In this document: piece after piece, positions 1-32,000 of the stretch
Position numbering within the stretch: position 1 is the stretch's first letter
Layout: every line of letters starts with the position of its first letter
Source: Ignicoccus hospitalis KIN4/I
GTDB taxonomy: Archaea > Thermoproteota > Thermoprotei_A > Sulfolobales > Ignicoccaceae
Assembly: GCF_000017945.1 (NCBI RefSeq)
Contig: NC_009776.1
Location: 60,001-92,000, forward strand
Direction: 5' to 3'
DNA length: 32,000 nt
The notes under the pieces: model-generated
Told to the model about the DNA's origin: nothing
What the model saw: the letters and a program-made list of their open reading frames with translations, nothing else
Database searches by the model: none
Made by a program: the position numbers and the translations under genes

Positions 1-1010
1 ACGTCCCTCTTTTGAGGGTCCTCCCAGTACTGGTATATTAGGTGGTGAGGGATCAACGGCCTTTCGTCCTTTTTCATGACGTTGAAGTAATCTGCGACGT
101 TCTCCAAGGTCTTCACCTTAACTTCGTACACCTCTTTAGCAAAGTCGTAGACGTCCACGTTAAGGCGCCCCGGAACGGAGACGTGGCCGTAGGCGCCGGT
201 AGTGGGGATTACGCCGACCTTCCGTCCCACGTCTAGGCGTACGCCGACGACCTTGCTCCTCTCTATCAAGTACGGCCAGTCGAAGCTGTTGCTGTTGTAC
301 CCAACGACGACGTCTGGGTCTCGTTCGAGCATCTCCTTTTTGAACCAAACGATCAAGTCCTTATCGTTCTTATCTTGGGAGAGCTTAGAGACTACGGAGC
401 CTTCGGAGGCCAATGCAATAGAAATTATTGGGTCCCTCTCCGGTCGGGGGGTTCCCGACTTGTTATATACCTCTATGTCGAAGGCTAAGGTCTTCAACTT
501 CGGTTTGACATCTATGTTCAGTGCCTCGGGTCCGTTCAAGACCTCGTAGACCGTTTCTACTCGGTAGCTCTTCTCGGGGCCAAGCTCTTTTACCTCGAAC
601 TCCGCCCAGCCACAAGGCCTTAAGCCGGTATCTATTATGTACCTCATCGAAAACCTTATGTCTGCCTCCAGTACGTCTGCGACTTCCTCCAACCTCTTGA
701 CCTCTTCTCTGTACTCTCTAACGCTCTCGGGGATTACGGTAGTCACTTTAATTACAGTCTTTTCCCTACCAATGAGCTTTTTCTTAAGTACCTCGAGGGA
801 AATTATGGGAGACTTGGGCTTACTCAAGAGGGATAATTTCCTCTTAAGCCTTTCCAAGTCTGCGTTCTCTTTTAGGAGCACATAAAAGTAGGGTCTAAAC
901 CTCTTGTCTTTGAGTAGGACTCTCCTTTCGTTCTCGTCGAGCGCCCAAATTAGTATTACTGGTTTGTTGCCTTCCAGTTCGTAGCTCACGTCGAGTACGT
1001 AGAACTTCAA
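1..1010 (-). CDS. polB: Family B DNA polymerase, N-terminal and 3'-5' exonuclease region (partial; the gene runs off the left edge)
   Basis: Absent from the ORF track because there is no stop inside the window. My own minus-strand translation from TTG at 1010 reads (M)KFYVLDVSYELEGNKPVILIWALDENERRVLLKDKRFRPYFYVLL, then LKTLAFDIEVY (Exo I DxE) and VVVGYNSNSFDWPYLIERS (Exo II). The frame stays open to position 1. Confidence 0.85.
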   Translation of the reverse strand, partial: MKFYVLDVSYELEGNKPVILIWALDENERRVLLKDKRFRPYFYVLLKENADLERLKRKLSLLSKPKSPIISLEVLKKKLIGREKTVIKVTTVIPESVREYREEVKRLEEVADVLEADIRFSMRYIIDTGLRPCGWAEFEVKELGPEKSYRVETVYEVLNGPEALNIDVKPKLKTLAFDIEVYNKSGTPRPERDPIISIALASEGSVVSKLSQDKNDKDLIVWFKKEMLERDPDVVVGYNSNSFDWPYLIERSKVVGVRLDVGRKVGVIPTTGAYGHVSVPGRLNVDVYDFAKEVYEVKVKTLENVADYFNVMKKDERPLIPHHLIYQYWEDPQKRD

Positions 1011-1049
1011 AGTCCTTCCTACCGTTCGCCTTCAACGCCTTCGAGAAAT

Positions 1050-1421
1050 TTAGGTGGTGCTGGAGTTGGCGGCGGGCGGGAAGGGCGGCCACGAGGATAT
1101 CGGCACGCTCACTTGGCTCGGCGTGCTTACTGTTATGCTGAGGGGCAGCTGGGGCAAGCTGACGCTGGGGGGCGAGGGGAGGCTGGTTGGAACAAAGCCG
1201 TTGCTTATGGTAGCGTTCAAGTAAGTCCTCAGCATCTTTAGGTATTCTATATAAAGTTGTAAGTACAAACTCGTGACTTTGTCGTACTCGCTTATTATTG
1301 CATGTGTTGCCTCCCTGTAGGCGGAGATCATTGATTGGTAGATGAGGAAGTACGCTGCCACGTTAAGTACTATTACGGCCAGCACTATGCCGACGTATAA
1401 TAAGGTCAGATCTATACTCAA
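1050..1421 (-). CDS. Hypothetical membrane-anchored protein with one N-terminal TM helix and a Ser/Pro/Thr-rich C-terminal tail
   Basis: 123-aa ORF. The hydrophobic segment LLYVGIVLAVIVLNVAAYFLIY is followed by a low-complexity tail, SLPSPPSVSLPQLPLSITVSTPSQVSVPISS. It lies 40 nt upstream of polB on the same strand. No family recognised. Confidence 0.45.
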   Translation of the reverse strand: MSIDLTLLYVGIVLAVIVLNVAAYFLIYQSMISAYREATHAIISEYDKVTSLYLQLYIEYLKMLRTYLNATISNGFVPTSLPSPPSVSLPQLPLSITVSTPSQVSVPISSWPPFPPAANSSTT

Positions 1422-1481
1422 AGCGTACTACCCGCGTGCCCGTGAAAACTCTATCTCAAAGAAGTTTTCCCGGGTCTCAGG

Positions 1482-2123
1482 TTGGCGATTCACGCGCGCG
1501 CGATCCGTCTAGGCATTCCGGTGTTCGACGACAGGGTCGGCAACGTCAGCCTAGGCAGCCTCGAGGTTCTCGTGGGAGATAAGGACTCTTACGTGCATTT
1601 GTTTAACTACCTAATAGCCAAGGCGTGGGTTGACAGAGGGGAGAGGGTCGCGTTCGTTATTGACAAGGGCTTCGTGAACGTCCACAGGGTGGTGGCGGAG
1701 AGCTTCGGGATAGACGCGATGGGTCTCGAGGAGTCGAACATGTGGAAGTACGAGGAAGTGGACAACAGCGACGATGCGATGACAAAGGCAATAGAACTCT
1801 TCGCCAACTTCGCGCTCGTGTTGGTGGACGCCACCTCTTGGTTCGACCCGGACCTAACTCTGCTCCACAGGACGATCTCAACCCTCATCAATAGCAACTC
1901 GATAATGGTAATAACTTTGATAGATGAGAGGGTGAAGCCCGAGGCCTTGGGCATCCTCGAGGCTAACGCAGAGTACGTAGTGAGGTTCGAGACTTACTGG
2001 GCGAACTTAAGGGTCGAAAGGATAATGAAGTTGTGTAGGAGCCGTCACCCGACCAACCCCTTCGCCGCGTATTACAGCGTTACCAGCGACGGGATTGAGA
2101 TAGAAGAACTGAAGCGGCTTTGA
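1482..2123 (+). CDS. KaiC/RadB-like RecA-superfamily protein with a degenerate Walker A (probable pseudo-ATPase)
   Basis: 213 aa, TTG start. The layout [29 protein letters not shown] matches KaiC/RadB 'GIPGLDELLGGGLPxGSxxLVxGxxGxGKT', but GxxGxGK[ST] is replaced by GDKDSYVH. A Walker-B-like LVLVDATS is retained. The C-terminus is KaiC-like (R..K.R...H......Y.it..GI.I). Confidence 0.6.
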
Positions 2124-2157
2124 AAAACCCCGCGGAGTAGCCCCGAGGGGTTCCGGA

Positions 2158-2478
2158 ATGCCGCCCAAGAACATGGCGAGGATAAAGATGTGGAGTACGG
2201 ACGTGAAGTCAATAGAGGAAGTGGCAAAACAGATAAGGGAGATAGCGGAGCGCTCGGGCGTAGAGGTAAGGGGCCCCGTGCCCTTGCCCGTCAAGCGCCT
2301 CGAGATATCCACCCTCCGCCTCCCTCACGGCGAAGGTACTAAGGTGTTTGACCACTGGGAAATGAGGATACATAAGAGATTGATCGACGTAGAACTCAAC
2401 GACAAAGTGATGAGGAACATAATGAGGATACGGGTGCCGAGCAACGTTTACATCGAGATCCAGATAAAGAAGGTATAA
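2158..2478 (+). CDS. rps10: 30S ribosomal protein S10 (uS10)
   Basis: 106 aa. [42 protein letters not shown]...[23 protein letters not shown]...[14 protein letters not shown] is the canonical archaeal S10 sequence pattern. Confidence 0.95.
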
Positions 2479-2479
2479 A

Positions 2480-2536
2480 GGGCGATGACGGCGCCGACAT
2501 CGGAGGATCGGTGACTGAGAGCTCTCGCACGAGCCC
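2480..2536 (+). ncRNA. C/D box sRNA candidate A (2'-O-methylation guide), starting 2 nt after the rps10 stop
   Basis: Terminal stem GGGC (2480-2483) pairs with GCCC (2533-2536). C box AUGACGG is at 2485-2491. The 12-nt guide at 2492-2503 (cgccgacaucgg) is complementary to CGAUGUCGGC, a conserved 23S peptidyl-transferase-region motif. D' AGGA is at 2504-2507, followed by a 3-nt linker. C' GUGACUG is at 2511-2517; its positions 5-6 (C,U) can pair with G,A of D'. An 11-nt guide follows, then D ACGA at 2529-2532. Confidence 0.5.
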
Positions 2537-2540
2537 TTTA

Positions 2541-2605
2541 GGAGGAATGATGTGAAACCCCGGTACCGAAGGACGGTGTGGACCAACCCCGCATCTCTGA
2601 CCCGC
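2541..2605 (+). ncRNA. C/D box sRNA candidate B (weaker)
   Basis: C box AUGAUGU is at 2547-2553. A 12-nt spacer precedes D'-like CCGA at 2566-2569. An internal C'-like UGGACCA is at 2579-2585. An 11-nt guide precedes a canonical D box CUGA at 2597-2600. The terminal C/D pair is canonical and the internal pair is poor. I recognise no rRNA target for the guides. Confidence 0.35.
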
Positions 2606-2673
2606 CGCTTTCCGGGACCGACGAGCGAACGCCTCAACCCTCTAACTTTTCTACGAAACGTGGGGCTGTAAAG

Positions 2674-2731
2674 GGCCGATGATCAATACTCCCCAGGTCG
2701 AGGGGTGAGAGCAATTCCTTTATGTGAGGCC
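2674..2731 (+). ncRNA. C/D box sRNA C, a dual guide against 16S rRNA
   Basis: Terminal stem GGCC (2674-2677) pairs with GGCC (2728-2731). C box AUGAUCA is at 2679-2685. The guide at 2686-2697 (auacuccccagg) is complementary to the conserved 16S motif CCUGGGGAGUA. D' UCGA is at 2698-2701, followed by linker GGG. C' GUGAGAG is at 2705-2711. The guide at 2712-2723 (caauuccuuuau) is complementary to the archaeal 16S motif UAAAGGAAUUG. D GUGA is at 2724-2727. Both spacers are exactly 12 nt and the box deviations are compensatory (see findings). Confidence 0.75.
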
Positions 2732-2792
2732 TCAGGGCTACAATGGATCATCATTTAGATCCCGTCAGTCCGCCCATCGGTCACCATCGGTT
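2728..2792 (-). ncRNA. C/D box sRNA D (minus strand), with the D guide against 16S rRNA
   Basis: The minus strand reads ccg-AUGGUGA-ccgaugggcgga-CUGA-cgggaucua-AAUGAUGA-uccauuguagcc-CUGA-ggcc. The C box is the complement of 2781-2787. D' CUGA and C' AUGAUGA are perfect. D CUGA is the complement of 2732-2735. Both guides are 12 nt. The D guide is complementary to the universally conserved 16S motif GGCUACAAUGG. Confidence 0.65.
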
Positions 2793-2805
2793 GAATTTTA
2801 AGGTC

Positions 2806-2894
2806 TGGCGCCGGGGGCGGGATTCGAACCCGCGCCCCCCATCAGGGGGAGTGGCTCTCCAGGCCACCCCCTTGGGCCGCTCGGGCACCCCGGC
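2806..2894 (-). tRNA. tRNA-Ser(GGA): tRNA-Ser (anticodon GGA), class II with a long variable arm and an encoded CCA
   Basis: The reverse complement is GCCGGGGUGCCCGAGCGGCCCAAGGGGGUGGCCUGGAGAGCCACUCCCCCUGAUGGGGGGCGCGGGUUCGAAUCCCGCCCCCGGCGCCA. It has a 7-bp acceptor stem, anticodon stem GUGGC/GCCAC with loop CU-GGA-GA, a variable arm CCCCC/GGGGG, and a T arm GCGGG-UUCGAAU-CCCGC. Confidence 0.93.
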
Positions 2895-2916
2895 GAGCTA
2901 GGGTCCGCAAGGCTCC

Positions 2917-2923
2917 TTAAAAA
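2917..2923 (-). promoter_or_regulatory. TATA-like box for tRNA-Ser
   Basis: The minus strand reads aaTTTTTAAgg, centred about 26 nt upstream of the tRNA 5' end at 2894. It abuts the stop codon (2924-2926) of the upstream oxidoreductase gene. Confidence 0.4.
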
Positions 2924-3997
2924 TTAAACCGGCACGGGCGGCCTCATCTTGGCCTCTCGTGCCCACCTAATCATTATCCTCTCCAAGATCTCCTTTACTA
3001 TCGGTGCTAACCTCCCCGGCACTACCACTCTCTTCATTACGCTGATGCCGTCGTTGGGTCCGAAAGTTATGAAGCAGAAGGGGTTGTCCTTGGTTAAGAA
3101 GGGCTTGTAGGGACTCGTCTTCTTACCGGCAATGTGAAGGATCGCGTACCAACCGTGACGGAGCGCCTCCTCAGCCATCTTTAAGGATGGCCCGCTCGAG
3201 GAGTCGCCGGTCACGTAGATCCTCTTACACCCCTTCGCCCTGAGGTGCTCGTCCACTAAGTAGAACCCCCTCTTATCTTTCTCTCCGCAAGGTATCTCGA
3301 CCTCGGGGCCCTTAACCCCGGCGGCCCACACCACCAAGTCGGCATCGTACTCCTTGCCGTCTTTCGTTATCACCTTCCCATTCTTTATCTTAGATACCAT
3401 GGCGTTTAGGTGATATTCGACCTTGTGTTTCTTCAGGAGTTTGGGGACCACAGCCCTCACCTTCTCGCACGGTAAAGTGGGCGAGATGACGGGGGCTGCC
3501 TCTAACATGATTACCTTATACTTGGTGAAGCCCGCCTCTCTGGTCCACACTAGCTCTCCCGCGGCCTCCAGCCCGACCAGCCCGGTGCCCACGACAGCTA
3601 TGGTGGCTTCACCCCCCAGCCTCTCCAGCTCCTTCTTCAACTTGCGGGCGTGTTCAACCCTATACAAGGGGAAGGCCCCCTCCACGGGCACCCAAGCGGA
3701 GGCGCCGGTAGCAACCACGGCGTAGTCTGCCGTTATGGTTTTGTCGTCTTTCAAGACTATTTCAACGCCACTGTTGGTTTCCCTTACCGCCTTGACGAGG
3801 GCGTCTACGTGCTCCCACCGGAACTTGGGCACGACCTCCAGCTCTTCTGCGCTCTTTCTTCCGCTCAGAACCTTCGTTATGGAAGGCAAGTACTCAAATT
3901 TCTTAGGTCCTATCTGGACCACCTCTACGCCCAGCTTTTCGGCGGCGTGCGCCGCGCTCAGCGCGGCGAAGCCGTTTCCCACGATCGCTACCTTCAT
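2924..3997 (-). CDS. FAD/NAD(P)-binding pyridine nucleotide-disulfide oxidoreductase (NDH-2 / sulfide:quinone reductase-like)
   Basis: 357 aa. It carries an N-terminal dinucleotide fold MKVAIVGNGFAALSAA, a second Rossmann motif IAVVGTGLVGLEAAGEL, and a C-terminal IYVTGDSS FAD motif. Confidence 0.75.
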   Translation of the reverse strand: MKVAIVGNGFAALSAAHAAEKLGVEVVQIGPKKFEYLPSITKVLSGRKSAEELEVVPKFRWEHVDALVKAVRETNSGVEIVLKDDKTITADYAVVATGASAWVPVEGAFPLYRVEHARKLKKELERLGGEATIAVVGTGLVGLEAAGELVWTREAGFTKYKVIMLEAAPVISPTLPCEKVRAVVPKLLKKHKVEYHLNAMVSKIKNGKVITKDGKEYDADLVVWAAGVKGPEVEIPCGEKDKRGFYLVDEHLRAKGCKRIYVTGDSSSGPSLKMAEEALRHGWYAILHIAGKKTSPYKPFLTKDNPFCFITFGPNDGISVMKRVVVPGRLAPIVKEILERIMIRWAREAKMRPPVPV

Positions 3998-4060
3998 CGT
4001 CTTTGTTCCGCGACGACTCCTATTGGGGAGCCGGAATAAAGTTCATCTCTTTTAAAGGGT

Positions 4061-5041
4061 TCAAAGCTTTCTCAGCTTGCAGACGAAGAAGCCTTCGGAG
4101 CCGTGTACGTGCGGCCACAGCCGTCTGCACTTGTAGGCGAAGGGGAACTCCCACCCCAAGTATTCCTCTATCCCGGGCGAGCCGGCCTCTCCCCCATCCA
4201 ATACTTCGACATCGTCCCTCGTTTTGAGGATAGTTTCGATAACCAGTTCGTTTTCCTCCGGGGCTATGGAGCAAGTGGAGTAGACCAGCTCCCCTCCCGG
4301 TTTTAATGAGTCCAAAGCCCTATTGAGGAGCATCGCTTGTACCTTGTGCATGAGCGCCAAGTCCTCGGGCCTCCGGGACCTCTTCCTAGAGGGGTCGCGC
4401 GCTATCACGCCCTCTCCGGTGCACGGCGCGTCTAGTAAGGCCTTGTCGAAGGGGCCGTACTTGGACGCGTTGTAGGCGTCGTCTATTATCACATTTGCGT
4501 TGAGTATCTCCATCCTTTCTAAGTTGCTCATCAGCGCCTTAGCTCGGTCCCTCCTCCTCTCTATTAGTATCAGTCTCCCGCTGTTTCCCATGAGCTGGGC
4601 CAAGTGCGTGGCCTTCCCTCCGGGGGCCGAGGCTAGGTCCGCGACGGTCTCGCCGGGTTTTGGGCCTAAGACCAAAGGAGGTAAGGTCGAGGCCTTGTCT
4701 TGGATGTAGAACCAGCCGTCCAAGTGCTCGGGCGTCGAGGACAAGGAGAAAGGTTCTCTTAGAACCTCGTACGCGTGGGGGCACCAGAGGACTTGCTTCA
4801 AGACGAACCCTCTGCTTTCCAACCTCTCCTTCAGTTTCCCACAGCCGACTTTCAAGAAGTTGCACCTTATGGTCGGCTTCGGGGGAACCTCGAAGGCCTC
4901 GAGCAAGGGGAGGGGGTCGCCGAGCATCTCTCTGTACCTTCTGACCATGTAGGGGAGGTAACCGTACTTCCTCGCTAAGAGCTTGTCCTCTTTTGTTATT
5001 TTCAGATCCTTCAGTTTCTTCAATATCTCTTGGTGTTTCAA
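4061..5041 (-). CDS. NOL1/NOP2/Sun-family RNA cytosine-C5 methyltransferase
   Basis: 326 aa. The SAM-binding segment is VADLASAPGGKATHLAQL. Motif IV is LLDAPCTGEGV and motif VI is LVYSTCSIAPEENE. The two catalytic cysteines are typical of RsmB/F- and Trm4-like enzymes. Confidence 0.85.
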   Translation of the reverse strand: MKHQEILKKLKDLKITKEDKLLARKYGYLPYMVRRYREMLGDPLPLLEAFEVPPKPTIRCNFLKVGCGKLKERLESRGFVLKQVLWCPHAYEVLREPFSLSSTPEHLDGWFYIQDKASTLPPLVLGPKPGETVADLASAPGGKATHLAQLMGNSGRLILIERRRDRAKALMSNLERMEILNANVIIDDAYNASKYGPFDKALLDAPCTGEGVIARDPSRKRSRRPEDLALMHKVQAMLLNRALDSLKPGGELVYSTCSIAPEENELVIETILKTRDDVEVLDGGEAGSPGIEEYLGWEFPFAYKCRRLWPHVHGSEGFFVCKLRKL

Positions 5042-5080
5042 AATAAGCGGCCCGTCGGCCGCTCTCCTAGGAGCGCGCTA

Positions 5081-5857
5081 ATGTGGGTTGTCGTCGGGAA
5101 CACCATGGCGGCGCGCTGCGTCGGCGGGACAGTAATAGACCCGGTGCAGAGCGAGCCCTACCCCCTCCGAAAGGCTAGGGTGGGCGGGAAGGAGGTCCCA
5201 ATGATACCCATGTTGGTCCCCCAGTGCCCCGATCCGTTGGTGTGCGTCGAAGTTAAGGGAGACCCGGTAGTATTGAAGGACGGCTCCCACGGCAAGGCTT
5301 GTGGGGACCTTCGGTGTCAAGCTCCTTGGCCTCTGCGCTGGAAGGATATGGAAAAAAGGTACTTGGTGTTGGGAATAAAGTCGAGAGGAGCCGAGGTAAA
5401 CATAGTTCCCGGGCGGGTCAAGTGGCTGAAGGAGGGGAAGCTAAAGGTTGGGTGGAAGGTGATAGAATTTGAAAGGTTGATCTGGACTGCGCCGTACCCC
5501 TACTTAGCCTCCTTGCTAGGGCTGCCCTCGCCCAAGTGGAAGGAGGCCACCGTGGCTCTCTTCTCGTCGGAGGCTGAGTGGAGCCTCGCCTACCACCTGG
5601 CGGACTCCAACCCTTTCTATTCAATACTGAGGGTTGGGGAGGTCACGTGGGCCTTGGGGCCGGGTACGTTTGACGCCCTCAGCGCGGTTAAGCACTTAGA
5701 GAGGAAGGGTTACTTAAAGTTAAAGGGGAACATAGTCAGTTACGTAATAGATTACTACGCGCTCGAAGAGTACGAGCCGAGCCCTCCGAAGTGGGTGGAG
5801 CTGCTCGGTAGGACTGCCGAGTGGAAGGAAAAGTCACTGATCGAGACCATTTGTTAG
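5081..5857 (+). CDS. Hypothetical protein with a possibly degenerate dinucleotide-binding N-terminus
   Basis: The track ORF starts at 5030 and overlaps the start of the divergent methyltransferase gene. ATG 5081 (MWVVVGNTMAARCVGG) is the more plausible start. No family recognised. Confidence 0.5.
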   Translation: MWVVVGNTMAARCVGGTVIDPVQSEPYPLRKARVGGKEVPMIPMLVPQCPDPLVCVEVKGDPVVLKDGSHGKACGDLRCQAPWPLRWKDMEKRYLVLGIKSRGAEVNIVPGRVKWLKEGKLKVGWKVIEFERLIWTAPYPYLASLLGLPSPKWKEATVALFSSEAEWSLAYHLADSNPFYSILRVGEVTWALGPGTFDALSAVKHLERKGYLKLKGNIVSYVIDYYALEEYEPSPPKWVELLGRTAEWKEKSLIETIC

Positions 5858-6576
5858 AGGAGAAGTTTGATACCTATGAGGATCATGAAAATACCAAAGG
5901 CCCGTTTCAACGTTTTGCTCTTCATAGTTTTCATCAAACGAGCGCCTATCTTTGTACCTATTATGAGACCCGGAATCCACACGGCAGCTACGTCGAGCTT
6001 GGCGTACCCGGCAAGTACCTTCGGTATTGCGCTGGCCACGGTGATCAGCGGTAACGCTGTGACGCTCATGCCTATTGCGTACTTTATGTCCACTCCGAGT
6101 AAGACCAATATCGGGTTTAACAACACGCCTCCGCTCATGCCTACTAGGGCTGCAAAAGTCCCTCCGAAGAAGCCTATAACGGCTAAGCTCTTTGCAGTAA
6201 ACGACTTAGTCTGGGATCTCTTCGTTATATCAAGCATCATCAGTATCCCTATCAGGATAAATGAGATGCCTAGTACAGTCTTCATTGCTCCGACTTTGCT
6301 TATGTAGAGGAAGAGCGCGTTGCCGAGCAACGTTCCTAAGACCCCGCCGACGCCTATCCAGACCCCCTCCTTCCGGAGGGTCCCCTGTCTCCAATGAAAG
6401 AACGCGGAGAGTAGGGTACTAACAATTATTATCACGGAGTTTGTAGCCACGGCCTCGGGAGGGCTGAGGCCCAGCAAGAGGACCATTACCGGAATCGCTA
6501 AGACCCCTCCTCCCACGCCGAAGAGCGAGGCGACTATTCCGGTTAGTACGCTAATCAAGAATGATATCACAATCAC
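5854..6576 (-). CDS. TauE/SafE (TSUP, DUF81) family membrane transporter
   Basis: 240 aa, polytopic, GTG start. It shows the characteristic LFGVGGGVLAIPVMVLLLG motif, repeated in the C-terminal half as LVGMSGGVLLNPILVLLG. Confidence 0.8.
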   Translation of the reverse strand: MIVISFLISVLTGIVASLFGVGGGVLAIPVMVLLLGLSPPEAVATNSVIIIVSTLLSAFFHWRQGTLRKEGVWIGVGGVLGTLLGNALFLYISKVGAMKTVLGISFILIGILMMLDITKRSQTKSFTAKSLAVIGFFGGTFAALVGMSGGVLLNPILVLLGVDIKYAIGMSVTALPLITVASAIPKVLAGYAKLDVAAVWIPGLIIGTKIGARLMKTMKSKTLKRAFGIFMILIGIKLLL

Positions 6577-6724
6577 TTCGGTTTACACCTATACGTGACG
6601 GATCGGTAGAGTAATTAAGCCTCAGTCCCGGGATAGGCAGTCATCGTTCCTTAAGGGGCGGGACGTCCTCATCGGCGGGAGCCGTTTTTAATTCCCGGAC
6701 AAGCCCGCTTTAGGGACTGAAAGA

Positions 6725-8026
6725 ATGACGAAAAAGTACTTGGTCCAGCACGCTCTGGGGGCGTTCCTGCTCGACCCCCAAGGGAACGTAGAGAGGTACG
6801 AGTTGAACACCAAGGACGTGGACGAAGCTGCGGAACAAGCGCTGGTGATGGAAGGTTGGGTCAGAGGGATGAGGGAAGGCGAGGAGAAGCGCGCCGGCTT
6901 GGCGGCCCCGGCGAGGAAGCTCCTAGAGAATTTAAAGAACGAGAACTTCGAGGGGGTCCTAGTATTCGAAACGGACTCCGAGTCCAGGGAGGCCGCTAAG
7001 CTGGGCTTCGAGGTAGCCGTAGAGCCCGCCAACGAGCCGGCCCGCGCGCTCCGATCCCAAGTGGCCAGCTTAGCGGTCAAGTACGGCTTTGTTGACAGCG
7101 AGAAGGAGTTTTACGAGTGGTTGAGGAGGGTCGACATAGAGGTCGTCAGGAGGAAGCTGAGGAGCGTCGCGCAGAAGAGGGACTTGCTGGCAGCCCAAGC
7201 GGTTAGGAGCATAGACGACATCGACAAGGTCGTGAACTTAATGGTGGCTAGGCTGAGGGAGTGGTACTCCCTACACTTCCCAGAGCTGGACAAGCTTGTC
7301 AAGGACCACGAAGCCTTCGTAAAAATAGTAGCCGAATTAGGCGGGAGAGACAACATTACCAAGGAGAAGCTGCTCGAGCTGGGCTTCAGCGAGGCCTTGG
7401 CTGAGAAGATAGCCGAAGCCGCTAAGAAGAGTACGGGCGCCGACCTAACCGAGACAGACATAGAGCAGTTGCAGAAGTTGGCGTCAATAATAATGAGCTT
7501 GTACAACTTGAGGAGGGACTTGGTCGACTACATAAGCTACATAATGAAAGAGGTGGCGCCCAACGTGACCGCCCTAGTGGGTCCGGTGCTGGGCGCGAGG
7601 CTCATATCGCTCGCCGGCTCCTTGGAGAACCTCGCGAAGATGCCAGCCTCCACGATACAAGTGCTGGGCGCGGAGAAGGCGTTATTCAGAGCTCTGAGGA
7701 CCGGGGGCAAGCCCCCCAAGCACGGCGTGATCTTCCAGTACCCGGACATACATAGGAGTCCGAAGTGGCAGAGGGGTAAGATAGCCAGGGCGCTCGCTGC
7801 CAAACTGGCGATAGCCGCTAGGACGGACTACTTCACGGGCAGGAACATAGGCGAAAGGCTGAGGGAAGAGCTGAGGGCGAGGATAGAAGAAATAAAGAGG
7901 GTCTATGCCAAGCCGCCCAAGAAGACCGAGGAAGAGAAGAAGGCCCCTCCGGCCAAGAGGGCCAAGAAGAGGCCCCCCAGGAAGGGGGGCAAGAAGGGCC
8001 CCAGGAAGGGCGGCAGGAGGAAGTAG
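6725..8026 (+). CDS. nop5: C/D box sRNP core protein Nop5 (Nop56/58) with a Lys-rich C-terminal tail
   Basis: 433 aa. It contains a coiled-coil region and a Nop domain: LREWYSLHFPEL...VGPVLGARLISLAGSLENLAKMPASTIQVLGAEKALFRALRTGGKPPKHGVIFQYP...RGKIARALAAKLAIAARTDYF. The KKxE/KKGP-rich tail is typical. Confidence 0.93.
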   Translation: MTKKYLVQHALGAFLLDPQGNVERYELNTKDVDEAAEQALVMEGWVRGMREGEEKRAGLAAPARKLLENLKNENFEGVLVFETDSESREAAKLGFEVAVEPANEPARALRSQVASLAVKYGFVDSEKEFYEWLRRVDIEVVRRKLRSVAQKRDLLAAQAVRSIDDIDKVVNLMVARLREWYSLHFPELDKLVKDHEAFVKIVAELGGRDNITKEKLLELGFSEALAEKIAEAAKKSTGADLTETDIEQLQKLASIIMSLYNLRRDLVDYISYIMKEVAPNVTALVGPVLGARLISLAGSLENLAKMPASTIQVLGAEKALFRALRTGGKPPKHGVIFQYPDIHRSPKWQRGKIARALAAKLAIAARTDYFTGRNIGERLREELRARIEEIKRVYAKPPKKTEEEKKAPPAKRAKKRPPRKGGKKGPRKGGRRK

Positions 8027-8031
8027 CCCCG

Positions 8032-8724
8032 TTGCCTCGGAGGCTGGAGGACTGGAGGGACGCCCGAGCGCCCTTGTTTTGCCACGTGTCTGAGGTGATC
8101 GACGAGTTCGGGGAGGTGGTTCACTGGAAAGGGCCCTTCGACGAGGAGAGTTTAGCCTTGTACAGCGTCTTTGGAATAGAGCCGTCTCGGGCCCGCGCGA
8201 ACTTAAACGTGGGCGAACCTGTCGCCGTAGTTAGGGTGCCCCCTCCGCACTCCAAGTTTAACGCCGTACGGAACTTGATGAAATTGGAACACGACCCCGC
8301 CTTGGTGGTCAAGAAGGGGGACAGAATCTTCGTCGAACCGGCCCTGAGGCACCCTAAGGGCTTCGCATCCTTGAGGGAGCCTTTGAAGGTCGCTAAGGAG
8401 ATGAGCCGCGAAGTCGGCCAGCCCGTAGTCCTCCTGAAGGAGGTTCCCGGCCATTGTTGTTGGTTCGTCGCCCCCCTCGCTTGGACGGCGCTCCCCCTCA
8501 ACGACGCCGGCGCCTTCCGAGGCGGCGTCCCGATAGGGGTTAGCGTCCCCCTCTTCCAGCCCCTCGAGGGCTGTTGGGAATACGAGGTAGAAATGGAAGA
8601 GGTAGAGGGGGAGGGTTTCCCTCCGGACGTTCTGAACCGAATTAAGGTCAACTTAAGCGATAAGATCAAGATGAAATTAGTACCGCTAAGAAAGGTAATG
8701 ATAAGGATGTTTGGTAAGCCTTAG
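8032..8724 (+). CDS. Hypothetical protein in the position usually taken by fibrillarin (not fibrillarin)
   Basis: 230-aa ORF with a TTG start, 5 nt after nop5. It has no SAM-methyltransferase motifs. The start is uncertain; an in-frame GTG lies about 17 codons downstream. Confidence 0.5.
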   Translation: MPRRLEDWRDARAPLFCHVSEVIDEFGEVVHWKGPFDEESLALYSVFGIEPSRARANLNVGEPVAVVRVPPPHSKFNAVRNLMKLEHDPALVVKKGDRIFVEPALRHPKGFASLREPLKVAKEMSREVGQPVVLLKEVPGHCCWFVAPLAWTALPLNDAGAFRGGVPIGVSVPLFQPLEGCWEYEVEMEEVEGEGFPPDVLNRIKVNLSDKIKMKLVPLRKVMIRMFGKP

Positions 8725-9644
8725 ACTATTACTGCCCACCTCTCGGGCTCGAGCTCCCAAGATGGGTCCAAGAAGTCGGGAGCCCAAGCCCCGGCCCTCT
8801 TATTGAAGAACGGCGACCCCACGCGCGTGAACACGCTCACCACCCTCTTCCTATGGAAGAACTTGACCCCATCCACTGGCGTGTGTCCCCTTACTACGTA
8901 ACTCACCTCGAGCGCTTCCAACAGGTAACGCGTGGCCCCCGGCCCCCAGAGGAAGCCCCTCCCCCTAGGCGAGGGGGCCCAACAAGCCTCCGGCCCGTCC
9001 TCCCAGCCGCATATGTTAGCCGGGTCGTTCCACAGAATCTCTTCCACTACCTCCGCCCGAGGCTCCCCGAAGACGCACTCGAGCCCCCTGCACCCCCTAC
9101 GCAAGAGGACCGTAGCCGGTCCCCCGTGGTAGGCCACGACAGCTCCGTCGACAACTAAGGCGAAGGGCAACGCCTCGAAGACCGACCTCGCAGCCCTCAG
9201 CACATCCTTCCAACCCTTGAACCTCTTGGCTAAGTGTTGGGGGAAGTCGTGGGGGAGCGGCTCCAGCCCCCTGTAAGGCTCGTGGTTTCCCCTCAGCACG
9301 AATACCTCGGAGGGCCTCCTAGCCTTGAGGGACAACACTAACAACAAGGTTTCTAGCTGCTTAGGCCCCCTGTCCACGTAGTTGCCTAAGAACACCAGCT
9401 TGTAGTTCTCCAGAACTTCTTTCAAACCTAAAACGTTCCAGACGTCGTATACGCTCACCAAGTCCCCGAAGAGGTCGCCGTGGAAGACCGTACGAGCGTC
9501 GGGCTGGGTCACTACGAAGGGCCACTCTCCTTCGAGGTGCTTCTTAGCCTCCTCGAGCAGTTTAGTTACTTCGTCCTCGGTTAGGGTCTCTACCGCCTCC
9601 GCGAAGGCCCCCAAGTCTTCTATTGGTAGGTCTTCTAACTTCAA
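8721..9644 (-). CDS. PPP-family (PP1/lambda-like) metallophosphoesterase / Ser-Thr phosphatase homologue with atypical metal-ligand motifs
   Basis: 307 aa. The ordered motifs are HGDLFGD (consensus GDxHG), GNYVDRG (consensus GDxVDRG), RGNHE, YHGG and RGH, with canonical spacing. Confidence 0.75.
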   Translation of the reverse strand: MKLEDLPIEDLGAFAEAVETLTEDEVTKLLEEAKKHLEGEWPFVVTQPDARTVFHGDLFGDLVSVYDVWNVLGLKEVLENYKLVFLGNYVDRGPKQLETLLLVLSLKARRPSEVFVLRGNHEPYRGLEPLPHDFPQHLAKRFKGWKDVLRAARSVFEALPFALVVDGAVVAYHGGPATVLLRRGCRGLECVFGEPRAEVVEEILWNDPANICGWEDGPEACWAPSPRGRGFLWGPGATRYLLEALEVSYVVRGHTPVDGVKFFHRKRVVSVFTRVGSPFFNKRAGAWAPDFLDPSWELEPERWAVIV

Positions 9645-9863
9645 GCCCCACCACGCTCCGAGGGTCCCATCGCGGTAATCTCTTCATCGCGCGAGCTCGA
9701 GGGGGGCAAGTCGTTGTCATCCCCCGGTCGCTCTCCTTTGGGCCTTAATTCGTTGACGGCAAGAAGCGCGCGGCCGAAGGGGGTAGGGGGCGCAGCTGAA
9801 GGGGGTCTTCCAGTACAGCTGCACCCAGCCCGGGAACACTTTGACCCTTATCTCGTGCCACCC

Positions 9864-10931
9864 TCAGTTTAGCTCCAAGCTGCCGAAGTAGCTCGCATGT
9901 ACGAAGTCTTGCATGACCTCTACCCTCTTGGTGGGTTTTAAGGTAATGTTATCTATCCTTATCTCCAGGACCGAGGGCGAGCCGTAGAAGGCGTAGGTGC
10001 CATTTACGTCCACGTAAATGTATCCTTCAAGCCACGTTATGTTGTTTATGCCGTATTTGGGTACATAATCGTAAAGCGCCGGGACGAGCTTCCCGTCCTC
10101 GCTTGACAGCCCGTACTTAGCTCTGAACAGCTTGGTCCCGTTTACGTTTTTGTTGGTCTCAACAATTACGAAAGTTCCGTTGTTCAGCCAGATTACCCTT
10201 TTGTTGAGGAGGCTGTTAAGTTTAGCTAGCTTAGTTAGGTTCATAATAAACACGTACCCGGCGTCTCTGACCATTATTGCTTCGTTGACCACCTCGCTCC
10301 ATATGTACTTAGGGATGTCCATAGTCCTCACGGTTCCGTACATGTTCACGAAGACGCGGGCGTTCAGCCAAGTAGTTAGGATTGCAGCTATCTTCTGGGG
10401 CGTTAGGTGGGCGTTCCAGTACCAGTCCTTCATAGCCATGTTACCGGTGTGGTCCGGTTTGTACTTACATGAGAAGAGCGCCATCAAGGTGTCGGGCACG
10501 CTGACCCTCTCGCCGGGCTTCAAGTACTTGGAGGCCACCTCGTAGAGCTCTAGCGCTTTCCAGAAGCAATGTAAGTTGTTGGGGGCTATAGGCCGGTAAG
10601 TGGTCAGTGACATCCACGGGTATATGGGGTAAGGTGCCGGCTTTCCCTCAGAGGCGTAGTAATAGTAATACTCGTATATCATTGCCCAGTAGGCCAGGGG
10701 GTCGGCGACGGCAGCTAGGGCCAGCACTAAGGCCAGCTGAGCTCCCCACACCCCTGCGCACAAGTAATTCTTCAGCTTGGACGTGTTCAATATTGCTGCT
10801 ACAACCATCATGGTTATCAAGAACACTGGGTACTGGAAGCCGTACCAGAACTTGAACTTGTACCACGAAGTGGTGAACAAGAAGTTCAAGAAGTCCGGGA
10901 GCCAGAGCAACGCGTTGGCGTTGGGGACCAA
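9864..10931 (-). CDS. C-terminal part of a DUF2079-like membrane protein (TM segments plus a sequon-rich extracytoplasmic domain); probably the 3' half of a split gene
   Basis: 355 aa. The N-terminal TM helices are followed by a soluble domain with many N-x-S/T sequons (NNGT, NVNGT, NNIT, VNGT, DNIT, MNLT). It overlaps the upstream ORF by 46 nt in the -1 frame. Confidence 0.6.
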   Translation of the reverse strand: MVPNANALLWLPDFLNFLFTTSWYKFKFWYGFQYPVFLITMMVVAAILNTSKLKNYLCAGVWGAQLALVLALAAVADPLAYWAMIYEYYYYYASEGKPAPYPIYPWMSLTTYRPIAPNNLHCFWKALELYEVASKYLKPGERVSVPDTLMALFSCKYKPDHTGNMAMKDWYWNAHLTPQKIAAILTTWLNARVFVNMYGTVRTMDIPKYIWSEVVNEAIMVRDAGYVFIMNLTKLAKLNSLLNKRVIWLNNGTFVIVETNKNVNGTKLFRAKYGLSSEDGKLVPALYDYVPKYGINNITWLEGYIYVDVNGTYAFYGSPSVLEIRIDNITLKPTKRVEVMQDFVHASYFGSLELN

Positions 10932-11686
10932 CGCGGGAACACGCTGAGCAGAGCGACTACTAGGAACTGAACCTTCACGTCGTTAAACCTTGCGGAGGAC
11001 TTCTCGAAGAAGATCGCCCACCTGTCGAACTGAAGGTGTACTAAGCCTAACTCGAGTATGAGAGCCAACAGCAGCGGCGCGGCCACTAGGACCAGGAGAA
11101 CGAAGGCCTTCTCTACGTTGTGCTTTACCTTCTTGGTAGCGACCCTCCATAACATTACGCCCAGCAACGGGAACGCGGCTGTCTCTTTGAAGAGAATTGC
11201 AAATATCATCAAGAAATAGCCCTTCAAGGGGGAAGTATCTAACACCAGATATCTGACGCCGAGGGCTATCAAGGGAAGCGCGTAGGCCTCGGGGTGTATA
11301 TCGAAGCTCACTATCCCGTGCATGGCCGGGTGGAGGGCGTAGGCCAACGAGGCGACTAGGGCTAACTTCCAACTCCCCAGCAGTTCGCGGGCAAGGGCGT
11401 AAACGGCATACGTCGCTAGCCCCAGCCCCACGCCTTGAAGGAAGGCCAAGGTAGCTACGAACAACCAACAAGGCAATACCATACATAGAGGCTTGAAGAG
11501 CAATAGGGCGTAAGAAAAGTGGACATTTAGCACGCCCTTGTGATGGGGGTACTGACATATAGCCAAGATAGACGTGGGAGCGTCGCCGTAGAACCTGAGG
11601 TCTAGGAACCTCAGCACGGAATAGCTCCCAAATACCACGGAAATTAAAATAATGTAAGTCGGCAAGGCCAACTTGCGTAGTTGCAC
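10886..11686 (-). CDS. N-terminal polytopic part of a DUF2079-like (GT-C-like) membrane protein
   Basis: 266 aa with about 8 TM helices. The pattern HFSYALLLFKP...LQGVGLGLATYAVYALAREL...FDIHPEAYALPL resembles the DUF2079 core (HFSP...Q...Y.la...DFHPE). It ends inside the start of the next ORF. Confidence 0.6.
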   Translation of the reverse strand: MQLRKLALPTYIILISVVFGSYSVLRFLDLRFYGDAPTSILAICQYPHHKGVLNVHFSYALLLFKPLCMVLPCWLFVATLAFLQGVGLGLATYAVYALARELLGSWKLALVASLAYALHPAMHGIVSFDIHPEAYALPLIALGVRYLVLDTSPLKGYFLMIFAILFKETAAFPLLGVMLWRVATKKVKHNVEKAFVLLVLVAAPLLLALILELGLVHLQFDRWAIFFEKSSARFNDVKVQFLVVALLSVFPRWSPTPTRCSGSRTS

Positions 11687-11689
11687 CGG

Positions 11690-12067
11690 TCACACCCCGT
11701 TGGAGCCCGGGTAGACTATTGGATAGACGGCCCCCTTCAACTTCCTCAACGTTTCCAAGACAGATACCTCTTGACCGTTTACGTTTATTAACAAAATGAC
11801 ATACTTACTCTTCATTATCACACATGCGAAAGCGGGCGCTTCTAGCGGCTCCAGAGCTCTAACTACCTTCTCGAGCTCGCTCGCGGGGGCTATCACCACA
11901 AATATAGTTGCTTTGTTTGGATCTTCAAGGGCTTCCAAATAGTTAATGAAAGCAGACGTAGCCATCTCTATTACTTTGGACCTCGATACGTTCAACCTTT
12001 CCGCAACTTCGTCTAAGCGCTCCGCCAATTCCTTTGGTAACGCCACGCCGAACCTCACGTTGGCCAC
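11690..12067 (-). CDS. Ribbon-helix-helix (CopG/NikR-like) transcriptional regulator with a C-terminal ACT-like domain and no His cluster
   Basis: 125 aa, GTG start. The RHH region is VRFGVALPKELAERLDEVAERLNVSRSKVIEMATSAFINYL. The C-terminal beta-alpha-beta-like domain contains no histidine at all. Its stop lies 3 nt before the DUF2079-like gene. Confidence 0.7.
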   Translation of the reverse strand: MANVRFGVALPKELAERLDEVAERLNVSRSKVIEMATSAFINYLEALEDPNKATIFVVIAPASELEKVVRALEPLEAPAFACVIMKSKYVILLINVNGQEVSVLETLRKLKGAVYPIVYPGSNGV

Positions 12068-12100
12068 TCAAACCCCGAGCAAAGGGAGACCCAAGTTCGG

Positions 12101-12120
12101 ATTTAAAATTTTAAAATTAT
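12101..12120 (-). promoter_or_regulatory. AT-rich tandem/palindromic TATA region upstream of the RHH regulator gene
   Basis: The sequence atTTAAAATTTTAAAATtat lies 35-55 nt upstream of GTG 12067. It contains the palindromes AAAATTTT and TTTTAAAA. It could be both the TATA box and an autoregulatory operator. It is also the only T/A-rich tract downstream of the small membrane ORF. Confidence 0.35.
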
Positions 12121-12128
12121 TAACTCTC

Positions 12129-12323
12129 TTACCCTACTTCCAGCACCCACCAAGATATGACCAACGCGGAGAGTACGACCGTTAAGACGTTTGTCCACTT
12201 GGCCAGTTGAGGGAACTTCAGAATCAAGGCTAGGAAGTTGCCCACTTGAGATATTATCCCTATAGCTGTTAACAAAAGGACTGCAGCTATCGTGACGCGT
12301 AGCGCGTCAGCCACCCTCTTCAC
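12129..12323 (-). CDS. Small hypothetical membrane protein (2 TM)
   Basis: 64 aa with two hydrophobic helices, VTIAAVLLLTAIGIISQV and LTVVLSALVISWWVL. It overlaps the gatE 3' end by 17 nt. Confidence 0.4.
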   Translation of the reverse strand: MKRVADALRVTIAAVLLLTAIGIISQVGNFLALILKFPQLAKWTNVLTVVLSALVISWWVLEVG

Positions 12324-14220
12324 CCAGTTCTTTCAATAGCCTCTTTACGGTTTCGGCTACGACCTTCCCGTCGACCTTGCCCCTAAGCTCGGCCATCGCT
12401 TTCCCCATGACCAAGCCGAAGCTCCTTTCTACTCCCCTCTTCTTTATCTCCTCTATGTTTTGCTGTATTACCTTCTTCACTACCTCTTCCACGTTGATCT
12501 GGCTAGCCGTGACGAACTCCTTCAACGCCTCTTCCACACTAGCTCCACCCGCGACCTTGCGGAGGACCTCCGGAATGGCTTCCTTAGCTACCTTACCCTC
12601 CGCGACTTCGTCTAGGACCTTCTCTATCGCTTCGTCGGAAATCTTGTCAGTCTCGAGTCCTTCCCTCTCCAACTCCCTCAAGGTGTCCACTACGGTCCTA
12701 GCCACCAAGTTGGCACTCAGCTTGTTTTTGTACTTTTTGATGAGTCTGTAGGCCAAATCGAAGCGTTCGCTGGATATGACCTTCTCTGCCATGTCCTTTG
12801 AAAGTTTATAGTCAGTGATCAATTCCTGGATTAATTCTATAGGGTTCTTCGGCTTCAGCTTCTCCGCTTTAGTTAGCATGTCTTCAGTGACCACTATCGG
12901 AGGCACGTCGGTTTCGGGATACATCCTCGCGGAGCCCGGCCTGGGCCTCAAGAACCGGGTCGTCCCGTCGGGGTTCGCGGCCCTAGTCTCCTCCGGCACC
13001 CCTTTGAGGGCGTACGCAGCCCTCTCCTTGACAGCTTCTAAGGCCTTCTTCGCGTCGGGCGGCGGCGCTATTACCATCACGAAAGCGTCTTCTTCGCCGC
13101 ACCCCAAGGCCTCTTTCAAGTCCTCTACCTCGTCTTCGGAGATCCCGTAGCCCGGGAGCTCGTCGCTGTGAATTATCCCCCCTACGCCCGCCCAGAACCT
13201 AGCGTAGTCCGCGAGCTCCGTTCCGAACCTCCGGTTCGGCTGGACCTCTTTCCCGAGGAGGCCCTTGAACTTGGGAAGTTTAATTGCATAGACTCTGCTG
13301 CCCTTGGATAACGACCTCTTGATCAACTTGCTCTCAGTATCCTTGAATATTTCAGTTACGTCCTTAATTGGTTGGGAGAGGATTTCTTCCTCTTTTACCC
13401 CCCTTCTCTTCAGCTCGTCCCTTATCTCGAGCAGCCTCAACTGTCTGATTACTTCGTACTCTACGACCTTGTCTATTATCTGGAGCTTCTGAACGCCCTT
13501 TATCTCTGTCTTGGTGCCTCCCTTAATGGAGACGTTGAGGTCTTGCCTTATTGTGCCCAAGCCCCTCTTTACCCTTCCGGTGAGCCTCAACATCTGGCCT
13601 ATTCTCAACGCTACCCTCTTGGCCTCTTGGGGAGAGGTTATCGTAGGCTCCGTGGCTATCTCTATTAAGGGTATTCCCAAGCGGTCCAAGTTAAACACGG
13701 TAACCTTTTCCTTCTCTTCCACCTTCCTCGCCGCGTCCTCCTCTACGCATATTGTTTCTATTCCTATCTTCTTGTCCCCTAAGTTTAGCTCCCCTCCGAG
13801 GGCTACCAACATAGTCCTTTGGAAGCCGGACGTGTTGGAACCGTCTATTACCATTTTCCTCATAACGTGAATTTCGTCAATTATTTTCGAATTGAATGCC
13901 TTGGCAATGGCCAACGCAATGATTATTGAATCCCGGTCGGCTTCGTGGGGCGGCTCTTCGTCCGCTTCCACCAGACAAGAGTGCCCCACCGGTGCCCTGT
14001 AGACGTAAGTCCTACCCTTCTTCCATTCGAAGAGGGCCGCCACGTCTACCTCGCCCAGCTCGCTCCTTACCGGCCTCAGCCTCCTCTCTATTACGTCGAA
14101 GTCCTCTTCTTCCTCGGCCAGCTCGGGCTTGCAGTGACAGAAGAGCTTTCTTTCTGTCTTCAGCTGCTGGTGGATCTCTAGGCCTACCTTTAAGCCCAGC
14201 TCCTCGTAGTTCAGATTCAA
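12307..14220 (-). CDS. gatE: Glutamyl-tRNA(Gln) amidotransferase subunit E
   Basis: 637 aa, TTG start. The N-terminus LGLKVGLEIHQQLKTERKLFCHCKPEL, the AspRS-like insertion domain and the GatB/YqeY-like C-terminal tail (GLVMGKAMAELRGKVDGKVV) are diagnostic of archaeal GatE. Confidence 0.93.
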   Translation of the reverse strand: MNLNYEELGLKVGLEIHQQLKTERKLFCHCKPELAEEEEDFDVIERRLRPVRSELGEVDVAALFEWKKGRTYVYRAPVGHSCLVEADEEPPHEADRDSIIIALAIAKAFNSKIIDEIHVMRKMVIDGSNTSGFQRTMLVALGGELNLGDKKIGIETICVEEDAARKVEEKEKVTVFNLDRLGIPLIEIATEPTITSPQEAKRVALRIGQMLRLTGRVKRGLGTIRQDLNVSIKGGTKTEIKGVQKLQIIDKVVEYEVIRQLRLLEIRDELKRRGVKEEEILSQPIKDVTEIFKDTESKLIKRSLSKGSRVYAIKLPKFKGLLGKEVQPNRRFGTELADYARFWAGVGGIIHSDELPGYGISEDEVEDLKEALGCGEEDAFVMVIAPPPDAKKALEAVKERAAYALKGVPEETRAANPDGTTRFLRPRPGSARMYPETDVPPIVVTEDMLTKAEKLKPKNPIELIQELITDYKLSKDMAEKVISSERFDLAYRLIKKYKNKLSANLVARTVVDTLRELEREGLETDKISDEAIEKVLDEVAEGKVAKEAIPEVLRKVAGGASVEEALKEFVTASQINVEEVVKKVIQQNIEEIKKRGVERSFGLVMGKAMAELRGKVDGKVVAETVKRLLKELGEEGG

Positions 14221-14250
14221 GTAGACCCCTCCTCCGTGCCCGACCTCGGG

Positions 14251-14256
14251 ATATAA
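14251..14256 (-). promoter_or_regulatory. TATA box for gatE
   Basis: The minus strand reads ccTTATATccc, centred about 33 nt upstream of TTG 14220. This implies a very short or absent 5' UTR. Confidence 0.4.
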
Positions 14257-14401
14257 GGTGTGTCACGGGGCCCGCGCCCCGTCGTAGTAGGCCTTAATGA
14301 CGAGGGGATGAGCTAGAACTTCCGGCAGCGAACGGTGAGCGACTCTGCCAGCGGCGACCCCCTTTAAGCGTCAAAGCCCATCTGGCTAACGGAACGTCGA
14401 G

Positions 14402-15472
14402 TTGTTGTACGCGCGCTACCCCTTCGTTGGCAGCGTATCCAAGCTTTCTAAGAGGATGTTTGGCGTCGAGATGGACGTAGAGGAACTGCTTGACCTATAT
14501 CCAAATGCCATTGATTTAGCTAAAGCGATGGTAGAGGGGAGGGGTCCAGCCGAAGACGCCGGTTGTGACGACTTGTGTGCGGTCTTGGCTTACAGAATAG
14601 CCTTAGTCCTCGTAGCGGCTGCCAGAAGCAATTGGTTGAGGAACAACTTTGCAGTAAACGTAGCCAAGCGTGCGAGCGAGTTCTTTAAGAAAGAGGGCAT
14701 AGAGACCGTCGTAGGGGTGTTGAAGGCCTGCGGCTTCTGGGCGGAAGTCTTGAGGGAACCCTTGAGGGTGCCCTTGAGGCAACAGAGGGGAGCGGTCTAC
14801 GCCGAGGAGTACTTGGTGAGGACGACACTAATGGATTACGTCAGGTTGGCCAAGAGGTTCCTCAGCGACCCCACTTGGAAGGTGGTTAACAAGGCCTTGT
14901 TAGGAGGCTTCGTCTACTTAAAGGAGGAGGAGCTGCGGAGGCTTGCAGAAGAAGCGGTCGTAATTAAAGTTCTCGAAGACTTGAGGGAACTCGGCGACGT
15001 CGACCCCCAAGCCTTGCCAGAGAGGTTCAAAGGGGTGCTGGAGGAGCTCAAAACGAAATACATGGCGAAGAGAAGTAGCGCGGATATCAAGATAAAGGGG
15101 TTCGAGCCGAGGGCGCTTCCTCCGTGCGTCCGTTCGATTTACGAGAGGGCCCTCCAAGGGGATAACCTCTCGCATCAAGAGAGGTTCACACTAGCTACGT
15201 TCTTATTGAACGTAGGTAAGGACGTAGAAGACGTATTGGAAGTTTTCAAGAACATGCCCGATTACAACGAGCGCATAGCGCGTTACCAAGTGGAGCACTT
15301 GGCGGGCCTCAGAGGCTCACATAAGAAATATTCTCCACCTTCGTGTAAGACTTTAGTCTCGTGGGGACTGTGCCCAGGAAAAGACGAGTGTAAGGGCGAT
15401 CACCCGTTGAAGGAGTACTGGAGGAGGCTCCGCAGGCTCACCAAGGCTCCCTCTCGGGAACCACGACCTTAA
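14402..15472 (+). CDS. priL: DNA primase large subunit PriL
   Basis: 356 aa. The C-terminal Fe-S domain pattern is PPCVRSIYERALQGDNLSHQERFTLATFLLNVG...YQVEHLAG..G..KKYSPPSCKTLVSWGLCPG, carrying the four Cys ligands. Confidence 0.88.
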   Translation: MLYARYPFVGSVSKLSKRMFGVEMDVEELLDLYPNAIDLAKAMVEGRGPAEDAGCDDLCAVLAYRIALVLVAAARSNWLRNNFAVNVAKRASEFFKKEGIETVVGVLKACGFWAEVLREPLRVPLRQQRGAVYAEEYLVRTTLMDYVRLAKRFLSDPTWKVVNKALLGGFVYLKEEELRRLAEEAVVIKVLEDLRELGDVDPQALPERFKGVLEELKTKYMAKRSSADIKIKGFEPRALPPCVRSIYERALQGDNLSHQERFTLATFLLNVGKDVEDVLEVFKNMPDYNERIARYQVEHLAGLRGSHKKYSPPSCKTLVSWGLCPGKDECKGDHPLKEYWRRLRRLTKAPSREPRP

Positions 15473-16121
15473 CCCCCAAGGCCTCGGCCAACTCCTTGAA
15501 CCTCAGAGCATCATCTATCGAACCCACTATAGTTCCCCAATGCATGGGTATTGCTACTTGCACTCCCTTTATTATCTTCAAGGCCTCCGCCGCCTCTTCG
15601 GCGGTCATGACGTACACGCCCGAGACGGGTAACATGGCGACGTCCGTCACGACCTCAGCCATCTCCGGGATAACGTCGGTGTCCCCAGCGTGGTAGAAGG
15701 TCACCCCTCCTAGCTCGAAGACGTAGCCGACCCTCCCGTCCTCCTTAGGGTGGAAGACCACGCCCGGCGCTCTGAACTTGTTCACGTTGTATGCCGGAAC
15801 CGTGCGAAACTTGACGCCTACTACTTCACCCTCTTCGAAGGGGGCCACGAATACTTTCTCGTTAGGGAAGACTGACAGACAGTCCTCAGCTATCGGCGGC
15901 GCGACTATTACGGTCTCCGGGGATATGACTTGCGCTATGTCCTTGGGCGAGCAGTGGTCGAAGTGCTCGTGGGTAATGAACAAGACGTCCGCCTTCTGGT
16001 TGCTGGCCGAAACTATTCTGAAGGGGTCTATAGCGACGGTCAGCTCGCCGTCGGTGAGCTTGAAGCCGTCGTGGCCCAGCCACGAGACCTCGACTCCTTC
16101 TATGTATATCATCGGGCTCAC
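15438..16121 (-). CDS. Metallo-beta-lactamase-fold hydrolase (UPF0173-like)
   Basis: 227 aa. It has FITHEHFDHC (the HxHxDH motif), a later FYHAGDT and IPMHW. It overlaps the priL 3' end convergently by 35 nt. Confidence 0.8.
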   Translation of the reverse strand: MSPMIYIEGVEVSWLGHDGFKLTDGELTVAIDPFRIVSASNQKADVLFITHEHFDHCSPKDIAQVISPETVIVAPPIAEDCLSVFPNEKVFVAPFEEGEVVGVKFRTVPAYNVNKFRAPGVVFHPKEDGRVGYVFELGGVTFYHAGDTDVIPEMAEVVTDVAMLPVSGVYVMTAEEAAEALKIIKGVQVAIPMHWGTIVGSIDDALRFKELAEALGVKVVVPEREPW

Positions 16122-16161
16122 TCGTTACCTAAACTTTCTGAAAAGGTAATGTATAGGGGGC

Positions 16162-16518
16162 TCACTTGGCCCCTTCCTTTGGAATTATACATATGAAGCG
16201 GAGGACCTCGTCTCCGGTGTTCTTGTAGTAGTGCTTGGAGCACGGAGGTATGTACAGAACGGTCCCGGGCCCCACTTCGTACTCTTCCCCGTTTATTCTT
16301 ACTATCCCTTTACCGTTAAGCACGAATATCTCGTGCTCCCAAGGGTGGGAGTGTTCGAATATTTCGCCTCCAGGCTCGACCTCGAAGACCCTCAAGTAGA
16401 ACGTAGGGGCCTCCCCGGGCCCTATGACCCAGCGGATAGTGGTCTTGGTGGCGACCTCACGGGGGACCTCCTTTGCTTCTACCTCATCCCACTTGACCAC
16501 CTTCGGCTTACAGACCAC
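16162..16518 (-). CDS. Cupin-domain protein
   Basis: 118 aa, GTG start. Cupin motif 1 is GGEIFEHSHPWEHEIFVLNG and motif 2 is GPGTVLYIPPCSKHYYKNTG. Confidence 0.8.
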   Translation of the reverse strand: MVCKPKVVKWDEVEAKEVPREVATKTTIRWVIGPGEAPTFYLRVFEVEPGGEIFEHSHPWEHEIFVLNGKGIVRINGEEYEVGPGTVLYIPPCSKHYYKNTGDEVLRFICIIPKEGAK

Positions 16519-16677
16519 GGCTTCCCCTTACGCTTTTACGAGCTTTGGGTTAAAGCTGGAGTTGGGCCCCGCCGTTCCCGGCGACGGCTGGGAGGCCTCG
16601 ACGCCCGCTCCAAGCGGGCGGATGGGCAACCCGCCTCCACGGCGGGGCACACGTCACTTTCGGCCCTCGCCGGCCAA

Positions 16678-16685
16678 CTATAAAC
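16678..16685 (+). promoter_or_regulatory. TATA-like box upstream of the giant NTPase gene
   Basis: The box aaCTATAAACc is centred about 37 nt upstream of ATG 16719. Confidence 0.4.
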
Positions 16686-16715
16686 CTTGGGTAAGCTACG
16701 AAGACGACGGTAACG

Positions 16716-19700
16716 GTGATGGATTGCGGGCCCCTGCCCAAGAGGGCGCCGAGCATAACGGGTAAGGACGTATCCAACTTACTTAAGGAGCTGTGGGAGG
16801 CCGGGGTCAAGATTAGAGAAGAGGTAGAGAACGTCGTAAGGTCGTTCTTGAACATGGTCGCTAACGCCGAAGAGACGGTTTCTATGTTTGTAATTGGAGA
16901 ATGGGGAGAGGGAAAGACGAGCGTATTCGATGGTTATATGAAGGCCCTAAAGCCACCGAACGTCGTATTAATGGAGACCAGCGTAAAGCGGGTAGTATCT
17001 AGCATTAGAAACATGAAGCACCAACCGGGCCAGTCCTCGGCCGCCACCTTCTTGGCTGCTCTGTTACACTCCTTAGCGATGGAGTACATGGAGAAGGGGG
17101 AGAAGCTGATAGAACCCTACGAGGGAGGCCCGGTTCACGAGTACGCGAAGAAGGCTTTGGACGAGCTGGCGAGCAAGTTCCCCGGGAAGAAGTTCGTCGT
17201 GTTCATAGACGAGTTCGAAGAAATAGTGTCGCCGTCAAACAAGGACGTCGTGAAAGAGATAATAAACGGGTTGATAGAACTAATCAACGGCCAGTTCGGA
17301 TACATGCAAGAGAAGTACCCCGGAATACTCCACCTAGTAATTGCTATGACTCCTTACGCCTATCACAAGGCATTGAGTTTAGCGGACATAGACGAGAGCT
17401 TGAAAGGGAGGGCCGAGAGGAGGCTCCACTTTAAGCTGGAGCTTAGGTCCCTCACGAGGAGCGAGGCCTACAAGCTGGTGGGCTCTCTGTTCAAGTATTC
17501 CTACGGGGAGGAGTTCTCGCCGGTCCCCCCTCAGTTCGTCAACACGATATATACGGCCTCTCAAGGGAACCCGGGCGCCCTAACGAGCTTGACGAACTTC
17601 GTCATGAGCTCGTTAGTTAAGGACGGTTGTACGGTCCCTTCTAAGAACCCTGAGGAGCTCGTCTCGATACTGTCCGGCGCCACCGTCTTCACCTACGTGG
17701 GCTCGAGCAAAGCCTTGGACAAGTTGTACTACGAGAAGGCGCTCTTACCCCTAACTTACGGTGAGGAGGACAAGAGGAAGGTCTTGGCCGCTCTAGCGGC
17801 CTACTACTACCCGCTCTCCGAACGGGAGTTAGACGAGCTCAGCGGCGTCAAGGGCGCCAAGGAAGCTCTGGAAGTGCTGGACCAGAGGGCGTCCTTGAGC
17901 TCAGAGCCCTTGGTTTCGACCGTCTGGAGGACTTCCGACTACCAGAAGGCCTTTAACGTGTTCCGCACTACCTTGAAGAGTTTGATCCCGGACATAGACG
18001 ACGACACTTTGAAGATGTTGGTAGAAGAGCTCACTTACCCCAAGGGCCTCTGGAGCGAGGAGTACTACTTAGTCCTCCCCGGCGAGGGTGAGGAGTCGGT
18101 CTTAGAGGACGTCTTATCCAAGGAAAAGGCTGTAGTCGACGCGAGGAAGTTGGTTAACTTCCTCAAGCGGAAGATGGAAGAAGAGGGGGTAACTTTCGAG
18201 AAGGCGTATATGTTGTCTCGAAAGCACGCCTTGAACCTCTACCCGCCCCCCGCCGTGGCCGCGGCCTCTTTCATAAAGGACCCCCAGCTCAGGGCGAAGG
18301 CTTGGAAGGAGGCGTTAAATGCTCTAATTAAAGGAGATATAAACTTAGATAAGGTTTTCGCCGAGGTGATAATAAATTCGTTCAAGGGTACGATAGTTGG
18401 TAGGCTGGTGAACGTCGCCCTAGGCGACGTGCAGCTCAGGATATACCCCAAGGTTATCCTTTCCTTGGATAGTAAGGCTTTGGAGGAAGTGGCGAAAGAG
18501 GCCAAGAGGGACGGCGCACACCTGATGATAATACTCACTAAGCCGGAGTTGTACGAGACGATAAAGGACAAGGCCTCTCTGCTCCCAGTGGACGCCGTAG
18601 TTTTGGAAGCCAGGGAGGCCAAGCTAGTGCAAATGGCTGTCTACGAGCTCTACGCGAGGAAGCCGGAGAGGAGGGCCTTCGTGGACGCGGAGAAGGCGGC
18701 GCTGACGCTGAAGCAGATAGGTGACGAGATAGGCGTCCCGAAGGCTATAGAGAAGTGGATAGATAAGGCCCGCCAAGAGGGCGTAATAGTGGAGGACTTC
18801 AAGAGGCCCTCCGGGGCCAGCGAGGAGGCCATCTCGGACGCTTATGCTTTCTACTTGGCCTATCCGAAGGACGTGCTCACCACCGAGGACGTGTTTGAAC
18901 ACGTAATCAAAACTGTCAGAAGGTTCATAATTTACGGAAGGGGCTCCAGGAGGAAGGCTCCGTTCTCTTCTGGCTTAGACATTGAGAACGTGAGGGGATT
19001 GAAGAGGTTCGAGGAGGACTTGGTAAGTGCGGGGCTGTTGGAAAGGTTAGAGGACAACAAGCTGAGGATCACAATAAGCAAGGTGGAAGAGAGGCTCTTA
19101 AAGCTGTTGAAGGAGAAGGGAGGCAAGGCGGCTTGGAGGGAGCTCGAAAAAGAATTCATAGTGGTTTCGCATAACAAGAGAATACTCTCGGATTTCTACT
19201 TGAAGATATTAGAGAGGAGGGGGTTAGTGAGGGTAGATAGGAGGGGGAACGACCCCTACTTCGTCAGCTTAGTAAACACCAAATCCTTAGTGGAGGAGTT
19301 GGAGAACTGGTTGGAAAAGATAAACGAAATATGGAGCTCTAACGGCGAGGCGTGGAAGAGCTACGCCCACATAGTCGTCTCGAAGAAAAAGGAAGACAAT
19401 GTCATAGTGTTGGACGAAATCAAAGATTACGTGACTAAGGGAGTGGTCTCATTGAGGTCTGAGGCCTCCAAAGCGACCGTCGCCAGGAGGGCGGCCTTCC
19501 TCATATCCCTCTCCCGCTACCTCGTGGAGACGTTATACCCCGTCACCCACAAGGCGTGGACCGAGGCCAACGACCTAATGGACTCGACTAGCAGCTCGGT
19601 GACGTCGACGATATCCAAGATAAGGAGCGTCTTGAGCAAGGCGTCCGGGGAGGTGGGCGTTCCGGTATTGGACGCAGAAGAAATGAAAGAAAGTGTAATG

Positions 19701-20897
19701 ATAAAGAAAATGTTACGCAAGATGGACGAGTTAGCGGACAAGTACTTCACGCGAGAGGAGTTGGAGAAGCTCGTGGCCGAGATGAGGAAAGAAGGCGTCT
19801 TGCCGGACAAGTTCTATTTCGAGCGCTTCTACGACCCGCGCGAGTGGAAGAAGGCCTCGTACTTCAACGTTAAGTACTACATACTCGAAAGACACGCCGA
19901 AGAGATAAAGAACGAGCTCGAAAAGATAAACATATTGATCAAGGAGATAGACAACATGATATCGCGGATGGTAGAGGGGAGGAGGAGAGTTGAGGAGAAG
20001 TTGAAGGAGCTCTCTTTGAAGAGCTATAACAGCGAGCTGGCTTCTAAGGCATACGAAGTGCTGTTGAGACAAGTTATGATGCCTAAGGAAGTCTTACCCG
20101 ACGACTTGACCGTGGACTCGCTGGAGGAGCTCCGCTCGACGCTGGACAGAGCTCTCTCCAGCGTTAGCATGACGGATCAGAAGATCCTGAGCGTAATTGT
20201 GAAGCTGGGCGAGGTGGCGAGGGAGGAGGAAGAGCTGGAAAAGGAGTTGAGGAGGCTTAAGAGTTGGTGCTCCTTCGCGTCGAAGTTCTATTCCGGCACG
20301 CCGTACTGGGACGACTTCGAGGGCCTCTGTGAGAGGTTGAACTCCTTAAGGTTGGCCTACGAGAGCGCGAGCAAGGAGGTAAGGGAGCCCGCCTCGGTAA
20401 GCGAATTGAGCGCGGTTCTGGAGGGCATCAAGGAGGAGTTGAGGAAGCTCAAGCGCGAGGCCGAGGGTTTATTGAGGGAAATGAAAGAGGTACACGAAAG
20501 GGCGATGAAGGAGCTCGAGAGGAACTTGAGCGAGCTGAAGAGGATAAGTAGGGTAGCGATCAAGCTGGGCTTGAATATAGAAGACATTAACAAAGCGCTA
20601 TCGTCTGTGGAGTTAAAGATGAAGTCCGTAAAGCCCCCCGGGGTGGTGGAGAACGTCACCTACCAAACTTTGTACGACGCGCTCGAGAAGACTAGGACGT
20701 TGTTGACGATAAAGCTGAGGACGAAGATAAGCCAGAACGAGGAGAAAGTGCTAAGCGTCTTAGAGAAGGGTAAGCTGGACTTGGTAAAGTTAATAGAGGA
20801 GTGTAAGAAATTAAAGCTCGGGGAAGAGGAGGTCGTAAAGGCGCTCGTCCAGCTCGCCGAGAAGGGGTTGGTTAGGGTCGTAGTCGAACTCTCTTAG
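16716..20897 (+). CDS. Large (1393 aa) P-loop NTPase with winged-helix-like modules and a C-terminal coiled-coil region; family unassigned
   Basis: A continuous 4.2-kb ORF (GTG 16716, ATG 16719). Walker A is GEWGEGKTS (nt 16896-16922) and Walker B is FVVFIDEFEE (nt 17193-17222). The lid is AAA+/ORC-like: RRLHFKLELRSLTRSEAYKLV...QGNPGALTSL. wHTH-like segments include KAAWRELEKEF...ILERRGLVRVDRRGNDPYFVSL and the C-terminal VKALVQLAEKGLVRVVV. The region at about aa 930-1330 is E/K/L-rich. Confidence 0.85.
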   Translation: MMDCGPLPKRAPSITGKDVSNLLKELWEAGVKIREEVENVVRSFLNMVANAEETVSMFVIGEWGEGKTSVFDGYMKALKPPNVVLMETSVKRVVSSIRNMKHQPGQSSAATFLAALLHSLAMEYMEKGEKLIEPYEGGPVHEYAKKALDELASKFPGKKFVVFIDEFEEIVSPSNKDVVKEIINGLIELINGQFGYMQEKYPGILHLVIAMTPYAYHKALSLADIDESLKGRAERRLHFKLELRSLTRSEAYKLVGSLFKYSYGEEFSPVPPQFVNTIYTASQGNPGALTSLTNFVMSSLVKDGCTVPSKNPEELVSILSGATVFTYVGSSKALDKLYYEKALLPLTYGEEDKRKVLAALAAYYYPLSERELDELSGVKGAKEALEVLDQRASLSSEPLVSTVWRTSDYQKAFNVFRTTLKSLIPDIDDDTLKMLVEELTYPKGLWSEEYYLVLPGEGEESVLEDVLSKEKAVVDARKLVNFLKRKMEEEGVTFEKAYMLSRKHALNLYPPPAVAAASFIKDPQLRAKAWKEALNALIKGDINLDKVFAEVIINSFKGTIVGRLVNVALGDVQLRIYPKVILSLDSKALEEVAKEAKRDGAHLMIILTKPELYETIKDKASLLPVDAVVLEAREAKLVQMAVYELYARKPERRAFVDAEKAALTLKQIGDEIGVPKAIEKWIDKARQEGVIVEDFKRPSGASEEAISDAYAFYLAYPKDVLTTEDVFEHVIKTVRRFIIYGRGSRRKAPFSSGLDIENVRGLKRFEEDLVSAGLLERLEDNKLRITISKVEERLLKLLKEKGGKAAWRELEKEFIVVSHNKRILSDFYLKILERRGLVRVDRRGNDPYFVSLVNTKSLVEELENWLEKINEIWSSNGEAWKSYAHIVVSKKKEDNVIVLDEIKDYVTKGVVSLRSEASKATVARRAAFLISLSRYLVETLYPVTHKAWTEANDLMDSTSSSVTSTISKIRSVLSKASGEVGVPVLDAEEMKESVMIKKMLRKMDELADKYFTREELEKLVAEMRKEGVLPDKFYFERFYDPREWKKASYFNVKYYILERHAEEIKNELEKINILIKEIDNMISRMVEGRRRVEEKLKELSLKSYNSELASKAYEVLLRQVMMPKEVLPDDLTVDSLEELRSTLDRALSSVSMTDQKILSVIVKLGEVAREEEELEKELRRLKSWCSFASKFYSGTPYWDDFEGLCERLNSLRLAYESASKEVREPASVSELSAVLEGIKEELRKLKREAEGLLREMKEVHERAMKELERNLSELKRISRVAIKLGLNIEDINKALSSVELKMKSVKPPGVVENVTYQTLYDALEKTRTLLTIKLRTKISQNEEKVLSVLEKGKLDLVKLIEECKKLKLGEEEVVKALVQLAEKGLVRVVVELS

Positions 20898-21365
20898 GAA
20901 CTCCTCCACGTCGCCGTCGAACATCTTAATTATTTCGAGAAAATGGAGCTTGGTGTATTTGTTGATTTCAACCAATACGACCCCCGCTTTGGGTTGGCCG
21001 TACAGCAGCGCCCACCCGTTCTCCGAGCTCAAGAGGGCCGGGATGGCGAGGAGGTCTTCCTCCCCCTCTACCTTTACCCAAGTTGAGGTTAGGATGGCCT
21101 TCTTCACTACCTTGGCCGCGTCCAAGCAGATCTGCCCGGGAGGGTTGAAGGCCTTCAGCACCCCGTTGGGGGCCCTCAGCTCCACCCACTGCGACCTCCT
21201 CGTCTTGCCGTCGAAGATCGCCGTTCTAGGCACTAAGCCTAGTTCTAAGCACCTTTTGGTAGTCACGTCTCCTACAGTTACCAACGTCTTTCCTCTTAAG
21301 AGAAACGGTAGGAGGCGGTCGTCCTTCACTAACGCCCCTCTGGGGGACGCCAAGAGCGTTCGCAA
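20811..21365 (-). CDS. GTP-dependent dephospho-CoA kinase (DUF359/UPF0218 family)
   Basis: The core is LASPRGALV...TLVTVGDVTTKRCLELGLVPRTAIFDGKTRR...VEGEEDLLAIPALL...ALLYGQPKAGVVLV. The conserved archaeal gene order rpoE'-spt4-DUF359 is present. I place the start at TTG 21365 (184 aa); the track's 21521 start would overlap spt4 by 142 nt. Confidence 0.75.
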   Translation of the reverse strand: MRTLLASPRGALVKDDRLLPFLLRGKTLVTVGDVTTKRCLELGLVPRTAIFDGKTRRSQWVELRAPNGVLKAFNPPGQICLDAAKVVKKAILTSTWVKVEGEEDLLAIPALLSSENGWALLYGQPKAGVVLVEINKYTKLHFLEIIKMFDGDVEEFLREFDYDPNQPLLGELDERLYDLLFPEL

Positions 21366-21379
21366 GCTCTGGGGCAGCC

Positions 21380-21592
21380 TTACTCCCTTCCCACTTCTAC
21401 AGCGTAGCGCCCCGGCTCCTTGAGGTACTCTACCTTGCCCACGAGTTCCGAGTCCGTCTTGATCAATATTATCATTCCTTCCCAGTTCTCCGTCAAGTCC
21501 GTGGAACCGCACCTCGGACACCTCGTGACCTCAGGCCTTCGGGGTACGAGGAACCTACAGTTCATACACGCCAAGAAGGGCTTCCTCTTCAT
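21380..21592 (-). CDS. spt4: Transcription elongation factor Spt4 (RpoE'')
   Basis: 70 aa. The zinc ribbon is CMNC...CPRC, followed by WEGMIILI. It overlaps rpoE' by 4 nt (ATGA). Confidence 0.9.
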   Translation of the reverse strand: MKRKPFLACMNCRFLVPRRPEVTRCPRCGSTDLTENWEGMIILIKTDSELVGKVEYLKEPGRYAVEVGRE

Positions 21593-22128
21593 TGCTTGAC
21601 CTCCTCCGCGTCCTTAATTTTACCCAAGTACGGGCCTTTCATACTCATACCCACCTTGAGGCCCCTCCTGGTCGAAATCTGTACTATCCTAGCCCTAACG
21701 AGGTCTCCCCTCTTTATGACCGTTTTCGTGCTGGTGCCTACCATGCTCCCGGTCGCGGCGTCGTACTCGAAACGCTCGTCGCCGAGCTGGGCCTTGTGCA
21801 CCATACCGTCTATGGGGCCTATGTTAACGTATATCCCGTTCTTGGTAACGTTAACTACTATGCCCTCAACTACCTCGTTCCTCAAGGGCTTGAAGGCGAG
21901 CAAAGTGAAGGTGGCCTCGTGGTAAGTGCCTCCGTCGCCCGGCACTATGTAGCCCTCGGGGGAGATGTCCACGTCAGTTACTGTCAGAATTATGCCGAGC
22001 TCCTCGTCTATCACGCCCTCGTACTCCTCCCTGAGGAGTTCGAGAGCGACCTTCTTCAAGTCCTCGCCGAACCTCTCGGGCGGTATTCTAACCATGTCTT
22101 TGAAGCGGTAGATCCTGTACAACTCCAC
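21589..22128 (-). CDS. rpoE: DNA-directed RNA polymerase subunit E' (Rpo7)
   Basis: 179 aa, GTG start. It has DMVRIPPERFGEDL, VTDVDISPEGYIVPGDGGTYHEATF and the S1 domain EVVEGIVVNVTKNGIYVNIGPIDGMVH. Confidence 0.92.
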   Translation of the reverse strand: MELYRIYRFKDMVRIPPERFGEDLKKVALELLREEYEGVIDEELGIILTVTDVDISPEGYIVPGDGGTYHEATFTLLAFKPLRNEVVEGIVVNVTKNGIYVNIGPIDGMVHKAQLGDERFEYDAATGSMVGTSTKTVIKRGDLVRARIVQISTRRGLKVGMSMKGPYLGKIKDAEEVKQ

Positions 22129-22185
22129 GCCCCGGCGGGCGTAGAAGAAAGAGCTTTTGATAGATTCGTCTCCTCAGAAGGGGCT

Positions 22186-23076
22186 TTAGAGCTTGCCCAA
22201 CTCTTTGAGCTTCTCGACCACCAAGTCCGGCACTTGGCTGGGTATATCCGCGACGGGCACGCCGGCCTCCCGGAAGGCCCTCACCTTGCTCTCCGCGGTC
22301 CCCGCCCCCATGCTTATTATCGCGCCGGCGTGACCCATCCTCTTGCCCGGCGGGGCGGTCCTCCCGGCCACGTAGGCCACTACGGGCTTCTCGATCTCTC
22401 CCCTCTTTATGGCGGCTGCGAGCCTCTCCTCCGCGTCTCCCCCTATTTCCCCTATGACTACAATTAAGTCCGTCTCGGGGTCCTTATCCATAAGCTTGAC
22501 GGCCTCTACCGTATCGAGGCCTATGATGGGGTCCCCGCCGATCCCTATAGCGGTGCTCTGGCCTATGCCCCTCTTGCTCAGCTGGTAAGCTATCTCGTAC
22601 GTCAGCGTGCCGGACCTAGATACTATTCCTACCCGTCCGGGAACGAAGTACTTCTCCGGCATTATACCTACCTTCGCCTTGCCCGGGCTTATCACTCCGG
22701 GGCAGTTGGGGCCTACCACGGTGGAGCCTTTGCTCCTCGCGTACCTTATGGCCCTCATCGAGTCGTGAACCGGTATCCCTTCGGTTATGACCACTATTAG
22801 GTCCAGCCCCGCGTCCGCGGCCTCTATTATGGCGTCGGCCGCCCCTCCGGCCGGAACGAAGATTATGGAGGTGTTTATCTCCGGGTGGTTCTCCTTAGCT
22901 TCCTTGACGGTATCGTACACCGGCACCCCCAAGACCTCTTGTCCTCCCTTCCCCGGCGTCACGCCGGCTACCACTTTGGTTCCGTACTTCATCATCTGCT
23001 CGGCGTGGAACTTGCCGTACCTCCCGGTTATACCTTGAACTACCACCCGGGTGTTCTCGTCTACCAACACGACCAC
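22186..23076 (-). CDS. sucD: Succinyl-CoA synthetase alpha subunit
   Basis: 296 aa. It has VVQGITGRYGKFH, GPNCPGVISP, SRSGTLTYE and the phosphohistidine loop MGHAGAII. Confidence 0.93.
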   Translation of the reverse strand: MVVLVDENTRVVVQGITGRYGKFHAEQMMKYGTKVVAGVTPGKGGQEVLGVPVYDTVKEAKENHPEINTSIIFVPAGGAADAIIEAADAGLDLIVVITEGIPVHDSMRAIRYARSKGSTVVGPNCPGVISPGKAKVGIMPEKYFVPGRVGIVSRSGTLTYEIAYQLSKRGIGQSTAIGIGGDPIIGLDTVEAVKLMDKDPETDLIVVIGEIGGDAEERLAAAIKRGEIEKPVVAYVAGRTAPPGKRMGHAGAIISMGAGTAESKVRAFREAGVPVADIPSQVPDLVVEKLKELGKL

Positions 23077-23093
23077 GTCCCATCACCTCCCCC

Positions 23094-24224
23094 TTAAGCG
23101 GCCTTGGCCAGCTTGACCGCTTCTTGGGCGGCCTCGTCCATGCTCTCAAAAAGCGGTATGCCGGCCTCCTTCAATATTTTCTTGCCCTCCTCCTCCGCGG
23201 TCCCTACGATCCTCGCCACTATGGGCTTCTTGACGTTGGACTCGGAGAGGGCGTCCACTATTCCTTGGGCCACCTCGCTGGCCAAGGTTATCCCTCCGAA
23301 TATGTTAACGAATATTACCTTTACCTTTGGATTCTTCAGGAGGACGTTCACAGCTGCTTTAACTCTGTCCCTCCTGGCGCCGCCCCCTATGTCGAGGAAG
23401 TTCGCGGGCCTGCCGCCGTAATAGTTGACGACGTCCATAGTGGCCATCGTGAGTCCGGCCCCGTTGCCTATGATCCCTATGTCGCCGTCCAGCTCGACGT
23501 AGAAGAAGCCCCAGCGGGCGGCCTCCTTCTCCAGCTCGCTCAGCTCCCTCTCCCTAGAGGCCTCGAGCTCCGGGTGTCTGAAGATCGCGTTGTCGTCAAC
23601 TATCATCCTGAAGTCTAGCGCCACCAAGCCCCTGTCGGTTATAGCTAACGGGTTGCTCTCTACAAGCTCTGCGTCGTAATCTTCGAAGATCTTGTACATA
23701 GTCTTAGCTATCCCCTCGAACTGCCTTAACAGTTGCCCGCTCAAGCCTATCCTCTTCCCGACCTCCCTCGCCTCGTGGGCCTTGAGGCCTACCTCGGGCT
23801 CTATGGGGAGTTTCACTATGGCATCGGGCTTCTCTTTAGCGAGCTCCTCTATCTCCATCCCGCCCTCGGCGGAGGCCAGCATTACTACCTTGCGGTTTGT
23901 TCTGTCTATTGTGAAAGAGAGGTACAACTCTTTTTGGATGTTCTCCGCCTTTTCTACTAGCAACGAGAGCACGGGGAACCCCTTTATTTCCTTTGAGAAG
24001 AGCTCCTCCGCCAGCTCTAACGCCTCGTCGGGGTCGCGGGCAAGCTTAACCCCTCCGGCCTTCCCCCTGCCCGCCACCGGGACTTGGGCCTTCAAGACCA
24101 CCGGCAGTCCGAGCTTCTCCACTGCTTCGTTCACTTGTTCCGGCCTCTCGATTAGCACCCCTTCGGGCGTCGGTATGCCATATTTCTTCGCGATGGCCTT
24201 TGCCTCGTACTCGAGGAGGTTCAA
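23094..24224 (-). CDS. sucC: Succinyl-CoA synthetase beta subunit
   Basis: 376 aa, TTG start. The ATP-grasp N-terminus is NLLEYEAKAIAKKYGIPTP...VVLKAQVPVAGRGKAGGVK. The C-terminal region has GNGAGLTMATMD and NIFGGIT. Confidence 0.93.
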   Translation of the reverse strand: MNLLEYEAKAIAKKYGIPTPEGVLIERPEQVNEAVEKLGLPVVLKAQVPVAGRGKAGGVKLARDPDEALELAEELFSKEIKGFPVLSLLVEKAENIQKELYLSFTIDRTNRKVVMLASAEGGMEIEELAKEKPDAIVKLPIEPEVGLKAHEAREVGKRIGLSGQLLRQFEGIAKTMYKIFEDYDAELVESNPLAITDRGLVALDFRMIVDDNAIFRHPELEASRERELSELEKEAARWGFFYVELDGDIGIIGNGAGLTMATMDVVNYYGGRPANFLDIGGGARRDRVKAAVNVLLKNPKVKVIFVNIFGGITLASEVAQGIVDALSESNVKKPIVARIVGTAEEEGKKILKEAGIPLFESMDEAAQEAVKLAKAA

Positions 24225-24339
24225 GGCTCGCCCCTCCTACGGCTCACCGCGCGGATTAAACTGATTTATGCAATATATATTTCTCAAGTAATAGAAAATA
24301 GAACAGATTGAACCGTTCGACTATATCGCTCTAACTTAT

Positions 24340-24822
24340 ATGTCTTCTGCAAACCCTTCTCGCCCGGTGGAAGGGGTGGCCGAGGAGAAGGCCCAAGTCG
24401 GCGTCGAGGCTAAGGGCGGAGAAGAGAAGGTAAAGCTCCTACAAGACGAGCTGAGGAGCTTGCTGGCGCAGATAGAGTACTTGAGAGACCAAATAGAGGC
24501 GGTCAACACCGTGATAGACGACCTCTACGCCAGCTTGGAGGTGTTGGACTACTTGACCAAGGAGGGCAAGGGCAAGGTGGTGTTGGTGCCTATAGGCGCG
24601 GGCAACTTCATCAAGGCTAAGATTGAGGACACGAACACTGTAATAACGTCCGTCGGGGGAAGGCTGAGCTTAGAGGTGCCCAGCGATGAGGCCAAGAAGG
24701 CTATAGAGAGCAGAATAGCCGCCTTGGAGCAAGTCAGACTGACGCTGCTGAGGAAGTTGGAGGAGCTAAACAGGAAGGTGAACGAGCTCCTCCCCCGCGT
24801 AAGGGAAGAGGGCGGGCAGTGA
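24340..24822 (+). CDS. pfdA: Prefoldin alpha subunit
   Basis: 160 aa. An N-terminal coiled coil is followed by two beta hairpins ([33 protein letters not shown]) and a C-terminal coiled coil. The start is uncertain: TATA-like boxes at about 24322 and 24334 would favour the in-frame GTG at 24367. Confidence 0.85.
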
Positions 24823-24832
24823 AGGTGGTCCC

Positions 24833-25045
24833 TTGAAGGTTTTTGGCCCTAAGGGCCGCGGCGCCGAGCCCCCCGAAGTTAAGGCGGCGGAGCTGGAGGA
24901 GGCACTAAAACTAATCAAAGAAGGCAAGGCCAAGACAGCCTACAAGGTCTTCGGCAGGGTGATACTCGAGGTACCCTTAGAAGAGGCGGAGAGGACCATC
25001 AGGGCGGAGCTGGAGGAGCTCAAGAAGCGCCTCGAGGGGGGCTGA
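24833..25045 (+). CDS. 70-aa prefoldin-beta-like mini protein (hypothetical)
   Basis: TTG start, 10 nt after pfdA. LEEALKLIKEGKAKTAYKVFGRVILEVPLEEAERTIRAELEELKKRLE aligns by eye with the hairpin plus C-helix part of prefoldin beta (L.EL....d..vYK..G.ilv....ee....L....E.L..r). The N-terminal helix is absent. Confidence 0.45.
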   Translation: MKVFGPKGRGAEPPEVKAAELEEALKLIKEGKAKTAYKVFGRVILEVPLEEAERTIRAELEELKKRLEGG

Positions 25046-25093
25046 GCGCGCCGCGGTCAATACCCCCTACTCGTCAGTCCAAAGGGGAACTCC

Positions 25094-25840
25094 TTGAAGG
25101 GTAAGGTTTATCTCGTGGGGGCCGGGCCGGGGGGCGCTTGGCTGGCCCCAGCCGCGGCCTTCGGCTTGCTCCGGTCAGCCGACGTAGTCTTGTACGATAA
25201 GCTCGTGGACAAGTCTCTCTTGTCTTCAGCTTTTAAGGCGGAGAAGGTTTACGTAGGTAAGGCCCCCGGGGCCCACGCCCTGAGCCAAGAAGAGATCAAC
25301 GAGCTTTTGATAAAGTATGCCAAAGAAGGGAAGGTAGTTGTGAGGCTGAAGGGCGGCGACCCCTTCGTGCTCGGAAGGGGGGACGAGGAGTGCGAGGCCC
25401 TCCGGGCGGCCGGGGTGGAGTGCGAGGTGGTCCCCGCCCCCACGTCGGCCACCGCGGTGCCCGCGTGCGCCGGCATCCCGGTAACTAGGAGGAACTTAGC
25501 CAACACCTTTGCGGTCGCCACGGGGTGGGCGGCGGAGGGGAGCGAGAGGCCGAGGTACGGCGAGATACTAAAGGTCGTGGACACTCTGGTGGTTCTGATG
25601 GGGGTTACGAAGGTTAACGAGATAGTTTCAGACATCCTAAAGGTCAGGGACGTTCCCGCAGCAGCCGTGACCAACGGGTGTACGGAAGAACAGAAGGTGG
25701 TGGTCGCGAGGGCGTCGAAGCTGCCCGAGGTAATGGTCCGTAACGGGGTAAAGCCGCCGGCGGTTTTGGTGTTCGGAGAGGTGGTCGAGTGGGCTTGCAA
25801 GGCGGGCACGGTAAGGGACGTGGTAGAGTGCTCACTCTGA
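25094..25840 (+). CDS. cobA: Uroporphyrinogen-III C-methyltransferase (SUMT)
   Basis: 248 aa, TTG start. It has KVYLVGAGPGG, DVVLYDKLV, VVRLKGGDPFVLGRGDEE and VVPAPTSATAVPACAGIPVT. Confidence 0.9.
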   Translation: MKGKVYLVGAGPGGAWLAPAAAFGLLRSADVVLYDKLVDKSLLSSAFKAEKVYVGKAPGAHALSQEEINELLIKYAKEGKVVVRLKGGDPFVLGRGDEECEALRAAGVECEVVPAPTSATAVPACAGIPVTRRNLANTFAVATGWAAEGSERPRYGEILKVVDTLVVLMGVTKVNEIVSDILKVRDVPAAAVTNGCTEEQKVVVARASKLPEVMVRNGVKPPAVLVFGEVVEWACKAGTVRDVVECSL

Positions 25841-26532
25841 GCCCCCACGGACCTCCCCCCTTCAAGGACCTCGAAGTGACCAACGTCCCGGCGCTAGAGC
25901 TGGTGGACGTCGCGGACGCCTCCCAAATCAAGGAAGCCATAAAGGAGGGGGAGGCAGTAGTCTTCACTTCCAAGACCGGCGTGAGGTTGGTGTTCGAAAA
26001 GCTCGGGGACGAGGCCCTCGAGTTGCTCAAGGGGAAGGACGTGGTGGCAATAGGGCCCAAGACGGCGGCCGAGCTCGAGGCGAGGGGCTTGAGCCCCATA
26101 GTGCCGGAGGAGTACCACTCCGGCGCGCTGGCAAAGCTCTTGAAGCGTTACAACAAGGTAGTGGCCCTGAGGTCCGACAAGGCGTCAAAGACTTTGAAGG
26201 ATGAGTTAGGAGACAAGCTCATCGAGGTGGTTATTTATAAAACCTTGAGGAGGCCCTCTCCAAAGATAGTGGAGGCGGCTAGGGAGGCCGACGCAGTTGC
26301 CGTGAGCAGCGCCGAGGTCGCCCGGGCCTTAATAGAGTCCTTTCAGAAGTACTCTAGTATTGACGAACTTAAGAAGTTGAAAATAGCCGTAATAGGGCCC
26401 GAGGCAGCAAAGCCGTTGAAGGAGTTGGGCTTGAACTTCGTGGTCGCCCCGGAAGCCACTTTTGAAGGGTTGGAGGAGGCAGTTAAGAGAATAATACGGG
26501 GAGGACCGGGAGAAAGCCCCGAGGAGCGCTAA
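25828..26532 (+). CDS. hemD: Uroporphyrinogen-III synthase
   Basis: It has the two-repeat HemD pattern: VVFTSKTGVRLVF...VVAIGPKTAAELEARG, then AVSSAEVARALI...IAVIGPEAAKPLKELG. I start it at GTG 25828, overlapping the cobA stop by 13 nt; the track start 25789 is further inside cobA. Confidence 0.75.
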   Translation: MLTLSPHGPPPFKDLEVTNVPALELVDVADASQIKEAIKEGEAVVFTSKTGVRLVFEKLGDEALELLKGKDVVAIGPKTAAELEARGLSPIVPEEYHSGALAKLLKRYNKVVALRSDKASKTLKDELGDKLIEVVIYKTLRRPSPKIVEAAREADAVAVSSAEVARALIESFQKYSSIDELKKLKIAVIGPEAAKPLKELGLNFVVAPEATFEGLEEAVKRIIRGGPGESPEER

Positions 26533-26552
26533 CGAAAAACGGGGAACGCCGG

Positions 26553-26711
26553 GTGAGGGTGAAGTCCTTCGAGGGCTTCCCGGTGGAGGCGGAAGGGGTC
26601 GAGGACCCCGAGATGGTGGCGGCAGTGTTGGGGGAAATAGGAGAGTTGATGAAGAAGCTGAACATTAAGGTAGTAAAGCTCGACGGCGAGATGGTAGTTG
26701 GTGAGGGCTAG
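26553..26711 (+). CDS. Possible 52-aa ORF (hypothetical; below the track's length cut-off)
   Basis: My own translation gives VRVKSFEGFPVEAEGVEDPEMVAAVLGEIGELMKKLNIKVVKLDGEMVVGEG*. It has a GTG start 21 nt after hemD. Its stop overlaps the convergent PIN gene stop by 4 nt. Coding-like composition is the only evidence. Confidence 0.25.
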   Translation: MRVKSFEGFPVEAEGVEDPEMVAAVLGEIGELMKKLNIKVVKLDGEMVVGEG

Positions 26712-27322
26712 CCGTGCCTTTTGATTAAATTTAGGTACTCCTCTATCGTTTTGACGAACGTCAGGGGGTCGATACAGCTGACCCCTAGCTTCGACGCCAG
26801 CTTGCATAAGCCTTCGTCGTTCGTAACTAGGACCGCCCCGAGCTCTAGGGCCAGTATCGCCGCTTCTAAGTCGGCCACGGAGTCCAATAGTCCCTTACGC
26901 GTGGCCTCGCGGTACTTCTCCCTCAAGTTGCGGATGTGTTCGCCTATCTCCCCGCCTTCCATGGCCCTTCGAGTGCTCTCCTCTGCCACCCTGAGGCCCT
27001 TGTCCAACCTCCTCTTCACCTCTGCGACGTACTCCAAGAAGACCCTCGCCGGTATCTTGGCCTCCGTCTGACTTACGTCCTTTACAAGTATCCAAACTCC
27101 GAGCTTACTTATTATTTCCGACGGACACATAGATCTCTCCAAGAACCCTTTAATTTCTTTCATCACGCTTGGAGTGGTGTAGAACGAAAAGCCCAACTTG
27201 AGTTTGGCCAACGCCATCAATTCCAGATACTTTTCGACGACCTCCCACAACTCGTTGACGCCGAACAGCTGTCTCAGTCTGGGGTCGGTAACCGCGCTGG
27301 TGTCTATCACGAATTTTATCAA
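26708..27322 (-). CDS. PIN_5/UPF0278-family PIN nuclease, HARP type (homologue of Aquifex RNA-free RNase P)
   Basis: 204 aa, TTG start. The PIN acidic residues appear in FVIDTSAVTDP, TTPSVMKEI, LLDSVADLEAAILA and VLVTNDEGL. They are split by a helical insert (EYVAEVKRRLDKGLRVAEESTRRAMEGGEIGEHIRNLREKYREATRKG) characteristic of this family. Confidence 0.75.
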   Translation of the reverse strand: MIKFVIDTSAVTDPRLRQLFGVNELWEVVEKYLELMALAKLKLGFSFYTTPSVMKEIKGFLERSMCPSEIISKLGVWILVKDVSQTEAKIPARVFLEYVAEVKRRLDKGLRVAEESTRRAMEGGEIGEHIRNLREKYREATRKGLLDSVADLEAAILALELGAVLVTNDEGLCKLASKLGVSCIDPLTFVKTIEEYLNLIKRHG

Positions 27323-27355
27323 GAGTCTTGCCCGTCGCGAGGCGTACGTGAGAAG

Positions 27356-27363
27356 CTATTTAG
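27356..27363. promoter_or_regulatory. Shared, near-palindromic TATA element between the HARP-like gene and tRNA-Arg
   Basis: CTATTTAG (complement CTAAATAG) is centred about 26 nt upstream of the tRNA-Arg 5' end (27386). It is also about 37 nt upstream of the TTG start (27322) of the divergent PIN gene. Confidence 0.35.
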
Positions 27364-27385
27364 TTGGGCCTCCCCCCAGCGCCCG

Positions 27386-27462
27386 GCCCCCGTAGCTCAG
27401 CCAGGAAGAGCGCGGGCCTTCGGAGCCCGTGGTCGCGGGTTCAAATCCCGCCGGGGGCGCCA
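27386..27462 (+). tRNA. tRNA-Arg(TCG): tRNA-Arg (anticodon TCG), with an encoded CCA
   Basis: The sequence is GCCCCCGUAGCUCAGCCAGGAAGAGCGCGGGCCUUCGGAGCCCGUGGUCGCGGGUUCAAAUCCCGCCGGGGGCGCCA. Acceptor is GCCCCCG/CGGGGGC. Anticodon stem is CGGGC/GCCCG with loop CU-UCG-GA. The T arm is GCGGG-UUCAAAU-CCCGC. Confidence 0.93.
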
Positions 27463-27470
27463 CTCGAAAG

Positions 27471-28118
27471 CTATATCTCTACTAAGAACTTCCCGAGCAG
27501 CGTGCTCACCAAAGCGAAGGTTATCGATGACATCAAGAAGGGCGCGTTCGGCGACCCCCTGAGGGCGTCCACAGCTTGCGGGAGGGTTGAGAACAAGAAG
27601 GGGGCGGAGAGGGCGGCCAACGCTACGGAAGAGAGCAAGGTACCCGCGTCTGTGTATATTATCATAAACGATACCAGAGCCCCCAAGGAGGCCATGTACA
27701 AGCTTAAGCTGAGTAAGTATACCAGGTAGCCTTGAGTCAAGAAGACCTCTGAGGAGAAGAAACTGGTTAGTATAGTAAAGACGAGGTTGAAGGGGAGTAA
27801 AAACAAGAAGAGGGAAGTTATCTTGGAGGCCACCGTCAACTCGGGGGGAACTGGCGCCAGCTTTAACGCGTATATAGTTCCCCTTTCGGCCTCCCTCAAC
27901 ACTAATACGAAGCCCAAAACTGTAGTTATTATCAAGCTGACCGCTTGTTGGGCTATTACCACCAAAAAGGGAGCGTCGTAGGGGCGGACCGAGCCGGGAC
28001 CGGAGATGGCGTAGGACGTTGGCAACGCTAAGGCCGCAGTTAAGGAAAGGAGGGCCACGAGTTCGTGTTTCTTCCTCATCTCCTCTTTAATGTCCTTTAC
28101 GACCAGTGTGGTGAACAA
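27471..28118 (-). CDS. ccmB: Heme exporter permease CcmB (cytochrome c maturation System I)
   Basis: 215 aa, 6 TM, TTG start. The segment VLREAERGTIYALKLAPVPPELTVASKI parallels the CcmB signature (LERLF..D..dGsLE.L.l.P.p...vvlAK). Confidence 0.7.
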   Translation of the reverse strand: MFTTLVVKDIKEEMRKKHELVALLSLTAALALPTSYAISGPGSVRPYDAPFLVVIAQQAVSLIITTVLGFVLVLREAERGTIYALKLAPVPPELTVASKITSLFLFLLPFNLVFTILTSFFSSEVFLTQGYLVYLLSLSLYMASLGALVSFMIIYTDAGTLLSSVALAALSAPFLFSTLPQAVDALRGSPNAPFLMSSITFALVSTLLGKFLVEI

Positions 28119-28149
28119 ATTTGACCCCTACAAAAAACTGGGGAGACGT

Positions 28150-28554
28150 TTAGGAGTTAACCGCGGGCTGCTCGTAGGCGCTGTGACATCCCTTCAATAT
28201 TTCCTCTACATGCAATACTTTGCCGTCCCAGTAGCCCTTGACGACCATCTCGCCGTTGGTTATGATAACTTGGCTCAGGGGACCGTACTTCTTCTCTATG
28301 TAGCTCACGGGAACGTCGGCCTCTATCGTGCTGCCGTCCTTGCCCTTAAGGTATAACACTAGGAGCTGCCTGTCCGGAGTCACGGTCCACTTCACGACGT
28401 CGCCCCTTACCAAGTAAGTGCCCGGCCTCGACTTCACCAAGTCGGACACGTCCGTGTAAGAGCTGCTGGCTCCTGCGTAGAAGCCTACGACGGCGAAAAG
28501 CGCTAATAGAGAGACGGACATTAGCAAGTACCTTACGTTAGGTTTAGTCTTCAA
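28150..28554 (-). CDS. ccmE: Heme chaperone CcmE, archaeal variant with CxxxY instead of HxxxY
   Basis: 134 aa. An N-terminal membrane anchor is followed by an OB-fold (VRGDVVKWTVTPDRQLLVLYLKGKDGSTIEADVPVSY...VVKGYWDGKVLHVEEILKGCHSAYEQP). CHSAY occupies the position of the E. coli heme-binding H130-DEN-Y134. Confidence 0.8.
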   Translation of the reverse strand: MKTKPNVRYLLMSVSLLALFAVVGFYAGASSSYTDVSDLVKSRPGTYLVRGDVVKWTVTPDRQLLVLYLKGKDGSTIEADVPVSYIEKKYGPLSQVIITNGEMVVKGYWDGKVLHVEEILKGCHSAYEQPAVNS

Positions 28555-28602
28555 CGCTTAGGCCCGCGTGCGCTTCGGAAGCAGCCTTAATGGGTTTGTC
28601 TC

Positions 28603-28929
28603 TTACGGGATGCTCTTGGGCACGACGCCTACTTCCTCTTCTACTTCTTTGTACCCTTTGGCGATCATCTCCTTAAGCTCTTCGTCGTACTCCAGCAACA
28701 TCGCGAGGAACTCGCCTACGTGTTCCTTTTCCTCACGCGCTACGTTGAGGAAAACTTTCTTTACGCGTTCGTCTTCGATAGCTTCCGCCAGTTGTTCGTA
28801 GAAGTTTATCGCGTCTAGCTCGGCTATGATTCCCCAGCGAAGGGCTTGGGCCACTTCTACCTTCTTAAACTTTCTATCTTTAGGGATCTTGAGGGGGTTT
28901 TCGCCTAACATAGGATTCGCCGAAATCAT
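28603..28929 (-). CDS. Encapsulated-ferritin-like (EncFtn/Flp-type) ferritin-like protein, stand-alone
   Basis: 108 aa. IIAELDAINFYEQLAE...VFLNVAREEKEHVGEFLAMLLEYDEE carries the EncFtn ferroxidase pattern E-x6-Y ... E-x-x-H. It resembles the N-terminal EncFtn domain fused to the Pyrococcus-type encapsulin. Confidence 0.7.
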   Translation of the reverse strand: MISANPMLGENPLKIPKDRKFKKVEVAQALRWGIIAELDAINFYEQLAEAIEDERVKKVFLNVAREEKEHVGEFLAMLLEYDEELKEMIAKGYKEVEEEVGVVPKSIP

Positions 28930-29011
28930 GAATTAGTTCTCGGAGTTTAAAGTGGATAGGTAAAAAGCGTACTTAGTTCTGGTCCAACGGAAACGCCTTG
29001 AGCGATGAGGA

Positions 29012-29369
29012 CTTTTCATCCTCTTTTGAGACTCCACAGGTACCACCCGGTCGATCGATGAGAGGAGGCGTGGCAGCCTTTCTATCCTCTCTTGAGACTC
29101 CACGCTGTACCAATACTGGGGCGCGTTGTGTGTGCCACACGAACCCTTTCTATCCTCTCTTGAGACTCCACTCTGCACCTCCCTCACGTCCTCGTAGACG
29201 TGGTCGACTTTCTATCCTCTCTTGAGACTCCACAAAAAGGTATTCGCGATGAGCGTGGGAGCCGAGATCATCTTTCTATCCTCTCTTGAGACTCCACGGT
29301 TCTACAAGCGAGAGACTCACCTGGTACTACATTACCTTGTTAGCTTTCTATCCTCTCTTGAGACTCCAC
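29012..29369 (-). CRISPR. CRISPR array with 6 repeats and 5 spacers, transcribed on the minus strand, with no adjacent cas genes
   Basis: The 26-nt plus-strand repeat is CTTTCTATCCTCTCTTGAGACTCCAC. It occurs at 29078-29103, 29146-29171, 29208-29233, 29272-29297 and 29344-29369. A degenerate copy with 3 mismatches is at 29012-29037. Spacers are 40, 42, 36, 38 and 46 nt. The reverse complement GTGGAGTCTCAAGAGAGGATAGAAAG ends in the crenarchaeal ...GAAAG handle, and the degenerate repeat is at the left end, so the leader is on the right. Confidence 0.95.
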
Positions 29370-29660
29370 CGAGCCCTTCCATATAAAGCCCCAAGGTCTT
29401 TCCCTTAAAAGAATTGCGTTCTACCGAGAGTTTACAATTCCCCAAGCTTTTCCCTTTATTCGAGAAAAATTTCCTCTCCCCTTCCCTTCATGATCTTCAG
29501 CGTTCCCATGAAAAGATATAAGGGGGTCTGAGAGAGTGAATAGTAATGGTGCGCTCTCGAACATAGGATGTTCCCATGTGAGTGAAGGTGAAAGAGGCAA
29601 TGATTAAATACAAAAGTTTGGCGATTTGTAATGCTGAGAGGCTAAGGGGCCAGCATGGTG
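29370..29660 (-). promoter_or_regulatory. CRISPR leader (AT-richer, non-coding)
   Basis: About 300 bp of non-coding sequence lies between the intact-repeat end of the array and the thermosome promoter. Minus-strand TATA-like elements are ctTTATATgg (complement of 29380-29389) and tcTTTTAAgg (complement of 29402-29411), just upstream of the first repeat. Confidence 0.5.
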
Positions 29661-29669
29661 GCGAAAAAC

Positions 29670-29676
29670 TTATATA
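29670..29676 (+). promoter_or_regulatory. Thermosome promoter TATA box with an upstream purine-rich BRE
   Basis: In gcgaaaaacTTATATAgaacc the TATA is centred about 41 nt upstream of ATG 29714, or about 32 nt upstream of GTG 29705. Confidence 0.5.
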
Positions 29677-29713
29677 GAACCGGTTCCACCACACCCCACG
29701 GTGGGTGAGCGCG

Positions 29714-31390
29714 ATGGCGGCCGGTGTACCGGTTCTGATACTCAAGGAGGGCGCCACCAGGACCTACGGCAGGGAGGCTCTGAGGAGCAACATACTAGCC
29801 GCTAGGATAATTGCCGAAGCGTTGAAGACCAGCTTGGGTCCCAGAGGAATGGACAAGATGATAGTTGACGCCTTCGGAGACATCACTGTAACCAACGACG
29901 GTGTAACCATACTCAAGGAGATGGACGTCCAGCACCCTGCCGCCAAGTTGATCGTGGAGACCGCCAAGGCTCAAGATGCGGAGGTGGGCGACGGCACTAC
30001 CAGCGTCGTCGTCTTGGCCGGCAGCTTGCTGGAAAAGGCCGAGCCCCTGCTCGACCAGAACATCCACCCCAGCATAATAATCGAAGGATACAAGAAGGCG
30101 ATGGAGAAGGCTCTAGAGGAGCTCAGCAACATAGCCGTTAAGATAAACCCCAAGGACAAGGAGTATATGAGGAAGCTAGTATACACCACCCTCAGCAGCA
30201 AGTTCGTCGGCCAGGAGGCCGAGGAGATAAGGAACAAGCTGCTAGACATGATAATCGAGGCCGCCTACACCGTGGCCGTCGAGCAGCCTGACGGCACTCT
30301 GAGGATGAGCCTCGACGACATAAAGATAGAAAAGAAGAAGGGCGGAAGCTTGCTCGACAGCCAGCTGGTAAAGGGCATAGTGCTGGACAAGGAAGTGGTC
30401 CACCCGGGCATGCCGAAGAGGGTGGAGAACGCGAAGATACTGGTCCTCGACGCCCCGCTGGAGGTCGAGAAGCCCGACATAACTGCCAAGATAAACATAA
30501 CTGACCCCAGGCAGATAGAGGCGTTCTTGGAGGAGCAGACCAAGATACTCAAGGAGATGGTAGACAAGATCGCCGAGACCGGCGCCAACGTAGTGATAAC
30601 TCAGAAGGGCATCGACGACGTCGCCGCTCACTTCTTGGCGAAGAAGGGCATAATGGCCGTTAGGAGGGTGAAGAGGAGCGACATAGAGAAGGTGGCCAAG
30701 GCTACCGGAGCCAAGGTGGTGACCAGCATAAAGGACGTGAGCCCCGAGGTGTTGGGCGAGGCCAAGCTAGTGGAGGAGAGGAGGGTAGGCAAGGACAAGA
30801 TGGTCTTCATCGAGGGCGCCAAGAACCCGAGGGCGGTCACCATACTGCTGAGGGGTGCCAGCGACATGGCGCTGGACGAGGCTGAGAGGAACATAACCGA
30901 CGCTCTCCACGTGCTGAGGAACATATTCATGAAGCCCATGATAGTGGGCGGCGGAGGGGCGGTGGAGGTAGAGCTCGCCGAGCGCTTGAGGAAGTTCGCT
31001 TCCACCGTGGGCGGCAAGGAGCAGCTGGCGATAGAGGCTTACGCCGAGGCACTCGAAGAGATACCGGTAGTGTTGGCCGACACCGCGGGTATGGACACCC
31101 TCGAAGCGCTCATGGAACTGAGGAAGCTCCACAGGGAAGGCAAGATCTGGGCTGGCGTCAACGTAGTCGAGGGCAAGATAGAGGAGGACATGACCAAGCT
31201 CGGAGTAGTGGAGCCGGTGAGGGTGAGGGAGCAAGTGCTCAAGAGCGCCACCGAGGCAGCTAACGCCTTGCTGAAGATCGACGACGTGATTGCGGCCGCC
31301 CCGCCGAAGGAGGGCAAGAAGGGCAAGAAGGAAGAGGGCGGAGAGGAGGAAGAGGAAGGCGGCTCCAGCAAGTTCGGAAGCGAGTTCTAA
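29714..31390 (+). CDS. ths: Thermosome subunit (group II chaperonin)
   Basis: It has [58 protein letters not shown] and an acidic/Gly-rich tail. The track ORF begins at GTG 29705; I prefer ATG 29714 ([13 protein letters not shown]). Confidence 0.93.
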
Positions 31391-31394
31391 GGCC

Positions 31395-31400
31395 TTTTTT
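31395..31400 (+). terminator. Oligo-T terminator after the thermosome gene
   Basis: A TTTTTT run lies 5 nt after the stop codon, followed by agTTTc. Archaeal RNAP terminates at such T tracts. Confidence 0.45.
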
Positions 31401-31437
31401 AGTTTCTCGCTCTCCCGCGCCCCGGAGCTCGAACTTG

Positions 31438-32000
31438 ATGAAGTGGAGAGAAGAGTGCGTCCGGTGCCTGCTCGACGCCCGCATTTACGATTCCTTTAAG
31501 GGCGGCGCCACCGACAAGGAGCTCCAGTTCATCCTGAGTGCCACGGTAGGTTCCATGCAACTCCCGAAGAGTAAGGCCTTCCGCTTCTCGTGGAAGGCCT
31601 TAAAGTCCGTCGTAGGTAACGTGTATGCTCTAGAAAAGAAGAGGCTCCTCGAAGAAACGCTCTCAAGGGAGCTCAAGGTACCTCAAACGTTCGAGGAGGC
31701 CCTCCGCATGGCGACGTTGGGCAACTTGTACGACACCGCGGTAGGCGGGGAGTACAGGCTAGGGAAGGTGAAGTACGGGACCTTGGTGACGGAGGGCGCG
31801 GAAGTGCTCCTCAACCCGGCCGGCACCTTGGTATACGCGGTGGACAACCTCCCGGAGCTGCCTTACGACATAATGGTTGCCAAGTACTTCAAGTACATGG
31901 GGTGGGACGTAATACTGGTGGCCCGGGAAGAAGATTACGAGATAGACGCCACCTACCCCGAGCTGGCGGAGGTGGCCCAGCTTCTGGGCTGGGACGGCAA
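31438..32000 (+). CDS. DUF89 (damage-control phosphatase ARMT1-like) family protein, partial (runs off the right edge)
   Basis: Absent from the track because there is no stop in the window. My own translation from ATG 31438 reads MKWREECVRCLLDARIYDSF...EEALRMATLGNLYDTAVGG...LVYAVDNLPELPYDIMVAKYFKYMGWDVILVARE. The N-terminal CxxC, A..GN..D and DNxxE...D patterns match archaeal DUF89 proteins. Confidence 0.6.
   Translation, partial: MKWREECVRCLLDARIYDSFKGGATDKELQFILSATVGSMQLPKSKAFRFSWKALKSVVGNVYALEKKRLLEETLSRELKVPQTFEEALRMATLGNLYDTAVGGEYRLGKVKYGTLVTEGAEVLLNPAGTLVYAVDNLPELPYDIMVAKYFKYMGWDVILVAREEDYEIDATYPELAEVAQLLGWDG

Follow-up and report, generated by a model that had tools for sequence, protein, structure and literature searches.

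The interval between rps10 and a tRNA-Ser gene in Ignicoccus hospitalis KIN4/I almost certainly encodes four archaeal C/D box guide sRNAs of the ordinary kind, as indicated jointly by sequence, RNA-seq, complementarity and conservation. Earlier publications already describe the four RNAs and most of their targets, as well as the link to tRNA-Ser and the clustering of sRNA genes in twos and threes. Base pairing and conservation make it probable that one of the four, sR205, is a dual guide for ribose methylation of both G26 and G50 in pre-tRNA-Gln. Rather than forming one operon, the sRNA genes are movable modules that have come together in this lineage. The genome is a single contig of 1,297,538 bp with 56.5% GC. 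Coordinates are those of the window, the whole 32,000-nucleotide stretch that we analyzed, and adding 60,000 converts them to genome coordinates. The features of the locus are as follows.

2158..2478, plus strand: rps10 (uS10) gene (TIGR01046, E 2.9e-43)
2476..2542 (published span), plus strand: sRNA A, Iho sR204; core 2480-2536 with a 4-bp terminal stem; boxes C 2485-2491, D' 2504-2507, C' 2511-2517, D 2529-2532
2543..2613 (published span), plus strand: sRNA B, Iho sR205; boxes within 2547-2600, C 2547-2553, D' 2566-2569, C' 2576-2582, D 2597-2600
2614..2671, no strand: spacer without a C/D unit by pattern scan, Rfam and conservation; holds a T-rich run at 2645-2652
2672..2736, plus strand: sRNA C, Iho sR09; boxes non-consensus with pairing kept, C 2679-2685, D' 2698-2701, C' 2705-2711, D 2724-2727
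2725..2734, no strand: 10-bp palindrome at the tail-to-tail junction of C and D
2722..2791, minus strand: sRNA D, Iho sR11; boxes C 2787-2781, D' 2768-2765, C' 2754-2748, D 2735-2732
2806-2894, minus strand: tRNA-Ser(GGA) gene with encoded CCA; 14 nt separate its CCA from sRNA D

The four units are identical in sequence, strand and genome coordinates to published sRNAs. Dennis 2015 (PMC4644070, Additional file 1) lists 128 C/D box sRNAs for I. hospitalis, among them RNAs at 62476+, 62543+, 62672+ and 62791-, with small-RNA-seq coverage of 3400 for sR204, 1300 for sR205, 2200 for sR09 and 4000 for sR11. A preliminary description of this DNA, made from the sequence alone, had placed C/D box units at these four positions, and both the boxes and the published sRNAs bear it out. 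It had treated B as a mere candidate without a recognized target; B is a real sRNA detected by RNA-seq. It had also described the 327-bp gap as almost fully accounted for, but the units cover about three quarters of it, and the further unit it suggested looking for in 2606-2673 did not appear by pattern, Rfam or conservation. The T-rich run in the spacer may be a weak terminator or promoter element.

All four units present C, D', C' and D boxes in that order within about 50-70 nt, with degenerate boxes. The C/D motif of A and the C box of D depart from consensus. Guide lengths across the units are 11-14 nt; the 11-12 nt proposed earlier for all guides does not hold for the D guide of B (2583-2596), which is 14 nt long. 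As expected of archaeal C/D box sRNAs, whose guides run to 10-14 nt, the guides are complementary to host rRNA or tRNA and place a Watson-Crick (WC) pair at N+5. Contiguous WC pairs number at least 9 in six of the eight guides, the exceptions being the D guide of A with 8 and the D' guide of D, whose 10 pairs include 1 GU. Across the genomes compared, position 6 of the C box and position 1 of the D box form a WC or GU pair in 32 of 34 motifs (GC, CG, AU, UA and GU all occur), and the GA/GA core is kept in 30 of 34. Because these genomes are kin, the C6:D1 covariation is descriptive, not a statistical test. The predicted C/D and C'/D' pairings are compatible with K-turn and K-loop folds.

We also scanned with a lenient pattern, C-guide-D'-C'-guide-D with a matched guide required, which was devised after the units were known. 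It returned 4 distinct units at the locus (5 overlapping matches), compared with a maximum of 2 in 5000 dinucleotide shuffles; 3 were reached in 1 of 3931 genome tiles. Guides taken singly gave shuffle p-values of just 0.01-0.5. Given these weak single-guide values, the case for the assignment is made by the architecture taken as a whole, by conservation and by the published RNA-seq. Rfam contributed little: only tRNAs, and no family in the sRNA stretch, reached a gathering score. Membership in a named sR family failed, for example RF01133 (sR3), with a best score of 25.9 bits against a threshold of 41, and an affinity to sR3 or sR1 was rejected because the weak matches are confined to the boxes. 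The degenerate boxes and this lack of an Rfam family would fit chance motifs in a GC-rich intergenic region. That reading is refuted by the published RNA-seq match of all four sRNAs and is further countered by four-genome conservation, box covariation and the shuffle test, leaving it vanishingly improbable.

Three other published sRNAs lie in the window. Iho sR12, a C/D sRNA at 6613-6676 on the minus strand (66676 neg), sits between a TauE gene and nop5 and is divergent from nop5. Iho sR206 (about 9647-9724, minus strand), in a 219-bp GC-rich gap, and Iho sR301 (about 14304-14365, plus strand) were matched by the lenient pattern too. One more match, at 25667 on the plus strand, has a single 9-base match, is absent from the published list near this coordinate and is probably chance.

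The genome encodes all three partner proteins, L7Ae, Nop5 and fibrillarin. The nop5 gene is at 6725-8026 (plus strand) of the window, the fibrillarin gene is at 1275201-1275878 of the genome contig, not adjacent to nop5, and L7Ae-family genes are present. L7Ae would bind the C/D K-turn and the C'/D' K-loop, after which Nop5 and fibrillarin would join. Pairing of guide and target would then place a 2'-O-methyl group on the nucleotide five upstream of box D or D'. A gene for an RsmB/F-family RNA m5C methyltransferase (4061-5041, minus strand) also lies near the sRNA cluster and nop5.

To assign rRNA targets, we extracted the host 16S and 23S rRNA from the genome, applied the N+5 rule and mapped positions to E. 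coli K-12 rrnH. Four guide matches that the preliminary description had proposed to conserved rRNA motifs are real in the host. The D' guide of A (2492-2503) points to 23S U2504 (E. coli numbering) with 10 WC pairs and 1 GU. The two guides of C, D' (2686-2697) and D (2712-2723), point to 16S G886 and A915 with 11 WC pairs each, and the D guide of D (2747-2736) to 16S A1236, again with 11. The D guide of A (2518-2528) pairs at 23S G2470 over 8 contiguous WC pairs in I. hospitalis (p ~0.5 alone) and matches this site over 10 bases in two congeners, G002 and G005. The base beside D' in A differs between genomes (G, A, U), which supports the box register.

Alignment of guides to host rRNA and tRNA under the N+5 rule had been suggested as a check, and the resulting sites agree with published predictions. 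In its own alignment numbering, Dennis 2015 gives G2744/U2778 for sR204, A897/G868 for sR09 and A1223 for sR11 (PMC4644070), consistent with our sites for A, C and the D guide of D. Methanopyrus kandleri sR70 carries guides for both of the 16S sites addressed by sRNA C (G868 and A897 in alignment numbering), but with the guides exchanged between the D and D' positions (PMC4644070). Methylation would be expected at 23S G2470 and U2504 through A, at 16S G886 and A915 through C, and at 16S A1236, plus C1402 in part, through D.

The D' guide of D (2780-2769) fits 16S C1402, which is probably its target on the strength of pairing. Dennis 2015 differs here in listing no target for this guide (PMC4644070). 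Seistrup 2017 (PMC5389701) proposes sR11 for 16S Cm1402, the same RNA and the same site as our N+5 result, and reports this position as less than 50% methylated in I. hospitalis. Cm at position 1402 is known also in P. abyssi, yeast and human (PMC7005279). We consider it unlikely that the guide instead addresses 23S C2558 or the tRNA-Cys intron, or that it acts as a folding chaperone only. The C2558 duplex (8 WC pairs and 1 GU) does use an invariant U that is a mere GU wobble on 16S, the tRNA-Cys intron offers 11 pairs with 2 GU, and the sub-stoichiometry of Cm1402 (PMC5389701) could be read the same way. However, pairing at 16S C1402 extends further and is more stable than at 23S C2558 (-19.2 versus -15.6 kcal/mol), and the D guide of D has its target in 16S rRNA too.

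A genome scan for better C1402 guides gave one other perfect match, near 509,264. It was rejected because it appears to be RNase P RNA, which we take it to be from its motifs, and it is absent from the published sRNA list. That the sole competing match falls there also argues for C1402 as the site of the D' guide. On inspection, 5S rRNA showed no evident match to this guide; its two near-identical genes (contig positions 842851 and 30110) are both unlinked from the 16S-23S operon. The intron-containing pre-tRNA-Cys (contig 56438-56542) pairs loosely with both sR11 guides, over 12 pairs (3 GU) at the anticodon with GU at N+5 and over 11 pairs (2 GU) in the intron, probably by chance.

The guides of sRNA B fit tRNA. 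Its D guide forms 9-10 WC pairs with tRNA-Gln (CUG, UUG) and tRNA-Pro (UGG, CGG), with G26 at N+5, and its D' guide (2554-2565) forms 9 WC pairs with tRNA-Gln, with G50 at N+5; positions 26 and 50 follow standard numbering, hand-counted from the cloverleaf. Both tRNA-Gln species therefore carry 9 + 9 WC pairs with WC pairing at both N+5 positions, and no genes in the genome other than the two for tRNA-Gln contain both sites. The tRNA-Gln target sites are identical in the four congeners. Within the genus, the two-guide pattern matches only the sRNA gene itself and the genes for tRNA-Gln and tRNA-Pro(UGG). On pre-tRNA-Gln, sR205 would open both arms and methylate G26 and G50, and it probably also guides G26 of tRNA-Pro(UGG), as predicted from pairing.

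Dennis 2015 assigned the D' guide of sR205 to two 23S sites and left the D guide without a target (PMC4644070). We regard it as doubtful that B is solely such an rRNA guide, with D' directed to host 23S G1146 and/or G2027, sites 993 and 1875 in E. coli numbering, and the D guide an orphan. The D' guide does pair with each 23S site over 9 WC pairs, with energy equal to that of the tRNA-Gln site, and both 23S sites are conserved in the genus (G002 and G005). Because they pair equally well and are conserved, both uses, tRNA and 23S, are possible, and the two readings are not mutually exclusive. However, the published assignment did not compile tRNA targets (PMC4644070), and the core of the supposedly orphan D guide is invariant in four genomes and finds its best matches in tRNA-Gln and tRNA-Pro.

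A homologue from outside the genus also weighs against a 23S-only role and for the tRNA assignment. Among 301 genomes of the class, we found one sR205 homologue with proper boxes beyond the genus, in a member of another family (G195). It is unannotated, occupies L071:1480-1552 about 45 nt upstream of a tRNA-like gene, retains both registers and lengthens the G26 match to 10 WC pairs. At the second position before D' it has A in place of U, a change that suits tRNA-Pro(UGG). A second match to the sR205 pattern, in G216, was without boxes and was judged to be chance.

Guides of this kind have precedents. In Pyrobaculum, same-tRNA dual guides are described as rare, amounting to 4 of 110 families (sR46, sR61, sR123 and sR126; PMC6009581). 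Both m2,2Gm26 and guided methylation of tRNA position 50 are known in thermophilic archaea; S. acidocaldarius has guides for tRNA-Gly C50 and for tRNA-Gln G18/U34, and G26 predictions exist for P. furiosus (PMC7668247). These tRNA-targeting C/D sRNAs resemble B in addressing positions 26 or 50 or in placing both guides on one tRNA. The combination of G26 and G50 on tRNA-Gln did not appear in the texts consulted. Literature searches returned no paper naming sR205 together with Ignicoccus and no tRNA modification data for I. hospitalis.

We compared the arrangement of the locus in I. hospitalis with that in three congeners (G002, G003 and G005), each of which has all four RNAs. Guides and boxes are conserved across the four genomes, and linkers and flanks drift. 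A and B lie downstream of rps10 in all four. In the three congeners, the UGA stop codon of rps10 is the UGA of the C box of A, and in I. hospitalis the stop is shifted to just upstream of A. sRNA genes that overlap a stop codon, as sRNA A does in the congeners, are also known from Tripp 2017 as reviewed in PMC7994747.

C and D are less constant in position. They lie tail to tail in I. hospitalis, G003 and G005, are far apart in G002, and are joined to the rps10 block only in I. hospitalis and G003. At their junction in I. hospitalis, both D boxes are followed directly on the 3' side by GGCC (2728-2731), and the published sR09 and sR11 share 15 nt; the overlap is similar in G003, and the gap is wider in G005. 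In G002 and G005, the C' box of C contains another gene's stop codon. D follows tRNA-Ser in I. hospitalis, tRNA-Ala(GGC) in G005 and a protein gene in G002, and in G003 it sits in a divergent intergenic gap. A conserved link between tRNA-Ser and sR11 was rejected on these grounds, with tRNA-Ala in G005 and no tRNA at this place in G002 and G003. Among the five tRNA-Ser genes of I. hospitalis, inspection found a C/D unit directly downstream of one, that at 2806-2894.

The neighborhood shows further variation. In most other genomes of the order (L007-L021), tRNA-Ser follows rps10 on the same strand at about 30-140 nt. The I. hospitalis tRNA-Ser is inverted and separated from rps10 by 330 nt that hold the sRNAs, and the three congeners lack a tRNA-Ser at this place. 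The gene before rps10 (1482-2123, plus strand) has no Pfam or NCBIfam match at E 0.001 and is conserved in the same place in all three congeners. We take it not to be EF-1alpha, the usual rps10 neighbor.

The preliminary description had suggested that the sRNAs are processed from the rps10 3' UTR or a polycistronic precursor. For A and B this stands: they follow rps10 in all four genomes, and in the published reads sR205 starts at the nucleotide after the end of sR204 (2542/2543). The rps10 transcript is the likely host of both, which would be trimmed from its 3' end. It fails for D, for which an rps10 precursor is impossible because D is on the minus strand behind tRNA-Ser. sR11 and tRNA-Ser(GGA) are likely to share a dicistronic precursor with the tRNA on the 5' side, and D would be trimmed from this opposite-strand transcript. 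The review PMC7994747 cites a tRNA-Ser/sRNA dicistron in I. hospitalis from Tripp 2017, the same pairing as here with the sRNA unnamed.

For C the suggestion is harder to judge, and we see the case for A, B and C sharing one rps10 polycistronic precursor as evenly poised. The common strand and close spacing, the lack of a strong TATA upstream of C on inspection, and a B-to-C gap of about 17 nt in G003 (the equivalent of 2606-2673) support a shared precursor. Against it, C sits apart from rps10 in both G002 and G005, with another gene's stop codon in its C' box, and the published B and C spans are 58 nt apart with the T-rich run between them. C would arise by read-through or from a weak promoter of its own. 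A sigma-70 promoter scan returned nothing, with a model unsuited to archaea.

In the model presented in PMC7994747, a C/D gene needs only transcribed DNA, and proteins shield the RNA while its ends are trimmed. The arrangement of the sRNA genes here fits this model. The locus is a compact example of sRNA genes riding different transcripts, with the same four RNAs found in one to three places across four genomes. If our assignment of sR205 to pre-tRNA-Gln is true, an "orphan" guide gains a target, within the already known rare type of same-tRNA dual guides, and sR205 would provide the ribose methylation in the making of m2,2Gm26.

Follow-up and report, generated by a model that had tools for sequence, protein, structure and literature searches.

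BrxC/PglY is the core ATPase of BREX (Pfam DUF6079; 9zdx, 9zll). It is believed to form a scaffold linking a modification arm with an effector arm, and its published layout runs from an AAA+ domain through a wHTH, an α+β region and a second wHTH to a coiled-coil extension (PMC12839542). A BREX-related system centred on HerA/FtsK, termed BRC, has been described among the HerA/FtsK capture systems (PMC12839542, PMC10853773). The Dpd system and viral DpdA/ArcS modules place 7-deazaguanine in DNA, and archaeal viruses have been predicted to carry deazaguanine-modified DNA (PMC6884629). Here a 32,000-nucleotide stretch of DNA (the window) is considered, which contains a giant ATPase gene (gene X). 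It is proposed, with about an even chance of being correct, that X is a BrxC-like hub ATPase of an undescribed cassette of modification-restriction type, built on NurA, HerA and 7-deazaguanine chemistry, and that Ignicoccus keeps X alone.

Gene X and its surroundings

Gene X (16719–20897, + strand) was defined from the ORF list and from its identity to a public protein, and encodes an AAA+ ATPase of the ORC/Cdc6 clade, 1392 aa long, with a BrxC-like architecture. The ORF is uninterrupted and has a maximal extent of 16716–20897 (+), with an alternative GTG start at 16716 and an ATG at 16719 as codon 2. The ATG is the likelier start because the public protein, to which the product is 100% identical (I. 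hospitalis ABU81265.1 = WP_011998117.1 / UniProt A8A8L3), is 1392 aa long; the 1393 aa of an earlier, sequence-only reading therefore hold as codons counted from the GTG, the protein itself being more probably 1392 aa. All residue numbers below count from the GTG at 16716. The same identity assigns the DNA to Ignicoccus hospitalis (Desulfurococcales) and not to the Thermoproteales, as that reading had supposed, whilst its description of gene X as the largest ORF was borne out within the part examined (10–27 kb). A TATAAA at 16679–16684 (+), 35 nt before the ATG, is a plausible candidate TATA box, and TATAAAC is also found at the equivalent position in locus L015.

The neighbours previously listed were found again. 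Gene X lies between an MBL gene (15438–16121, −) and a cupin gene (16162–16518, −) on one side, and on the other the genes for DUF359/DPCK (20811–21521, −; maximal ORF extent), Spt4 (21380–21592, −) and RpoE' (21589–22128, −). A primase large-subunit gene is located 1.2 kb upstream. Around gene X within the window no gene for NurA, HerA, PglZ or a methylase was found, in agreement with the earlier statement that no partner gene is present there.

Domain architecture of the X protein

Two AlphaFold2 models (pLDDT 81 and 85) predict an AAA+ core of five strands, in which strand 2 is followed by a helix-extension-helix insert, and then a three-helix lid. The α/β core (aa 34–245; 16815–17450, +) was delimited from invariant columns, modelled secondary structure, Pfam/TIGR matches (Pfam AAA, 2.2e-6; TIGR02928, 1e-6) and Foldseek. 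It holds Walker A GEWGEGKTS (aa 61–69; GEWGEGKT at 16896–16919, +), the helix-extension-helix insert (aa 90–126), Walker B FVVFIDEFEE (aa 159–168; FIDEFEE at 17199–17219, +), T212 as sensor-1 and an arginine pair, R235/R236 (17418–17423, +), at the start of RRLHFKLELRSLTRSEAYKLV (from aa 235). The lid (aa 248–299; 17457–17612, +), placed by alignment and model, carries the conserved QGNPG motif, QGNPGALTSL starting at aa 283, and lacks an arginine where sensor-2 usually has one. All four motifs are thus present as originally quoted, and they can be regarded as conserved functional motifs rather than chance, because E62–T68, F163–E168, T212, R235/R236 and, in the lid, N285 and G287 are invariant across an alignment of 18 full-length homologues. 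The suggestion of an ORC/Cdc6-like lid likewise agrees with the modelled three-helix lid and with Orc1/Cdc6 as the best structural relatives.

Beyond the lid, the models and Foldseek place a winged-helix region of two helix/strand units (aa 310–406; 17643–17933, +), with predicted helices at 312–320, 336–347 and 351–395 and strands at 323–332 and 400–406. A middle α+β region (aa 409–650; 17940–18665, +), delimited from modelled secondary structure, contains a β-β-β-α-β-α-β unit (aa 558–647); F519 and L582 are its sole invariant residues in the 18-homologue alignment, and it has no Pfam match and no conserved catalytic motif of acidic or lysine residues. Alignment and model then give a second winged-helix domain (aa 759–852; 18990–19271, +) that includes the invariant E791 and is preceded by a conserved DIE(S) motif (D755), and a conserved β-hairpin, HIVVSKKKEDNVIV (aa 885–898; 19368–19409, +), that carries the family-invariant lysine K890. 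The following helical bundle, or 'coiled-coil extension' (aa 919–1334; 19470–20717, +; pLDDT 85), is the fastest-evolving part of X and nevertheless retains an invariant F-N-x-K motif (aa 1050–1053; 19863–19874). This tail had been taken for a single coiled coil of about 400 aa; long and helical it is, but it is modelled as a fold-back bundle, since four long helices of 52–62 residues, together with shorter ones, lie between aa 919 and 1334. Matches of X to PADLOC LmuB and to PDB sequences were confined to this bundle and were set aside as compositional. A three-helix winged-helix-like module with conserved L1380 and G1384 is predicted to end the protein (aa 1340–1393; 20733–20894, +), so that the winged-helix-like units at about 310–406, about 759–852 and 1340–1393 match the at least three wHTH segments claimed before. 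The modelled domain order is accordingly an AAA+ core with arginine finger, lid, winged helix, α+β region, winged helix, helical bundle and terminal winged helix.

Fold relatives and family models

When the N-terminal part of the AlphaFold model was compared using Foldseek, the best matches were archaeal Orc1 of A. pernix (2v1u, E=1.9e-7) and ORC2 (1w5t, E=7.4e-7), with BrxC ranking after them (9zll_B, E=5.3e-6; 9zdx_C, E=1.4e-4). The alignments to both Orc1 and BrxC run through the winged-helix region at aa 310–406; those to BrxC are the longest (548–635 columns), and the best of them has the lower rmsd (10.1 Å). No significant structural match was found for the C-terminal 830 residues. None of the Pfam, NCBIfam, PADLOC or PDB sequence models claims X, and the family-wide models all score below their own cutoffs: KAP gives 15.6 bits against 20, nSTAND5 11.9 against 34, and TIGR02928 27.9 against 181, the last match being confined to aa 34–179. 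X therefore stands, as first described, as an uncharacterised giant P-loop/AAA+ protein, although the KAP/STAND flavour then ascribed to it was not upheld. The resemblance to BrxC/PglY (DUF499) is retained for fold and domain order, which agree when the secondary structure of X is set against the published BrxC layout, but not at the level of profiles, as the DUF6079 and DUF499 models matched none of 31 family members; the likeness is one of predicted fold and of domain order read from secondary structure, with no sequence-profile link.

The X family and its gene cassette

The X family is small and sharply bounded, with 304 clusters at E<=1e-3 among 1.84 billion (1.84e9) representatives, nearly all members being about 1400 aa (1390–1480 aa). 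It is patchy across archaea and absent from most, and occurs in some bacterial MAGs (bins taken as assigned), whereas viral contigs and plasmids yielded no member. X is divided between two ORFs in four loci of the Desulfurococcales.

Outside Ignicoccus, X is not a gene without partners, and the idea of a single-gene system does not hold for the family. Among 32 homologous loci with enough flanking sequence, NurA adjoins X in 25; NurA-HerA-X occurs together with a TGT-like transglycosylase in 17, usually with an ArcS-like DUF5591 gene as well, X with NurA only in eight, and neither NurA nor the HerA/TGT unit in seven, six of which belong to the Ignicoccus clade. The order in most lineages is NurA - HerA - X - DUF5591 (ArcS-like) - TGT, the NurA and HerA genes being adjacent to X, co-oriented and often overlapping. 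TGT is present in 18/22 cassette loci and DUF5591 in 16/22, and any further family appears in at most two of the 22. X and its partners have been co-inherited: X distances correlate with those of NurA (Mantel r=0.90), HerA (0.94) and TGT (0.52), and 0/2000 permutations were as high. In most lineages X is the largest and fastest-evolving cassette gene, with a mean pairwise identity of 29% versus 40%, 53% and 43% for its partners.

The cassette NurA carries PF09376 and the cassette HerA PF01935. D58, E117, D133 and H282 are invariant in the X-linked NurA alignment, as expected of an active nuclease, and the two proteins form a divergent paralogous pair rather than the canonical one, because X-linked HerA reaches 87 bits where the equivalog cutoff is 800 and the NurA profile matched no solved NurA. 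The TGT keeps the motifs DSGGFQ, GVDxxD and CxCxxC...H, and scores 42–56 bits with the DpdA model (cutoff 200). The DUF5591 protein carries C-x3-KPY-x2-S-x2-H, the ArcS motif (PMC5699537), and neither partner has a PUA domain. In a phage/virus collection, the DUF5591 protein matched only the adjacent TGT and DUF5591 pair of the Sulfolobus viruses STSV1/2 (and STSV4), where the strongest viral matches of the TGT also lie, at 3e-15 and 4e-23. QueC and QueT flank one cassette, and integrases, AbiEii-like ATPases, PIN genes and a D12 methylase are found among the flanks. The five-gene cassette is apparently undescribed; by guilt by association, it may be a system of modification-restriction type with a role in defence.

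The Ignicoccus copy

Ignicoccus has kept X without partners near its locus. Iterated HMMs found no X-type NurA or HerA in the window or at any Ignicoccus-clade X locus, even at E<=1, and no Ignicoccus protein is among the best 120 matches listed for the X-linked NurA profile, although a divergent NurA may lie among the 58 lower-ranking ones. X lies tail-to-tail with DUF359-spt4-rpoE' at a fixed locus, a synteny kept in I. hospitalis, I. islandicus, I. pacificus and MAGs. The ORF of about 1390 aa is unbroken in the three cultured species and several MAGs (41–76% identity), and it retains every ATPase motif and family-invariant residue. Its rate is housekeeping-like, because the identity of the I. 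hospitalis protein to those of I. islandicus and I. pacificus (47–51%) equals that of the neighbouring DUF359 (48–50%). The choice once posed between a housekeeping and a patchy gene thus divides by scale: conserved, syntenic and housekeeping-like in rate within Ignicoccus, patchy across archaea. Gene X is a real and well conserved gene, encoding an ATPase that is probably DNA-associated.

Possible functions

Within the proposed cassette, the TGT/ArcS-like pair would insert a 7-deazaguanine derivative into DNA, presumably DNA rather than tRNA being the target, and NurA-HerA would serve as the nuclease-translocase effector. X would oligomerise on DNA via its ATPase, use its winged helices to bind DNA, and link recognition with the effector, as has been suggested for BrxC in BREX. 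Ignicoccus X presumably works with no linked partners, whether on its own as a DNA-binding ATPase or by recruiting unlinked enzymes, for example the general HerA-NurA of the cell. The synteny and rate of Ignicoccus X would equally suit a core role in the cell that has nothing to do with defence.

Such a role is conceivable, at perhaps one chance in five, as double-strand-break resection, with NurA-HerA-X as a housekeeping module in which the long arm of X recognises or tethers ends, the part of Mre11-Rad50 in the classical herA-mre11-rad50-nurA operon; the X of Ignicoccus would serve the general HerA-NurA in trans. The operonic linkage and co-evolution of X with NurA and HerA, the putatively active nuclease, the failure to find the family on viral contigs and plasmids, and the syntenic, housekeeping-like Ignicoccus gene are all consistent with this, as is the reported occurrence of HerA-NurA in all thermophilic archaea (PMC4641729). 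Against it, the family is rare and patchy, its HerA/NurA pair is not the canonical one, repair leaves the conserved TGT and ArcS-like genes unexplained, the flanks carry integrases and the other genes named above, and X has an N-terminal AAA+ domain without a split ABC head plus hook or hinge.

It is rather improbable that X is an enlarged Orc1/Cdc6 paralogue exapted for replication, chromatin or segregation, binding and organising the chromosome. Orc1/Cdc6 and ORC subunits as best structural matches, the several winged helices and long helical arm, stability and synteny within the genus and the nearby primase gene point that way, but TIGR02928 falls far short of its cutoff, most archaea lack the family, and elsewhere X is linked to nuclease, translocase and base-modifying genes rather than to replication genes. 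Slightly less probable still is a stand-alone STAND/KAP-like defence NTPase that senses an invader via its winged helices. The partnerless window, weak nSTAND5, KAP and AAA_16 matches in some members and the fast evolution of X within the cassette, usual for sensors, would suit it; yet X has no effector domain, no nuclease, TIR, protease or pore motif and no Pfam domain beyond the ATPase, the models named score below cutoff, the family is normally multi-gene, and the Ignicoccus gene is set apart from mobile defence genes by its conserved place and its housekeeping-like rate. That Ignicoccus X is a functionless, decaying relic of a lost cassette, as the missing partners and the four split loci might suggest, is very improbable and largely refuted by the unbroken ORF, the retained residues and a rate equal to that of DUF359.

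Comparison with known systems

Like the Dpd system and viral DpdA/ArcS modules, the X cassette includes TGT-fold and ArcS-motif enzymes without PUA, and finds its strongest viral matches in the adjacent genes of STSV1/2; it differs from Dpd in lacking DpdB and DpdC and in its sub-cutoff DpdA score, and Dpd-like genes are absent from the Ignicoccus window. With the HerA-NurA end-resection machinery it shares adjacent, co-oriented NurA (PF09376) and HerA (PF01935), but as a divergent pair in which X, an AAA+ and not an ABC/SMC-type ATPase, and base-modifying enzymes replace Mre11 and Rad50. Archaeal Orc1/Cdc6 (2v1u, 1w5t; TIGR02928) is the best structural match to the AAA+ core, lid and first winged helix, whereas X is longer by about 1000 residues, has Walker A GEWGEGKT and no sensor-2 arginine, is far under the family cutoff and is not universal in archaea.

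BRC and the HerA/FtsK capture systems resemble the X cassette in bringing together an ORC/Cdc6 ATPase of BrxC-like type, a translocase of HerA type and a nuclease effector, to which some loci add a TGT, and in a sparse distribution that crosses domains. BRC, however, has PglZ, a STAND NTPase, DUF4007 and GNAT, has neither NurA nor DUF5591 ('NurA' occurs in neither PMC12839542 nor PMC10853773), and its ATPase is recognised by DUF6079, which X is not. Relative to BREX, no X neighbourhood contains PglZ, a PglX methyltransferase, BrxA or BrxB; the family's partners are instead NurA, HerA, TGT and DUF5591, with none near the Ignicoccus copy. Set beside BrxC itself, X lacks a DUF6079/DUF499 or PDB sequence match and has an extra C-terminal winged helix, but both are well above 1000 residues, begin with an ORC/Cdc6-clade AAA+ domain, carry the helix-extension-helix insert together with an arginine ahead of strand 5, and continue, as modelled for X, with wHTH, α+β, wHTH and C-terminal coiled-coil extension in the same order.

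The ATPase gene X and its surroundings

The ATPase gene termed X is a single ORF of 1393 codons (window 16716-20897, + strand), and its product is identical to the 1392-aa Ignicoccus hospitalis protein ABU81265.1/WP_011998117.1 (UniProt A8A8L3), an entry labelled merely as ‘AAA family ATPase’ or ‘uncharacterized’. The host belongs to the Desulfurococcales rather than the Thermoproteales. Given the length of this public entry, the ATG at 16719 is the probable start; residue numbers here count from the alternative GTG at 16716. All of the motifs quoted in the sequence-only reading were found in the translated ORF, and the surrounding genes match its description: MBL-fold and cupin genes lie upstream on the opposite strand, a DUF359 (DPCK)–Spt4–RpoE' block lies downstream in convergent orientation, and GatE and PriL are also among the neighbours in the window. 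A candidate TATA box (TATAAA, 16679-16684, + strand) is present in the sequence. X and the convergent DUF359/DPCK ORF share 87 nt at their 3' ends (20811-20897), so that no terminator fits between the two genes; the shared stretch measures 18 nt in I. islandicus (locus L010) and 9 nt at L008, from a vent MAG.

Between the cupin gene and X is a GC-rich, strongly base-paired element of ~100 nt (16550-16650, + strand), with an MFE of -74 kcal/mol (z-scores of -2.4 and -1.0 for the + and - strands, respectively). It is found as a single copy in the window, is nearly identical and in the same position at the MAG locus L012, whose X protein is only 73% identical, and is not present at locus L015. 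The element, for which an Rfam search gave no family, is a candidate for a conserved small RNA or for a 5' regulatory element. The window also carries two tRNA genes, at 2809-2894 (- strand) and 27386-27459 (+ strand), the first of which is 86 nt long against a 71-position model and may have an intron or a long variable arm.

The X family is normally part of a five-gene cassette

When 1.84 billion cluster representatives were searched with HMMER, using a profile built from a shortened alignment, 304 proteins passed a threshold of E<=1e-3, of which 202 also passed E<=1e-30, and almost all are between 1390 and 1480 aa long. These few matches of uniform length indicate that the family is small and sharply bounded, and that it does not pass gradually into ORC or BrxC. 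The window protein is a full-length member of this ~1400-aa family and has the GEWGEGKT, FIDEFEE and F-N-x-K motifs. In a set holding a single genome for each GTDB species, 43 loci with X homologues were located. Within the Desulfurococcales these are in Ignicoccus, Pyrodictiaceae and Ignisphaera, and other archaeal loci are in Bathyarchaeia, Aenigmatarchaeota, Korarchaeota (Methanodesulfokora), Hydrothermarchaeum, Thermoplasmata, Archaeoglobales and Nitrosopumilus; six further loci (L020, L023, L027, L029, L043 and L054) are in MAGs labelled bacterial, a label that is the MAG assignment. No relatives were found in IMG/VR viral contigs or PLSDB plasmids.

Distant homologues of X (22-26% identity) have NurA and HerA directly upstream on the same strand, with stops and starts that overlap or nearly touch, and in a second group NurA is directly downstream of X. 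Using HMMs made from these first neighbours, together with clustering of all flanking ORFs, NurA was found at 32 X loci, HerA at 24, a TGT-fold gene (~345 aa) at 19 and a DUF5591 gene (180-260 aa) at 12-16. Flanking DNA was sufficient at 32 loci: NurA, HerA and TGT are all present at 17 of them, NurA only at eight, and none of the three at seven. Besides the cassette genes, no Pfam family occurs in more than two loci (131 flanking ORFs from 22 cassette loci); the flanks are otherwise variable and contain integrases, AbiEii-like ATPases, PIN, QueC, a D12 methylase and also ribosomal genes. Pairwise distances correlate with those of X for NurA (r=0.90), HerA (r=0.94) and TGT (r=0.52), each value being above all 2000 permutations, and X is the most divergent member, with a mean identity of 29% versus 40-53% for its partners. 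Linkage and distance correlations thus define a co-inherited unit, NurA–HerA–X–DUF5591–TGT, and X is coupled to these four genes at the level of the family. The sequence-only reading, partly right in its interpretation, was wrong on one central point, since the family is normally found within this cassette. Two cassette loci carry additional genes: a second, more divergent DUF87/HerA-like gene directly upstream of NurA–HerA–X at L003 (3469-5100), and a normal-size Orc1/Cdc6-like gene (363 aa) directly after the cassette TGT in an Archaeoglobales MAG (L041, 9769-10857, - strand).

The partner proteins and a possible modification arm

The X-linked NurA has the invariant residues D58, E117, D133 and H282, an acidic set plus a histidine, which we take to be the NurA catalytic residues. 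Its profile matched no solved NurA in the PDB, and the X-linked HerA falls far under curated equivalog cutoffs; the two therefore form a divergent, dedicated pair. The cassette TGT retains DSGGFQ, GVDxxD and the CxCxxC...H zinc site, and scores well under both the TgtA and DpdA cutoffs. The DUF5591 protein aligns with the central part of archaeosine synthase and has the ArcS motif C-x3-KPY-x2-S-x2-H (PMC5699537), for example GCSAHKPYSKSFIH. The tRNA-binding PUA domain is absent from both the cassette TGT and DUF5591 proteins.

In a phage/virus collection, the cassette DUF5591 matched only an adjacent TGT and DUF5591 pair of the Sulfolobus viruses STSV1, STSV2 and STSV4, and the strongest viral matches of the cassette TGT were at this same pair (3e-15 and 4e-23). 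In STSV1 (AJ783769.1, 19343-20621) and STSV2 (JQ287645.1, 14611-15883), the TGT-like gene sits beside a ‘hypothetical protein’ with the DUF5591/ArcS motif, an unannotated homologue 36-37% identical to the cassette DUF5591, such that the viral pair is the counterpart of the modification arm in the cellular cassette. For archaeal viruses carrying genes of this sort, 7-deazaguanines in the DNA have been predicted (PMC6884629). Other genes were observed right after the cassette: QueC and QueT (preQ0 synthesis/uptake) at L001 (16165-17304), and a nucleoside 2-deoxyribosyltransferase-like gene with a HAD hydrolase at L003 (14046-15733).

We infer that the cassette couples a 7-deazaguanine mark on DNA to a nuclease–translocase effector via a BrxC-like hub, X, which would license either modification or NurA–HerA attack. 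A more far-reaching reading, which we hold to be less likely than not, is that X is the hub ATPase of an undescribed archaeal/bacterial immune system, in which TGT and the ArcS-like enzyme would mark DNA with a 7-deazaguanine derivative and the dedicated NurA–HerA would destroy unmarked DNA; in Ignicoccus the hub alone would have been exapted to a core role on the chromosome that no longer depends on the other cassette genes. It is rather unlikely that X is a housekeeping cofactor of end resection, a repair role that leaves unexplained both the TGT/ArcS-like genes and the patchy distribution of X.

Predicted structure of X

X was modelled with AlphaFold2 as two parts, aa 1-760 (pLDDT 81, pTM 0.70) and aa 561-1393 (pLDDT 85, pTM 0.60), in which an intact AAA+ site with an arginine finger, several winged helices and a long helical arm are predicted. 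The AAA+ core has five strands, the second of which is followed by a helix-extension-helix insert (aa 90-126), a conserved arginine pair (R235/R236) directly ahead of strand 5, and a three-helix lid bearing QGNPG, the conserved GNPG of which is reminiscent of the STAND GxP motif. There follow winged-helix units (aa 310-406), an α+β region with no conserved catalytic residues (aa 409-650), a helical linker, a winged helix (aa 759-852), a conserved β-hairpin with the invariant K890, a bundle of long helices of 52-62 residues each (aa 919-1334), inside which lies the invariant F-N-x-K motif (aa 1050-1053), and a winged-helix-like module at the C-terminal end. An alignment of 18 homologues, plus 31-46 more distant ones, showed the ATPase motifs to be invariant (E62-W-G-E-G-K-T68, F163-x-D-E-F-E168, T212, R235/R236 and N285/G287).

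Foldseek searches of the PDB placed the N-terminal part nearest to Aeropyrum pernix Orc1, ORC2 and eukaryotic ORC4/Cdc6 (E 2e-7 to 1e-5; top matches 2v1u, 1w5t and ORC4/Cdc6 chains). BREX BrxC structures, released only recently, came next in the list (9zll_B, 5.3e-6; 9zdx_C, 1.4e-4), and the alignments to BrxC cover more columns than any others. The C-terminal 833 residues gave no significant match, the best local one being DndG (7exx, E 0.16). By analogy with ORC/Cdc6, and with BrxC dimers and complexes in the PDB, X may assemble on DNA in an ATP-dependent manner, and its winged helices would read DNA. A role as a replication or chromatin factor, that is, as an Orc paralogue, agrees with this fold but disagrees with the partners of X, and we regard it as quite unlikely. 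Also improbable is a stand-alone sensor, since X is without an effector domain and such a role is at odds with the family context.

The KAP flavour attributed to the P-loop was not supported: PF07693 aligned only to aa 45-131 and scored 15.6 bits, under its cutoff of 20, with a weak match in four of 31 family members, and the domain is modelled as an ordinary soluble AAA+ core. For nSTAND5 (PF25199) the window protein scored 11.9 bits against a cutoff of 34, and seven of the 31 members match (best E 7.9e-7). Pfam otherwise gave nothing but generic AAA matches, mostly under threshold, and PDB sequence searches with the protein and its profile returned only coiled-coil and designed-bundle noise. 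An SMC/Rad50-type reading was rejected on architecture (a single N-terminal AAA+, a winged helix at the C terminus and no split ABC head); a search for CxxC (zinc hook) in the helical region found none. A PADLOC LmuB match (3.7e-5) was confined to helical aa 1051-1350 and was judged compositional. No Pfam, NCBIfam or PADLOC model exists for the family, so automatic annotation currently misses it; PADLOC 2023 likewise has no model for the X-linked NurA, and the X accession numbers are in no paper of the searchable literature. Foldseek, domain order and the lack of a claiming family model thus bear out the view of X as uncharacterised and BrxC-like.

X in Ignicoccus

A rough NJ tree divides the family into three clades: the first is linked to NurA–HerA, the second (Desulfurococcales/Pyrodictiaceae) has X–NurA or X alone, and the third, Ignicoccus, is monophyletic and without partners. 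At four loci of the second clade, all from Desulfurococcales (L030, L031, L033 and L039), X is found as two adjacent same-strand ORFs, a ~600 aa ATPase part and a ~890 aa C-terminal part, with NurA directly after; either a naturally split gene or a frameshift could account for this.

Throughout the Ignicoccus clade (I. hospitalis, I. islandicus, I. pacificus and several vent MAGs), X is always tail-to-tail with DUF359–Spt4–RpoE', and the upstream flank varies. No NurA, HerA or TGT-type genes lie anywhere in the 32-kb window, nor within 10 kb of X in related MAGs or in I. islandicus and I. pacificus. Iterated NurA/HerA HMMs at E<=1 found no match in the window or at any Ignicoccus-clade locus; the sequence-only reading was right that X has no companion here. 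All four partners, NurA, HerA, TGT and DUF5591, have been lost next to Ignicoccus X. When the X-linked NurA profile was run against 5.8e9 proteins, no Ignicoccus protein was among the best 120 of 178 matches. The Ignicoccus genome is streamlined, and the Ignicoccus genome and radiation papers leave HerA, NurA and Rad50 unmentioned. HerA–NurA is reported to be present in all thermophilic archaea (PMC4641729).

Ignicoccus-clade X is full length throughout (41-76% identity) and retains all family-invariant residues, which makes it highly improbable that it is a relic. Between I. hospitalis and I. islandicus or I. pacificus the identity of X is 47-51%, equal to that of DUF359 (48-50%) and below that of RpoE' (67-71%). 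X is therefore a maintained functional gene, neither a decaying remnant nor a mobile island gene. In Ignicoccus it may act alone or with unlinked enzymes. Ignicoccus X is a natural experiment in which a hub has long been kept without its partners, and it is therefore a tractable, thermostable protein with which to study the solo action of a BrxC-like ATPase.

Comparison with known systems

If the cassette works as proposed, an ORC/Cdc6-type hub coupling 7-deazaguanine DNA modification to NurA–HerA would be a new wiring of known parts, found mainly in archaea, and would give NurA–HerA a second, non-repair job. To our knowledge, few archaeal defence systems have been characterised. The cassette also defines a divergent TGT/ArcS-like pair that it shares with Sulfolobus viruses. 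Neither the cassette nor the long-lived orphan X overturns current ideas. No literature joining NurA, HerA, transglycosylase, defence system and archaea was found in the searchable library, an absence there that is not proof of novelty.

X is predicted to have the Orc1/Cdc6 fold features, namely an AAA+ core with an initiator-type helical insert behind strand 2 and an arginine finger preceding strand 5, then a lid and a winged helix, but falls below the family cutoff (TIGR02928, 27.9 bits versus 181.3, aa 34-179 only). BrxC has been described as an ORC/Cdc6 AAA+ followed by wHTH, α+β, wHTH and a coiled-coil extension (PMC12839542), and X is predicted to share this domain order, as judged from AF2 secondary structure and Foldseek, not domain-by-domain superposition, against that published description. 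DUF6079 and DUF499 profiles match neither X (E<=1) nor any of 31 diverse family members (E<=0.01). The BrxC partners PglZ and a PglX-type methyltransferase are not near X in the window or among the families recurring in the 131 ORFs flanking 22 cassette loci, where the D12 methylase is a single instance. As for the Dpd system, the cassette TGT scores 42-56 bits against a DpdA cutoff of 200, no DpdB or DpdC family recurs at cassette loci and nothing Dpd-like is in the window.

The nearest published kin are the ‘HerA/FtsK capture systems’ and the BREX-related ‘BRC’ system, the latter consisting of a BrxC-like DUF6079 ATPase, HerA, PglZ, a STAND NTPase and DUF4007, sometimes with GNAT and TGT (PMC10853773, PMC12839542); NurA is unmentioned in both papers. 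PglZ, STAND NTPase and DUF4007 are not among the families that recur beside X. The placement of HerA/FtsK beside an ORC/Cdc6-type ATPase holds for the X family (24 loci), but HerA is missing next to X in the window and at every Ignicoccus-clade locus. We regard the cassette as a new form within a known kind, that of ORC/Cdc6-hub, HerA-coupled, modification-linked systems.
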